Source: Sphyrna mokarran
Lineage: Eukaryota
DNA: 64,000 bases
Reading direction: 5' to 3'
NCBI GenBank assembly: GCA_024679065.1
Contig: JAGIQG010000001.1
Span: forward strand, 102,610,001 to 102,674,000
Shown one piece after another: positions 1-64,000 of the stretch (within the stretch, counting starts at the first letter, position 1; each line of letters starts with the position of its first letter). The position numbers and the translations under genes are program-made. The notes beneath the pieces are model-generated. The model was not told the origin of the DNA and ran no database searches. It saw only the letters and a list, made by a program, of their open reading frames with translations.

Positions 1-183
1 TTACCTGATTAGCTGTAAAGACTTGCATTCTAATCAGTATTCTGTAAACTGTATGTGCTTTTATATGCCCTGTTCGTGAACAGAACTCCCCACTCACCTG
101 ATGAAGAACAGCATTCCGAAAGCTAGTGGCATTTACTGCTAAATAAACTTGTTGGACTTTAACCTGGTGTTGTGAGACTTCTT
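1..183 (+). mobile_element. Penelope-like element terminal repeat (3' end) with degenerate hammerhead motif
   Basis: cctgatgaagaacagcattccgaaagctagtg followed by aataaacttgttggactttaacctggtgttgtgagactt; the same end occurs at 39393-39448. Confidence 0.8.
94..129 (+). ncRNA. Degenerate minimal type-I hammerhead ribozyme
   Basis: CTGATGA 98-104, GAAA 118-121, AGCT palindrome, stem I tcac/gtgg; stem II imperfect. Confidence 0.55.
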
Positions 184-264
184 ATTATATAGATTCATGG
201 TACCAGGAATGTGTTTCAGGCAACTTTGTGCCCCAGAGTTCCAGGCTTCTGGCCAAAATCAGGC

Positions 265-1485
265 AACATGATTCTGCCCAACCTCCCACCCCCTATCTCC
301 AGCCACTTCCCGAAGCAAATAATACATACTTTTTGTCAACAGACCCAAAGCGCTGTAAAGTTTTGATGATTTTGGTGGTCCAGGTTGAACCTGGCCCTTG
401 AGTGGGCCTATATGCTTTAGTGGCTTGTTATGTCAATGACTGTCGCAAGGCCAGAACCAGTGTATGCAGATGCTTTGCATCTGTGAGAATTCAGTAACTG
501 AGGTGAACCCAATACTTTCTGTTGCTGTGAAGCCATATCTGTTATGAAATGACTATACTTTAAAGTGCTGGCAAAAGGGCATCAGTAACCTGCGAGATCC
601 AGTGGTGTGCAGCCATTTGTGAGATGCCACTAAGCTCCACAGCTGATCCTTGGAAGGAGTCACGAACAAGTACGTTCAAGGCTATTGTAACTTTGACAGC
701 TACAAGCAGGGATGGTGACCAATGCTGTGAGATATGAAGTCTTGGGCAGTGAAGTCACAGGTGCCTGTGATTAGCTCCTTGGAAAGTTTCAATCTCCTGT
801 GAAACTGAGTAGCTCTGTCTTCAGCAGTAGATCTGGTGTTCAGAGTCCTGCTTCCACTGCCTTTCTGCCCTTTTTCCCCTTCAGTGCTGTCTTAATGCCC
901 ATGATTACACCTTCCCTGTGGAGGGTTTTGTGACTCATTGTCACTGGGCCCTAAACCTGACATCATGCCTTCTTGCAACTGCAGCTTTTCTTTTGGTCAG
1001 ATGGCCACCTTATTATGAATATCAGGGGATGATGCCACCATTCAATGCTTGAGTGCTGACTGCCCACTATCCCTGTTAGCTGCACAGCACTAAAGGTAAC
1101 GCTTCCAAAAATGCTGAGTCCCCCTTTTCCCTATTGACCCCCTTGTGGGGTCAGGATAATTTCCTGGGGCAGCCTTAACTGCCCAGGCACTCTTCTTCTC
1201 CTTCCTCCTTCCCTCTCCCCCAAACTTTATACCCAACTTCCTCCAGTTGATCTGCAACAAACAGTTCCTGAAACCTGTGTGCCTTTTTTAAATACAAAGC
1301 TTTTTAATTAGCTTCTCGAGTGCTTTAATTGACCTCAATTAGAAGCCAAATAGGATTGCTGCCCCACCCTTCTCAGCCCCAATGAACATTACTGACACTG
1401 ACACACCAGCTACTACCAATATTTTTATGGCCCCTGGCCTCCACTCTCAACCTCAGGGAGGAAAGGAGCTTGGAAATTCAGCTCT
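265..1485 (-). mobile_element. Degenerate PIF/Harbinger DNA transposon with transposase remnant
   Basis: Minus strand 570-706 translates LVAVKVTIALNVLVRDSFQGSAVELSGISQMAAHHWISQVTDALL, a HARBI1-like transposase segment; ends approximate. Confidence 0.75.
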
Positions 1486-1595
1486 CTGTCTCCGCCTCCC
1501 CCCCTCCCCCCCCCCCACCCAAAACTTTCTCATTCTTTATAACTTGCCCGAACTCCCATTGTATGTTTAAGACAAACGTTAATATTTTTAAAGTA

Positions 1596-1722
1596 AAATT
1601 TATTTATTAGTCACAAGTAAGGTTTACGTTAATACTGCAATGAAGTTACTGTGAAATTCCCCTGGTCTCCACAAACTGGTGCCTATTCAGGTCAATGCAC
1701 CTAATTAGCACATCTTTCAGAT
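1596..1722 (-). mobile_element. HE1/V-SINE-like 3' fragment (alternative tail)
   Basis: Reverse complement of the cacagtaacttcattgcagt...tgtgactaataaa tail also seen at 8150-8211. Confidence 0.7.
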
Positions 1723-2645
1723 GTTGGCCAATCCTTTCAATGTTATCTTCTTTGATTAAGTGTTGGCTTTCCTCCGTGAAACAATTTAAGATATTTTCAA
1801 CATTGGTGATATAAGCACATGCTGTTTTTATTGTTGAACACTAGTGCTCTATTCCTACATAATACAGAACAGGGACAGAATTATCAACAATCACTGCTTT
1901 GGTCAAAGACTCACTTGGTAGAGTGATTCATAAATAATTTCAGATTCTTGTTATGTCCCACACAGTTTCTTTGTAATTATTTGGGTATTAAATTCTTAAA
2001 GTAAAGGGCTTTTGTTATCTCTGATGTGGAGGAGTATTATTTTATGTCAAAAGAAGTGCAATCCTCAGCACAATTTGAAGCTATGATCCCATGAACAAAA
2101 ATCACTAATTATTTTTCTTGGCTTTCAGCCTATTCATTATTGAGAAAGAGGCACTATTGCAACTCTTCTGCATTATGCCAAATTGTATTTGCCAAAGTGA
2201 TGTACGCCCCATCTGAACCTGATTGTCAAGTAAGCAAAGGATATCAAAACATCATACTTTGATTATCCAAATGCTCGACATTTTAAATTAATACCTGGGA
2301 AAAATTTTCAGTTACCATTACCTGTAGCAGCGGTGCTGGCAATGTTGAAAAAATCTGCAGAAATGTATCTCATCAGATGTTCATCTACGTTACCTAATCG
2401 GGCTTTAAGGCAATGCTTAACTAATCTTGCCCAAAAATATGAGGGTTTCATTTTAATATTTTAATGTATTACAATGATTACATATTAGTACACATTAAAA
2501 TATCCAGGCTTTGCAGCAGGAATATACTATGTCTACAAAAATGAAGCCTTGAGATCAACATTTATAGGACACTCAACATTCTGTATATGAAAAAAATCTT
2601 AAAGTATCTTTCATCCAAATATATTTAACAGCATCAATTTTACCG

Positions 2646-2743
2646 GGAGTTTGCGAGAGTGCAGGAGGTGGGAGTGGGGGGGGTGGGGTGGGGGGGGGAG
2701 GGGGGGGGAAATGTGGAGGTGGGGGGGTTGGGGGTGGGTTTGG
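2646..2743 (+). repeat. G-rich low-complexity tract, G-quadruplex-prone
   Basis: Many runs of 3-9 G separated by short linkers. Confidence 0.7.
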
Positions 2744-2789
2744 TCATGGGGATAGTTATCCTTTGCTTCAGGTTGCTCATTTGTTAAGT

Positions 2790-4545
2790 CATGACGATAA
2801 CTGCCATCAGGGTTTGTGGCACTATCACTGTACTAAATCGGAAATATTTCAAACCAATCTAGAAGCTCAAAGCTGGGCATCCATGAGGTACTATGGACCA
2901 ACAGCAGCATCGGAATTGTATTCAACCATAACCTGTAAACTCATGGCACCTCTCCCACTCTACAATTACCAGCAAATGAGAGGATGAACCCTCATGCAGT
3001 GAAGAGTACAGAGAGCATGTCAGAAAAAACATCAGGCATACCTAAAAATGGGAGCCATGATTCTCCCATCCTGCTACATTAATTTTTTAGCACAATGAGC
3101 TGGGAGATTCTCGCATCAGCTAATTCATGAGGTTTGTGAGCGTGTTCACATCCCACTATCGCCATCAGATGAAGCGCCAAGTGTCAGATCCGTGCCCGAA
3201 ATTGGTGGGGAGACGTAAAGACCATCTAAATGGTCAATTGCATAGAACTTACATGTGATTAATGGGCCCAGGACTGAAGTCTCAGGGCCCACTAGCATCT
3301 CCCGCCCCAGCAGAGTATTTCACTCAATTGAATTAGCACAATTCCCCACTAATGGGGAATTAGCAGCCTGACTGCGCTGGAGTAAAAAGATGGCAATCGG
3401 AGCCCCCCAGAATGTCAGGCAGTGTGGAGGTGCTCCCTATGCATTGGCATCCTGTTAATGCCAGTCTGTGCCCGCTGGCATTGCTCAAAGAACAAGATGC
3501 CCTTGATACTGCTCATCGGGCATGAAGCACTGCCAAGAGGGTGTGGCATATGGGGCAGGGCATATGAGGTGTGGCCTGATGGGAGCACAGCCTAGGGGCG
3601 ATCAGTGGGAGTGGAGGGTCCTACTGCCATTCTGCATAGGGATGAGTAGGGAAGGAGGGAGGGCAGCGATTGGGATGGGGCTGGAGGAGCTGGTCAGCTG
3701 GGGGTGTTGTCAGTCTGCAGGAGTGGTCGGCTCTGCAAGGTGGGATGATCGGGACTTGTGGGGGAAGCGTAGGATTGTAGGGTTGCAGAATCAGAGTGAG
3801 GATGCTGGAGATTGGGGTGAGTTGGAGGTTGCTCAGGGCTGGCCCGCGAATGGTTAAGAGGCCAGAGATAGGGCCATGGGGAGGGGGTGGAGGGCCTGTG
3901 AAGTGGGGGTCACGGGGCTGGCCAGTGATTGAGTTGGCTAGCAATTGGGAGGTCATCAGTGTGTGGGGCTACTGTGCATGCGCCAATCTCAGCACTGACA
4001 GTTCAGCGCATGCGTAGTGACCCGCTCAGCATGCAGATTTCAGCCTCTTAAGAGAAGGTAGGCCCCACCCATCTAGTTTTTAATGATATTCACACTGGAG
4101 ACCTCTGCACTGTATAGAATGTGGGAGATTTTTCTCTGAACTGCCACTGAAAAAAAACAGCATGAGTTACTCCAGTTTTCACGCAAACTCAGTACTTCAA
4201 ATTTTTTTGGGAGAATTCCGGCTGAGATGTCAATCTGATGAAGCTACTGTAAAGGACTAGTATGCCAAACAGCAGAAGAAACATGTAATCAACTGAGTTT
4301 AACATTCCCTAAGCATTGGATCAGATCTAAGCTCTGCAATCTTTGCCACATTCAATTGTAAATGGTGGTGGACAATAAACTGATAATCTCATCCTCAAAT
4401 AGTCTCATCCTCAATGATGGGGGAGCCCACCACATCAATGCAAAACAATGAAGCATTTTCTGCCATCTACAGCCAGAATGCTGAACAGATGATTAGTTTT
4501 GGCCTCTTTGTGAGTCTTCAGCTATTTTGATTCCCTCCAGGTGAT
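2790..4545 (+). mobile_element. Degenerate CR1/L2-group LINE fragment split by a DNA element (pieces 2790-3050 and 4222-4545)
   Basis: Sequence cctaaaaatg...tgagatgtcaatctgatgaagctac continues across the insertion; downstream gatcagatctaagctctgca...tggtggtggacaat reads as LINE ORF2. Confidence 0.6.
3052..4222. mobile_element. Non-autonomous Harbinger-like DNA element
   Basis: Imperfect TIRs gccatgattctccca (3054-3068) / tgggagaattccggc (4208-4222); G-rich interior; interrupts a LINE. Confidence 0.6.
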
Positions 4546-4549
4546 AGCG

Positions 4550-5003
4550 AAAAGAATTGGAGTATAATGTAGAGAAATGTGAGCTTGTCCACTTTGGCAT
4601 GATGGCTAACGAAAAAGCAGATCATCTAAATGGTGAAAGATTGCAGAACTTTGTGATGCAGAATGTTCCTGATGTCCTAGCACATGAATCACAGAAGGTT
4701 AGTATGCAGTTAAAGTAAGTAATAAGCAAAATTAATTATATGTTATCATTTATTACACAGAAAATTGAATACAAGAGTAGAGATATTATGCTTCAGTTAT
4801 ACAAGGCATTGGTGAAACTACATCTGGAGTACAATATACAGTATGGGTCTCCTTATTTAAGGAAAGATGTAAATGATTTGAAAGCATTCAGAGAAGGTTT
4901 TCCTAGGATAAATCCTAGAATGGACAAGTTGTATTATGAAGAAAAGCTGGACTGGGCTTGTAACCACTGGTGTTTAGAAAAGTAAGAAGCAACTTGATTA
5001 AAA
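4550..5003 (+). mobile_element. CR1 LINE ORF2 C-terminal fragment, decayed
   Basis: IEYKSRDIMLQLYKALVKLHLEY...SPYLRKDV. Confidence 0.85.
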
Positions 5004-6616
5004 CACCCTGATATCATCATATACTAGGCAATATTTTGTTATTAGGCACATTTGGGAGTAGGAAGCAACGTCCACCAACAATTAAGCGGAGAATCAAAAT
5101 TGATTTTATGTGGCCTGTCCACTTCTACAGTTGATGGCAGCGGATTAATTGGCCAGATGCCTTCATATTTTTGTTTCAGCCTTGATCCAGAGCAGGATGA
5201 AATGTGTGGGATACAACTTAATAAATAAAAATGCCTGAGGACTGAATACTGCTGTTGGGTGTTGGACTGGGCTGCATAGACTCAGTTTGCTGCATTTCTT
5301 TCATCACTTTTAATTTGTAGAGTTCTGCAGCTCCCTGAGATAGCTCTGCAACAGCTGTCCACCTTGAGGGTGCCCAACAGAAGTGCCCACTTGCACTGTC
5401 TCAGCGCTTGCCGTCCCCCGCAGCATTGAGCTTTTCTCAGTGCATGTTTCACTTTGGCTGCGTGCTAATTGGCCAGTTGGTGTTAAATCGCATTCTAGGG
5501 CTGATTGCGTGTGTGTGTCCAACATGCGTAAAATTCAGGCTTTGTAAAGATGGTTTTCTTGTGAACTGTGGACTGATTGGGCTTATACTGCAACTCAGAA
5601 TATATGAAATTGGCTTTTACTGAATAGATTCCCCAACATCTTTTGATGTATTCAAATTAGTATGTTGGCAATGCCTCTACTGCCTATTGAAATCAATAAG
5701 GAAGGGAACTATATCAGTTACTGCATTCTGATGATGTCCATTGCACACTGCTTCCAAAATTGAGCTATGGAATATTACTGCAGGATTTTAGAGCCTGCAT
5801 TCATTGTTTGAACTCTTTTGCATCTACTATTTTAAGAAAAATTTGTTGTTGGCTAGCTCAGCATGTAACAAGCGATAAGGAATTTGTTCAGCTGGAATGA
5901 AATAAGACAATACAATCAGTCTTGAAACAATGGAGAACAATTTAATTACTTTTAAAATGATAAGGATTGTAGTTTATGGAAAAGGCAAGAGCAACAGTAA
6001 TCTTAAAAGCTGCACAAAATATGTGGAACTGGCTGAAACAAACAGGCTCACCAGAATACATAAGCCAAGCAGGAGCTTGTTCCTATCCCAAAAAAAACCT
6101 GAAGTTAACAGAAGCTGAAATTCCGACTGTTTTCCCAAAGGCTTTGCCTGGAATCTTCCCTCCATTTTTAGTCATTGCTGAAATATTCCATCCCAGTTGT
6201 CTCTTCCTGGATCTGAATTTCGCTTTACAAAAACATACCTTAGGCAGAATTTTAGGCTCACTCCGCAAATGTCGAGCAGAGGACTTCTATTTTTGGATGC
6301 GATGCTGGCGTACATGAAATAGAAGATTTACTTTCAGCACAGTTGCTGGAATTATTTTTGTCTCCCTTTTGGCAGTGATGATGTACATTCACATTTGTGC
6401 TATGTATATCAGAGGGGTAGGAATAATGGAGGTGCGTGAGATTGGCCAGCCTTCTTAGCACCAATTTTACCAGGCTCCACTGTTGCAAATCAATGATGTT
6501 CAAACTGTATGAACTGATATTTGCAAATCCTTTTCTTTTCTGTAAGATGTTTTGAATACATGATGCTTTTCATAGTAATCAAGCTGGTTTGAAAATTGTT
6601 TAGGAACATCATGCCA

Positions 6617-6957
6617 AGGAGAGGTTAGGCAAATTGGGACTGTTTTCCTTAGAAAGACGTAGACTTAGAGGAGATCTAATAGAGGTGTACAAGATTATGA
6701 GGGGTATAGATAGAGTAAACAGTGTTAAGCTTTTTCCTAGGATGGACTCGAATAGCATGAGGGGTCACGGGCTTAGGGTGAGGGGTATAAGGTATAATTT
6801 GGATGCTAGAGGGAGTTTTTTCACACAGAGGGTGGTGGGGGTATGGAATGCGCTGCCAAGTAAAGTGGTGGAGGGAGGTACTCTTGAGTTATTTAAGAAA
6901 TACTTAGATGGGCACATGAACAGAATGGGAATGGAGAGGTATAGAAAACTGATTTAA
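6617..6957 (+). mobile_element. 5'-truncated CR1 LINE, ORF2 C-terminus intact
   Basis: GLFSLERRRLRGDLIEVYKIMRGIDRV...FFTQRVVGVWNALP. Confidence 0.93.
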
Positions 6958-7170
6958 AATAGGAATCATGAGTCTTGGTAGACCCTGGGAAGTGTGTAAA
7001 TAGTTGATGATATTGATGTACTTGTTTTTATCCTACAGGTGCTTTTGTCCACCTTGTTGTCTAACGAGGGGCATACACACGATGGGTCGTGAGAGGGCTG
7101 CTCTTGGATTTTTTCGAGAGTATCCTAGTGCTTCACGTCGTTAGTGTATGCTTGACCTGGACCATTTGAT

Positions 7171-7497
7171 GGGCAACACGACAGCTCAGTGACTATCGCT
7201 GTGCTGTGCAGATACATGGATTTGGGGCCTGTGTCTGTGGGAGTTTGCGCATTCTCCCCGTGCTTGCGTGGGTTTTCTCCGGGTGCTCCGGTTTCCTCCC
7301 ACATCCCAAAGCTGTGCTCTTAGGCTGATTGGCAAAACAAATTCTCCCTAAATTGTCTCAAATTTGGTTTTTAATCCATAGATCTATAAACATGGACAGG
7401 GATCGTGGATAGAGGTGGGAACACCGGGGTGGCAGCGTGGGCTCATTGGGCCAAAGGGCCTGTTTCCTGTGCTGTTTTGTTCTTTGTTCTTTGTTCT
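7171..7497 (+). mobile_element. HE1/V-SINE-like element with CR1-type tail
   Basis: Core gagtttgcgcattctccccgtgcttgcgtgggttttctccgggtgctccggtttcctcccaca; tail gggccaaagggcctgtt...(tgttctt)n. Confidence 0.85.
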
Positions 7498-7912
7498 AAT
7501 ATCTGTCGTACTTGTTACAATGAATAATAACAATCATTTTAATCACGTCTGAATTTCCAGCTTTATTTTCATTCTTAAATGGGTTCTAAATTGGAACTAA
7601 ATTGGAAAGAATGTTCAGAAATTGTATTATGTTGTGAAACTGCTCTATATTCTTATGTCATGATTGGATACGATATTATCTAGGGGAAAAATCATTGGCA
7701 GTCCTGTTCAAGATAAATCTTTATGAAACAATGTGGTCAAAAAAATGACATTGTGAATTGTGCCAAAAAAGTTGGTTCTATTCTCAGATTCCAGGTATTT
7801 CCCTGACCTATTTTGAAGTGAGCCAATTTACATATCTGAGTAGCAGATGTGCTCAGGACACCCCCTGTGCCCAATGTGATGCCTTCTAAACTTGTTAGTA
7901 ACTTATTGATAT

Positions 7913-8211
7913 TGGCAGCATGGTGGCACAGTGATTAGCACTGCTACCTCTCAATGCAGGGATCCGTGTTTGATTCCTGGCTTGGGCCACTGTGTCTATG
8001 GGGTTTGCATGTTATCTCTGTGTCTGCGTGGGTTTCTCCCAGTTCTCCGGTTTCCTCCCACAGTCCAAAAATGTACGGGTTAGATGAATTGGCCATGTTA
8101 AATTCTCCCTCAGTGTACCCGAACAGGTTCCGGAGTGTGGCAATTAGAGGCTTTTTTCACAGTAACTTCATTACAGTGTTAATGTAAACCTGGTTATAAA
8201 TAATAAATAAA
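7913..8211 (+). mobile_element. HE1/V-SINE-like element, alternative tail
   Basis: tRNA-like head ggcagcatggtggcacagtgattagca, V-domain core, tail cacagtaacttcattacagtgttaatgtaa...aataaataaa. Confidence 0.88.
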
Positions 8212-8419
8212 CTCTTTCAACTCTGATAAGAGTGCATGTTATTCAGAATTTGCCCTCCATGTTATATAGACTTCTGTATATCATTTAGTTTTGTTGAATC
8301 CAGTTTAGACATGACAGCTAAATAAAAGCTGTTGGAGAATCTTTTGATTAAAAAAATTATAGAATCATACCACACTAAAATGTGAAAAGTCAAGGGTACA
8401 AAACACCTGTTCTCTGGAT

Positions 8420-9340
8420 GGTCATATCCCAGAGATATCCCACAAGTTGAATTGGGGGACCCCTCAGACCTCTATGCAGCACGGTCCCAATGCAGTAGCT
8501 ATAAGGGAATTGGAGAGGAATTTTTGACTTCTGATGGGCAATTCCCTCACATTTGGGACCTTTGAAACTCCGAGTTAAAGTCAGATACTTTGGATGGTTC
8601 TGACTTACTTAGCTTAATAATTAATCAAGAAATATTGGAAGGATTAAAACCCCTAGATAACTGTACTGCTGACCACCATGGCCAGAATTATACCACCTTG
8701 TGCACCCCAGAATCAGGGCAGTTGAGGCTCGCAAAACGGCATCCTTCATTGGCCTCAGGTGGGATCTTAGAGCCTTGGCGAGTGAGGTGATAAAATTCCA
8801 GCACATGTCTCCCCATTGGTCCCCACGACAAGATCCCAGCCACATGACTACTCTTCTGATCCCCAACTACCCACCACATTTGAGTACCAGAACTTCCTAC
8901 TGGATTCCCTCAACAAGAACTAAACACATAACTACTCCCCTGATGCGACCACCACTAACACCCCAACTCCCATCCCCACACTGACTACCCTCCTGATATC
9001 CCAACTACCCCCCTGTCTCCCAATACCCTCCTGTCCCGATTACCCTACCCAACCAACTGACTGTTCCCTGAACCTCCTGACTCACTTTCTTGAAACCTTA
9101 GCCCCTCAGCTACACATGTAATACTCTATCTCCTCACTCACCTACCTGACACTCTACCCCCTCATCCATCTACTTGCCACACTATCTCTCACCTACTTAA
9201 CTTATACACCTACTTTCTCTCCATAAATTCTCAATGTGTCTTTGGAACTTTAAACTCTCTACTTAGCGGAATATAGCAACTACTGCTGGAACAAGCGGGT
9301 GTGGTTTGGCTCCCCTGACGAGCCTGCAATGTGAAAGAAG
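8420..9340. mobile_element. Non-autonomous element with C-rich internal minisatellite (related to 57540-58330)
   Basis: C-rich degenerate repeats 8820-9220 followed by tttaaactctctactta, as after the 57.6-58.2 kb array (tttaactctctactaa). Confidence 0.5.
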
Positions 9341-11140
9341 ACTCCCAGAACAGATATCCTTTCCATATCTGAAGAGGTGCAATTCTGAAGACCAGTGCAA
9401 AAATAAGAGTGCAGTGGCAATCCGACTGCTTGGAATATTCTGCCCAAGGCATACTCAACATAAAAAAAAACAAATTTTTCTCCAAGCACAAGGTATTGTC
9501 ATTAGCACCAGAGGTAATGACGATTTTTATGGAAATTGGCTGTTAGTGCTAACTATTTCCCATCAACACTTGCAACTATTTCTGAAAAAAGAAGACAACT
9601 GAATCATGCTAAAGTTGAGATTTGTTTTTGAAAGTAGCTATTTAAAGGCTGATACTTCCTTATCGTTGGCTGATTTCTGTTGCTTGAAATATATGAGAAA
9701 AAGGTGGGGGTGGGTTTAATCCTCTCTACCACACTGTAATTTAGATACTAATTTAATCCTTATAACTACTTGCTATTTCTGTGAGACTCACAATGTATCA
9801 GCGTGAAAGTCTTTTGCCAACAGAGGCTGCTAGGAAAGGTGTGTGACATTAATTACACTTCAGGAAGTGTGCTAACTGTGAATCAGCAGGATCCCTGCTT
9901 TTCTTTCAGCTGACTATACCCGGAACAGACCTTGTCTTCTCTCACTAAAGATTAGATAACTTTTTCAACACACCACATCTCTATTATCAGCCAATTTATT
10001 CTCAAATGTTGCATGTATTTCACTTGTTGGTATTTTACAAAGATATTTCATAATCAAATTTCCAATTAAGCCAAGTGCACAATGGACTTCCATTTTATAG
10101 TGAGAAGCTATAGCAGATTAAGGAAATGTTCAGTCTGTGTAACCATTTGAATATTGCAATATTGACAGAATCAATATATGATTTTAAACTACAGGATTTA
10201 CAAAGCAGGCATCTCATTTGAGCTTTAAACTAGATGATAAAGTTCAGTTAAATGCTCAAGAAAGGAACTTTGTCTTCATATTGCAGATCCTGACACACAA
10301 TCCAGCAGCTCAATCTCTACAACCTTCTGACCCACAGAGACATAGATTGGATCAGCAAATCTATTTCTGTATTCTCTGAGGCTGTTGCATATAGAATAAC
10401 ATTTGGTTTGGAATTTGTTGCAAGGTTATAACAGTATCGAACAATGCAGAGCACATTATAAACCACAAGAGCTGAGCTCAAGTTGCTTATGAATGTCATA
10501 AGCAACCATGAGGTTATGCTAAAACCAATAATTCAATTTAAATACATAGCCCCAAAACATATACAGAGAAGAGGGGACAGTTTTGGGGGAGGCCGGAAAT
10601 ATCCAAAGAACACTGCAAGGCCAGGGGGTGGAGGTCCCATCGAACTTATCGGCAAGCTTTCAGTATAAGTTTATGTTTTTTTGCTACCTGACAGCTGGGC
10701 AAATTGACAACTTAGCTTACAGCCAAGAGGAAAAACTGCAGCAGCAGTGTCTCAGCCAAGGATACTTAGGGACAATCACCAACTAAGTCAGGGGAAGGAA
10801 GGTTACTGATCTTGGTTATAAAGCGTTGATCTGGGGCAAATTTATCAAATACAATAATGAGATTTAAGTAACTTCATTTAATTAACCTTCAATCTCTTTT
10901 TCAGTGAAAACAGACTCATATTTTTCAAATCTTTATCATACTAATTCACACCAAACAATATCTTAGCGCATCTAAATGCTGTTCCCTTTTTATTGTTCAA
11001 ACATTCTTCCGAAAAAGGGAGAAATTCCATTTTTCCCATTTTCAGGTGATGGCTTCCTCCAAGAAAGGGCATTGAGTTGGGTTGGGGAAAGATGGACTCA
11101 GCAGCCAGACTTCAGTGATCAGGTGGAGATGGTGGATGTA

Positions 11141-11440
11141 TGGCACGGCATGATGGCACAGTGGTTAGCACTGCTCCCTCATAGTGTCAGTGACCTGGGT
11201 TAGATACCCAGCTTGGGTCGCTGATTGTGCAGAGTCTATACATTCTTCTCATGTCAGCCTGAGTTTCCTCCAGGTGCTCCTCCCACAATCCAAAAGACAT
11301 GCAGATTAGAGGCCTTGGCCATGCCAAATTCTCCCTTGGAGTATCCAAACAGGCGCCAGAATGTGGTAACTAGAGGATTTTCACAGTAACTTGCACTGTT
11401 AATGTAAACCTGCTTGTGGCACAAAAAAATACACTTTAAA
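11141..11440 (+). mobile_element. HE1/V-SINE-like element, alternative tail
   Basis: Head gatggcacagtggttagcactgct, core and tail tcacagtaacttgcactgttaatgtaa. Confidence 0.88.
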
Positions 11441-11499
11441 CTATGTACTGGTGATGCAATGTAGTTGCGGAGTCCTTCTGTGGGCCAAGGAGTGTCCAT

Positions 11500-13190
11500 A
11501 AAGGAGCCACCTTCTCACTGAGCCCGCTTGGAGACACCAGATTTCACTGGGTGGTTTTCCCTCATGGTGCTAACCACCCTGAGAAGGGAAAAGTGCTGAA
11601 GGAGGTGGAAGTTGGCTTTTAATTAGCCAGTTATATGGTTCATTTACAATCTACCAGTTTTTCAATCACTGGTGGAAGTGGAAAGGCTCCTCTCCCAATA
11701 GCTTCCCCCACCATGTTGCCAACCCTCTCACATAGCAATTTCTCAACAAAGGGCCCAAGAAACTCTGCTCAGTTGTCCCATAGGAAGCCAGGAGACCCCT
11801 CGTGCAAACACTAAGAAAGAAATGGAAGCAGGTGAGCAAGCAACTTGATTCCTGGAATCGGGAAGAAATTCAGTGACCCCACATGGGTGATCAAGGTCAG
11901 TGAATACATCTTCAATGAACATCTCTTATTCAGTAAACCACCAACATCTCACATTGCTCAGTGCACCAAAGCCCTTTATTAACCCATGAGCTATTGGGAG
12001 TTTGGCCTAACATTCAATATTTCATCTCACTCTCACACATCCACCATTGCTGCCAGCGCCACATACAATCTTCCCTGTAATTTGTAACATTGTGAAGCAA
12101 CCCAAATGTTCCCATGCAGGTTGGATCCTTTAAATTACTGTGCACTCCAAAAAAGGTTTGAGGGCACATTGTTCGCACTTAACTTTCACTCCTTTCCCAT
12201 ATCCCGAGCTATTCAACAATGACAGGCACATCACTTGAAAATATTCAACATGCTCACTAATGTTTTTCTTCCTCTTTTGCAGGATCAGGTGACTAATACC
12301 AGGAAGGAACAATAGGATGACGGGCAGGAATACATCCTCTGCAGGCTTCTGGAGAAGATGGTGCTGGACATCTGGCAATCAGCTGTGTCAGACCTCATTG
12401 CATTCAACATCATCAAGAATTTACTGCCGTATACCCCTTCTTAAATCCCAGCGCACCTCCATTCTGCTGCCTGGTGTGAAATGCAAGCTGTAGATGGTGT
12501 GAAGATGACCTCCTATTTCCCATCCCACTGCTCTTCTGCACTAATACTTACAATTATCCAAAACAGCCATTCACCAGCCACTGAAGCCATCTTCCTTAGT
12601 AAGAATAAAAGCTGCTATAGACCTCTGATGAGAAGCATCATTACTTGATCACACAGCCAGCCAGAAGCTCAGATATTGGCAAGGTGTGTACCTTAGAGGA
12701 TAGAATAGAGTCAACATATGCATATGATGAATCAACAGCCCAGGTGGGCTTCAACCAGGCAAGGAAAAGGATGAAGCATATGCCAGGTTTCGGAGTGGTA
12801 AGATCAAAGACAAATTCTGCTACATGGAACTCAGGTGAGGATTTCATTGGGTCAGCCTACAGGAGAACATTGATAATGATGCACACCAAGGAGATGGGTA
12901 CATTGGAAGGCCTGACAGACAGCATACTATTACAATCAAGGAGCATGGAGGAGTCCAACTCCAACTTAGCACATAGCTTGGAGTTCATCCTTTCCAGTGC
13001 GCTAGTGTGGCCAACTTCATGACAGCATCATTGAACCCAATAGTGAAACAGCATTTGAGTACTTACAGTCATAGCTTCCATTTCAGTACAGGCACAAATC
13101 ACCAAAGTGTCAGTACTGGAATGCAAGTTCAGACTGAATTCATGAGATTTATGATTACTATCAATATGTTTCGTGTGTTATCCATCTCAC
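11500..13190 (+). mobile_element. Harbinger remnant with Myb/SANT-like accessory gene and intron relics
   Basis: 11785-11895 encodes ARRPLVQTLRKKWKQVSKQLDSWN..RKKFSD ending at caag|gtcagt; acceptor ttttgcag at 12282 followed by an exon relic; 12645-13100 resembles the low-complexity C-terminal part. Confidence 0.6.
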
Positions 13191-13320
13191 TGCCCAAATG
13201 GGAATCTCAGAGCAGTCCAGCAATTTGCCTTCCAATAAATAACCATAGATACACAAAACAATTAAGCACAGAAGAAGACAATTCAGCCCATCACACCTGC
13301 ACCAGCTGAAAAAGAGTATT

Positions 13321-14800
13321 TGTTATGAGAGCCTACAGACTCAAGCAACATATTTTTAGAGATTAAACAGTCCCGCTGCCTCCCACAAAACCTTCAACCA
13401 ATGCCTAATTGCACAACAAAACATGGTGGCAACATCAAGTAAAATCCTCCAGCAAACATTAAAAGAAGGGCTGACAAGAAAAAATGTCCTCGAGGGAAGG
13501 ACAAAAGAAAAAAAAAATTAAGACTTAAAGAGATATCAGAACATTGCAGGAGCAACAGCTGAGATGTCAACCTGAAGACCAGACAGCAGTCAGCACAGAT
13601 GTTAAAGCTGTAAGCAGCAGCATTGAAGCTGGTACAACTTAGGGCTCAGCAGAAACCCCAGCATTCCCAGAACCATTTCAGAATGCAGAAGCCTTGTGAC
13701 AGGCCCAGAACTGTAACAACTGGAGAAAAGACTCACAAGGTGCAGAATTGCTTCAGTATTACTCAAAACTGATCAAAAAGACCAGGTTATTACATTACTT
13801 TATGCAGTCAGATCTATTGCTGATGACTGATTCCAGGAATCAAGTTGCTTGCTCACCTGCTTCCATTTCTTTCTTAGTGTTTGCACGGGGGGTCTCCTGG
13901 CTTCCTATGGGACAACTGAGCAGAGTTTCTTGGGCCCTTTGTTGAGAAATTGCTATGTGAGAGGGTTGGCAACATGGTTGGCAAACATATGCCTGTACTC
14001 AAATGCTGTTTCACTATTGGGTTCAATGATGCTGTCATGAAGTTGGCCACACTAGCGCACTGGAAAGGATGAACTCCAAGCTATGTGCTAAGTTGGAGTT
14101 GGACTCCTCCATGCTCCTTGATTGTAATAGTATGCTGTCTGCCAGGCCTTCCAATGTACCCATCTCCTTGGTGTGCATCATTATCAATGTTCTCCTGTAG
14201 GCTGACCCAGTGAAATCCTCACCTGAGTTCCATGTAGCAGAATTTGTCTTTGATCTTACCACTCGGAAACCTGGCACATGCTTCATCCTTTTCCTTGCCT
14301 GGTTGAAGCCCACCTGGGCTGTTGATTCATCATATGCATATGTTGATAGCAAGGCAGTGGGTTGATGAGAACCCAACTTCTTATGAGGAGATCTTGCCAG
14401 CTTTTGACACTTCAGTGGCTGTTGGATTTTAATACTAGAGAGCTAAATTTAACAAAATAAAGATATGCAGAGGTCCTGTGGAGACATTGAATGAGAACAT
14501 ACAGTTTGTAGACCATAAAAACAAAAGCATACCAAAGCCTAAGCATGCCAAAAAAAGGGAAAAATGCCATTTTGAAATGCCTTTAATGAGATGGAAACAA
14601 ATTGCAGAAGCAAGAAGAGTGTCCAACATTAAGGTAGACAACTGTAGAAAAATAGAACACTTTAAAACTGTTTGTCACCCAAAAATGCTGACAACCATTA
14701 AAAAAATGGCTGAAAAGTTTGGAATAGAGCCAGGTACGAAAAGTGGAAGAATCACAAGCAAAGGAACGAGCCTCTTCGGGGAGGTCAATTATATGGTAAA
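13321..14800 (+). mobile_element. Decayed Ty3/Gypsy LTR retrotransposon (LTR end, PBS, gag)
   Basis: ...aaCA|TGGTGGCA LTR/PBS-like junction at 13423/13424; gag motifs PAFPEPF, RCRIASVLLKTDQKDQVITLLYAVRSIADD (to 13828), RAKFNK (~14445), zinc-knuckle relic NCRKIEHFKTVC (~14640-14675); frameshifts and stops. Confidence 0.75.
13829..14346 (-). repeat. Inverted templated duplication of 11710-11859 and 12711-13062
   Basis: 13829-13978 is the reverse complement of 11710-11859 (150 bp); 13995-14346 is the reverse complement of 12711-13062 (352 bp); about 99% identical. Confidence 0.95.
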
Positions 14801-15319
14801 TAAGTATCATTGGCACAATGTCTGTAACAATAGAAGATTGGGGAGTGGTTGTCAGAGCACCCGTTATTTCTTCTCTTACTTTTAGTCGTAATTTGGGATA
14901 TATTTCATTTGGGCTAGAACTGCTGCGACTCCAATGCAGAGGATGTTGCGGTGTCCCTGATCTCTCTGGATGACAGCATTCATACTCACAGCACCCCCAC
15001 CCGTCTATTGCCTCTCGCCAAGAACACGAGCAAGAGGCTGGACAGGAGGAGAAGAAGGGGAAATAAATAAAATAGAACAAGAACTGGCAGAAATGAAAGG
15101 TCTACCCAGCAAGGTTTCAAGGACCTTCGAGAGGAGATATGAAGTGGCTGTATAGAGTTGGGGCACTGGGATGTTGGAGGTTGAGAGACGAAGATTTCCA
15201 GAGAAGATGGAGATCACTGCCGGGAAGCAATGATTTAATATTTGATTGTGAGACCATGGTCCAGATGAAGGGTGTATTGGAGAGTTACTTTTCTGCAGCT
15301 ATAAGACAGAGGCCTGTTC

Positions 15320-15450
15320 ATCAAATAACACATCTGACAGCATCTGCAGAAAGAATTAGAGTTAATGGTTCAGGTTGAGGACCTTTCATCAAAATTTGCT
15401 GAGTACTTGCAGCATTTTTGGCTTTTATTGCAAACCCCCATCAACTGCTA
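15320..15450. mobile_element. Penelope-type terminal fragment in inverted arrangement, decayed
   Basis: cagcatctgcagaaagaattagagttaatggttcaggttgaggacctttcatca resembles 21700-21756. Confidence 0.55.
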
Positions 15451-15929
15451 TAGCTTTCGCCTGTAATAACAATGTCACTCTTCCCAGCAAGTTTCATTAA
15501 AATATCATTATTAGTCCTGAGAGAAAGGAATAGTGTAAGTTTTCAATGCAATGTGCATTGTTAGGGTTAGTGAAGAGAGTAGAGAAATGAAAATGGCTGA
15601 GATAATCTTGGCAGTTCACAATGAAAACAATCAAGCCAGAATAAAAGACTAGAAGAAAGGGTGCAAATGGAAGGCTAATTTTGAAAAGGTTTTCTTTAAA
15701 TGAGGAAAGATTTTTGGCCAAATATGTGGGCACGGAGGTGAAGGCAATGCTGAGCTTGAAAGTCATTGAGGGGATAAAACAGAGGCCTTTGCATTAGGAT
15801 GATCATTTGGGGCCAGAGAAGGGAACAATCAGAGAGTGTAGTGGAAATACAGCAAGAATTGAGATTGGAAGGACAGGTGGGATCAGAATAAAGTGGAAGA
15901 TCCTGAGAAGTCTATCAAAGTTATTGATG

Positions 15930-17160
15930 CAATGTTCAATGACATCTTTTGAGGAGTTTTAAGAGGAAGTGACGAAGATGGTTGATGAGACTAGGTCAGT
16001 GGACTTCAGTAAGTCTTTGACAAGGTCCCTTATGGCAGACTGGTACAGAAAGTGAAATTGCATGGGATCAGAGGTGAGCTGGCAAGGTGGCTTAGAACTG
16101 TCTCGGTCATAGAATCGGTGGCAGTGGAAGGGTGCATTTCTGAATGGAGGGCTGTGACAAATGGCATTCCTCGGAGATCAGTGCTGTATTTTTGCTCTTT
16201 GTAATATATATAAATGATTTGGAGGAAAATGTAACTGGTTTAATTAGTAAGTTTGCGGACGAGGGAAATGTTGATGGATTTGCGGACAGCGATGAGGACC
16301 ATCAGAGGATACAGCAGGATATAGATGAGTTGGAGGCTTGGGTGGAGAGATAACAGATGGAGTTTAATCCAGACAAATGTGAGGTAATGCATTCTGGAAG
16401 GCCTGATACAGATAGGAAATATATAGTACATGGCAAAACCCTTAAGAGTGTTGATAGAGGGACCTGGGTGTACAGATACACAGATCACTGAAAGTGTAAA
16501 CATAGTTGGAGAAGGTAGTCAAGAAGGCATACAGCATGCTTGCCTTTATTGGCTGGGACATTGAGCTTAAAAATTGGCAAGTCATGTTGCAGCTTTATGA
16601 AACCTTAGTTAGGCCACACTTGGAATAATAGTGTTCAATTCTGGTTGCCACACTACCAGAAAGATGTGAAAGCTTTGGAGAGGGTACAGAAAAGATTTAC
16701 CAAGATGTTGCCTGATATGGAGAGCTTTAGCTATGAGGAGAAGTTGGAGAAACTTTGTTTGTTCTCATTGGAACGACAGAGGTTGAGGAGCAACTTGATA
16801 GAAGTCTACAAGATTATTAGGGGCATGGACAGAATGGATAGTAAGAATCCTTTTTCCAGAGTGAAAGAGTCAATTACTAGGTAGCATAGATTTTAAGGCG
16901 TGAGAGATAAGATTTATAAAAGATATATGAGGCAAGTTTTTTACACAGTGGGTGGTGGGTGTCTGGAACTCACTGTCGGGGGAGATAGTGGAAGCAGATA
17001 CAATAGTGAGTTTTAAGGGCATCCTGACAAATATATGAAAAGGATGGGAATAGAGGGATATAGTCCGCAGAAGGATGAGGTCTACTTCAGTCAGGCAGTA
17101 TGGTCGATGCAAGCTTGGAGGGCCAAAAGGCCTGTTCCTGTGTTATAATTTTCTTTGTTT
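15930..17160 (+). mobile_element. CR1 LINE 3' part, decayed RT
   Basis: LFVIYINDLEENVTGLISKFADE; PHYQKDVKALERVQKRFTKMLP; tail gggccaaaaggcctgttcctg. Confidence 0.92.
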
Positions 17161-18208
17161 TTTATCTAAAAGGAAAATTAAAAACTTCCTGTTAAAGCAT
17201 CAGGTGAAGAATGGAATCTATGGCAAATTATACCCTCTGATCAATTTAAACCATCCTCTCACTCTATCCCCTTTACCCACATCTTCTCATGTTCAACTCC
17301 TTTCTCCCTCATCCCTTCCCAGTTACCATCAATCTTACCCCTCATCCCTTTGAGCCTCTCACACATTATATATTTTATGAACTGAACTTACAAGTCCATT
17401 GAATGGCCTAAACTCTCCCCTAGTAAACAAACTGACTTCAAAACTAAAATCGCTACAGAAGTCTAGACTGAATACATAAAAACAATGGGCAAAGATTAAA
17501 CATTTATACATTGGAATCATACTAGGGTTTGATGCTATAAAATGTATTCTAATATTTTATTCACGAATTTGTTTGGAGCACCTGAGGACATTTCCAAATT
17601 TACGATGTCGATTTTTTATTTGATAGCTGTTAGCAGAAGTAACCATTTGGCAAACTTATTGTTTAATGGGTAGAGACATCTTTCCATCACAACATTATCA
17701 TGAGTTACCTTAAATATAATTCAAGCCATAGTATTTCATGATTGACAATAATGAGACAAAATTATTTTATTCACTTTTAAATCCCTTCGTGTCTCCAGCC
17801 CATGGTTCATGTCTCTATGAAACAATTAAAGTCCAACTACCTTCCTGAAATATAAAAACACGTATCAGGGATTAGATCATAATGATGTTAAATGGTGCAG
17901 GTTTGATTACAACTCACACTCTTTCTTGTGCTGCATAAAATGGTGTTGGATGAAAATGGAGCTCATTTCTATCTGGCATGTTTGGTGGCTGTTATCTGCC
18001 AAGTCACCTCCATTTGATCCTATTTTGAGATTGTAAAATCAAGCTATTTAACTTGTTTCTTCTTAAAAGGGTGGTGCATTATGCTTAGAACAAGTGCTGG
18101 GAGTGAATCTGAATTGGGAAGGGAGGAAGTATGGCTGAGAAATGGACAGAACAGCCTCTAGGTCTTTAGGCACTGCACTGAGAAGTGTTTTTGGAGGAGA
18201 TGAAAAAA

Positions 18209-19556
18209 AACATAAGAACATAAGAAATAGGAGCAGGAATAGGCCATCTAGCCTCTCATGCCTGCCCCACCATTCAATAAGATCATGGCTGATCTGAAAG
18301 TGGTTCAGTTCCACTTACCCACCTGCTCCCCATAATCCTTAATTCCGTTATTGATCAGAAATCTATCTATCTGTGACTTAAGCATATTTAATGAGGTAGC
18401 CTCCACTGCTTCAATAGGCAGAGAATTCCAAGGATTCACTAACCTCTGAGAGAAGGAGTTCCTCCTCAACTCTGTTCTAAATTGACTCCCCTTCATTTTG
18501 AGGCTGTGCCCCCTAGTTCTTGTTTCCTTTCTAAGTGGAAATAATCTCTCTACCTGTCAAGCCCCTTCATTATCTTATATGTCTCAATCAGATCTCCCCT
18601 CAGCCTTCAAAACTCCAACGAAAACAGGCCCAATCTACTCAATTCACCTTATAAGCTAACTCTCTCATCTCCAGTATCAATCTGGTGAATCTTCTCTGTA
18701 CTCCTTTCAAGGTCAATATATCCTTTCACAAACAAGGGGAACAAAATTGCACACAGTACTCTAGTTACGGCCTCACCAGTACCTTGTACAATTGCAGCAA
18801 GACCTCCCTGCTTTTATACTCCATCCCCTTCGTGATAAAGGCCAACATTCCATTTGCCTCCTTGATCACCTGCTGCACCTGCACCTGCGATTCATACACA
18901 AGGATTCCCAGGTCCCTTTGCACAGAATCATGTTGTAATTTATCACTATTTAAATAATAGTCCATTTTACTATTATTCCTTCCAAAGTGGATAACCTCAC
19001 AATTGCCAAGGTTATACTCCATCTGCCAGATCCTCACCCACTCACTTGGTTTATCCAAATCTCTCCATTTCCTCCATACAATTCACTTTCCCACTTATCT
19101 TTGTATCATCAGCAAACTTTGTTACCCTATGCTTGGTCCCCTCCTCTAGATTGTCTATGTATATGGTAAACAGTTGAGGCCCCAGCACCGATCCCTGAGA
19201 CATGCCACAACTGCCAGCAGGAAAAGTACCCATTTATTCCAACTCTCTGTTTCCTGTTAGTTAGCCAATCCGCAATCCACGTTAACGCTTTACCCCCAAC
19301 TCCGCATACCTTAATCTTTTGTAGCAACGTCTTGTGAAGTACCTTATCGAACGCCTTCTGGAAATCTAAAAACATCACATCCACCGGTTCCCGTCTGTCA
19401 ACCACATTCATTACATCTTCATAAAAATCTAGTAAATTTGTCAAACATGACTTTCCCTTCATGAATCCATTCTGCGTCTGCTTGATTGAACCATGCTTTT
19501 CCAGGTGTCCTGTTATTTCTTTTTTAATGATGATGCCAGCATTTTCCCAACTATGG
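18209..19556 (-). mobile_element. CR1 LINE RT and 3' end
   Basis: GFMKGKSCLTNLLDFYE, LDFQKAFDKV, QGSVLGPQLFTIYID, KFADDTK; (aacataag)n tail at 18209. Confidence 0.95.
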
Positions 19557-19603
19557 ATGTTAAGCAACCAGCTTGTAGTAACCCGCCTTTTGTCTATCAA
19601 AAG

Positions 19604-20200
19604 CAAAGAACAAAGAACAATATGGCACAGGAACAGCTCCTTCAGCCCTCATGATGTCTGCCCAAACTAAAACCACATCCGCTTATGGAGTTTGTATCCT
19701 TCTATTCCCATCCTATTCATGTATTCGTCTGGTTGCATCTTAAATCGTTATTGTACCTGCTTCCACCACTTCCCCAGGCAGCACGCTCCGGATGCTTTAG
19801 GGTAACTAATACCCTCCAGACAGATAACATCCTGGGAAACCTCTTTTGTGCCCTCCAAAGCATCGGCCTCTTTCTGGTAATGTGGCAACCAGAATTATAC
19901 ACAATATTCTAAATGAGGCCTTATTAAGATTCTGTACAGCTACAGCATGACTTGCCAATTTTATACTTAATGCCCCGACCAATGAAAGCAAGCATGCCAC
20001 TTGCCTTCTTGATTACCTTATCCACCTGCATTGCTACTTTCAGTGATCAGTGGTCATATAAGCCAGATCTCTCTGCCTGTCAATACTTCTAAGGATTCTA
20101 TTATTTACTGAATAATTCGTACATGCATTAGATTTTCCAAAATGCATTACTTCACACTTGTCCAGATTAAACTTCATCTGCCATTTCTCTGCCCAAATCT
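19604..20200 (-). mobile_element. CR1 LINE 3' fragment with internal deletion
   Basis: (caaagaa)n tail; QKRFPRML motif. Confidence 0.85.
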
Positions 20201-20204
20201 CTAG

Positions 20205-20870
20205 GAAGAAAGATATCCTATATCATCAAGAGGTAATCCTGATACCTCAGTCACATCTGCAGTAGGTAGATTGAAGGAGGAGAGGTCAAATAGGCCTTTT
20301 GTCTTGCTGATTCCCTCACTACCTGTTGTAGGTCCAGTATGGCAAATATGTCCTTCAGAAACCAGCCTGCTTTGTCAGTAGTAGTGCCAATAAGCCACTG
20401 TTAGTAACAGGCATTTGAGTCCCCTTTTCAGAGTACATTTTCTCATTTATGAACTGATGAAGAGAACTGATTCATCAGTTGATGGTAGGTTCTAAATCAG
20501 CAGGAGGTTTCCTTGCCCACGTTTGACATAATGCCATTAGATTTCATATGGTTCATTATCAATGTTGAGTACTCCCAGGGCAATTCCCACCCAGCTATAT
20601 ACTACTGTGCCCTTAGTGGATCTGTCCTGTTGGTAGGTTGGGATATACCAAGGATGAAAGAGTTTGGGTATTGGCTGTTCCTGAGTATTAAAATGTAAGG
20701 ATGCTGCTTGACTACTCTCTAGGACAGTCTCCCAATCTTAGTGCAAACCCCTGTTGATAGTAAGACAGGGTACACTGGGCATGGTGTGGTCTTTGTATTT
20801 TGTAGTGTTCTTATGCAACTGAGTGACCACTTGAGATGAGGGTTAAACATCAGCCACATTGTTGAGATTC
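20205..20870 (-). mobile_element. LINE endonuclease-region remnant
   Basis: Decayed APE-endonuclease-like segment on the minus strand (LGVLNID relic near 20555-20580). Confidence 0.5.
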
Positions 20871-21429
20871 AGATAGATCAGATCATAAATACAAAATTCA
20901 TGGCTGCAACTTACAACTTCACCCTGTCAGCTGATGGGTGGGATGAGCCAATAAGATTGCGAGAGAGCTGAGAAATCAGGTTCATGCAATGGTATCCTCT
21001 GCAGCTATCTGCTAGCTTTTGGTGAGCTTAGGTCTCACCCCTCTTCCTGCTGGCGGGAAACACATTAGTCTTCATTTTTTTTGACGGAGTGAGATAAGAT
21101 TCCATTTTTAGTTCTCCCAAAAAAAGCACAATTCTCTCCCATTTGCACATTCATTTAGCATTTAGTTTTTTTGGTAAAATCGCTGCTTCCCCACACTCTG
21201 CACCCTTCCCCCATGGAGTGAACAGTTGGGTTTTTTTAAAAAATCCAGTAACTTCTTGGTCACCAAAGCCAATATGCTTTTTATACCCAATTTATTTTAT
21301 TAACTGAATCTTAATTCATAAACTATCATGTGTGGGATTTGAACTAATGCCCTTGGATTATTAGTCTAATAACATAACCTTCATGCTACCATAACCTTCA
21401 TTGTAAGAATAAAGGAGACAAGGGGAAAT

Positions 21430-21600
21430 AAGATCAGAGTAGGAGTAGGCCAAGAATTAAAACGGCAAGTGACTGGAAGCTCAGGGTCATGCTTGTGGAC
21501 TGATAGTGATCAGTAGTGCAATAATCAATTCTATGTTTTGTCACCCCAATGTATAGGAAACAATATATAGGAAACAGTATGTATAGGAACAATGAATACA
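21430..21600 (-). mobile_element. Penelope GIY-YIG endonuclease remnant
   Basis: Minus strand reads YIGVTKHR, paralleling YIGETKHR at ~28645. Confidence 0.55.
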
Positions 21601-21627
21601 ATACAAGGTGGGATGTACCTCAACAAT

Positions 21628-22760
21628 GCAAAAGTGAAATACTGCAGATGCTGGAAATCTGAAATAAAGACAAAATATGCTCAAAGTACTCAGTAGGTCA
21701 GGCAGCATCTGTGAAGAAAGAGTTAATGTCTCAGATTGAGATCATCTATCATCAGAATTTCATCATGATGAAAAGTCATCTCAACCTGAAATGTTAACTT
21801 TGTTTCTCTCCAAAGACAATGCCTGATTGTCACTCCTCGGAGGAGTGGTAGATAGTGAAGAGGGGTGTTATAGTTTGCAGAGAGACTTGGACAAGTTGCA
21901 GAGCTGGGCCGAGAGGTGGCAAATGGAGTTTAATGCGGAAAAGTGTGAGGTAATTCACTTTGGCAGGAATAACAAATGTGTAGAGTATAGGGCTAATGGT
22001 AGGACTCTTAATAGTGTTGAAGAACAGAGGGATCTTGGTGTATATGTGCATAGATCCCTGAAAGTTGGCAATCAAGTCGATAAGGTTGTTAAGAAGGCAT
22101 ACGGAGTCTTAGCTTTTATTGGTAGGGGGATTGAATTTCGGAGCCGCAACGTCATGTTGCAACTGTACAAAACTCTAGTGCGGCCGCACTTGGAGTATTG
22201 TGTGCAGTTCTGGTCCCCGCATTATAAGAAAGATGTGGAGGCATTGGAGAGGGTACAGAGGAGGTTTACCAGGATGTTGCCTGGTATGGAGGGCAGGTCT
22301 TATGAAGAGAGGCTGAGGGATTTGAGGTTGTTTTCGTTAGAAAGAAGGCGGCTAAGAGGAGACCTTATTGAAACATATAAGATGATTAGAGGTTTAGATA
22401 GGGTGGACAGTGATAGCCTTTTTCCTAGGATGGAGAAAGCTGGCATGAGGGGACATAGGTTTAAATTAAGGGGTGGTGGTTATAGGACCGATGTCAGAGG
22501 TAGGTTCTTTACCCAAAGGGTGGTAAGGGTATGGAATGCCCTGCCTGTGTCAGTTGTAGATGCGTCAAGTTTGGTGGCGTTTAAGAGGTTAGTAGATACG
22601 TTTATGGAAGAAAAGAGAATGGTTTAGGTTAGAGGGTCATTGCTTTTTCCTAATTGGTCGGCGCAACATCGAAGGCCGAAGGGCCTGTTCTGCACTGTAA
22701 TGTTCTATGTTCTATGTTCTATGATCTGCTCAGAATTTTCATCAATTTTTAGTATTCTTT
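21628..22760. mobile_element. Inverted Penelope-type terminal repeat (21628-21826 and 22723-22760) interrupted by a CR1
   Basis: gagttaatgtctcagattgagat / atctcaacctgaaatgttaact inverted pair; hammerhead relic tgatgaaaagtcatctcaacctgaaatgtta; element resumes as tgatctgctcag after the CR1 tail. Confidence 0.65.
21836..22722 (+). mobile_element. Young 5'-truncated CR1 LINE; uninterrupted ORF2 C-terminal ~260 aa plus 3' UTR
   Basis: ORF 21827-22627 (LQRDLDKLQSWAERWQMEFN...LYKTLVRPHLEYCVQFWSP...WNALP); tail ggccgaagggcctgtt...(tgttcta)3; CpGs retained. Confidence 0.97.
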
Positions 22761-22767
22761 TAACATG

Positions 22768-23280
22768 GGGTGAATTTTGAACTGAATGATTTAAAGCCCC
22801 TAGCCAGGGAAGAGACTGAGTGGAATTTTACTGGCAGGGAGAAGGTCCCAACTTCTGAACTGATTTGGCAATTTTCTGGAGGGGGTGATCTCCTAATTAA
22901 CCATCATCTGTCCACATCCAACTAAGGATAGTGGCCGGGCTGTCCTTGGTGTCAACCCATTTTACAATGCTGGCAGCTGTGAAGACTCAGCAGCACCACC
23001 AGGACCGGTGGTCACTGCTAAGGAATGTAGGTGACCTCAGGCCTGTAGCAGCAAAGCAAGAAAAAAGAAATCATCAGGGCCACAGGAGCTGCCTTCCCTG
23101 GCTGCAGCCCAATTTTCCACACGGCTTCGCCCTCCCACTCCTTGGAAGCTGCGGTAAGTCCTATCCATGTAGATGACAACCTCTCTGTGTGGTGGGGGTT
23201 GGGTGGGTGGTTTGGCAATCCTCCACTGGCAAAATGTGGGTAGCCTAGGAGAATGGTGCTGACTTGCATCATTAATTATT
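22768..23280. mobile_element. Harbinger-like non-autonomous remnant
   Basis: ggggtgaatttt-type terminus and taattaa-bounded GC-richer interior similar to other copies in the window. Confidence 0.4.
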
Positions 23281-24688
23281 CATTTATATATCCATATCCA
23301 TATCCATATCCCATTGACTGAAAAACTTCCCCAGCATTGTGGCTTTGTTGGGGAGCTGACTCATTGCAGCTCCCTAATAATTTTTTGGCTATCCACCTCC
23401 TTGCTTGTTGCTTCAGAACTGTATGATACTGGTCATTATTTTTACTGCAAATTTATCAAGTCACAAGTGTTCAGCACATCTGATAGAAAGGTGAAATATT
23501 AATGAAAATGTTTCAGTTATAGTTGTTCAGCAGGTCAGTATTATTAACTAATATAAATATTTTAAAGGTCCAATTAAGGTGTAAAAGGTGACATTTTCAA
23601 GCATATGTCTATTAAAGTAACTTCTTATCTGAAAATAATAGTTTTCAGAAAGCTTTTTAATTAATTATAGTTATTTGTTTTCTGGTGTGTTGTATATCAT
23701 TAGCAATCTCTTAGAAAACTTTCATGAGCTTTAACTTGTTAAAAATCAGTAGTCTTAAATATACACATCCATTCTGAACCAGAGCCTACTTACAAAGTTA
23801 ACAGGGAGTGGTATATGTGGTGACATCATCTCTTTATTTGCTATATTCTGTTAAAATTAAAGCTTAAAGTATAAATTATGTTTACACATTGTCCAAAAAG
23901 AATTTCTAAAAGGCTGCTAGTTTTGAATGAACATATGAACAGTGATGAGATCCTACAATGAAACATTATTTACGCATCAGCTGAGGGAGAAAGGGAAGTT
24001 TAGCTGGAGACTCATGTCAGCATGAATTGCAGAAGATTAATTTTTTGAAATGTGTTTGCACATGCTTGGTTGGAGTTGAAACTGTGCCATGGGTGGGGAA
24101 GGAAGGGTGTGAACTGCACAACTGTAAAGCCTAATCGGTACTGCAGCTGTCAGCAGTCCTCCTCAATGGTAAACCATGCAAACCACATGATACTCATTGT
24201 TAGAAACCAGCCTAATAAAAATACTCACAATCTCCTTTCTTAATGCAAAGCAGCAAATATCACACAGATCTGTGGAAAGACAACTCTGTCTCTCAAGAGA
24301 CACGATGAAATTCTCTTTGGCTCTTATGAAATACTCACTTACTTATGCTCAGCATAATTCTCTGAAATTCTCCTCTAGTTAAGATACAAATCTTATTAAA
24401 ATTAAAAGATATCTTTCTGCTAAATTCCAGAAAGGATTGCAAGTGAACATGCAAAGAGGTCAAACATCAATATCCGAAGTAGGGCCTTTATCTATTAATA
24501 TTTATTGTTTGAATACCACAGTGAATTTTACATTGTGTTCAATAAATATAGGGAATGCTTTCTGCTGATCGTTTCACAATTTATCACTTCCAGTGAGCAG
24601 CTGCTGTCACAGGAAGCACCTTGTAAGCAATGATTCTTCATGCATTAAAAATTATGGACAGAACATGACAAGTTGGTTGGACAAGTGC

Positions 24689-24948
24689 AGTTTCATAGTA
24701 CATAGTGGAATCCTCTTTATATGTGTTGTTGAAATAAACATAGCAAGAAGATTTCCTATATTTGGTAATTCTAGCAAAATCATCGAGTCATACTGCAAGG
24801 AACAGGATTATGAATTTGCTTAAAAATAACTGTCAGGGAGAAATTTCCTGCTGCATTTATAATGCTGCAAATACTAGAGAGATTAAAATCATACCAGTTT
24901 GATAAAAAGTAATGCAGTAACAAATACAGCACACAAAAGAAAGATTGT
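24689..24948 (+). repeat. Local diverged duplication, copy 1 (copy 2 at 25470-25723)
   Basis: Colinear shared blocks gtggaatcc, tatatgtgtt, tttggtaatt, agcaaaatcat, acaggattatgaattt, cttaaaaataa, actagagaga, taacaaatac, gaaagattgt. Confidence 0.9.
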
Positions 24949-25314
24949 CAGTCAGGATAATTGTCACTACTTTTCACCTAGTGTGTGCAGATCAACCTAA
25001 GAGTTAATAACACAAGATAATTTTAGGTTAGGTATGGCATGACTCAGCACGGTTTCCCCATGTTCAAGTATATTCTAACCACACCCTTGCTCACTCACCA
25101 CAATCTTCATTATCAGCATATTTGTTGTGTAAACATTTTTTAAGACATAGATTTTGAATTTGAGGAGTTTTTGGCAGACTAACCAGTGTTTATCATGGAA
25201 GCTGCAGCTCAGTAAGTACATGAAACTGAAGAGCGCTTCCTGATTCCTTTCCTGTTTGTCACCACACTCTTCTCACTGGCACAAATAGGAAGTGGGCTCC
25301 ACAACCAGATTTGC

Positions 25315-26597
25315 TGAATTACAGAAGTGTTCCAGCACAAAAGGAGGCCAATCGGCCTGTTCTATCTGCAACGGCTCTCCGAATGAGCAATTTATTTTGT
25401 GTCATTCTCCCGTCTCCCCCTCCTGATTCCTGACGCCCCCCCAACCCTGCATATTCTTCCTTTCCTGATAGTTTCACAATGCATTGTGGAATCCTTTTTA
25501 TATGTGTTATTGATATTCACAGCAGGAAAGTTTCCAGCATTTGGTAATTTTAGCAAAATCATTCTGAAAGAAACAGGATTATGAATTTACTTAAAAATAA
25601 TCATCTGGTAGAAGTTTCCTGCTGTGTTTACATTATTGCGAATACTTTGTAACTAGAGAGAATAAAATTGCACCAACTTATAAGTGATGCTGTAACAAAT
25701 ACGACTCAAGAAGGAAAGATTGTTCTAATTCCCTTTTGAATACTTCCTTCGAACTTGCCTCCACCACATTCTCAGGCAGTACATCCTAGACCGTAAACAC
25801 TTGCTGTTGTTTTTTCTGATATCGCTTTTACATCTTTTGCCAATTATTGTAAATGTGTGCCTTCTGGTTGTTAATCCATTTACAAGATGGGACAGTTTCT
25901 CCCTATCTACTATATATTGTTCTCCAGCCTGAAAGCATTCCTTCACCACTGCTTTCTGTTTTCTGTCATTCAGTCAATTTTACATCCATATTGCTACTGT
26001 CCTTTCTGTATCATGGCCTATGACTTTGCACACAAGTCTGTTGTATCAAATGCCTTTTAGAATTCTATGTACACCACATTAATAAATTGTCCTTATCAAC
26101 CCTTTCTGTTACCTCTTCAAAAATTTCAGCAAGTTAGTTAAAGATGATTTTGACTAAACAAATTGATGCTGGCTTTCCTTAATTAATCTGAATTTGTCCA
26201 CGTGGCAATAAATTAGAATTTGTCGCAAATCATTGTTTCTAGAAGTTTCCTTGCTACTGGAATTAAACTTACTGACCTGTAGTGCTGGGCTTATCTTTAC
26301 ACCCTTTTTTGAACAAGAGCATAGTGCGCAATTCTTCTGTCCTCTGGCACCACTCTGAGTCTAAGGATGACTGAAAAATTATAGTTAGTGCCTGTACAAT
26401 TTCCATTAACACTTCTTTCAGTATTCTTGGATGCATCTCATCCGGTTCTGGTGCTTTATCAACTATAAGTACAGATAGCCTCTCCAGTACTTCAACTTTA
26501 TCAATTTTAAATTCTACTATGACACAATTAAGTCCTATTTCACAATGGTCTGGGTACCATATTCTTCCTTGGTAAAGACAGATGCAAAGTATTTGTG
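25315..26597 (-). mobile_element. Fragmented CR1 LINE
   Basis: 3' tail cagcacaaaaggaggccaatcggcc; RT region VDKAPEPDEMHPRILKE, LTIIFQSSLDS. Confidence 0.85.
25470..25723 (+). repeat. Local diverged duplication, copy 2, inside a CR1 3' end
   Basis: Aligns to 24689-24948; CR1 sequence lies on both sides. Confidence 0.88.
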
Positions 26598-26599
26598 AT

Positions 26600-26900
26600 G
26601 GTACAGGCACATGGTTAGCACTGCTGTTTCACAGTGCCAACGACCCAGATTCAATTCTGTCTGTGTGGAGTTTGCACATTCTCCCTGTGATTGCATAGAT
26701 TTCCTCTGGGTACTCCGGTTTCCTCCCAAAGTCCAAAGATGTGCAGATTAGGCTCATTGGCCATGTTAAATTGGTCCTAGTGTCAGGAGATTAGCAGAGT
26801 AAATATGAGGGATTATGGGAATAGGGCCTGAGTGGGATTGTTGTCGGTGCAGACTTGATGGGCCATATGGCCTTCTTCTGAACTATATGTTTCTGTGATT
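26600..26900 (+). mobile_element. HE1 SINE
   Basis: tggttagcactgctg head, gtggagtttgcacattctcc core, gggccatatggccttcttctg tail. Confidence 0.88.
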
Positions 26901-26904
26901 GTTT

Positions 26905-27129
26905 AACTATTGTTCAACCGTTAAGAATTAAGCTGTTTCATTTTGTTAAAGTTGTACTTAAGCTGTTTTTAAATAAAGTTTGGTTTTACTGTGAAAGATC
27001 TGTAATTTGTCAGTGGAATTGCTGCTGGAGTGAAGCATCCTGTCCTTACATTTATACCAAAATGGAAAAATTGTTGGGGTCTGGTCTGGCTTCATGATGT
27101 AATTTGGGATTCTGGTCCCAGGCTGTAAC
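26905..27129 (+). mobile_element. Possible LTR 3' fragment
   Basis: aataaa followed by a U5-like segment ending in gtaaca. Confidence 0.4.
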
Positions 27130-27204
27130 AAGAGAAAACATCCTCTCCTCATGCACGCTATCACGACTCCTTGGGATCTTATGGGCAGGATTTTATGATC
27201 TCAC

Positions 27205-27417
27205 TTGGTCTAATGATAACCAATAAACGTTCCTGATGGCCATAAAGAACCATCTTGTTCACTAATATACTTTAGGGAAGGGAATCTGTTGTCATTACTT
27301 GGTCTAGCCTACATGTGATTCATGTAGGGGTTGACTCTTAAATGCCCTCAAGGATGGGCAATAAATGCTGGCCCAGTCAGTGATGCCTACATCCCATGAA
27401 CAAATAAAAAAAAAAGC
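27205..27417 (+). mobile_element. tRNA-SINE 3' part (family of 36024-36378)
   Basis: gggcaataaatgctggcccag...catcccatgaa-A tail. Confidence 0.75.
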
Positions 27418-27419
27418 CC

Positions 27420-27866
27420 AGTCTTACTCTTCTTTTGAGCCAGGTCTCTGTTATATCCACAACACCACATTTCCACATGGCAAGCTGTGTCTTTCATTCA
27501 CCAATCCTATTTACTACAATCTACGCACTTACATACATGCGCTGTAACCCTGATTTAGACTTTATTATTTTCTCCGTTATTCGGACTCCATCTATTAATT
27601 TATTATTCACTATTCTATTGTTATCTATCTCTCCCAGTATACTGGGTATCTTGATATTCTTCTAATATTATCCTCTGATTTCCACATACCTACCGAGCTA
27701 GTTTAAATTCTTCCTGCTAACACTTTAAAACAGATTGCAAGGAACTCAGTCCTAACTCTATTTAATTGCAACCTCTCTAGCCTGCACAGGTCTAATGTCC
27801 CCCAGAGCTGGTCCCAATGTCCCAAGAATCCAAAGTCTTCTATAGTGCATCATCTTTCCAGCCACA
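27420..27866 (-). mobile_element. CR1 ORF1 esterase / ORF2 endonuclease junction remnant
   Basis: Minus strand FGFLGHWDQLWG..LQLN (SGNH-esterase-like CR1 ORF1) followed by an endonuclease N-terminal relic. Confidence 0.7.
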
Positions 27867-28479
27867 TTATGATGAGGTGAATTAACAAGATAGACAGAAA
27901 GCTTTTATTCCAAATATCTTTAAAGTGGTTCAAACCAAAGCTTATTCATGGCTCATCTCCAAAAAATGACTAGATCAGAAGTGGATGGGCAAGTTGGTTG
28001 GCATCATTGTTACAACTGCAGTTCTGAACAACATGAAAGTGGGCTTGCTCCAGTGATGCAATGGAAATCGGTATTATCTGATCTGGTACTCAGCCAGTTA
28101 TAAATAAAAAGGTTGCAGTTTCAAACTTTGGTGTATGTTGAGTTAGCAATGGGTTTACTTCTGTAGGGATATAAAAAAATGCAATTTGGATTCTATCCAG
28201 CTATTCCTCTACAAAACACACATGGATGAGGACTAGTGTAATGCTTTTTCTGTGTTAAAACATCCACCATATAAGCTCACACATAATGATAATGAACAGG
28301 CAGGTTTCTGGCTCTGAAGGAACCATACTAACCACAAGCCATTGCCTTTAACAAGGGGAAAAATAAAAGGGGAGGTAATCTGGAGGATTATCTTGGGATA
28401 AGTTAGGGTGTGTGATGAAGCATTGAAGATTATCCAAAGCATCCAAAATATATGACATCTAGTCCACTCCTCCATTATC

Positions 28480-29330
28480 CCGAATCCTTCATCCTCTTCC
28501 CAGTGCGCCTTCCTCTGGAACCCTTTACCTCCTCTCTCCTCACTTTCCAAGGACCCAAACATTCCTTTCAGATGAAGCAGTGTTTCACTTGCACCTCCTT
28601 CAATTTGGTTTCCTGTATTCGCTGCTCCCAATGTGGTCTTCTCTACATTGGGGAAACTAAACACAGGCTGGGTGATTGCTTTGTGATACATCTTTGCTCG
28701 ATCCATAAGCATGACCCAACCTTCTGGTAGCTTGCCATTTCAACTCACCATCTTGCTTTCCTGCTCCCATGTCCATATTTGGCCTGCTACAATGCTCCAG
28801 TGAAGCTCAATACAAACTGGAAGAATAATACTTTATCTTTCGATTAGGCATATTGCAGCTTTCTGAGCTCAAAATTTAGTTCAACAACTTTAGACAGTAA
28901 ATTTCCCCCTCCATCTCATCCCCCATCTCTCTACGCTGACTATGTTTATTGTCAGCTGTTCTTCAGCTCCTTGGCCTCCCCCCGACAAAACCCCACACCT
29001 TCCCCATTTGGCCATCTGTCCTTGGCTATTCAATTGCTCTAGTAACACATTCTGCTATCTCACCTTTTTTCCACCATTAGCACTCTTCATCCCTTAATGG
29101 CACCATTTAACACTCTGTTTTATGTCCAGAACATAAAATTGTCAATATCTCTCCCAGTATACTCCTTTGTCCTGACCTATCCCTGGTCCTCTATTGTGCC
29201 CCACCTATATAATTCCATACAATTCTGCATTTCTTCAGTTCTGTAGATTATTTAGATCTGAAATCTTTAACTTTGTTTCTTTTCACTTTTGCTGTCAGAC
29301 CTGCTGAGTTTATCCAACTATTTCTGTTCT
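28480..29330 (+). mobile_element. Penelope-like element 3' part with GIY-YIG endonuclease
   Basis: FTCTSFNLVSCIRCSQCGLLYIGETKHRLGDCF, then a pyrimidine-rich UTR and a decayed terminal repeat at 29230-29330. Confidence 0.9.
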
Positions 29331-29399
29331 TAATCCAAAATAGGTATTTACCTTTAAACTCTACTGAAAGCAAATCACAAAGTCCACTTGAGATAAGTC

Positions 29400-29750
29400 T
29401 GTATACACCACCAGTTCAGCCTTAACTAAAGTTTTGCATTCAGTTCTGGGCACACATAGTATATGAAAGATATGTAGGCCATTAGATAGCGTGTGGAAAA
29501 GATGCACAAGAATAATTTTCGGGATGAGGAACTTCAGGTATATCAACAGATTGGAGAAACTGGGGATGTTTTCCTTGGAGAAGAGATTGAGAGAGTATTT
29601 GACAGAAGAATTCAACATCATGAGGCTCGAAGGCAGGTGGATAGGGAGAAACTGTTTCTTTGGATGGTAGGATTAAGAATCATAGGACACAGATTTAAAA
29701 GGCTTGGTAAAAGAAGAAATGGCAACATGAGGGAAAATGATTTTATGTAG
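29400..29750 (+). mobile_element. CR1 fragment, decayed
   Basis: VDREKLF..GHRFK motifs. Confidence 0.75.
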
Positions 29751-31016
29751 CTAATTGGAAAATCCTGCCCATTTGTGGTTTATATCGCTTAGATCCAACT
29801 TCAACCAATGATATTTGCAAGGGAATCACACTGGGACTGATAAATGTGATCCCAACATCAAGCCCAGGAATCACTGTTCCTTCCACCGACCTAATTTTGT
29901 TGATACAACAAGACCAGCTTATTTAAATATTTTTGCACTAGTTATGGCAAGTAATAATTTGGGAAGAAATGAGAAGGAGTGTCAACTGCCACTGGCTAAT
30001 GAAAGACTGATGGCCACTCCCAAATGTCATCATGGAAAGAAAACGATTTGGAACACTTAAAAACCTATTAATACAACAAATAAACATAATGTAAGCAGAA
30101 GATGTGACCTGTCAATAGAAAATCAAAGACAGTGAGAAAAATGACAACTTTATTCTTTGGGTTCTCTGATATGGTTGCTTCAAAATAGATGCTGAGCATT
30201 TAGAGCATTGTTTGAGTTTCCAGTTGTATTTTGTGAAGCATTATAATTTAAATGAAAGCTGGGGTCATAATGAGCATTGTTCACGTTAGGTGCCCAGGCT
30301 CTGAGTGCCAGCACCCTGTGAGCATCCAGGCTACTGACCCAGAGTTTTGATTATGGGACAGTGATGATCAATATATGCTATATGTGTGCAGAAATTAATT
30401 AAATCATAAGGTTAGTTTGTATAAAGGACAGATTACTTGAAAGGTTAACAATATGTTATTTTCTGAAAGACAGTTTTTGCATCACTGAACTAGAGATTTA
30501 TTGGATCTTCAGAAAACATTTAATGAGATTTCACACAAGGACTAGCTAAAACTGAGACTTGTGGAATAGGAAATAAGGGTCAGGAAGTAGGTCACAAGTT
30601 AGGACTCATGGAATCACAAGGAATGCACAGACACCTGATAGAAATTTGCACAGGAAATGATCTGACAATGTTGGATACCCTTTTGGGAGATTCCAATCCC
30701 TGGTATTTCATACTTATGCAATAAAGTCCACAAGGACATCTTGCCACATGTGCCTAATGTCAGGAATTACTATGCATCAGAACTTCTGTGAGACCACTTA
30801 TCAAAAAAAACTGACATGTCTAGGATGCAGGGTAACATTTTAACAGGAGTTCTCAGTTGGAAAGACATCAGATAGATGTAGAGATGGCAAGAAAAGGATC
30901 TGGAGGTTAGACTAATTCTTCTATGATGGACAGATAATATTCTTCTTCAAGTTTGCCAAAAAAGATCATCGCTGATCCTTGCATCAATACCATTGTCTCT
31001 GCATGAGGCGTGAGAT

Positions 31017-31325
31017 TTTTTAAGTGTAAGTTTATTTGTTAGTGTTAAGCAGGTTTGCCTTAACACTATAAAGAAGTTACTGTGAAAATCTGCTAGTCGT
31101 CACATTCTGGCGCTTGTATGAGTACACTGAGGGAGAATTTAGCATGGCCTATGCACCTAACCAGCGCATCTTTTGGACTGAAAGGAAACTGGACCATCTG
31201 GAAGAAACCCTCACAGCTACAGGGAGACCAGGCATTCTCCACACAAACAGTGACCCAAGCCAGGTATCAAACCCGGCTCCCTAGCACTGTGAAGCAGCAA
31301 TGTTAACCACTGTGCTATCGTACTA
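31017..31325 (-). mobile_element. HE1/V-SINE-like element, alternative tail
   Basis: Reverse complement of head (taaccactgtgctatcgt), core and tail. Confidence 0.85.
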
Positions 31326-32827
31326 CCCTTGGTTACTTGGCTATAATGATACAGCCTGCAATACTTTATAGACTTTCTGATAAACTCAATTCCCCACTCA
31401 CCAACAGATGTCTGAAGCAACTCTCCAACCAGTTCAACATGTTCATTTCCATGACCAAGGGCAGAAAATCTAGGGGAAGCTTGGAAATGAAACCTTTGGA
31501 AATCCAAATCCACCATGTTCAGCAAAGCACAAAAAAGATTGACTGACAATCATGTTTCACATATCCTGAACTCTGTAAATTTCATCCCTTTGTATCAGGT
31601 AACTTATGTTGTCAGGAAAAGCACTTCTTCAAAGTTTTCTGCTTTGGCCCCACTGTCAACTATCTTGTTATTTTGAATACTTATCTAGGGGACCTGAAGG
31701 TCAATGATAGATCTAAAAAATGAGCCAGTTGATTGGGTTTGCCCATTGAAAATAATCCTCCCCACCCATTGAGGCCTGGCAAGGAACAGATGAGATCATC
31801 TCACTACCAACTCAGAGAAGATGTATTTCTCCTCCTCATGGTAATTTCCAGTCCTCCCTATAAAAATACATAGCTGGAACATTTAAAATATATGCTAGTC
31901 AGAATGAGTCATGTTTGGCCTCTGCCTAAAACTGTGAATATACCAAACAATCTCGCACCTGTTCTTAGATATCTCTGAAATGGAAACTGCTCCCTCCTTG
32001 ACAAGGAAACCGGCATTAAGAGCAGTGACCTCAGCTGACATGATAACCAGCATGCCGAACATTCCCCAGGTTTAACTAACCCCCCGAGAATCAATATCAA
32101 AAAAAGTGGCTTAAATTCTGACCAGTTCATCTCCCAATACAAATGAAGTCGTGCCAAAAAAGCGAGATGTGTTAATGCACACTCCTGTAGCTAATGTGGA
32201 ATTATAGCATGCAATATCCTCGTATAAACGTGACTATGTACTTTCATAGAATATGTTTGTAAATTATTACTCAAATGTTAAATGATTTCGTGTGTTACAC
32301 GTTGGAGTATTTTCTTAGAAAAAGGAAAACTAAAGGTGGCAACTTTTTTCAGATGCCAATCTTCCCCAGTTTGCTAATTTAAATCAAAATCAGTTCACAT
32401 GTCACTTAATGCCGCATCAGAAGCCAAATCTGAGTCAGCCTGATGTTTACCTCAGCTGCACTTCAACAAAATGGGCACAAATCCAAGAGCACCCACAAGC
32501 TCCACCTCAAATCAGCTTGATAGGGAATCCTCCAGCTGCAGTCTCACACTGCATTCATCTTGCTGCTAAATGGCGTCATCCATCTACCGGTATCACCTGA
32601 ACCTGATTTTGCTGTATTTTATCCCCCAGGAAAGCCTTGCTGGGCACAAAGGATTTGAAAAGCACTTGGTAAACACATGCCTAACCCAGGAAGGAAGTGC
32701 CCTATTTTCTATTTACAAGTTAAGAAAATGGCATGCAGGGTTGGAAGCCTCTTTTTGATCACTCTTTCTGGATAGCAGCCAAAAGGCGCCAGTACTATTT
32801 CCAATGTCACCCTTTTCAGGCCTACAG

Positions 32828-32897
32828 CAGTAGGGGATTTTCACAGTGACATCACTGCAGTGTTAATGTAAGCCTACCTGTGACATTGATTAATAAA
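32828..32897 (+). mobile_element. SINE tail-only insertion with 16-bp TSD
   Basis: cttttcaggcctacag at 32812-32827 and 32898-32913 flanks the alternative SINE tail. Confidence 0.85.
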
Positions 32898-33859
32898 CTT
32901 TTCAGGCCTACAGTGGTAGTTGATTCTGCCCTTGATTCTGTTTTCAGGCCTTGCATGCTCAAAACTAGTTGCCCTGTCCTCTTTATCTTGGTCAAAATTA
33001 GCTGGAGTACACTTAAAGGACGGGCTCTGTATGGTCCGAACGAGGGAATGGGGAAGTAGAAAGTTGATTTTCTATAGCTACTGTTTCAGCAGCTTTAAAG
33101 AGCCCAGCCATCACAAAGAAGCAAGCCAGTTCTTTCAAGGCCCACCACCTTTGACATTAGATATTTGAGGCCACAAATATCTTTCATTGGGTATTCCTCT
33201 CCGCATGCCTCAGGCATTCCCTCCTAAGCCAGTAAAGCTGGATATTACAATGTTTATTTTTAAAATATATAGTCATCGTCTGCAGGGAACATGGTTTTAT
33301 ATTTGAAGTAGCACTTCCAAATGCTTATTATGCATCTATAAATGATTCTGACAGCACTGTGCTGCTGTTCATGGTTACATCCAAGATGCCACAGCTAAAA
33401 TAGGCAGCTCAACCTCTTGGAAACAAGCCTTGCACATTCCAACCTTCAGACTACGTGAAACAAAGACACAACACTAGAAAGCCAGTATGAATTTGCATGA
33501 TTCAATTTTGTTTAACGTAGATAACCTATGAACTGTTGGGATTGAAATACCTTAAAGTTCATGAGGCCATGGAATTGTATGCCATCAAGGATATCCTGGA
33601 CTTTGGGTAATCTGCCATTGAAAACAAATGTATAGTGTTATATAAAATTACAACATAATTATAATTATGCATAAAATTATTTGCTATGGAGAACAATGCT
33701 TGATAAATCTGTGAGCTTTTTGGATGATATTGCTGGTGTCTTCTGAGGCAGTTAGAATCAGACGAATAAATGCTCAGGGCTGAGGGATCATTGATGGGCA
33801 TCAAGCAATCTCATCTGTATGGTGTTAGCTGTTTGGAGGGCAGAATCGAGATGAAAAAT

Positions 33860-34150
33860 TTAATTCCCATGCATGCATAGGCAGCTTCCTTTTGGACATT
33901 GCAAGATGAGCGTGCTTGTCCTCTCAAGGTGGTTTGCTTTTATGCAAAGAACTGTTGAGGCATGGAATGCTTTGTCAAAAGGAATGGTTGAAGCAAAAAC
34001 AATTACACAAATGAAAAATAAATAAATAAATGTTTGAAACACAAAATGACACAAGGCTATGAGAAAAGGAATGGCAGGAGGATTCATTTTTAACTGCTCC
34101 AGTAAAGAATTGGTATAGACAAGGTAATGGCCCCCTTCTTGATGTAATCT
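33860..34150 (+). mobile_element. CR1 3' fragment, decayed
   Basis: FMQRTVEAWNAL motif; tail aatggcccccttct. Confidence 0.65.
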
Positions 34151-35290
34151 CTCAGAATTCTGTGGAAAGAATTGTGAAGACACATCCCTCTGATTTTGCC
34201 TTTTATTCTCTTCCAAATAGCACAAAATGAGAGAAATCTCCACTTTGAAAAAAGTCATCTGGGAAAAATTAATACTGAGAATAATCACCAGCACAAATCA
34301 AAAATGAAATGCCGTTTTCTGAAACCCTTCTCAGAGCAGAGCAGTTCCAGGTAGCTTTTGAATGCGGACTTCCTATTGATCAGGAACATTGCATATTTCA
34401 TATCAGATAATTCAGTGCTCAGCACATTCCACAGTAAGAATTGCAGAAAATCATCCAAGTTTTAAAATGCATCCAATTGCAATGGATTTAAATATTACGG
34501 TGAAGATAAAATGTATTAGGCTGTGCTACACACACCAGGTTTGTGCCTACTGATACCCTTCGATGGTGACCTCAAATGAGTATGTGGGGTTCAGTGAAAG
34601 TTATCCAGGGGTCAGCTGTCAGCAATACTACTATGCTATGTGTGCATTTCTGGCTGAAGATGTCTTACAATACGTATTGCTGATTATACTGGGACCTCTC
34701 CTGACCATTGCACCCAATTGCGACCACCATGAAAATGCAAGATTCTGTCCTAACTGGAAATCTACACGTGATGCAAGGTGGACTGATACACAACAAGTCT
34801 GAACTCTGCTCTGATTTTCACAACATGATACCTGTTTACTTTAGCAACACACAATAACAAACAGAAAATGTACTCTTAAACCACTTATAGGTCTTGAAAA
34901 TGCTGCTCTTTTCAAATTCTTGTTATTCATATATTGAATATTGGGTGCACCCATAGTAAATCCACCAAGCTAATTATGTGAAGAAGACAGGTAATAATAT
35001 CACCACCTCTGCGTTTATCGCTTCATTTATATACCTGCTAAGTAATGAAATTTTCAAACCCTCCTGCAGACCACAACCAAATCCTTCCCAACACCCACAC
35101 ACAGCCGGGTTTCCTGCTCCAACCTGGACCTGGATTCCTGCCAGCTTAGTTATGAATTTGGAGCAATGATCTGTAGCAGAACAAGAACCACCCTCCATCT
35201 GTAAACACTCACTATCCACCCTCCCTCTGAGTCACCTTCGAGTTTGAGTTCATCATCCTTGATCCTCCAAACATCACTGTGCATTTTTCC

Positions 35291-35566
35291 TGATGTAGAG
35301 ATGCCAGCGTTGGACTGGGGTAAACTCAGTAAAGTTTTACAACACCAATTTTAAATCCAACCAATTTATTTGATAGTAAATCCGCGAGCTTTCGACTTTA
35401 CAGCCTTCGTCAGGCAAATGCAGTGTTCTGATCTGCCTGATCTGTTCTGATCTGTGGCAGATCAGAACACTGCATTTGCCTGACGAAGGCTGTAAAGTCG
35501 AAAGCTCGCGGATTTACTATCAAATAAATTGGTTGGATTTAAAATTGGTGTTGTAAAACTTTACTG
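35291..35566. mobile_element. Penelope-derived insertion with perfect 111-bp inverted repeat and TSD
   Basis: Arms 35327-35437 and 35456-35566 are exact reverse complements; 18-nt spacer; TSD tgcatttttcctga (35280-35293) / tgcattttccctga (35565-35578). Confidence 0.93.
35474..35513 (+). ncRNA. Minimal type-I hammerhead ribozyme (mirror copy on minus strand 35380-35419)
   Basis: Stem I ATTTGC/GCGGAT, CTGACGA 35480-35486, extra A, stem II GGCT-GTAA-AGTC, GAAA 35500-35503, AGCT palindrome, predicted cut after C35507. Confidence 0.8.
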
Positions 35567-36023
35567 CATTTTCCCTGAGTCAGTCTTGTACCTACCACTA
35601 TATCACTCTTGACCTTGTGACAATGATAGTGGACATGCCACTTCTCCCCCTTGACTCAGTCAGATATTCATCTTCTTACCCTAGACCTTTCCCCTATCCC
35701 CTTTCAAAGGCCTTTACAATCCCTTGATTTGCTCTCTGAGAACCTCTGTTATCATCACATGCCCATGTGCATCGACCTCCCCCAGCTTCCTCACTTTGAC
35801 ACCCAGAACCAGACATTGGATGTTACTGAGCACATCCATTAGGTTTCCCATTTAGCACCTCCTGACTGCTCTACCCCATCGCTACCCAACATCCCCTCCT
35901 CCACATCCATGGATGCCTGGACCTTCCTGTTCTGCAGTTCCATGCCCTGATCCTAAATGAGTCCTCTTTCAGAAGATTTCTGGCCCCTACAGACTCGACA
36001 CCACTAGCCCCCTGCACCAATGC

Positions 36024-36378
36024 TGGGGAGGTGGTTGTGTAATGGAATTGTTACTAGTCTTGTAATCTGGAGATCAAGGGTAATGCTCTGGGAAACTGGG
36101 TTCAAATCCCACCCTGAAGATGGTGGAATTTGAATTCAATAAAAATCTGAAATTGGCATTTTCATAAAAACCCATCTGGTTCAATAATGTCATTTAGGAT
36201 GGAAATCTGTCATCCTTACTAGTCTGGCCTGCATATGACTCCAGATCCACAGCAACGTGGTTAACTCTTAAATTTCCTCTGAAATGGCCAAACAAGCCAC
36301 TCGGTTCGAGGATAATTAGGGAAGGGCAATAAATGCTGGCCCAGCCAATGATCCCTACATCTCATGAATGAATAAAAA
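36024..36378 (+). mobile_element. tRNA-derived SINE, near full length
   Basis: B-box gggttcaaatccc; tail gggcaataaatgctggcc...atgaatgaataaaaa; related copies at 27205, 42770 and 53367. Confidence 0.8.
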
Positions 36379-37162
36379 GTCCTCAATTCAACCTAGCCCT
36401 TTCTGACCTTTTATCCAAGCTGGCAGTTTCCTGCTCCCTTCCCCTGTGTCAGATTTCCACAGAATACCCACTCACCTCAAATCCAAAATGAGGGAGAGAT
36501 TATTGGTGTCGCACCAACTCACCAGATTCCCTATCTTATTCCTGTACTCTGTCTCGTCATTGTATGAGATCCAACCCACTATGGTGATGTCGTCAGCAAC
36601 CTTGGGAATTAGGGAGAGACTGACTGGGGTTCAGAGGAGAGAAAGACTGGGGAATCTGGATTGGAGTCAGAGAGAGAGTTGCTGGAAATTATAGTTCCAG
36701 TTTATAGATTAGTTCTTGTGGGAAAGTCTGATTTATTTTAAAGATGTTTCACTTAAAGTCACAATTTCAAAAAAACGCAACTCAGATGTAAAACGTGGAA
36801 TTACCAGACTGATTTCATATCAGTTTCGTGCCTCAGTGACTTCCCATTGTACATCTTCCTTCACTCGCTTTACAAACACAGCATGAGACCCATGTGCTGA
36901 TGGGAAAGAAGTGTTGCAAGGATAAAATAGCTCTTAATTACTGTTTTAATTGCATCAATTGACTTCTTGCTTGACCAACAGGTAATTCTAACTTCACTAC
37001 CAACCCTGTCCCTAGGTTATATGGAAGGGGGCAAATACATCAGGGTACCAGCCTGATGGCATTCATTACAATTTTCCCAACTTCTCTGAACTTGCTTTCC
37101 TAACTGTCAATCCCAACTTTTCACCTGATACTCCCAGATCAATTTCCCGCTTACTGCAATGT

Positions 37163-37382
37163 ATTTAGCTCTGTTGGCTGAATGGCTGGTTCATGATGCA
37201 GAGAGATGCCAATAGTACAGGTCCTATTCCTGTACCAACTGAGGTTATTCATGAAGGCCCTACCTTCTCAACCTTGCCCTTTGCTGGAGGTGTGGTGACC
37301 TTAAGGTTAAAATCACCACCTGTCAGCTCTCCCCTCAAAGGATAGAGCAGCCTCTGGTCATCTGGGACTATGGTGACTTTAT
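37163..37382 (+). mobile_element. tRNA-derived SINE, third family
   Basis: Head ttagctctgttggctgaatggctggt; a related head lies on the minus strand at ~44850-44910. Confidence 0.6.
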
Positions 37383-39066
37383 TCTGTAAACCTTTAAGTA
37401 GAACAAAAACACTGTCAGAAATCCCTGTGTACAATCTTTGTTAGTCATCTGGCAGAATATTGTCACTTATCGCCAGTTACTTTCACTTGAACAATCAGTT
37501 TTAGAACAAAAAAAACTCATCATAATAAAGAAATTAGCAGACAAAAAGAGAATCCTTAGCATGGGTTCTGTATTTCTGTCTGAAGGAATGAAGGCAAAAA
37601 CAGAGAATGGATTATTGAAGTCTGTTCTCTTATATATGCAAAGAGCAGCATCAGTGGGGGCCTGACAGCAAGTGATCTTTCTAACACTAACCCAGGAACA
37701 AAATATGTGGAGTCAGGAGATAAAGTAATGTTAAGAAATTAAACTGAAACTACCCATTTCTAAAAATTCAACAGAACTCTAAAGATAATAAAAAAAAGGC
37801 CAATTTCAGGGGAGAGAATATCGTCTCTCAGTTCAGAAATTCCAGTCCTAAAATTTTAGCAATGTATAACATAAGGCTAGGAATTTACTCTGGGCTCATA
37901 CTCTGTTACAGCTTTAGGAGAAATATCTGCATGATTCTGTTAGTGATGAGAGATGACATCTCAGAACGCATAAAGAGAAGAAAAACAACAGCAGTGGGAA
38001 TTTTTTTTAATATGGCTGTAAATTAAGATAAGAAGCACGTATTGTCCAACTGCACAGGAACCACCAATCATGCAGCTGTGGCTAGACAGGGCTTACTGCA
38101 CGCAAATGCTTTTTGAATACTATTTCATTCAAGTGAATTGTGCTCCACACGCTTCGTTTCCTGGAAGGGAAATAAAAAGAAATTTCTCCATCAATTCACT
38201 GTGTGTTTGTGTGTGTGTGTGTACAGGCACGTTCGAGGGGGTGGGTGGGGGGAAGATGCATGAGGAGTATAAGGTAGGGTGTGTCTCTGCTTTCTAACTG
38301 AGCAGATTCAGAATATCATTAAAGTAGAAAAAATTGGCGTTCAGTACAAAAGCTCACTCAAAATGCAAAATGTTTTTCTATGACCCGATGGTTTGTTTCT
38401 TCCTTAAGCAAATCTGTTCCTTTAAAATAAATCATAAAACAGATGACCCCTTGAAAGATGAGTGTTATTGGGATATTTTGTATAATGTTTGATTATTAAA
38501 AAAGATTGACTTTGTTGAAGTAGTTCACTATTTGTGCCCGGGCCTAAATCTATGCTTATGACGGTATAATCTGGAGGTGTAACATTGCAGCAACAAATAT
38601 AAAAGGAAAGAATGAGACAGAAAGCATCCCGTCTTTGGCATCTTCTTTTCTGAAGGTTAATGAAGTGCCCTAGTTAGAGTAGCTGTCCTTGAATTTATGA
38701 GTTTATATTATCTCCCTTATATTGTGACTTGTTTAAACAGCCATATTTTGGAATGTGTGCACACATTTGGTAAATAAATCAGCATGTCTGTAAATACTCA
38801 GATAGGCATTTCTAGGATTAAAAAATACTTTCATACATTAATTAACATGATGTGGTCCTTCTGATGCTGCTGATACAATTAGAAGTTGCTATTTATCCCA
38901 ACAGCTGGATTGATGTTAAATGGTTAAGCTCTCATTGTCACATTACAGAACAAATCAAACTGGCACATAGGTGTAACAAAGGGGTTTCAATCTAACTGTG
39001 GTGTTGAAAGGGAGATGGACCGTAGTGGCAGTGGAATCGTCTGGTCCCATCAAAGTCTGTGGACGT

Positions 39067-39643
39067 TTATTTAAAGTTTATTTATTTATTAGTGTTATAA
39101 ATCAATTTATATTAACACTGCATTGAAGTTGCTGTTAAAATTCCCTCATTACCACTCTCTGGGTCAGGTACACTGAGGGAGATTTTAGCACGGCCAGTGT
39201 ACCTAGCCAGCACGTCTTTCAGACTGTGGGAGGAAACTGGAGCACCTGGAGGAAACCCACACAGACAAAAGGCCTGTGCAGATTTCACACAGACAGTTAA
39301 AGTTAATTTACTTGCCAGGATTTGGAGATGCTGGGATTGGACTGAAGTGGGCATAGAAAGAAGTCTCACAACACCAGGTTAAAGTCCAACAGCTTGTGAT
39401 TCCAAATAAACCTGTTGGACTTTAACCTGGTGTTGTGAGACTTCCTACATAATTCACATGAGTTACAAGTAGGCTTATATTAACACCACAGTGAAGTTAC
39501 TGTGGAAATTCTCTAGTCACCACACTCCAGCATTTCTGCGGAGGGAGAATTTAACATGGCCAATCCACTAACCAGTGAACCAAGCCAGGAATTGAACCCA
39601 CATCCTGAACTGTGAGACAGCAGTGCTAACCAGTGTGCCACTA
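39067..39643 (-). mobile_element. Two HE1/V-SINE-like copies (39067-39297 and 39460-39643) flanking a PLE hairpin
   Basis: Both show the reverse-complement tail ttaacac..gaagtt.ctgt; core in the first, head tgctaaccagtgtgcca in the second. Confidence 0.75.
39318..39448. mobile_element. Penelope terminal-repeat inversion, perfect 33-bp arms
   Basis: 39360-39392 is the exact reverse complement of 39412-39444; same family as 1-183. Confidence 0.88.
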
Positions 39644-39902
39644 TGGGCATGTGAACAGCTTGCTATATTTTCTGGCCTTGCCCCCCCAACCGCAATGGGC
39701 CTGTAAAATTCTGCCAGTTCTCAGAGGACAACTAATTAGGAACGTCTTGCCCATTTTGTGATGATATTTCAATTTGAAATATTACTCCTGTGCACAATGC
39801 CATATTAATAAAACCTTGGATACCATGTGCTTCATAAAATGCCAATGTCTAAAAATTGTGCTACTGTGAGCTTATCCTTTTTAGTCAATTATTTTCAGAA
39901 TT

Positions 39903-40866
39903 AACATAAGAACATAAAAAATAAGAGTAGGAGTAGGTCATCTAGCCCTTCGAGCCTGCCCCACCATTCAACAAGACCATGGCTGATCTGAAGTGTATCA
40001 GTTCCACTTTCCCGCTTTCTCCCCATAACTCTTAATTCCCTTGTCTATCAGAAATCTACCTGTGACATAAATATATTCAATGAGATAGCCTCCACCACTT
40101 CAATGGGTAGAGAATTACAGAGATTCAGCTCCCTTTGAGCGAAGAAGTTCTTCCTCAACTCTGATCTAAATTGCCCCCCACTTTATTTTGAGACTGTGCC
40201 CTCTAGTTCTGCTGTCCTTCCCAAGCAGGAAGAATCTCTCTACCTCTACCCTATCTAGCCGCTTCATTATCTTATTGTCTCTGTAAGATCTCCCCCTCAG
40301 CTTTCTAAACGCTAATGAATACAGACCCAGTCTTCATAAGCTAACCTCCTCTTTTCCGGTATCAGCTTAGTGAACCTTCTCTGTACTCTCTCCAAGGTTA
40401 ATATATCCTTTCGCAAATACTGGGATCAAAACTGCACACAGTACTCCAGTTGCAGCCTGTATAGTTGCAGCAAGACCTCCCTGCTTTTATATTCTATCCC
40501 CCTCACTATAAAGGCCAACATTCCATTCACCTTCTTGATCAGCTGCTGCACCTGCAGACTGGATTTTGCGATTCGTGCACAAGGACCCCCAGGTCTCTCT
40601 GCACTGTAGCATGCTGCAGCTTTTCACCCTTTAAATAATAATCCCTCCTACTATTATTTCTACCAAAGTGGATAACCTCACATTTGCTAACGTTATACTC
40701 TATCTCACTCAGCCTATCCAGATCCCTCTGCAGACTTTCCGCGTCCTTCACGCAATTCGCTTTTCCACTCACCTTGGTGTCATCAACAAATTTTGTTACC
40801 CTCCTCAGCCCCTCCTCCAGATCGTCTATGTAAATGGTAAACAGTTGAGGCCCCAGCACCGACCCC
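39903..40866 (-). mobile_element. CR1 LINE 3' part
   Basis: LGPQLFTIYIDDLEE..KFVDDTK..LQRDLDRL; (aacataag)n tail. Confidence 0.93.
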
Positions 40867-41933
40867 TGAATTCATTCAGTGTGTACACAGCCACAAATAA
40901 GCTGGTCTATCAGCCTCTCACCTGCGTCCTTGAATTTACAATTATTGGTTGCATTAATCAATCTTTTTATAAAATTGTCAACAAGATCACCTGATTCATG
41001 CCTCAGGCTTGGAATTCACGTTGGTAGATCTGATGATTTGACTTCGGCTGGAGATACGTGCTGAATTTTCAAAAACTTTGTTTGGGCTGCTACTATCATT
41101 TACACTCAGCCCCCTCTGACTATTAAACAAATTTAACCTTTACTACTCCCCCCACCCCCCACACAAAATGATATAGCAGAACCTTTCTTCTGTGCTAGTG
41201 TCTTTTAGAAAATTACTAAATGCCAGGCCTCACTTTTGTTTAAACTTCTCAAATGTTGATGCGACGTTATCAGCCTGCCAGTTTATCATGGGCTGTTGCT
41301 GTGCACGTATTGATGAGGTGGTCACCATTTCATTTTCCCATGATCCACTCCCTTTGCTCTTTCTTTCTGGCAATTAGGCTGATTCTTCAGTCTGATTCAG
41401 CATTAGGTTCATTTAAAATCTTTAGGCTTTCACTCACAACTGTTGCCAAAATGTTATGGCTTCTGATTCTCATAAATTAGAAGTAATCACACTTTAGACT
41501 CAAAATGTTGGAGCTTCATTGAGTATGTTTCTTTCAACTATTCTTGTGGTTGCTGGATTAAAGCACTGATGATTAGTGCTTGGCATGTGATTACAATGCA
41601 GCAGTAAAATATTGCACTCTGGAGTACACAATTGTATCTTCACTGGAACAGTTTTTCTGGGATACAACTAGTGCTGGAGCACAAGGCTACAGGAATGTTG
41701 TCAGGACCCAAAACCTTTGGAACATCCAATTCCTACAGCTGTTTTTTGATATCTGATAGAATTAACCAAATTGGTTGAAGACAAGGCCAATTAGCATATT
41801 TAAAGTAACAGTTAGATATGCACAGCCCATTTAAGTCCAAGCACATGAATTTCTCTGGCCTCTGAATGCAAGGCAAGAATCATTACTATTCTCCACTAGA
41901 GGAGACCAGTTGTGATGGTCATACCAACAGGCT

Positions 41934-42007
41934 CTATTGGCAGCCACCATGCCTTCAATTTTTTTTAAACTTTATCCTAATCCAATTGAGTCAAATTAAA
42001 CCCAATT
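41934..42007 (-). mobile_element. 3' fragment of the U2-headed element
   Basis: 68 of 74 nt identical to 43442-43515, including the T8 tract. Confidence 0.85.
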
Positions 42008-42769
42008 CAATGGCTTCTAAGGGGAGACCCATCAGGAGGTCCCTAAAACCTGATACAGATGACCCACACACATGGTGGTACATGCTGCCAATGAGAGGGG
42101 AGAGTTCCTAATGTCCATGGGGGTGGAGGAGTTTTCCCAGTGCACTTTGAGATCAGGAGGCCCATGTGAAATAGTGTCTGAGTGCTCTGAAATTGGACTC
42201 ATTTCTGTGTTTAGAGCGGGCTCCCCACCTCTACTACTGGTGCAAAACTCCCAACTCCCCAAAATAGTGACTGAGTGTGGGAAGATTGCAATGCAGAGTG
42301 TGCCTGAGAGACCGGCACAAATCACTGTGTGATTCTTGTCGTTATGACATTTAGTAATTTTTGTGGTGGAAATGCCACCCCATACCTTTCTCAGTCAACT
42401 CTTCTCTTCAGGTGGCCCAAAGTCAGTTAGGAAAACAGTCAAGGCCAGGCAGCCACTATATTGTTGAATATGGCTTTAACAGTTGAAATAACATCTCATG
42501 CGATAACCTTTAAATTAAAACTTCTATTATTCAATATGAAATCTTTGAAGTCCTAGCAAGCAGCCGTTTCGATTCTTTCTCTCACTAGAATAACAACCAG
42601 AGGAAAACCAAATTAGATACAGTCGCCACTTGGTCAGAACAGGGAAGAAATGTTATTTATAACACACAATATATTGTTTATCCAGGAAATGTTTTGGATT
42701 CTATTTCCTCTTTTACCATTGACTGCTTGCATCCCCAGTGTCATATTTAACTTCAAAATTAACTTATTT

Positions 42770-43030
42770 ATTAATTGAAAGGATGTGGATTTTGCTGGCT
42801 CGGCTAGCATTCATTGCCCATCCTGAATTTCTCTTGAGAAGGTTGTAACTGAATAGCTTGCTGGACCATTTCAAAGGCATTTAAGAGTCAGTCATGTTGA
42901 TGTGAATGTGGAGTCACATGTAGGCTGGACCAGGTTAGGATGATAAGGCTACTGGTGAATGAGGTGGGCTTTTGTGGCAATTAGCAATGGTTTCGTGGTC
43001 ATCATTAGACCCTTATTCCATATTTTTTGA
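42770..43030 (-). mobile_element. tRNA-SINE fragment (36024 family)
   Basis: gctagcattcattgcccatcc, ggagtcacatgtagg. Confidence 0.7.
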
Positions 43031-43465
43031 CCATACATTTGCACTCTCATTAAAACAATATCCTTTCACTTACTGAACATCACCTGACTCCATCCCTGCC
43101 TGAAATTATCTGTTGCTGAAACCCTCATCCCTGTCTTTATTAGCTCCAGATTTCATTTTTCCAGCACGTTTCTGGTCAACCTCAAACATTCTAATGCCCA
43201 TTAATTTGTTCCAAACTCTACATGGCCTAACTTACACTAAGTTCTGTTTACCTGTCAACTGTGTCCTCACTGAATTTTATTGGGTCCCCGTAAAACATGC
43301 TTCAATGGCAAACTTCTCATCCTCGTCTTCAAATTTCTCTGTGGCCTCTTCCATCCTACCTCACTAATCTCAAATTACACTAACCTCCAAGATACTATGC
43401 TTCACTAATTCTCCTGAGGATCTCTGATTTTAATTGACCCACTATTGGCAGCCACCGTGCCTTCA

Positions 43466-43782
43466 ATTTTTTTTAAACTTTATTTCAATCCAATCAAGTC
43501 AAATTAAACCCAATTTAGAGTCCCAACAAGTTGGACATTCCCGATCCAAGCTGACAAGACAGGGCTCTCACCTCCTGTCTGGGGCTTGATCTACATCATC
43601 CAAGCTGATTGGAGTAGGTGTAGCTCCTTCCCCAAGGCTTAATCTTATTTGCACCTTAGCCAAAAGGCCAAGATGTCGCTTTAAAAAATTGCTTCAAATG
43701 ATGCTGAAATGTAACCTAATGACTTCAATCAAGTGCAACATGTTGACACTACACTTAATCTTAGCCAAAAGGCCGAGCAGCG
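43466..43782 (-). mobile_element. U2 snRNA-headed SINE-like retroelement
   Basis: Minus strand starts with U2 nt 3-37 (33/35), has a second U2 fragment (nt 7-25, 18/19) at 43655-43673, ends aataaagtttAAAAAAAA; flanked by cgtgccttca at 43456-43465 and 43781-43790. Confidence 0.8.
43748..43782 (-). pseudogene. RNU2: U2 snRNA 5' fragment (nt 3-37)
   Basis: cgctgctcggccttttggctaagattaagtgtagt versus U2 CGCTTCTCGGCCTTTTGGCTAAGATCAAGTGTAGT. Confidence 0.9.
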
Positions 43783-44379
43783 TGCCTTCAGTTACCAAAG
43801 CCCTAAGCTCGGAAATTCCCACCTCTAAAACTTCTTTGCCTCTCTAGCTTTCCTTTCTTCTTTAAGACTCTCCTTAAAGATGTTGTGATCTCTTTGACCA
43901 AGCTTTTGTTCATCCATGTTGACACCTCTTTATTTGGTGAAGTATAAAGATTGGCTTTATATTGCACTTGTGAAGTATATTAAACATGTTATAGAAATAT
44001 AAGTTGTTGTTTATTGATTTGATTGTTAATGAAGCTAATTCTATAGGAGGATGTTGACAATGATTGACGTGGACAAGTATCAGATAATGATGAGCATTGT
44101 GCTCTTTTTCTTCAGTTCTCTGTCCAAAGGGAGATCCAACCCAGGGCACCACGATCACCATTGGTAGGGCAAGAAGGCCAATTCATTGCCAACAAACACT
44201 CTTGGCTTCTTGGACAGTGGTAACTTCAAATTTTATTATTCAATATTCAATAAATTTCAATATCAATTAAACTTTGCCACATTTGTTCTTTTGGCCTCTA
44301 TTCCATTGAAAGTCTTTTATCTCTGCAGAATCTGCCTCAACCTTCTTTGCCACTTGTCCCCTTCTCAGCATTATACAGT

Positions 44380-44522
44380 ATATAGCATGAATAGGATTTG
44401 AATAGAGGGATATGTTCTCTGGAAGGATAAGGGGTTTTAGTTAAGTCGGGCAGCATGATCGGTGCATGGGCTTGGAGAGCCAAGGGGCCTGTTTCTGTGC
44501 TGTAATTTTCTTTGTTCTTTTG
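44380..44522 (+). mobile_element. CR1 3' tail
   Basis: gagccaaggggcctgtttctgtgctgtaa..tttgttcttt. Confidence 0.75.
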
Positions 44523-45369
44523 TAAAGCAGTATGCAGCACTCATCATCAGTTTGACTATTCTGTTGCCTATACAGTATGACACCTGGGTTTATCAAGGTT
44601 TTTGATTTAACATGCCTATAGTATACTCTACTGATGCCCTTATGAAAACATATACTTGTTATATTGTATATGAGCTGAAATTTATGAGTTTTGGATTTAT
44701 GCCAAAATCCATGGCTCAACAGAAAATCCTGATCCCTCATGGTGGTATCTTCAGTTCTCTTCCCAAAGGCAGATCCAATCCAGAGCAACATGATTGCCAT
44801 CACAGGTAGGGTAAGAAAGCAGGTTCTGAATTCATCCCAGGCAGAATGGAGATCGAACCCTACACTGCTGGCACCAATCTAATCCACACTAGCCATCCAG
44901 CCAACTGGCTGCCCAAAAGAGGCAATTTGCTGTGGCAACATATGATTTTACATGCATGTTGTAGTCTGCAGCTATGAATTGTGATGGTGGAGGGTCCAAT
45001 TTCTTTCCACCCCACAGGTGACCTAGAACCTCTCCTGCTCTTATCACATAGCATTGGTGTATGTTGGAAGGTTGGGGATTGATACCCAACATGTTTGGCT
45101 GATTTATGATCCCATCTTTCTTGGTGATCAAATCCTGTAACCCACTGACCCACCGACTCAAGGATAGGGTTGCTGCACATTTCACTACTAGAGTGCCTCC
45201 ACAATGTCTACGTGCTTGGTTTAGATATTCTCTGAAATAATGTCTATGTAACATGGAGTAATGACTTTTCAGAGCATTGTATAGTTGTTGTAATGCAGAA
45301 AGAAGCAATTTTAGCCATTGGCTGCATTGGCTCTCCAAGTGTGCATTTTGAATTAGTGCCACTTCAGTC

Positions 45370-45735
45370 CCTTTTTCCTGGACGCCGACATGTTGTTTTG
45401 ATTCAAATATAATCTAGTGCCCTCTTGAATGCCTCATTTGAACCTGCCTCCACCACACTTCCAGGCAAAGCATTCCAGACCCAAACAACTATTTGTGTAA
45501 AAGTGTTTCACATCACTTTAAAATTCTTTTCATTGTCATAAATACTATAGAAGTGGTGTGGAAGAGAACCAGAAGGCTGAAGCAGATAAATTCTTGATCA
45601 ACAGGGGAGTCAAAGGACATGAGGAGGAGGTAGGAAAGCAGTGTTGAGGCCACAGTCAGATCAGTCATGATCTTATTGAATGGCAGTGCAGACCCGAGCG
45701 ACAAAATGGCCTATTTTTACTCCTAATTTGTTTGC
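45370..45735. mobile_element. Two short CR1 3' fragments in opposite orientation
   Basis: gcctccaccacacttccaggcaaagcattccag (minus) and gatcagtcatgatcttattgaatggc..aatggcctatttttactcct (plus). Confidence 0.65.
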
Positions 45736-47964
45736 TTGTAAGAAACTTGTATTGTCACATGAATCACCATAAATGATGATCTGAACTCTTGAGAACCCAG
45801 TCATATATATAAACAGATGTAAAGTTGACTTCTTGTCAAGAAAATTATGTGGCATTTTCCCTGGCAACAAAGCATCAGTGTTACGATGTCTACAGTATCA
45901 GATTTCAAACTGGCTCATTTGGAAGATGTCACCTCAGGTCATTTCACAAGAACGAGTTGCATAGTAGTTCAGGGCAGTAGTGTCACCATCATAGGCAAAG
46001 CTGTCCCCTTTCTGGACAAGGCTTGCAGATAGGATTGCAAGGGATGGCATACTTCTATGACTACCTTTCTAGTGAAACATAATGAGTGAAGACAAAACTC
46101 TTTGGCGTATCCAACTAACAGTGGTGACTGACTTCTTTTGCTGCCCCGGGTGCAGTGGTGGATGTTTTCATGTACTCTTGTCGAGCTGCTTCCAATCACT
46201 TTCTTCTGGAGGTCAAGGGCATTTTACATTGGCATACTTGCCTTTGCAGTTCAGGATGCTTTAATAGATTTGAACTTCCTATAAGGTTGACAAATTAAAA
46301 ACCAAGTAAAATAAATCAATTAAAAATAAATAAAAGCCAAAAAAATCTCAACGAAGCATTTAACCAAATTAAATGGAACATGAAGGAAAACTCTTGCACC
46401 TACTCATATACTTTTGAAAAATTTACTCTCAAAGACCTGAGAATGAGTCGGCAAATTTGCCTGTTTATACAGTTCACTGGCAATGTTAACTCATTTCTGG
46501 GCCAAACCATGAGAGGTAAGGGCAAACATCATGCACCTCACTTTGCGAATTAAGAGACTCTTTTCAGCTAGAGGTATGAGTTTCCAACAATCCCAGAACA
46601 AGTTCCACTTGAAGAATTTTAGAACACCTTCCACTTCACACACATGCATGATTGCTACATGCTGTTGAAAAATTAACTCCCAGATTTCTATGCAACTTTT
46701 AACTCTGTGATAGTAATCTCTTGCACATAACTCTGGTTTGGAATTGAACAAAATGTTTGCATAGTGTTATATGGATGCACGTATTGCTGGGTAAATTTTT
46801 CCCATGGGTATTAATGGTAGAATTCTGTGTGTCGGGAGAGCATATAAGAAACCTAAGTGCAAACTGTCCATGTGATTCCACGCATTTAGCTCATTTCTTC
46901 ACTTATAGCATAACTAAGCAAAATACAGCTGTATTGCTGCTCCTTAAACAACATAGGGTAAACAATATTTTCAGTGCTTTAGAGCAGAAGCTTTCGTGTT
47001 CTTTCTAATATTCTTTCTACAGTGGAATATTTCAGAGGGTGTGCCCCAATTTCTGAAATGTACTTCAGTGTCTGAAGCTCTGCAATGGGAATGTTGAAGA
47101 TATATATTTATCCTAATGCCTTGATGACTGCCCCTCACTCCTCTATCACCCCAAACCCCTTTCCCACAGGATTACCTTACTGTGAATGACTAATTTCAAT
47201 CAACTAACCTTTTGTTTGGTAGTTTTGTCAATCTCCTGCTAAAATTATGTAGCAGCTTGGGAGAACCCTACAGAAATTCAGGGCCACCTAATACTCAGAC
47301 TCCAAACTACTTTTTTCCACTGTAGTTTTAAAGCTCTGATCCAGTAGGAAAACATTGGCAACATTTAATAACTTCCATAATTTTATGATCAGTATATTTT
47401 CCATGTCCTTCAAAGTCCAAGTTCAGTGGACTGTTTAACAGCTGTGAATTGTCATTACTATTTCTAGTATCATCAACAGATTGCACCTGCCCATCTGAGA
47501 ATGCTGCATCAGAGTTTGAACTTCAGGGATATTACATAGAATATCAAAAGTGTTGCATGTGCCTTGGAAAAAGCCTTTATTTCCTTTTTGTACCATGTCT
47601 CCTTTAATCCCAACTGTAGCATTTTCTGAAAAGGGTACTAGCGTACTTTCAGCAGTTAGTTCAGTTCTAAGAAATTCCCATTTGACCTGAGATTGCCAAG
47701 GGGATGAAAACTAAAAATCAAAGAGTAAATAAAAAGCTAATTGCAGTGGTGCCAGGTTCCAGCCTGTCTTATGACAGCCAGTTCAGAAAGAGAAATTGTC
47801 CAAGTGAATGTTAGCAAAGTTCCCTTTGAATGGATCAGTGTTCTGTTTGAAATAAGAAGAGGATACAACTGGTTTCAGAGCCCATGTTTCCAAAGAGATC
47901 CTGGTGTTTAAGTGAGGCTCTGGAATTAGAACAGGGACTGTGTTATTGTGCATGTTATACAGTT

Positions 47965-48275
47965 GGGATACAGTTGCTTGACATTGACACGACCACCTGG
48001 GAAACACTGGCACTTGGCATTGCTTCATCCACAAGGGCTGTCAAGCTCACGAAGCAAGGTGCAATGCTGAAGCACAACTTAAGCACGAGCTGCACAAGTC
48101 CGGAGCCACCAGCACAATAACCACTGTGTCTACTCAAGCCTGCCCAATATGTGCTAGGATACTCTGTGTCTGAATTGGCCTGATCAGTCATCTTTGGACA
48201 CACCGCAAACAGCCTTAAAATAACTAATGGTGTTGAGGTCTTCATCAACGATAATGGATGAACAACAACAATAAT
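47965..48275 (+). mobile_element. RTE-clade LINE 3' end
   Basis: DIDTTTWETLA and C-terminal zinc-finger relic CPICAR..IGLISHLWTH; (aac)n tail. Confidence 0.8.
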
Positions 48276-49449
48276 AGAAATTGGGAAGGCCAGAGAGCTA
48301 AATACAGGGACAGTAGGGGATTGTAAATTAGTCAAGACCTCTGCTGCTGTTTCAGTTTTTTTCCAGAACCGACCTGATTATCTAAAAGAGTTTAATTAAT
48401 CAGGTTGGGGAGTGTTTGTCATTCTGTGCTAGCCAGTGCTTATCACGACTCATAAGAGAGAGTTTATAGACATGCATCTTGTCAATGGGGCATTATCTGG
48501 AAATCTTGGATAGAATATGACTGCTGGCAAAAGTGATTTGAGGGCCAAATCCTTTGGATAGAAGTGAATGATCCTGTGTGCTGGAGACTAAATTGGTAAA
48601 TCCGTGGGATTGTATGTGATGTTGTATTGGTGTGAAAGTGGTATGAATGTTTGTAGCTACTTTACGTGTATCTTTGTTTGATCAGCTACTTACATCTTTA
48701 TCTGAAATACCCTTAACCCATTAATTAATGCTTGATTTGTATTAATTTTAGTTGGTTTGTGGCAGTAAAATTTTTAAAAAGTGAGATCTAGTCTGACAGT
48801 TTTCATTTCACAGATAGGGATAACCTTTTTAAATTTATTGCTCCCTTTGAGGATCATAACATAGGTACTCTTGAAATATATGTCATGGACGAATGGGCAT
48901 CAACAAGAAACTTGAAATGTATTAAATTGGAGCACATGCCAAACCAATGTGAAACACTCCAGACTGTAGAAGGAAATAAATAGAACATCGCCTGTAAATA
49001 ATTCTCAAGGTTAATAGTCCTTAACTGGCTTTTGACTTCTGGAGCAAATGCAGCACAAACTCAAGAACTGACTTGGTACCATGGTGTTTTTCAACCTGAA
49101 TAAACAAACCGGGAGCAAGGTGATAAGAAAAATGTGCTTGATTGTGTCTAGTGTTTAGGAACCCAGCCAGAAGTCCTGCTATGATTACAGTGGAAAATTC
49201 CTTTTTACAAATGAGGTTACTGAGAGGCACAAAGTAATTCGCTGGTGGAAGCACTTGTTCCTTTTCTTACTGACCTTTCCCTGATTCCTGTTCTCATTGT
49301 CACTGCTACTGTTACTCCTTTCCCAGTTCTCTTATCCTTAACCTACTTTGTTTCACATAATCATTTACTAGGAGTGATTTCCACCAGAGTTTAAATTATA
49401 GCTTTATCTAATGTTCATTTAAGGCAAGTAAAAAGACATATTCAAAAGA

Positions 49450-49850
49450 ATGATAGCTCTCTCGCCATTCAGGCATGAGGTCATTGGTTCAAACCCCACT
49501 CCAGAGACTTGATAATGTAATCTAACCTGCCATTTCACTGCACTACTGAGGGAGTGCTGCACAGCCCAGAGGTGTCATCTTTTGGATGAGATGTTAAAAT
49601 GAAACCCTGATTTCAAATTAATATGTGTCCCTAATTTGGCACTATTCAAAAAAGAGTAAGGGAGTTTGTTCTGAACAATATTTATCCCCCAACTAACAGG
49701 ACTGAAACAGAAGATGTGAACATTTATTTCATTCTATTTGTGTGACTTCCCCGAGTACAGATTAGCAGCCACATTTTCCACTTTACAAAAGTGACTACAT
49801 TTCAAAAGTCCTTCATTATTTGTAAATCCAAAGCAAGTGATCCCGAGGCC
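49450..49850 (+). mobile_element. Deu-domain SINE (SacSINE1/AmnSINE1-like)
   Basis: ggttcaaaccccactccagagact..tactgagggagtgctgcac..ggtgtcatcttttggatgagatgttaaa..ggcactatt..caatatttatccc. Confidence 0.75.
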
Positions 49851-50789
49851 TTATTAGTTTACACATTTTTATTGCTGCTGTGACCTCTTCTACTGGCAGT
49901 GGAGGGCCAAGAGGGAATCATATCTCCTGTCATTAGAACAGCACCAACTACGTCTACCCAGCAGTTTTTTCTGGTGGCAAACTGAGGGGAGAGGGAAATG
50001 TAAGGCGTGACAGTAGATCCTCTCTGTAGACAGTGAAAAATCATGTTCAGCTCTGTCCTACTGCTAACATAAACTGAAAAATGTTCTCTACTGCATTGTT
50101 GGCCCATAATATAGTAAAGAAAATAAACCTCTGCAGAGATCTGTCATTGACAGAAATTTCATATAAAGCACCTTTTCAATCGTGTGTTTATGCATCCAGT
50201 GATTTACAAAGATTACTGCACAGTGTAGTGAATGTTTCTATAGGCAGATTCCCATTTGGGCTAACAGCTGACATCACGGGATTGAATAACTTAACTAGTT
50301 AATTGGAATTAACAAGTTCTTACCTGTAAAATTCTCTGAAGCGAATGCTATTTAAGCATTTATTGTACTTTCTTTTACATTACTTATAATTATAACCCAC
50401 TATGGTACCATTCCATTCCACATTCAATTGCTCCAAGCTATGTCACTTGAGACAAACAGTTTGTTACCTGAATACCCCAGTCACTTTGAAAGTTTTCCAC
50501 CAGCATTTTTAAATTTCATTCCTTTGACGTTTTTATAAAGCCTAGCTCTTGTAAGCAATTTTCCATCCATGCTGGGTATGATAGGAGATCTTGTAGCACA
50601 GTGGAAAGTGCCCTTGCTTCTGAACCCAAAGCATCAGGTTTATATCCCAAGCCAGAACTTGATAGTCAAAGGAAGTGTGTTGATAATGCAGCCAAACATG
50701 TTGACTGTCAAACTGTAAATCCTTCCAATATACATTTGGCAGCTGGTAAGAATGGGAGGGTCTCCCATTGGAACCATGGAGATGTTGTG

Positions 50790-51420
50790 ATGCTCAAAGA
50801 GGCCATTCAGCTCACCATGTCTGTGCTGGTCAGAAAGCTGCTCATTTTGATCTCATTTTCCAACATTTAGTCCATAGCCTTTTAGGTAATAGCTCTTCTG
50901 GTGCAGATCCCGGTACCTGTTAAATGATTTGAGCATTTCAGTCTCAACCATCAACTGAAGCAGTGAATTGCTGATGCCCCCCACCGACCACTCCCCTCCC
51001 CACCCCACACCTTCTAGTTGAAAACTTTTTCCCTCATGTCCCCTCTAATTCTTCTACAAATCATCTTAAACTCATGACTGCTGGCAATTGACCCTTCAGC
51101 TTGGGGGAAACAAACTTTTCCTGTCTACCCTGTCCCAGGCTCCTCATAATTTTGTATAACTCAATTAGGTCAATCCTTAACCTCCTCTGTTCTAAGGAAA
51201 ATAACCCTCATCTATCCAATCTCTCCTCATTGCTGCAAGTTTTCAGTCCTAGCGACATTCTTGTAAATCTTCTCTGTACTTTCTCCAGAGCAATTTTGTC
51301 TTCTCTGTAATGTGGCGCCCAAAACTGTACACAAAACTCCAGCTCTGTACGAACTAGTAATTTATATAGTTCCATTATTACATCCCTGCTTTTGTATTCA
51401 ATACTTCACTCAGCAAAGGA
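50790..51420 (-). mobile_element. CR1 3' part
   Basis: gaggccattcagc tail; ctcctctgttctaaggaaaa, cccaaaactgtacaca ORF2 relics. Confidence 0.85.
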
Positions 51421-51591
51421 TGTAGAGTGGCAGCCCTCAAGCTCTAACTTTTGGTAACAGGCTAGCAACCTGTTCCAGGAAAATCTCGCCAAGAAAACAG
51501 ATATAAGCATGTGCTTCATCTGCCTCATGTATAACTAGGCATGGGAGAGAATGAAAGAAGGACTATATATGATAAACTTGTTGGCTGAAAC

Positions 51592-51624
<33 letters not shown>

Positions 51625-51628
51625 TATA
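51592..51628. repeat. (TA)n microsatellite
   Basis: About 18 TA units with one G interruption. Confidence 0.95.
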
Positions 51629-51922
51629 GGGCGGCACGGTAGCACAATGTAATGAATTCTGCCCTCAGGTGACTGTCTGTATGGAGTTTGCTCAGTAAAG
51701 TCTGACAACACCAATTTTAAATCCAATCGATTTATTTGACAGTAAATCTGCGAGCTTTCGGCCTTTGTGGCCTTTGTCAGGCAAATGTATGGAGTTTGCA
51801 CATTTTCCCTGTGTCCTCCTGGAGCTCTAGTTCTCTCCCACAGTCCAAAGATGTGCGGGTTGGATTACTTGAACATGCTAAATTGCCCCTTACTGTCAAG
51901 GGTATTAGCAGGGTAAATGTAT
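51629..51922 (+). mobile_element. HE1 SINE carrying a PLE mini-insertion
   Basis: gggcggcacggtagcaca head; core split at tgtatggagtttgc. Confidence 0.85.
51692..51785 (-). mobile_element. 94-bp Penelope-derived hammerhead insertion with 14-bp TSD
   Basis: TSD tgtatggagtttgc at 51678-51691 and 51786-51799; minus strand atttgc-CTGACAA-a-GGCC-ACAAA-GGCC-GAAA-GCTC-gcagat. Confidence 0.9.
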
Positions 51923-52395
51923 GATGAAGGTTTACCAGACTGATTTTTGCAAAGGTAGGACTGATGTATGAGGAGAGATTGAGTCGGATAGGATTGTTTT
52001 TGCTAGAGCTCCGATGAATAAAGGCGATCTCTTGGAAATCTATAAAATTCTAATAGGATGAAACAGGGTAAATGCAGGAAGAAAATTCCCAATTATGGGG
52101 ACGTCCAGAACCTGGGATCAAAGTCTAAAGAAAAATGGAGTTAATTATTCAGGACTGAGATGAGGAGAAATCTCTTTATCAGAAAGTGTTAAGCTGTGGA
52201 ATTTGTTGTCATAGAAAACAGTTGAGGCCAAAACATTTAATGTTTTTAAGAATGAATTAGATAATACTCTTGGGGTGAAAGGAATCAAAGGATATGGGAG
52301 GATAGGATTGGACTATTGAATTGGATAATCAGCTATGATCGTATTGAAAGGTGGATCAGGCTTGATAGGCCTACCCCATGCCTATTTTCTATGTT
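51923..52395 (+). mobile_element. CR1 3' fragment
   Basis: aggactgagatgaggagaaat, gataatcagctatgatcgtattgaa tail. Confidence 0.82.
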
Positions 52396-53109
52396 TCGAA
52401 TGTTACCCAGGTATATGTAGAAAGTCATATTTTAGTCTTATATGCACCCTCTCTAAAGAATTCATGTTCTTCCTAAAATGTACAGATAGATTTCCTCATC
52501 TCACCTGCAAGGAACATTGTTGGGGATGAGACAGGAATGTTTAGAGAGCATTTGACTTTAAAAGGCTTTCCCATCCCATCCATGACAATGTCCATTGGTG
52601 TCGAGGCTGGAAAATCCCATCCACTATGTCCCGAATTGGATATAGTAGTTCAGCTGAGGCCCACCTAATGATCATAAAGGTTTAGCATAACTTCTTTGCT
52701 TATAGAAATTAAAAGTGGAGTAACTATTTCACTTTATACTCGTCAGTTTGGAAGTTCTGCTAATTTCCTGTATCTGCAGAAAGACTCACCAACTCAACAG
52801 ACACAAGTTGATCTCTCTGAAACTGGCAGCTATTTCATTTCACTGGTCTCAGCTCTTTCCGGGATCTCTTGGCTCATTTTCTAAGAGATGGAATTTCTGC
52901 CCACTCAGTACAAGGTAAGTATCATTGTCAGGGAATGGAAGATGGTTGAGGAATCTCTATGTTGATATTGGATCCTACGGCCTGTTTGCATTGAAATGAG
53001 GTGTCAGTTTTGAGTCATTAATACCAGTTTAGATGAAAAATGTTTTTTATTATGTGTTGGATGAGGTAAAGGAGGAACTGAAACTGTTCACCAGGTCTCC
53101 ACCTAGACC

Positions 53110-54250
53110 CACCATAACAGATACTTACATTTAGCCAATTTGATTCACTCCAAATGATATCAAGAAATGGCTGAACAGGGAGGCTATGAGCCCTTATGCC
53201 ATCCTGACTGTACTAATGAACATGTCATTCCAGATCTAACTGCAACTCCAGCCAAGCTATTCCAGTACAGCTGCAATACTGGCATTTACCAGACAATGTG
53301 AAAAATTGCCCGCATATTACTGTCCGTAGAAAGGACAAATTCAATCTGACCGATTCCTATTCATTCTTGAGACAAGGACATTGCTGGCTGGCCAGCATTT
53401 ATTGCCTATCCCAGTTGCCCAAAGGCAATTGAGAGTCAACCACATTGCTGTGGCTTTGAAGTCACATGTAGGCCAGACCACATAAGGGCAAATTTCCTTC
53501 CCAGTGAACCAGGTGAATTTTTCCTGAAAATCGACAATGGTTTCATGATCATCAGTGGATTCTTAATTGCAGACACTTTTCATTGAATTCAAAGTTAACC
53601 ATCTGCCATTGCGGACTTCGAACATTGGTTTCAGAGCATTAGCTGAGTTTCTGGATTAATAATCCAGTGATATTACCACATGGCCACCACTTCTCCTCCT
53701 GCTCATAAGTCTATTCTCTATCTTTAGCAAAGTGATGGAAGGCATCACTGACAGCGCTCTCAAATGATATTTAACCTCTAAAACCGCCCATGCTACATGG
53801 GGTTCTGTAAAGACCAATTGGCTCCATACCTCAGCCTGCATGTGAAGTCGAACACACATGAAAGGCTTGAATTCCACAGATGTGAGAGTTACTACTCTTG
53901 ATGTCAAAATGGCATTTGACAGAGTGTGGCATCAAGAAACCCCGGTGAAGCTGAAGTAATTGGGAAGTGGGGGAAAACTCTCTCTTGGTTGAAGTCATGC
54001 CTGCAATAAAAGAAGATGATCATGGCTCTTGGAAGCCAATTATCCCAGCCGCAGGAGTTGCTCAGGGTAGTGCCGTAGGACCAACCATCTCAGCTACTTC
54101 ATCAATGACCTTCCTTCCATCTTAAGCTCAACAGTGGAGATTTTTCTGAATGACTTCTCCTCAGAAAAAGAAGAAATAATTTCCCACATGCAACAATATT
54201 CCGGCCGGGGCTGATAAGCTGGAAGTTACATTTATGCCACAGCCTGGGCA
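53110..54250 (+). mobile_element. LINE RT fragment interrupted by a minus-strand SINE (53367-53690)
   Basis: LDVKMAFDRVWHQ, GVAQGSAVGPT, FINDLPS motifs; SINE tail ggccagcatttattgcc. Confidence 0.8.
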
Positions 54251-54844
54251 TTGTATTTCATCATTTGTAGAAGTAAAGCATAAAATATTATTTCTGACCC
54301 TTTGTTTTTCAATTTCTTAGTTAGCTGACTGATAGAATGAATCTAAACGTTCTGTGTGGAATATCTACAACCCTCACTGTCATAAACATTGAATAGCCCA
54401 GAGCAAAAATATGATTTTAGAATTCAAATATTAAGTGAGCAGCTCATAATTTCCATTTTTAATACCAGATGAAAGAGTTATTTTGTGACGGGGCATCAAA
54501 GCATTCCCGATACAACGCAGGACGTCACAGAGTGGTAAGCTGTCGCTTTTAACTTGAGATTCTCAGCAGTGGAACGAAAATATTTTCAGCTTCCTAGGAG
54601 TGGGTTAGGTCCACCTTCCTGCCAGATTCAGCCAGCCATGCTATTTGCAGAGTGGAGAATTCACAGCAAGAGAAAAGAAACCATTGAAAAGGTCTGTGAC
54701 AATTTTAGGGCAGTCTCATTCCTGTGTATTCAAATACAGCTAATCCAGCTCCAAAAAAAATAACTTTTCTTCCCCAACATTAACTCTGACACCAGCCCCA
54801 CCCCTGAACCTCCCAATCTCCCAACCTCCACAACCTAAAGATCA

Positions 54845-54965
54845 GCAGGATTTTATGGCTGCACTCGCCCCAAAATTGGAAAATCCCACCCAAAGTCAAC
54901 AGATCTTTGCATGGTCCGCCTCAGCCCACTATGATTCCTGTGACAGATGGGATGAGAAATTTCCC
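54845..54965. mobile_element. Short MITE (Harbinger-like); related copy at 62677-62778
   Basis: Shared gcact.g..ccaaaa..ggaaaatc..accc.a.gtcaac and ggattt/aaattt-type ends. Confidence 0.6.
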
Positions 54966-55039
54966 CCCCCCCCCCACCCCCAACCCCCTGTCTCTTCTTC
55001 CTATCCATACACAGCTCCTCAGTGTATTTTTCATAAGCA

Positions 55040-55510
55040 CTGGGCTGACCGTTAGTACATGCTGATAGTACCCAAATGTAATTCCCCGCTACCTTCTCAA
55101 TACCATTCTTCTGTTGCCTGTCTGACTCCAATACATCCCCCTTTCCTCCTGGCCATCACCTTGAACCTATGTACCCTTGTGACTGGCCTTTCAAAGAAGA
55201 GGAACAGCACCTTATCCATTCTATCCATGCCCTTCAATCTTGTACACCTCAATCAGGTCACCTCAGGTCATTCCTCACATTACCCCTTCAGTGCAATGAC
55301 ATCCTTCCTTAATGTGGTGGCCAGAACTGCACACAATACTCCAGCTATGATTTCATTCACATTCCATGTAACTCCATCATGACTTCTCTCCTTTTGTGAT
55401 TTATGCCTCAATTGATAAAGGCAAGTATTTCAAATGGCTTTTTCACCACCCGATTAACATGCCTGTCCATCTTTAAATGAACAAACACGCCAAGATCTCT
55501 TTGTTCCACA
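55040..55510 (-). mobile_element. CR1 fragments
   Basis: cttgtacacctcaatcaggtca, gccagaactgcacacaatactccagc. Confidence 0.75.
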
Positions 55511-55514
55511 GCAG

Positions 55515-55985
55515 AAGAGACATTAGGAAGTTCTATGGACCAAAGGGAAGTCTGCCCAGAGCTATCAGAGGCTCTCAACAGAGTGGCACGAGAGACAGAG
55601 AAGTGTGTCTGTGTGCTGTCTGATGTTGTGGCTCTGGCTTACGAGGGCATGGAAGCCTCTGTAGAGAGGGTGATGGACACCATGGAATCCATGTCTATCG
55701 GGTTCTGTCAGGTATGTGCTCAGACCCACATCCATCACTCTAGCGAGGGTGCATTTCAGCAGCAACTAGACAAGAGGAGAATGGGACATCTTCACTTCCC
55801 ACCAAGTGCATCTTTTCCTCAACAAATCAAAGAGGGCCCCTCAGGCATTCAAAGGAAGGAGGAGTGCTAGGTGAACACTTAGGGGCATTCACCCAGGATA
55901 CTCCAAGAGTGTCCAAGCATTCTCAACCCCCTCTGCATGTGTGACACTCTCAGCTCCAATTGTTGAGCGTATGGAAGATGTGTAC
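55515..55985 (+). mobile_element. Harbinger accessory-gene C-terminal remnant
   Basis: Helical ORF 55535-55870 (ELSEALNRVA..MEASVERVMDTMES) comparable to the 12900-13000 segment. Confidence 0.45.
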
Positions 55986-56494
55986 TCTGGCATTTGTAAA
56001 AGTCTTTTATTATAATCTTTTTCAATTCTGAACTTCTTTTGTTAGCCATAGTTAGCTGACATTTTTTTGTGTTTTTTGTGCCTTGAAAGAATGTGTAGTT
56101 GCTGCAAAATATGTAATAATTCTTTAAAGCCTGTCTATTGCCTATGTACTATCATACATTCTAATGTATTTTCCCAATCCACCTCCGCCTATTATTCTTC
56201 ATATCTTCATACTTTGCTGCAATTAAATTGAATACCCTTGACCTCAGGTTTTTTTTTAGAACAGAATCCCTATTGCTAATGATCCCTTGTTTTGGTATTA
56301 ACAAAAAGTACTATGTTTATTTGTGTAATCAGGAGTTGTTTGTAATAGTACAATAGAATTCTGTTGCAGTGAATGCTGCTGGCACCGTTTGATAAACAGC
56401 AACTCACTCACTCCCAGCAACTTGGCTGTGAACTGCAGAAGAGCTCATTTTTACAAATCAAATCTTCTGCATCTTCATACTGAATAATTGGGAA

Positions 56495-56872
56495 GTGATT
56501 TGATTTGATTTGATTTATTATTGTCACACGTATCAGTATACAGTGAAAAGTATTGTTTCTTGGGCACTATAGAGACAAAGCATACTATTCATAGAGTACA
56601 GGGGGAGAAGGAAAGGATAGGATGCAGAATATAATGTTGCAGTCACAGCTAGCTGGGGTATAGAGAAAGATCAGCTTAATATACGATAGGTCCATTGAAA
56701 AGTCTGATGGCAGCAGCTGTTCTTGAGTCAGATGGTATGTGATCTTAGACTTTTATATCTAGAAGAAGAAAAAGGTGCAAGAGTGAATGTCCAGGACATA
56801 GGAGCCTTAATTATCATGGCTGCTTTTCTGACCCAGCGAGAAGTGCAGATGAACTCAATGGATGGGAGGCTA
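56495..56872 (-). mobile_element. Rex1/Babar-like LINE 3' end
   Basis: SRWVRKAAMIIK..RYKSLRSHT; 3' end ttttcactgtata..tgtgacaataataaa(tcaaa)n. Confidence 0.8.
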
Positions 56873-57624
56873 AAAGTCATTCCTACTTTCAGATGAGTGT
56901 TTATGGTATATGAGCTTCCCGGGCCAGCGCACATATGGCAAGCTGTCATGTAGTGCAATGGGAAGTTATGATACACTTCATGTTGAGGCAGTGCTAAGAA
57001 GCTGAATGTGAAATCTTACCAGGGTCAAAGGATCATAGAAAGGAGCAGAATCTTATCTCCAATAGTTATTTACTGCAGCATAAACACATTCTTCTTTTAC
57101 TTACTAATTCTACATGTACAAACACTCTCAGCTATGATCTTCTGATCTTTGGATGTAAGTAGGACCATAAATATCTTGACTGATTGAGTAGAAAATTTAT
57201 ACATTTTATAAGAAAAAAATAAGATCAAATGAAGATGCCCTTTTCTGTCACTTCCAATATAAATGGACGAAGATCACAAATTTTAATATCCATTTAAATA
57301 TATTCCCTGCTCTGTGCAGTAAAGTATTTTTATTGATGAAATAGTGATAGCAGAATGGCTTGAATGAGAAAAAACCTCTTCATCTGAATTAGTTTATTAT
57401 CTCATTCTACCAGAGCTGGTATAGTCCTATGAATGTAGTTTGAGCAAATTGAATTCTGCAGAAAAATATTTCTTTTTATAGGACTTAGCTATCTGCTTAC
57501 TTCAGCTTAATTCAATACCTCTGAAAATTAAAGCTGTATTGCCATGCTTTTCTGATGTGCAAGGGGGGAGCCATGGCTATTGGACCAGAAGTCATGACTG
57601 AACTTTAGCTCAGACACCCTTTAT

Positions 57625-58212
57625 TTGCCACCTTATACCCTTACCCACAAAACTGCCACCATTAACCCTCACCCACTTACCTACCATCTTACACTCTCAT
57701 CCATTTATCCACCACCTAAACTCTCACCTATTCACCTGCCACCCTAAATCCTCACCCACTTACCTACCACTCTAAACTTTCACCCACTTACCTTCCACTC
57801 TAAACTTTCACCCACTTACCTTCCACTCTAAACTTTCACCCACTTACCTTCCACTCTAAACTTTCACCCACTTACCTTCCACTCTAAACTTTCACCCACT
57901 TACCTTCCACTCTAAACTTTCACCCACTTACCTTCCACTCTAAGCCCTCATCCACATACCTGCCACCCTAGACTCTCATCCGCTTATCTGTCACACTTAA
58001 CCCTCACCCACTTACTCACCACCCTAAACCTTCACCTATTCACCTGCCATCATAAACCCTAACCTACTTACCTGCCACATTATACCCTCACCCACTTACT
58101 TACCATCCTATATCCTTACCCACTTACCTGCCAACCTGGACTCTCACCACTTACCTGCCATCCTAAACTTTCACCCACTTACCTGCCATCCTATGCCTCA
58201 CCTACTTACCAG
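57625..58212. repeat. 28-bp minisatellite
   Basis: Unit cacccacttaccttccactctaaacttt, five perfect copies 57781-57920, degenerate flanking units. Confidence 0.95.
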
Positions 58213-58912
58213 CTGTCCTACCTTTCTCTCTTTAGCTTTTCAAAGAAGCTGTGGGATCTTTTTAACTCTCTACTAACTGGAAAAAAGCAATCAGTGTTGT
58301 AAAAAGAGGATGTGGCTTCTGCAATGATTGCCTCCACTACAAGGACTGGTACACTGTGTGAGTTTGGAAGATGGACTTGAAATGGTATGACCTGGGTTGG
58401 AAACAAACATTCCAACTCAGATTGGAAGTTCTGGATAATTATTTTCAAATGTTTAACAACAATTTACTTCGTGCAGGAATGAAGCTCTTTTTCCTTCAGT
58501 GTCTCCCATTTTTCTCGGAAGCACTATATTGCAGTTTCTCCATCGCCATCTGCCAGTTACCTATTTTTTTATGGTCCCACTGAGTTTAACCATACAATAC
58601 TTCTCGGGTGGTTCTCTTCTGCTTAGGATTGATGGAAATACGTTCACTTTTTTACACTATTAACTATATGATCTTAGCCAGACCGACTCTACTCAGACCT
58701 TCCTCAGCTTCATGCTTTCCTTGACAACGCGACCTACATACAGGAGATTGACTTCCACTTGTGTACTAATGATACTTTTCAAACTCTAATCTCTATCATC
58801 CACTGCTCTGTGCTGTCAGACTGCTTGCCCAACATGCAAACTTGAAAAAGTTGCATTTATTTTCCAAATACTAGGAACCCAGACAGAAAAACAACAATTA
58901 GGATCAGTCTTA

Positions 58913-59198
58913 GGGCGGCACGGTAGCACAGTGGTTAGCACTGCTGTTTCACAGTGTCAGGGACCCAGGTTCGATTCTCGGCTTGGGTCACTATCTGTGT
59001 GGAGTTTCCTCCACTGTTCAAAGATGTGCAGGTTAGCTTGATTGGCCATGCTAAAATTGCCCCTTAGTGTCCTGAGATGCATAGGTTAGAGCGATTGGTG
59101 GGTAAAATATGTAGGGATATGGGGAAAGACTTGGATGGGATTATGGTCAGTGCAGACCCGATGGGCCAAATGTAGGGTTTCTATGATGATTTCTATGA
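58913..59198 (+). mobile_element. HE1 SINE
   Basis: gggcggcacggtagcacagtggttagcactgctg head, B-box ggttcgatt, tail gatgggccaaatg..ttctatga. Confidence 0.92.
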
Positions 59199-60501
59199 AG
59201 TGTGACAAGCAGAACCAGCTGGAGTAATTCAGGAGCTCAGAGCTCTCAGATCACTTGAGGAGAGAGTCCTTGAGCTGGCATGGAGGAGGAAGAGCTTGCC
59301 TGAACTGATAGTGAGATGGAGGCAGCAAGGACAAACATAAGAATTCTCAAGACACACCTTGGTGGGATCACTAGTAGACAGGCTTCACAGTCACTCGCTG
59401 GCCAGCATCTCACACCGGAATATCCACAGCAGACAGAGGCACGGCTGTTTCAGCGAATCAGCACTCACAGGGATGCTAGAACCCAGGACAATGTTGAACT
59501 CCTGGACAATAACATGCCCCTGGGTCCAACAGTCAGAGAGAGTACTTTTAATGAGACTCTAATACATTCAAATTAGGTTCCCGTCTCTCCCAGCGTGTTC
59601 CACAAAATCACTCCACTGACAAAGTTAGCTCAAAATTGGAAAACATAATCTAGCCACAAAATTCATGTTTTTTTTCAAACTTTCCAATTTTGAGTTCACG
59701 TCACCATTCCCGCACGTGGAGCATCTGAGATCAAGATTCTGTGTTATATTTTTGGCTTTATATAAATCAACATTTTTTTGTACATTTACTTTACTCATTT
59801 AAATTTATGGTCCATTGTCCTTTTCTCAATGGTTTAATTTGAAATTATAATCCAGATTACCTTTTCAATGTTATTTATTATTTCATATACTTTAATTCCT
59901 TTCAATACTGACCAGCCTTTCTTGTACCTAAATCCTTCAAATAAGGGATTAGTCTTAGGCCTCTTCCTTGACCCACTTCCAAAGCTTGAATATTTCCCCT
60001 GTGGTTTGATGACCAGGACTGGATACGGGATTCATGGTATCATGACTAGCACTTTGTGACTTATACCCTACTCTTTTGGTGATTATTGTTGGACATGCTG
60101 AACACCCAGTCTGAAACCTTTAGCTCTTTCTAAGTTTAACCATTGTTATTTTAATAATATTGTGCTGCCCATTCTTTCTTCCTATATAACACTGCTTAGA
60201 TCAATATCATCCATGAGTTTCACCTGTTTGAACTACAAGTTATTAATTTACGCTCGAGAAAATGGAAAATGGGAAGAGAAGGACAAATTCTGTTTACAGA
60301 TGCAACTACTTTGATGAACAATACTTATTCATTTATTTCCTTGGATCAAATGTCTCTCTTTCCCAGCCATTTCTTCTAAATGGTTTCTCTCCTCCATTCC
60401 TGAGTCCATTCATTGATGAGGAATTGGGCACCAGAACTTCACCCAAATGAGAACTCTATATGTGAAAGTCAGACAAGATATATGTTGTGCTGACATATGC
60501 T

Positions 60502-60772
60502 GGGGTGCCACGGTAGCACGGTGGTTAGGACCCAGGTTCAACAGAGTCACTGTCTGTGTGGAGTTTGCACATTCTCCCCATGTCTGTGTGGATTTCTTCC
60601 TGTCTTTGGGTTCCAAAGATGAGTAGTTAAGTTGATTGGCCATGGCAAATTGCTCCATAACGTTACGGGGATTAGCAGAGTAAATAAATAGTTAAGGGAA
60701 TATGGCCTGGGTGAGAGTGAGTATAGAGTCGATGGGTCAAATGGCCTCCTTCTCTGCTGTAGGAATTCTATA
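60502..60772 (+). mobile_element. HE1 SINE
   Basis: cacggtagcacggtggttag head, core, aaatggcctccttct tail. Confidence 0.88.
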
Positions 60773-61525
60773 TGGTGAAAATGTTAGGAAATTAGTGTAA
60801 TGAGGCAATTGGTGCCTCTTTGTTTCCCCTCGCCTCACCCCCACAACTCCCATGATTGTCACCATTGCTGGTGATAGCATTTCTCTACCAATTGTTCAGT
60901 GTCTCATCCCATTTCAACCCTAACTAATACTGGCACACGCAAGAATGACAGGCAGAACATATCATCAAGTCCAGTCTGGTGGGTATAGTGGTAAAGCACA
61001 GAAGACTGTTTTCTGCCTAATTTCTCTCTCTGTAACTTAACTATCAATGCCTCTAGTTATGTAGCAGCAACACCCACTGCAGCATCATTGGAGTTTCTGC
61101 AGCACTGCCCAGCTCCCTCTAGGTGGCAGAGATCCCAATGAACTTTGAACCAGAAAAGTTAATCAGGTTGCAGCAGTAAGATCCTGCTCTATTGCAAAAT
61201 CTGGGCCACAAAGATAGTGTTAACAGCCACTTGTCAATGATGGCCATTACAAAGAAGTACAATTCTATCTTTGTCAAAGGTCCACCCATTACAACAGGGT
61301 TCACTGGATAATGGTAAGCAGTGGGAATCCATATTAAGATTGATTTTGACTGAGAGGTTTTCAGACAAAACTAACTCATTGAGTGTTAGCATCAAGGTCA
61401 GCTGGAAAGTCCCCAGAAGACATTGTATCATGTCAGCAAAAATAAGATTGTTCTTTAAAAAGGGAAGGCAAACAATGTAATGGTTGCAAGACAGGGTGAG
61501 AAAGGGAAGGAACAAGAGAACAGTT

Positions 61526-62070
61526 ATTGTGTACATGGTGCAGACGGAGCACAATGCTGTGTACACTGTGCAGACAGAGCATACTGCTGTGGACACTGTG
61601 CAGACAGGGGATAGTATTCTTGTGTACACTGTGCAGTCAGGGCACAGTGTTGTATATATTGTACAGAAAGAGCACAGTGTTGTGTACACTGTACAGACAG
61701 AGCACACTGTTGTGTACTTCGTGCAGACAGAGCATAGTTGTTGTGTACACTGTGCAGAGTACAACATTGCTGTGTACACTGTGCAGACAGAGCACACTGT
61801 TGTTGTGTACTTTGTGCAGATAGACCACAATGCTGTTGTGTACTTTGTGCAATCTGTAAACTGTCTGTGCTGATATGTGTGCTTTTGGAGACCAGAACAC
61901 CTCATTTGCCTGACGAAGGCACAAACGCCGAAAGCTAGCCGATTTACTATCAAATAAATTGGTGTTGCCAGACTCTTACTGAGTTTACCCCAGTCCAACG
62001 CTGGCATCTCTACATCATGTGTACTTTGTGCAGACAGAGCACATTGTTGTCGTGTACACTGTGCAGACAG
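61526..62070. repeat. 30-33-bp minisatellite
   Basis: Unit approximately tgtgtacactgtgcagacagagcacactgt, about 12 copies, interrupted at 61852-62017. Confidence 0.93.
61852..62017 (+). mobile_element. Penelope-derived short insertion with hammerhead and 15-bp flanking repeat
   Basis: tgtgtactttgtgca at 61837-61851 and 62018-62032; CTGACGA 61910-61916, GGC-ACAAAC-GCC, GAAA 61930-61933; tail ccccagtccaacgctggcatctctacatca. Confidence 0.9.
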
Positions 62071-62149
62071 CAAATAGAATTGATTTGTCATAATCCCAGA
62101 TGTTCTCCAGAGGTTATTGATTAGGGTGAGACAATTCAATTTGTCATGT

Positions 62150-62457
62150 CAGGCTGGGATACCTCCACAATGGTTTAGAAAGCCTAACTCTTGGATCACA
62201 GTCTGGATGGAGTTTGCACACACACCCCGCATTTGTGTGTGTTTCCTTCAGATGCTTCAGTTTTCTCCCACAGAACCAAAGTTGTACAGATTAGGTTGAT
62301 TGGCCACGCTAAATTGTCCCTTAGTGTCCCAAGTTATCGATTAGGTGAATTAGTGGGGTAAACATGTGTGGTTAAAGGGATAAAGCTTGATAAGATGCTC
62401 TGTTGCAGAATGGGTACAGATTCCTTCTGTATTGTTGGGATTCCATGATTCTATGGA
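62150..62457 (+). mobile_element. HE1 SINE, decayed
   Basis: ggagtttgcaca core, gattggccacgctaaattgtcccttagtgt, gattctatg tail. Confidence 0.8.
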
Positions 62458-63859
62458 ATGAAGAACCACCACATCAATGATTGTCAGCTCCGAGAGGCAA
62501 GAGGTAGCAGGTTGTCCACAGAGTTGCCACAGGGATGGACTAGTGAGTGACTGACCACAACATTAGGATTTCTACTTTAATCTGAGCTTGAATTAAATGC
62601 TGAAGTTGTGGTGAGTTTAAGAGCAATAATAATGGTGAAAGCTAAAGCTCCTCACAAAATCTGGAACATTATTCTTTGGGCGGAATTTTCTGGCCGCACT
62701 TGTTCCAAAACCGGAAAATCATACCCGAGGTCAACTACCTGCTACGGTTCCCATGGTGAACGGCAGATGAAAATTCTTCTATATGTGTTTGTTAAAAGCT
62801 TTTCATTTGCAAGTTATGATGTATGCATATGATCACAGAAAGGGCTTAAAGAACAGTCACCATTTTTGCTTTTCCAGTCATGAAACTGATGCACATTTCA
62901 AAGCCCAAATGCACAGGAATGCTTCCAAAAGTGCTCAATACAATAAATTAGGTATTAATTGTATACGGAGCAATATCTAGCAGTACTGTCACTTAAACAC
63001 ATTGGTGCAATGCAGAGCGCTGTCTCTGGGGAAGGAACAGATCTCCTGGTCTTTTGCAGTGTTTGCACGTTAAACTTTAGACAGATGCTGTATCAACAAT
63101 GGCCATCTGCCAAAAACAGTCTTACCAATAAGTGGCAAGCATTTTGCAAAAAGGAAGCTGTAGCTTGAATCATTTGATTCCTTTTATCTGAACACTGAGA
63201 ACTGGGATTGTCTATTTTTGAATCTATTTATTACAATGTCTTGTGCAGATAGTTTGATGACTCATATACGTGAAAAGTTATTAAATCAATTAAACTAATA
63301 TGGAATTAGTCGTATGAAGTGCAACTTTCATTGTCTTCATTCATGTCTTTTAGATTCTCAATTTTCCACAAAACCAATTACAGAAGCCAACTTTAGTTGT
63401 GCAAAATTCGGCTAAAATTTAACTGAATAGTTTTAATCAACCTTTCTGGATTTTCCAACCAGATGAATACAAAGTTGTTATCTGGATCTTCTATCCTTGG
63501 TAATATATTTTGTCCTCACAAAAGTACAATTAGAATCCTTGCTTTCTATCCAAAAGCAACAAACTTAAAACTGGAGATGAACTTGCATAATATTTCGGCT
63601 AAGCCACAATTTAAATATTGTGAGCAATATTAAATACTTCTGAGCAGCATCTGTTAAAAGAAAGATACAAGAAGGCCCAGCATGGTTTATTAAGTTGGTA
63701 AAAGGGATGAAAAATTGTTATAAAGAAAGGCTTGAGAAGTTAGATATTTTACAATAAGCCCAATTGAAGTCTACTTAAATAATTTAAAATTAGCAGTCAG
63801 TAACAAAAAAGCAATCAAAAATTCTGGTGGAACTTTATCTTAATAAGTCTGGATGACAA

Positions 63860-64000
63860 GTAGAAGATTGTCTTCAGCTGAACAGAACCTTGGTCACACC
63901 CGACTTGGAGCACTGAGTGTTGGACACTGCATCTCAAGAAGGGTATCTTGACCTTGGAGGAGGTGCAGCACCAATTTAGAGAAAGATATGAGGGGTTAAT
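63860..64000 (+). mobile_element. CR1 fragment running off the window
   Basis: LVTPDLEH..ILTLEEVQHQF resembles LVRPHLEY..ALERVQRRF. Confidence 0.6.

What the first reader, a model, noticed from the sequence alone, without database searches (positions are those of the whole stretch)
43442..43790. U2-snRNA-headed SINE-like element with a double U2 head (SINEU/Keno-like) in a shark
Seen: the minus strand begins with U2 snRNA nt 3-37 (2 mismatches), then ~75 nt non-U2, a second U2 piece (nt 7-25, followed after 7 nt by taagattaag = nt 22-31 with the same C28T variant), a ~160-nt body with a repeated cagcttggat, AATAAA and an A8 tract; cgtgccttca lies on both sides. Known: Tx1-clade Keno elements insert about 37 nt into U2 genes, and snRNA-headed SINEs (SINEU) are described from crocodilians. 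Inference: this is a non-autonomous family born from a U2/Keno-type junction and dispersed outside U2 genes; I am not aware of a description of it in sharks.
Basis: partly seen in the sequence, partly recalled or inferred. Interest (0 to 1): 0.8.

Follow-up and report, generated by a model that had tools for sequence, protein, structure and literature searches.

The report
Shark U2-derived dimeric retroposon insertion
A 317-base piece of DNA, copied from RNA and pasted into an old shark repeat, is built from two units that each start with the front end of the splicing RNA U2, which would make it a shark counterpart of jumping elements so far described from crocodiles if it proves to have many copies.

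Summary
A 317-nt minus-strand insert (43782-43466) has two U2 heads, AATAAA, A8 and an exact 10-bp target duplication, and it interrupts an old L2-like LINE frame. Host DNA looks elasmobranch.

Three refinements:
(1) The 'non-U2' spacer is the best non-self match in the window to the element's own 3' tail (43/70 columns, 1 of 5000 shuffles). The insert is a dimer of two U2-headed units with a shared, long-diverged tail.
(2) That spacer folds back on the first U2 head (21 of 25 positions, sense strand only), covering U2's branch-point and U6-pairing bases.
(3) The 'body' resembles further U2 sequence by eye (22/32 columns), but this is not statistically supported.

A second 74-bp match 1.5 kb away includes flank, so it is most likely a local duplication, not a second insertion. 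Nothing supports a Keno-derived body, and the U2 boundary is 37-40, not sharply 37.

Best reading: one copy of a SINEU-like, probably Tx1-mobilised, U2-derived retroposon family (0.6). Copy number, the defining test, could not be run because no eukaryotic genome or repeat library was searchable. Ten literature searches found no shark description.

The parts
43781..43790 (-). 5' copy of target site duplication (10 bp exact; 14 of 16 over 43778-43793); last two bases shared with U2 nt 3-4
43745..43782 (-). Unit 1 head: U2 snRNA nt 3-37 (33/35), extendable to nt 40 (35/38)
   Evidence: Rfam alignment; by eye against reference U2
43713..43737 (-). Fold-back arm pairing with head 43774-43750 (21 of 25 positions: 15 Watson-Crick, 6 G.U; two 2x2 loops)
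43680..43741 (-). Unit 1 tail, diverged paralog of the element's 3' tail (43 of 70 columns); includes the arm and an A-T6 run at 43690-43683 where Rfam places the U2 Sm site
43652..43675 (-). Unit 2 head: U2 nt 7-25 (43673-43655, 18/19) inside a 10-bp stem with a UUUU loop
43638..43647 (-). U2 nt 22-31 piece (9/10, C28T as in head 1)
   Evidence: (family D16)
43598..43608 (-). First copy of an exact 11-nt internal repeat (second copy 43554-43544, spacing 54)
   Evidence: family D10
43533..43595 (-). Possible third, older U2-derived piece: nt 32-40-like at 43595-43588 (8/9), 25-nt insert, nt 40-71-like at 43562-43533 (22/32 columns); unproven
   Evidence: by eye; tested part not significant; no Rfam U2 hit here
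43466..43538 (-). Unit 2 tail with AATAAA (43484-43479) and A8 (43474-43467)
43456..43465 (-). 3' copy of target site duplication
43050..43465 (+). Host: decayed LINE ORF2 C-terminal region, upstream part (L2 assignment recalled from motifs, not confirmed by a call)
   Evidence: translations; no hit
43781..44010 (+). Host LINE, downstream part; reads on in frame from the upstream part once the insert and one repeat copy are left out
41934..42007 (-). 74-bp second site: last 50 nt of the insert plus 24 nt of its 3' flank, 68 of 74 identical, no extension either side; likely local duplication

Best explanation
This is a dead genomic copy of a non-autonomous, U2-derived retroposon that works like crocodilian SINEU. 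SHOWN: it was inserted as one unit, with a 10-16 bp target duplication and A tail, antisense into an older LINE; it consists of a short unit (U2 head + tail) followed by a long unit (U2 head + body + related tail); in the U2-sense RNA the first tail can pair with the first head. INFERRED: a polyadenylated Pol II RNA was reverse-transcribed at a nick by an L1-clade enzyme, most likely Tx1; the dimer arose by adding one family member to the 5' end of another (template jump or read-through of tandem copies); the tails diverged in earlier source copies, so a family with at least two lineages existed; the fold-back was kept or gained at RNA level and hides U2's branch-point and U6-pairing bases. 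With no internal promoter, transcription would come from an upstream snRNA-type or flanking promoter at a source locus elsewhere.
For: TSD and in-frame continuity of the host. Unit-1 tail vs unit-2 tail: end-anchored score 34, the best non-self match among 63,932 69-mers of the window, 1 of 5000 shuffles; unanchored 2-4 of 3000 shuffles. Tails differ at ~39% of columns, whereas the TSD copies differ at 0 of 10 (2 of 16) and head 1 differs from U2 at 2 of 35. Head-spacer duplex -30.7 kcal/mol: 1 of 3000 window 70-mers and 0 of 2000 shuffles as good; the opposite strand folds at -13.6 vs -29.7. All six transition differences from a perfect complement keep pairing as G.U and none breaks it. Of 8 arm positions where the tails differ, 6 pair only in unit 1 and 0 only in unit 2. 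Precedent: SINEU-1 subfamilies grew by repeated 5' U1/U2 additions, SINEU-1D is a dimer, SINEU-3 is an internally deleted U2, and ~10-bp TSDs occur (PMC4494074). Whale shark is reported to lack full L1 but to have Tx1 (PMC8455134 passage). Recalled, from no call: shark genome annotations list many dispersed, diverged 'U2' copies.
Against: No second independent copy in 64 kb. No relatives in translated-frame searches, GTDB scans (40, 44) or plasmid and phage BLASTN (48, 49); none of these is a eukaryotic genome collection, so they say little. The tail match leads the next 69-mer only 34 to 32, its borders were chosen after seeing the alignment, and 43-50 of 3000 random window 147-mers scored as high unanchored. 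The whole-fold control for the hairpin is weaker: 139 of 1500 window controls and 24 of 1500 shuffles fold as well, and three other sites in 128 kb pair 21-22 of 26 with the head. No partner LINE was identified.
Confidence: 0.6

Rival explanations
1. One-off chimeric retrocopy: a LINE reverse transcriptase started on some polyadenylated RNA and switched template onto U2 once or twice. No family.
For: snRNA chimeras by template switching are common and occur with L1, L2 and RTE elements (PMC4476161 passages). Only one full copy is in the window. Head 1 is much closer to U2 than anything else in the insert.
Against: It needs the tail-tail similarity, the fold-back and the shared C28T in two heads all to be chance or to pre-exist in the template. 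U2-repeat chimeras were 1 of 58 in human.
Confidence: 0.15
2. Non-autonomous Keno/Utopia derivative: U2 nt 1-37/38 from the target gene fused to the ends of a U2-targeting LINE, later dispersed.
For: The head ends near the Keno/Utopia site (37 nt in PMC6136364; downstream U2 starts at nt 39 in PMC4640811). Some vertebrate Utopia 3' ends also carry AATAAA a few bases before a T/A-rich terminus. Crocodilian Tx1-Mar families cluster with Keno and some carry U1/U2 heads.
Against: The match runs to nt 40; there is no intact U2 39+ flank; the sequence after the head is the element's own tail paralog; the body resembles U2 by eye; reptile Utopia make 20-bp TSDs. No Keno sequence could be compared.
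Confidence: 0.12
3. Retrocopy of a host-encoded variant small RNA (a diverged U2-like gene with its own promoter and Sm site), not a selfish element.
For: An A-T6 run sits between two stable hairpins, where Rfam aligns the U2 Sm site. RNA-level conservation of pairing.
Against: The T run lacks the closing G of the Rfam consensus. The Rfam score of 32 is below gathering 46 and rests on the head. The dimeric, duplicated build and A tail fit a retroposon. No octamer within one mismatch in 368 nt upstream, as expected for a copy.
Confidence: 0.1
4. A target-specific family that inserts into this L2 site, with 41934-42007 as a second, 5'-truncated insertion.
For: Both sites have the same junction. 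Two of six differences at one position pair (TG vs CA) fit independent decay of one CpG. A 7 of 8 match upstream of site 2 resembles a TSD (983 of 20000 random). SINEU-3 shows such targeting.
Against: The A tract and the following T are identical in length at both sites. Only 24 nt of flank are shared, with no significant extension on either side. The two sites are 1.5 kb apart in the same orientation and there are no other copies in 64 kb. Another short local duplicate lies nearby (44109-44178 / 44748-44820).
Confidence: 0.08

Closest known systems
SINEU-1/-2/-3 (crocodilians; Kojima 2015, PMC4494074)
   Same: U2-derived head(s), repeated 5' additions, partial internal duplications, a dimeric form (SINEU-1D), A tail, ~10-bp TSD, under 500 bp, oligo-T runs that argue against Pol III
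   Different: Elasmobranch host (the paper found none outside crocodilians); no U1 part; inserted in a LINE rather than Mariner-N4; a tail that folds back on the head is not mentioned in the text read (figures and supplement not seen); copy number unknown; sequence not compared with SINEU consensus
Keno (Tx1 clade) and Utopia, U2-targeting LINEs
   Same: U2 5' fragment ending near nt 37-38; AATAAA close to the 3' end as in some Utopia
   Different: No ORF; no intact U2 nt 39+ downstream; not in a U2 gene; head extends to nt 40; no UTR homology shown
snRNA chimeric and tailless retrocopies (Doucet 2015, PMC4476161; Noll 2015, PMC5322556)
   Same: 3'-truncated U2 5' piece, TSD, template-switch-like junctions
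   Different: Two heads and two related, long-diverged tails imply earlier rounds of copying; the downstream part is not a recognised LINE or mRNA
U2 snRNA gene (Rfam RF00004)
   Same: nt 3-40; T-rich run at the Sm-site distance
   Different: 32 bits against gathering 46; stems IIa-IV not recognisable; flanked by a TSD inside a LINE

Membership tests
SINEU | 5' head derived from U1 or U2 snRNA | tested here: met
SINEU | Short (<500 bp), non-coding, 3' A tail | tested here: met
   317 nt; A8; longest stop-free sense frame about 70 codons, with no hit for the two antisense frames searched
SINEU | Retrotransposition hallmark (TSD) | tested here: met
SINEU | Many dispersed copies sharing one structure (a retrotransposing unit, not independent chimeras) | not testable with these tools
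   No eukaryotic genome collection; one full copy in the window; indirect support
SINEU | Mobilised by Tx1 with shared target preference | not testable with these tools
   TSD length and A tail fit the L1 clade; partner not found
SINEU | Sequence homology to crocodilian SINEU bodies | not testable with these tools
   Consensus sequences not available; supplement unreadable
Keno / Utopia | Located in a U2 gene with intact U2 nt 39+ as 3' flank | tested here: not met
   3' flank is LINE sequence; best internal match to the target motif is 13/16 and not significant
Keno / Utopia | 5' junction at U2 nt 37/38 | tested here: inconclusive
   Match ends at nt 37-40
Keno / Utopia | RT and endonuclease ORF, or UTR homology | not testable with these tools
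   No ORF in the insert; no UTR sequences held
U2 snRNA gene | Full-length fold above Rfam gathering score | tested here: not met
   32 < 46 bits
Classical Pol III SINE | tRNA/5S/7SL head with internal promoter | tested here: not met
   No tRNA in the window by ARAGORN; no such Rfam hit at the locus

The most novel reading that the evidence does not exclude
Sharks carry an independently evolved family of U2-derived retroposons, a second origin of snRNA-headed SINEs. Its RNA has been selected to fold its tail back over U2's branch-point and U6-pairing bases, so that it can borrow snRNA transcription and perhaps Sm assembly without poisoning the spliceosome.
Probability: 0.2. Interest if true: 0.75.

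Novelty: new member of a known kind. Interest (0 to 1): 0.48.

Why it matters
SINEU is reported only from crocodilians in the papers seen, and how such promoter-less elements are transcribed is left open there. A shark family would show parallel origin and give many genomes in which to find source loci. It would also mean that some shark 'U2' gene annotations are mobile elements. The fold-back gives a testable idea of how a parasite can carry the catalytically active end of U2 without disturbing splicing. If it is a single chimera, it is an ordinary pseudogene.

Tried and rejected
Search for other copies through spurious translations: 0 hits for the 85-residue frame among 1.84 billion representatives; no candidate for the 51-residue frame. 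Only 2 of the possible frames were tried. Two exact-pattern scans of GTDB contigs for host contamination: 0 and 0. BLASTN against plasmids and phages: none. Rfam on the body alone: no U2 match at E<=10; with head 2 only model nt 8-25. No ribozyme family matched at the locus. The published 20-nt U2 target motif matches the body 13/16, but 196-328 of 3000 shuffles do as well, so a third U2 piece is not claimed as shown. Resemblance of both unit ends to the recalled snRNA 3'-box motif was rejected as too common (24 sites at <=1 and 275 at <=2 substitutions in the window). Site 2 as an independent insertion was rejected for lack of extension. Naming the host LINE by search failed: 0 of 30 candidates, no Pfam family; the L2 label stays recalled. 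The whale-shark repeat library (PMC8455134 supplementary file 20) and the SINEU supplement could not be read; either could hold a matching entry. Metagenome and viral contig collections stayed unchecked.

Full report
Observation. Rfam gives one U2 match in the window, 32 bits, E 0.012, below the gathering score of 46 and carried by the first 40 model positions. By eye against the reference U2 nt 1-75 printed in PMC4640811 S1 Fig, head 1 matches nt 3-37 at 33 of 35 and nt 3-40 at 35 of 38. Head 2 matches nt 7-25 at 18 of 19, and the third piece nt 22-31 at 9 of 10 with the same C28T. An exact 10-bp repeat is flush with both ends and extends to 14 of 16; such repeats occur at 6e-6 per position and spacing in this window. 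Leaving out the insert and one repeat copy gives a continuous reading across the site on the + strand. I recognise it, from recall only, as the C-terminus of an L2-type ORF2 (a GGRAF-like motif, here one residue longer). Searches did not confirm that name. The insert is therefore one retroposition event, antisense into an older LINE. A CR1 frame elsewhere in the window has its closest named relatives in sharks and rays, so an elasmobranch source is likely.

The spacer is a tail. The stretch after head 1 (43741-43680) aligns with the element's last 69 nt (43538-43470) at 43 of 70 columns. The alignment ends just before head 2 on one side and in the A tract on the other. With ends anchored it is the best non-self match among 63,932 69-mers from both strands (34, next 32), and 1 of 5000 shuffles reaches it. 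Unanchored, 2-4 of 3000 shuffles but 43-50 of 3000 random window segments do as well. The borders were chosen after seeing the alignment, so the evidence is good but not overwhelming. Reading: a ~100-nt unit (head + tail) precedes a ~215-nt unit (head + body + tail). The tails differ by ~39%, while the TSD copies and head 1 are far less diverged, so the tails split before this insertion. That is the only evidence here for a family, and it is indirect.

The spacer also folds back on the head. 43737-43713 pairs with 43774-43750 at 21 of 25 positions in one register. The duplex energy of -30.7 kcal/mol is reached by 1 of 3000 window 70-mers and 0 of 2000 shuffles. The whole-fold control is weaker (139 of 1500 and 24 of 1500), and three other sites in 128 kb pair as well with the head, so it is the adjacency that counts. 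All six transition differences from a perfect complement leave G.U pairs, none breaks a pair, and the opposite strand folds poorly (-13.6 vs -29.7). At the C28T position the arm has the G that pairs with canonical U2. Of 8 arm positions where the two tails differ, 6 pair only in unit 1, 1 in both, 1 in neither, and none only in unit 2. Either the tail began as antisense U2 and unit 2 drifted, or unit 1 gained the pairing; one locus cannot tell which. From established knowledge, the covered bases include those that pair with U6 and with the intron branch point. Head 2 forms its own 10-bp stem.

The body. By eye, 43595-43588 resembles U2 nt 32-40 (8 of 9) and, after 25 nt, 43562-43533 resembles nt 40-71 (22 of 32 columns; 6 of the 8 substitutions are transitions). 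The part that was tested, nt 39-58, is not significant, and Rfam sees nothing there. I treat a third, older U2 piece as a lead. If real, unit 1 would be an internally deleted U2 like SINEU-3, and the insert a mosaic of U2 pieces of different ages with no need for Keno.

Second site. 41934-42007 shares the last 50 nt of the insert and the first 24 nt of its 3' flank, 68 of 74 identical, with the same A tract. Similarity does not extend on either side beyond chance. Because it spans the junction, lies 1.5 kb away in the same orientation and is the only other match in 64 kb, a local DNA-level duplication is the simplest reading. It is not counted as a second insertion. A target-specific family remains a minor rival.

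Mechanism. Shown: single insertion, TSD, A tail, two heads, related tails, pairing potential. Inferred: target-primed reverse transcription by an L1-clade enzyme, since a 10-16 bp TSD with an A tail fits that clade and L2-made chimeras have 1-9 bp TSDs (PMC4476161). Tx1 is more likely than L1 because whale shark is reported to have Tx1 but no full L1 and the site lacks the TTTT/A consensus. The dimer formed by 5' addition, as documented for SINEU. Transcription would be Pol II from outside the element, since it has T runs and no tRNA head. Confidence 0.6; rivals are a one-off chimera 0.15, a Keno/Utopia derivative 0.12, a variant small-RNA retrocopy 0.10 and an L2-targeting family 0.08.

Known systems. 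It works like SINEU and meets three testable features (head, size and tail, TSD). The defining one, many copies of one structure, could not be tested, so membership is open. It fails as a Keno/Utopia insertion (no U2 39+ flank) and as a U2 gene. Searches for relatives were empty, but none covers eukaryotic genomic DNA.

Literature seen. PMC4494074: parts 1-4 of 5 (main text and start of references; figures and supplement not seen). PMC4640811: passages, part 2 of 5, S1 Fig part 1 of 8 plus searched rows, S3 Fig part 1 of 2. PMC4476161: passages and sections 5 and 8. PMC8455134: passages and supplementary file 21; the repeat library was unreadable. Passages only: PMC6136364, PMC5786205, PMC4758252, PMC5322556, PMC5381603, PMC5499810, PMC7245038, PMC10787021, bioRxiv 10.1101/2025.02.19.638963. 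Kojima and Fujiwara 2004 was not read and is cited through PMC6136364. Ten searches (listings, some showing only the top 25-40) gave no description of an snRNA-headed element in cartilaginous fishes. Repbase, Dfam and most subscription papers are outside the library, so an entry may exist.

Verdict. A real retroposed element with more internal structure than first seen; probably a shark SINEU-like family member; Keno origin unsupported; family status unproven. Interest 0.48.

Noticed in passing
window 35389-35504: Near-perfect long palindrome made of head-to-head pieces of a repeat also at 51691-51787 and 61864-62017; its Rfam microRNA hits are all below gathering and reflect the hairpin only.
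   Followed up: no
window 11707-11859 / 13829-13981 and 12711-13062 / 13995-14346: Two ~99% identical inverted duplicates, suggesting a recent local rearrangement or an assembly feature.
   Followed up: no
window 21827-22627: Young CR1-type ORF2 fragment, 266 codons open; closest named relatives are in sharks and rays.
   Followed up: partly
hits P0003 and P0013: Proteins 75% and 65% identical to that CR1 frame are labelled Klebsiella pneumoniae and Proteus mirabilis on ~1.6-kb contigs; probably vertebrate contamination in bacterial records.
   Followed up: no
window 44109-44178 / 44748-44820: Another short local duplicate (79% over 73 bp) next to the locus.
   Followed up: no
window 57626-58210 and 61527-61851: Minisatellites with 28-bp and ~30-bp units.
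   Followed up: no
window 43562-43533 and 43737-43713: Differences from U2 or from its complement are rich in A>G and C>T on the sense strand, as RNA editing before reverse transcription would also give; untested.
   Followed up: no
window 43580-43561: The 25-nt insert in the body can pair 7 bp with the U2 nt 40-46-like bases after it, a second case of inserted sequence pairing with a U2-like part; the region's fold is not better than shuffles.
   Followed up: partly
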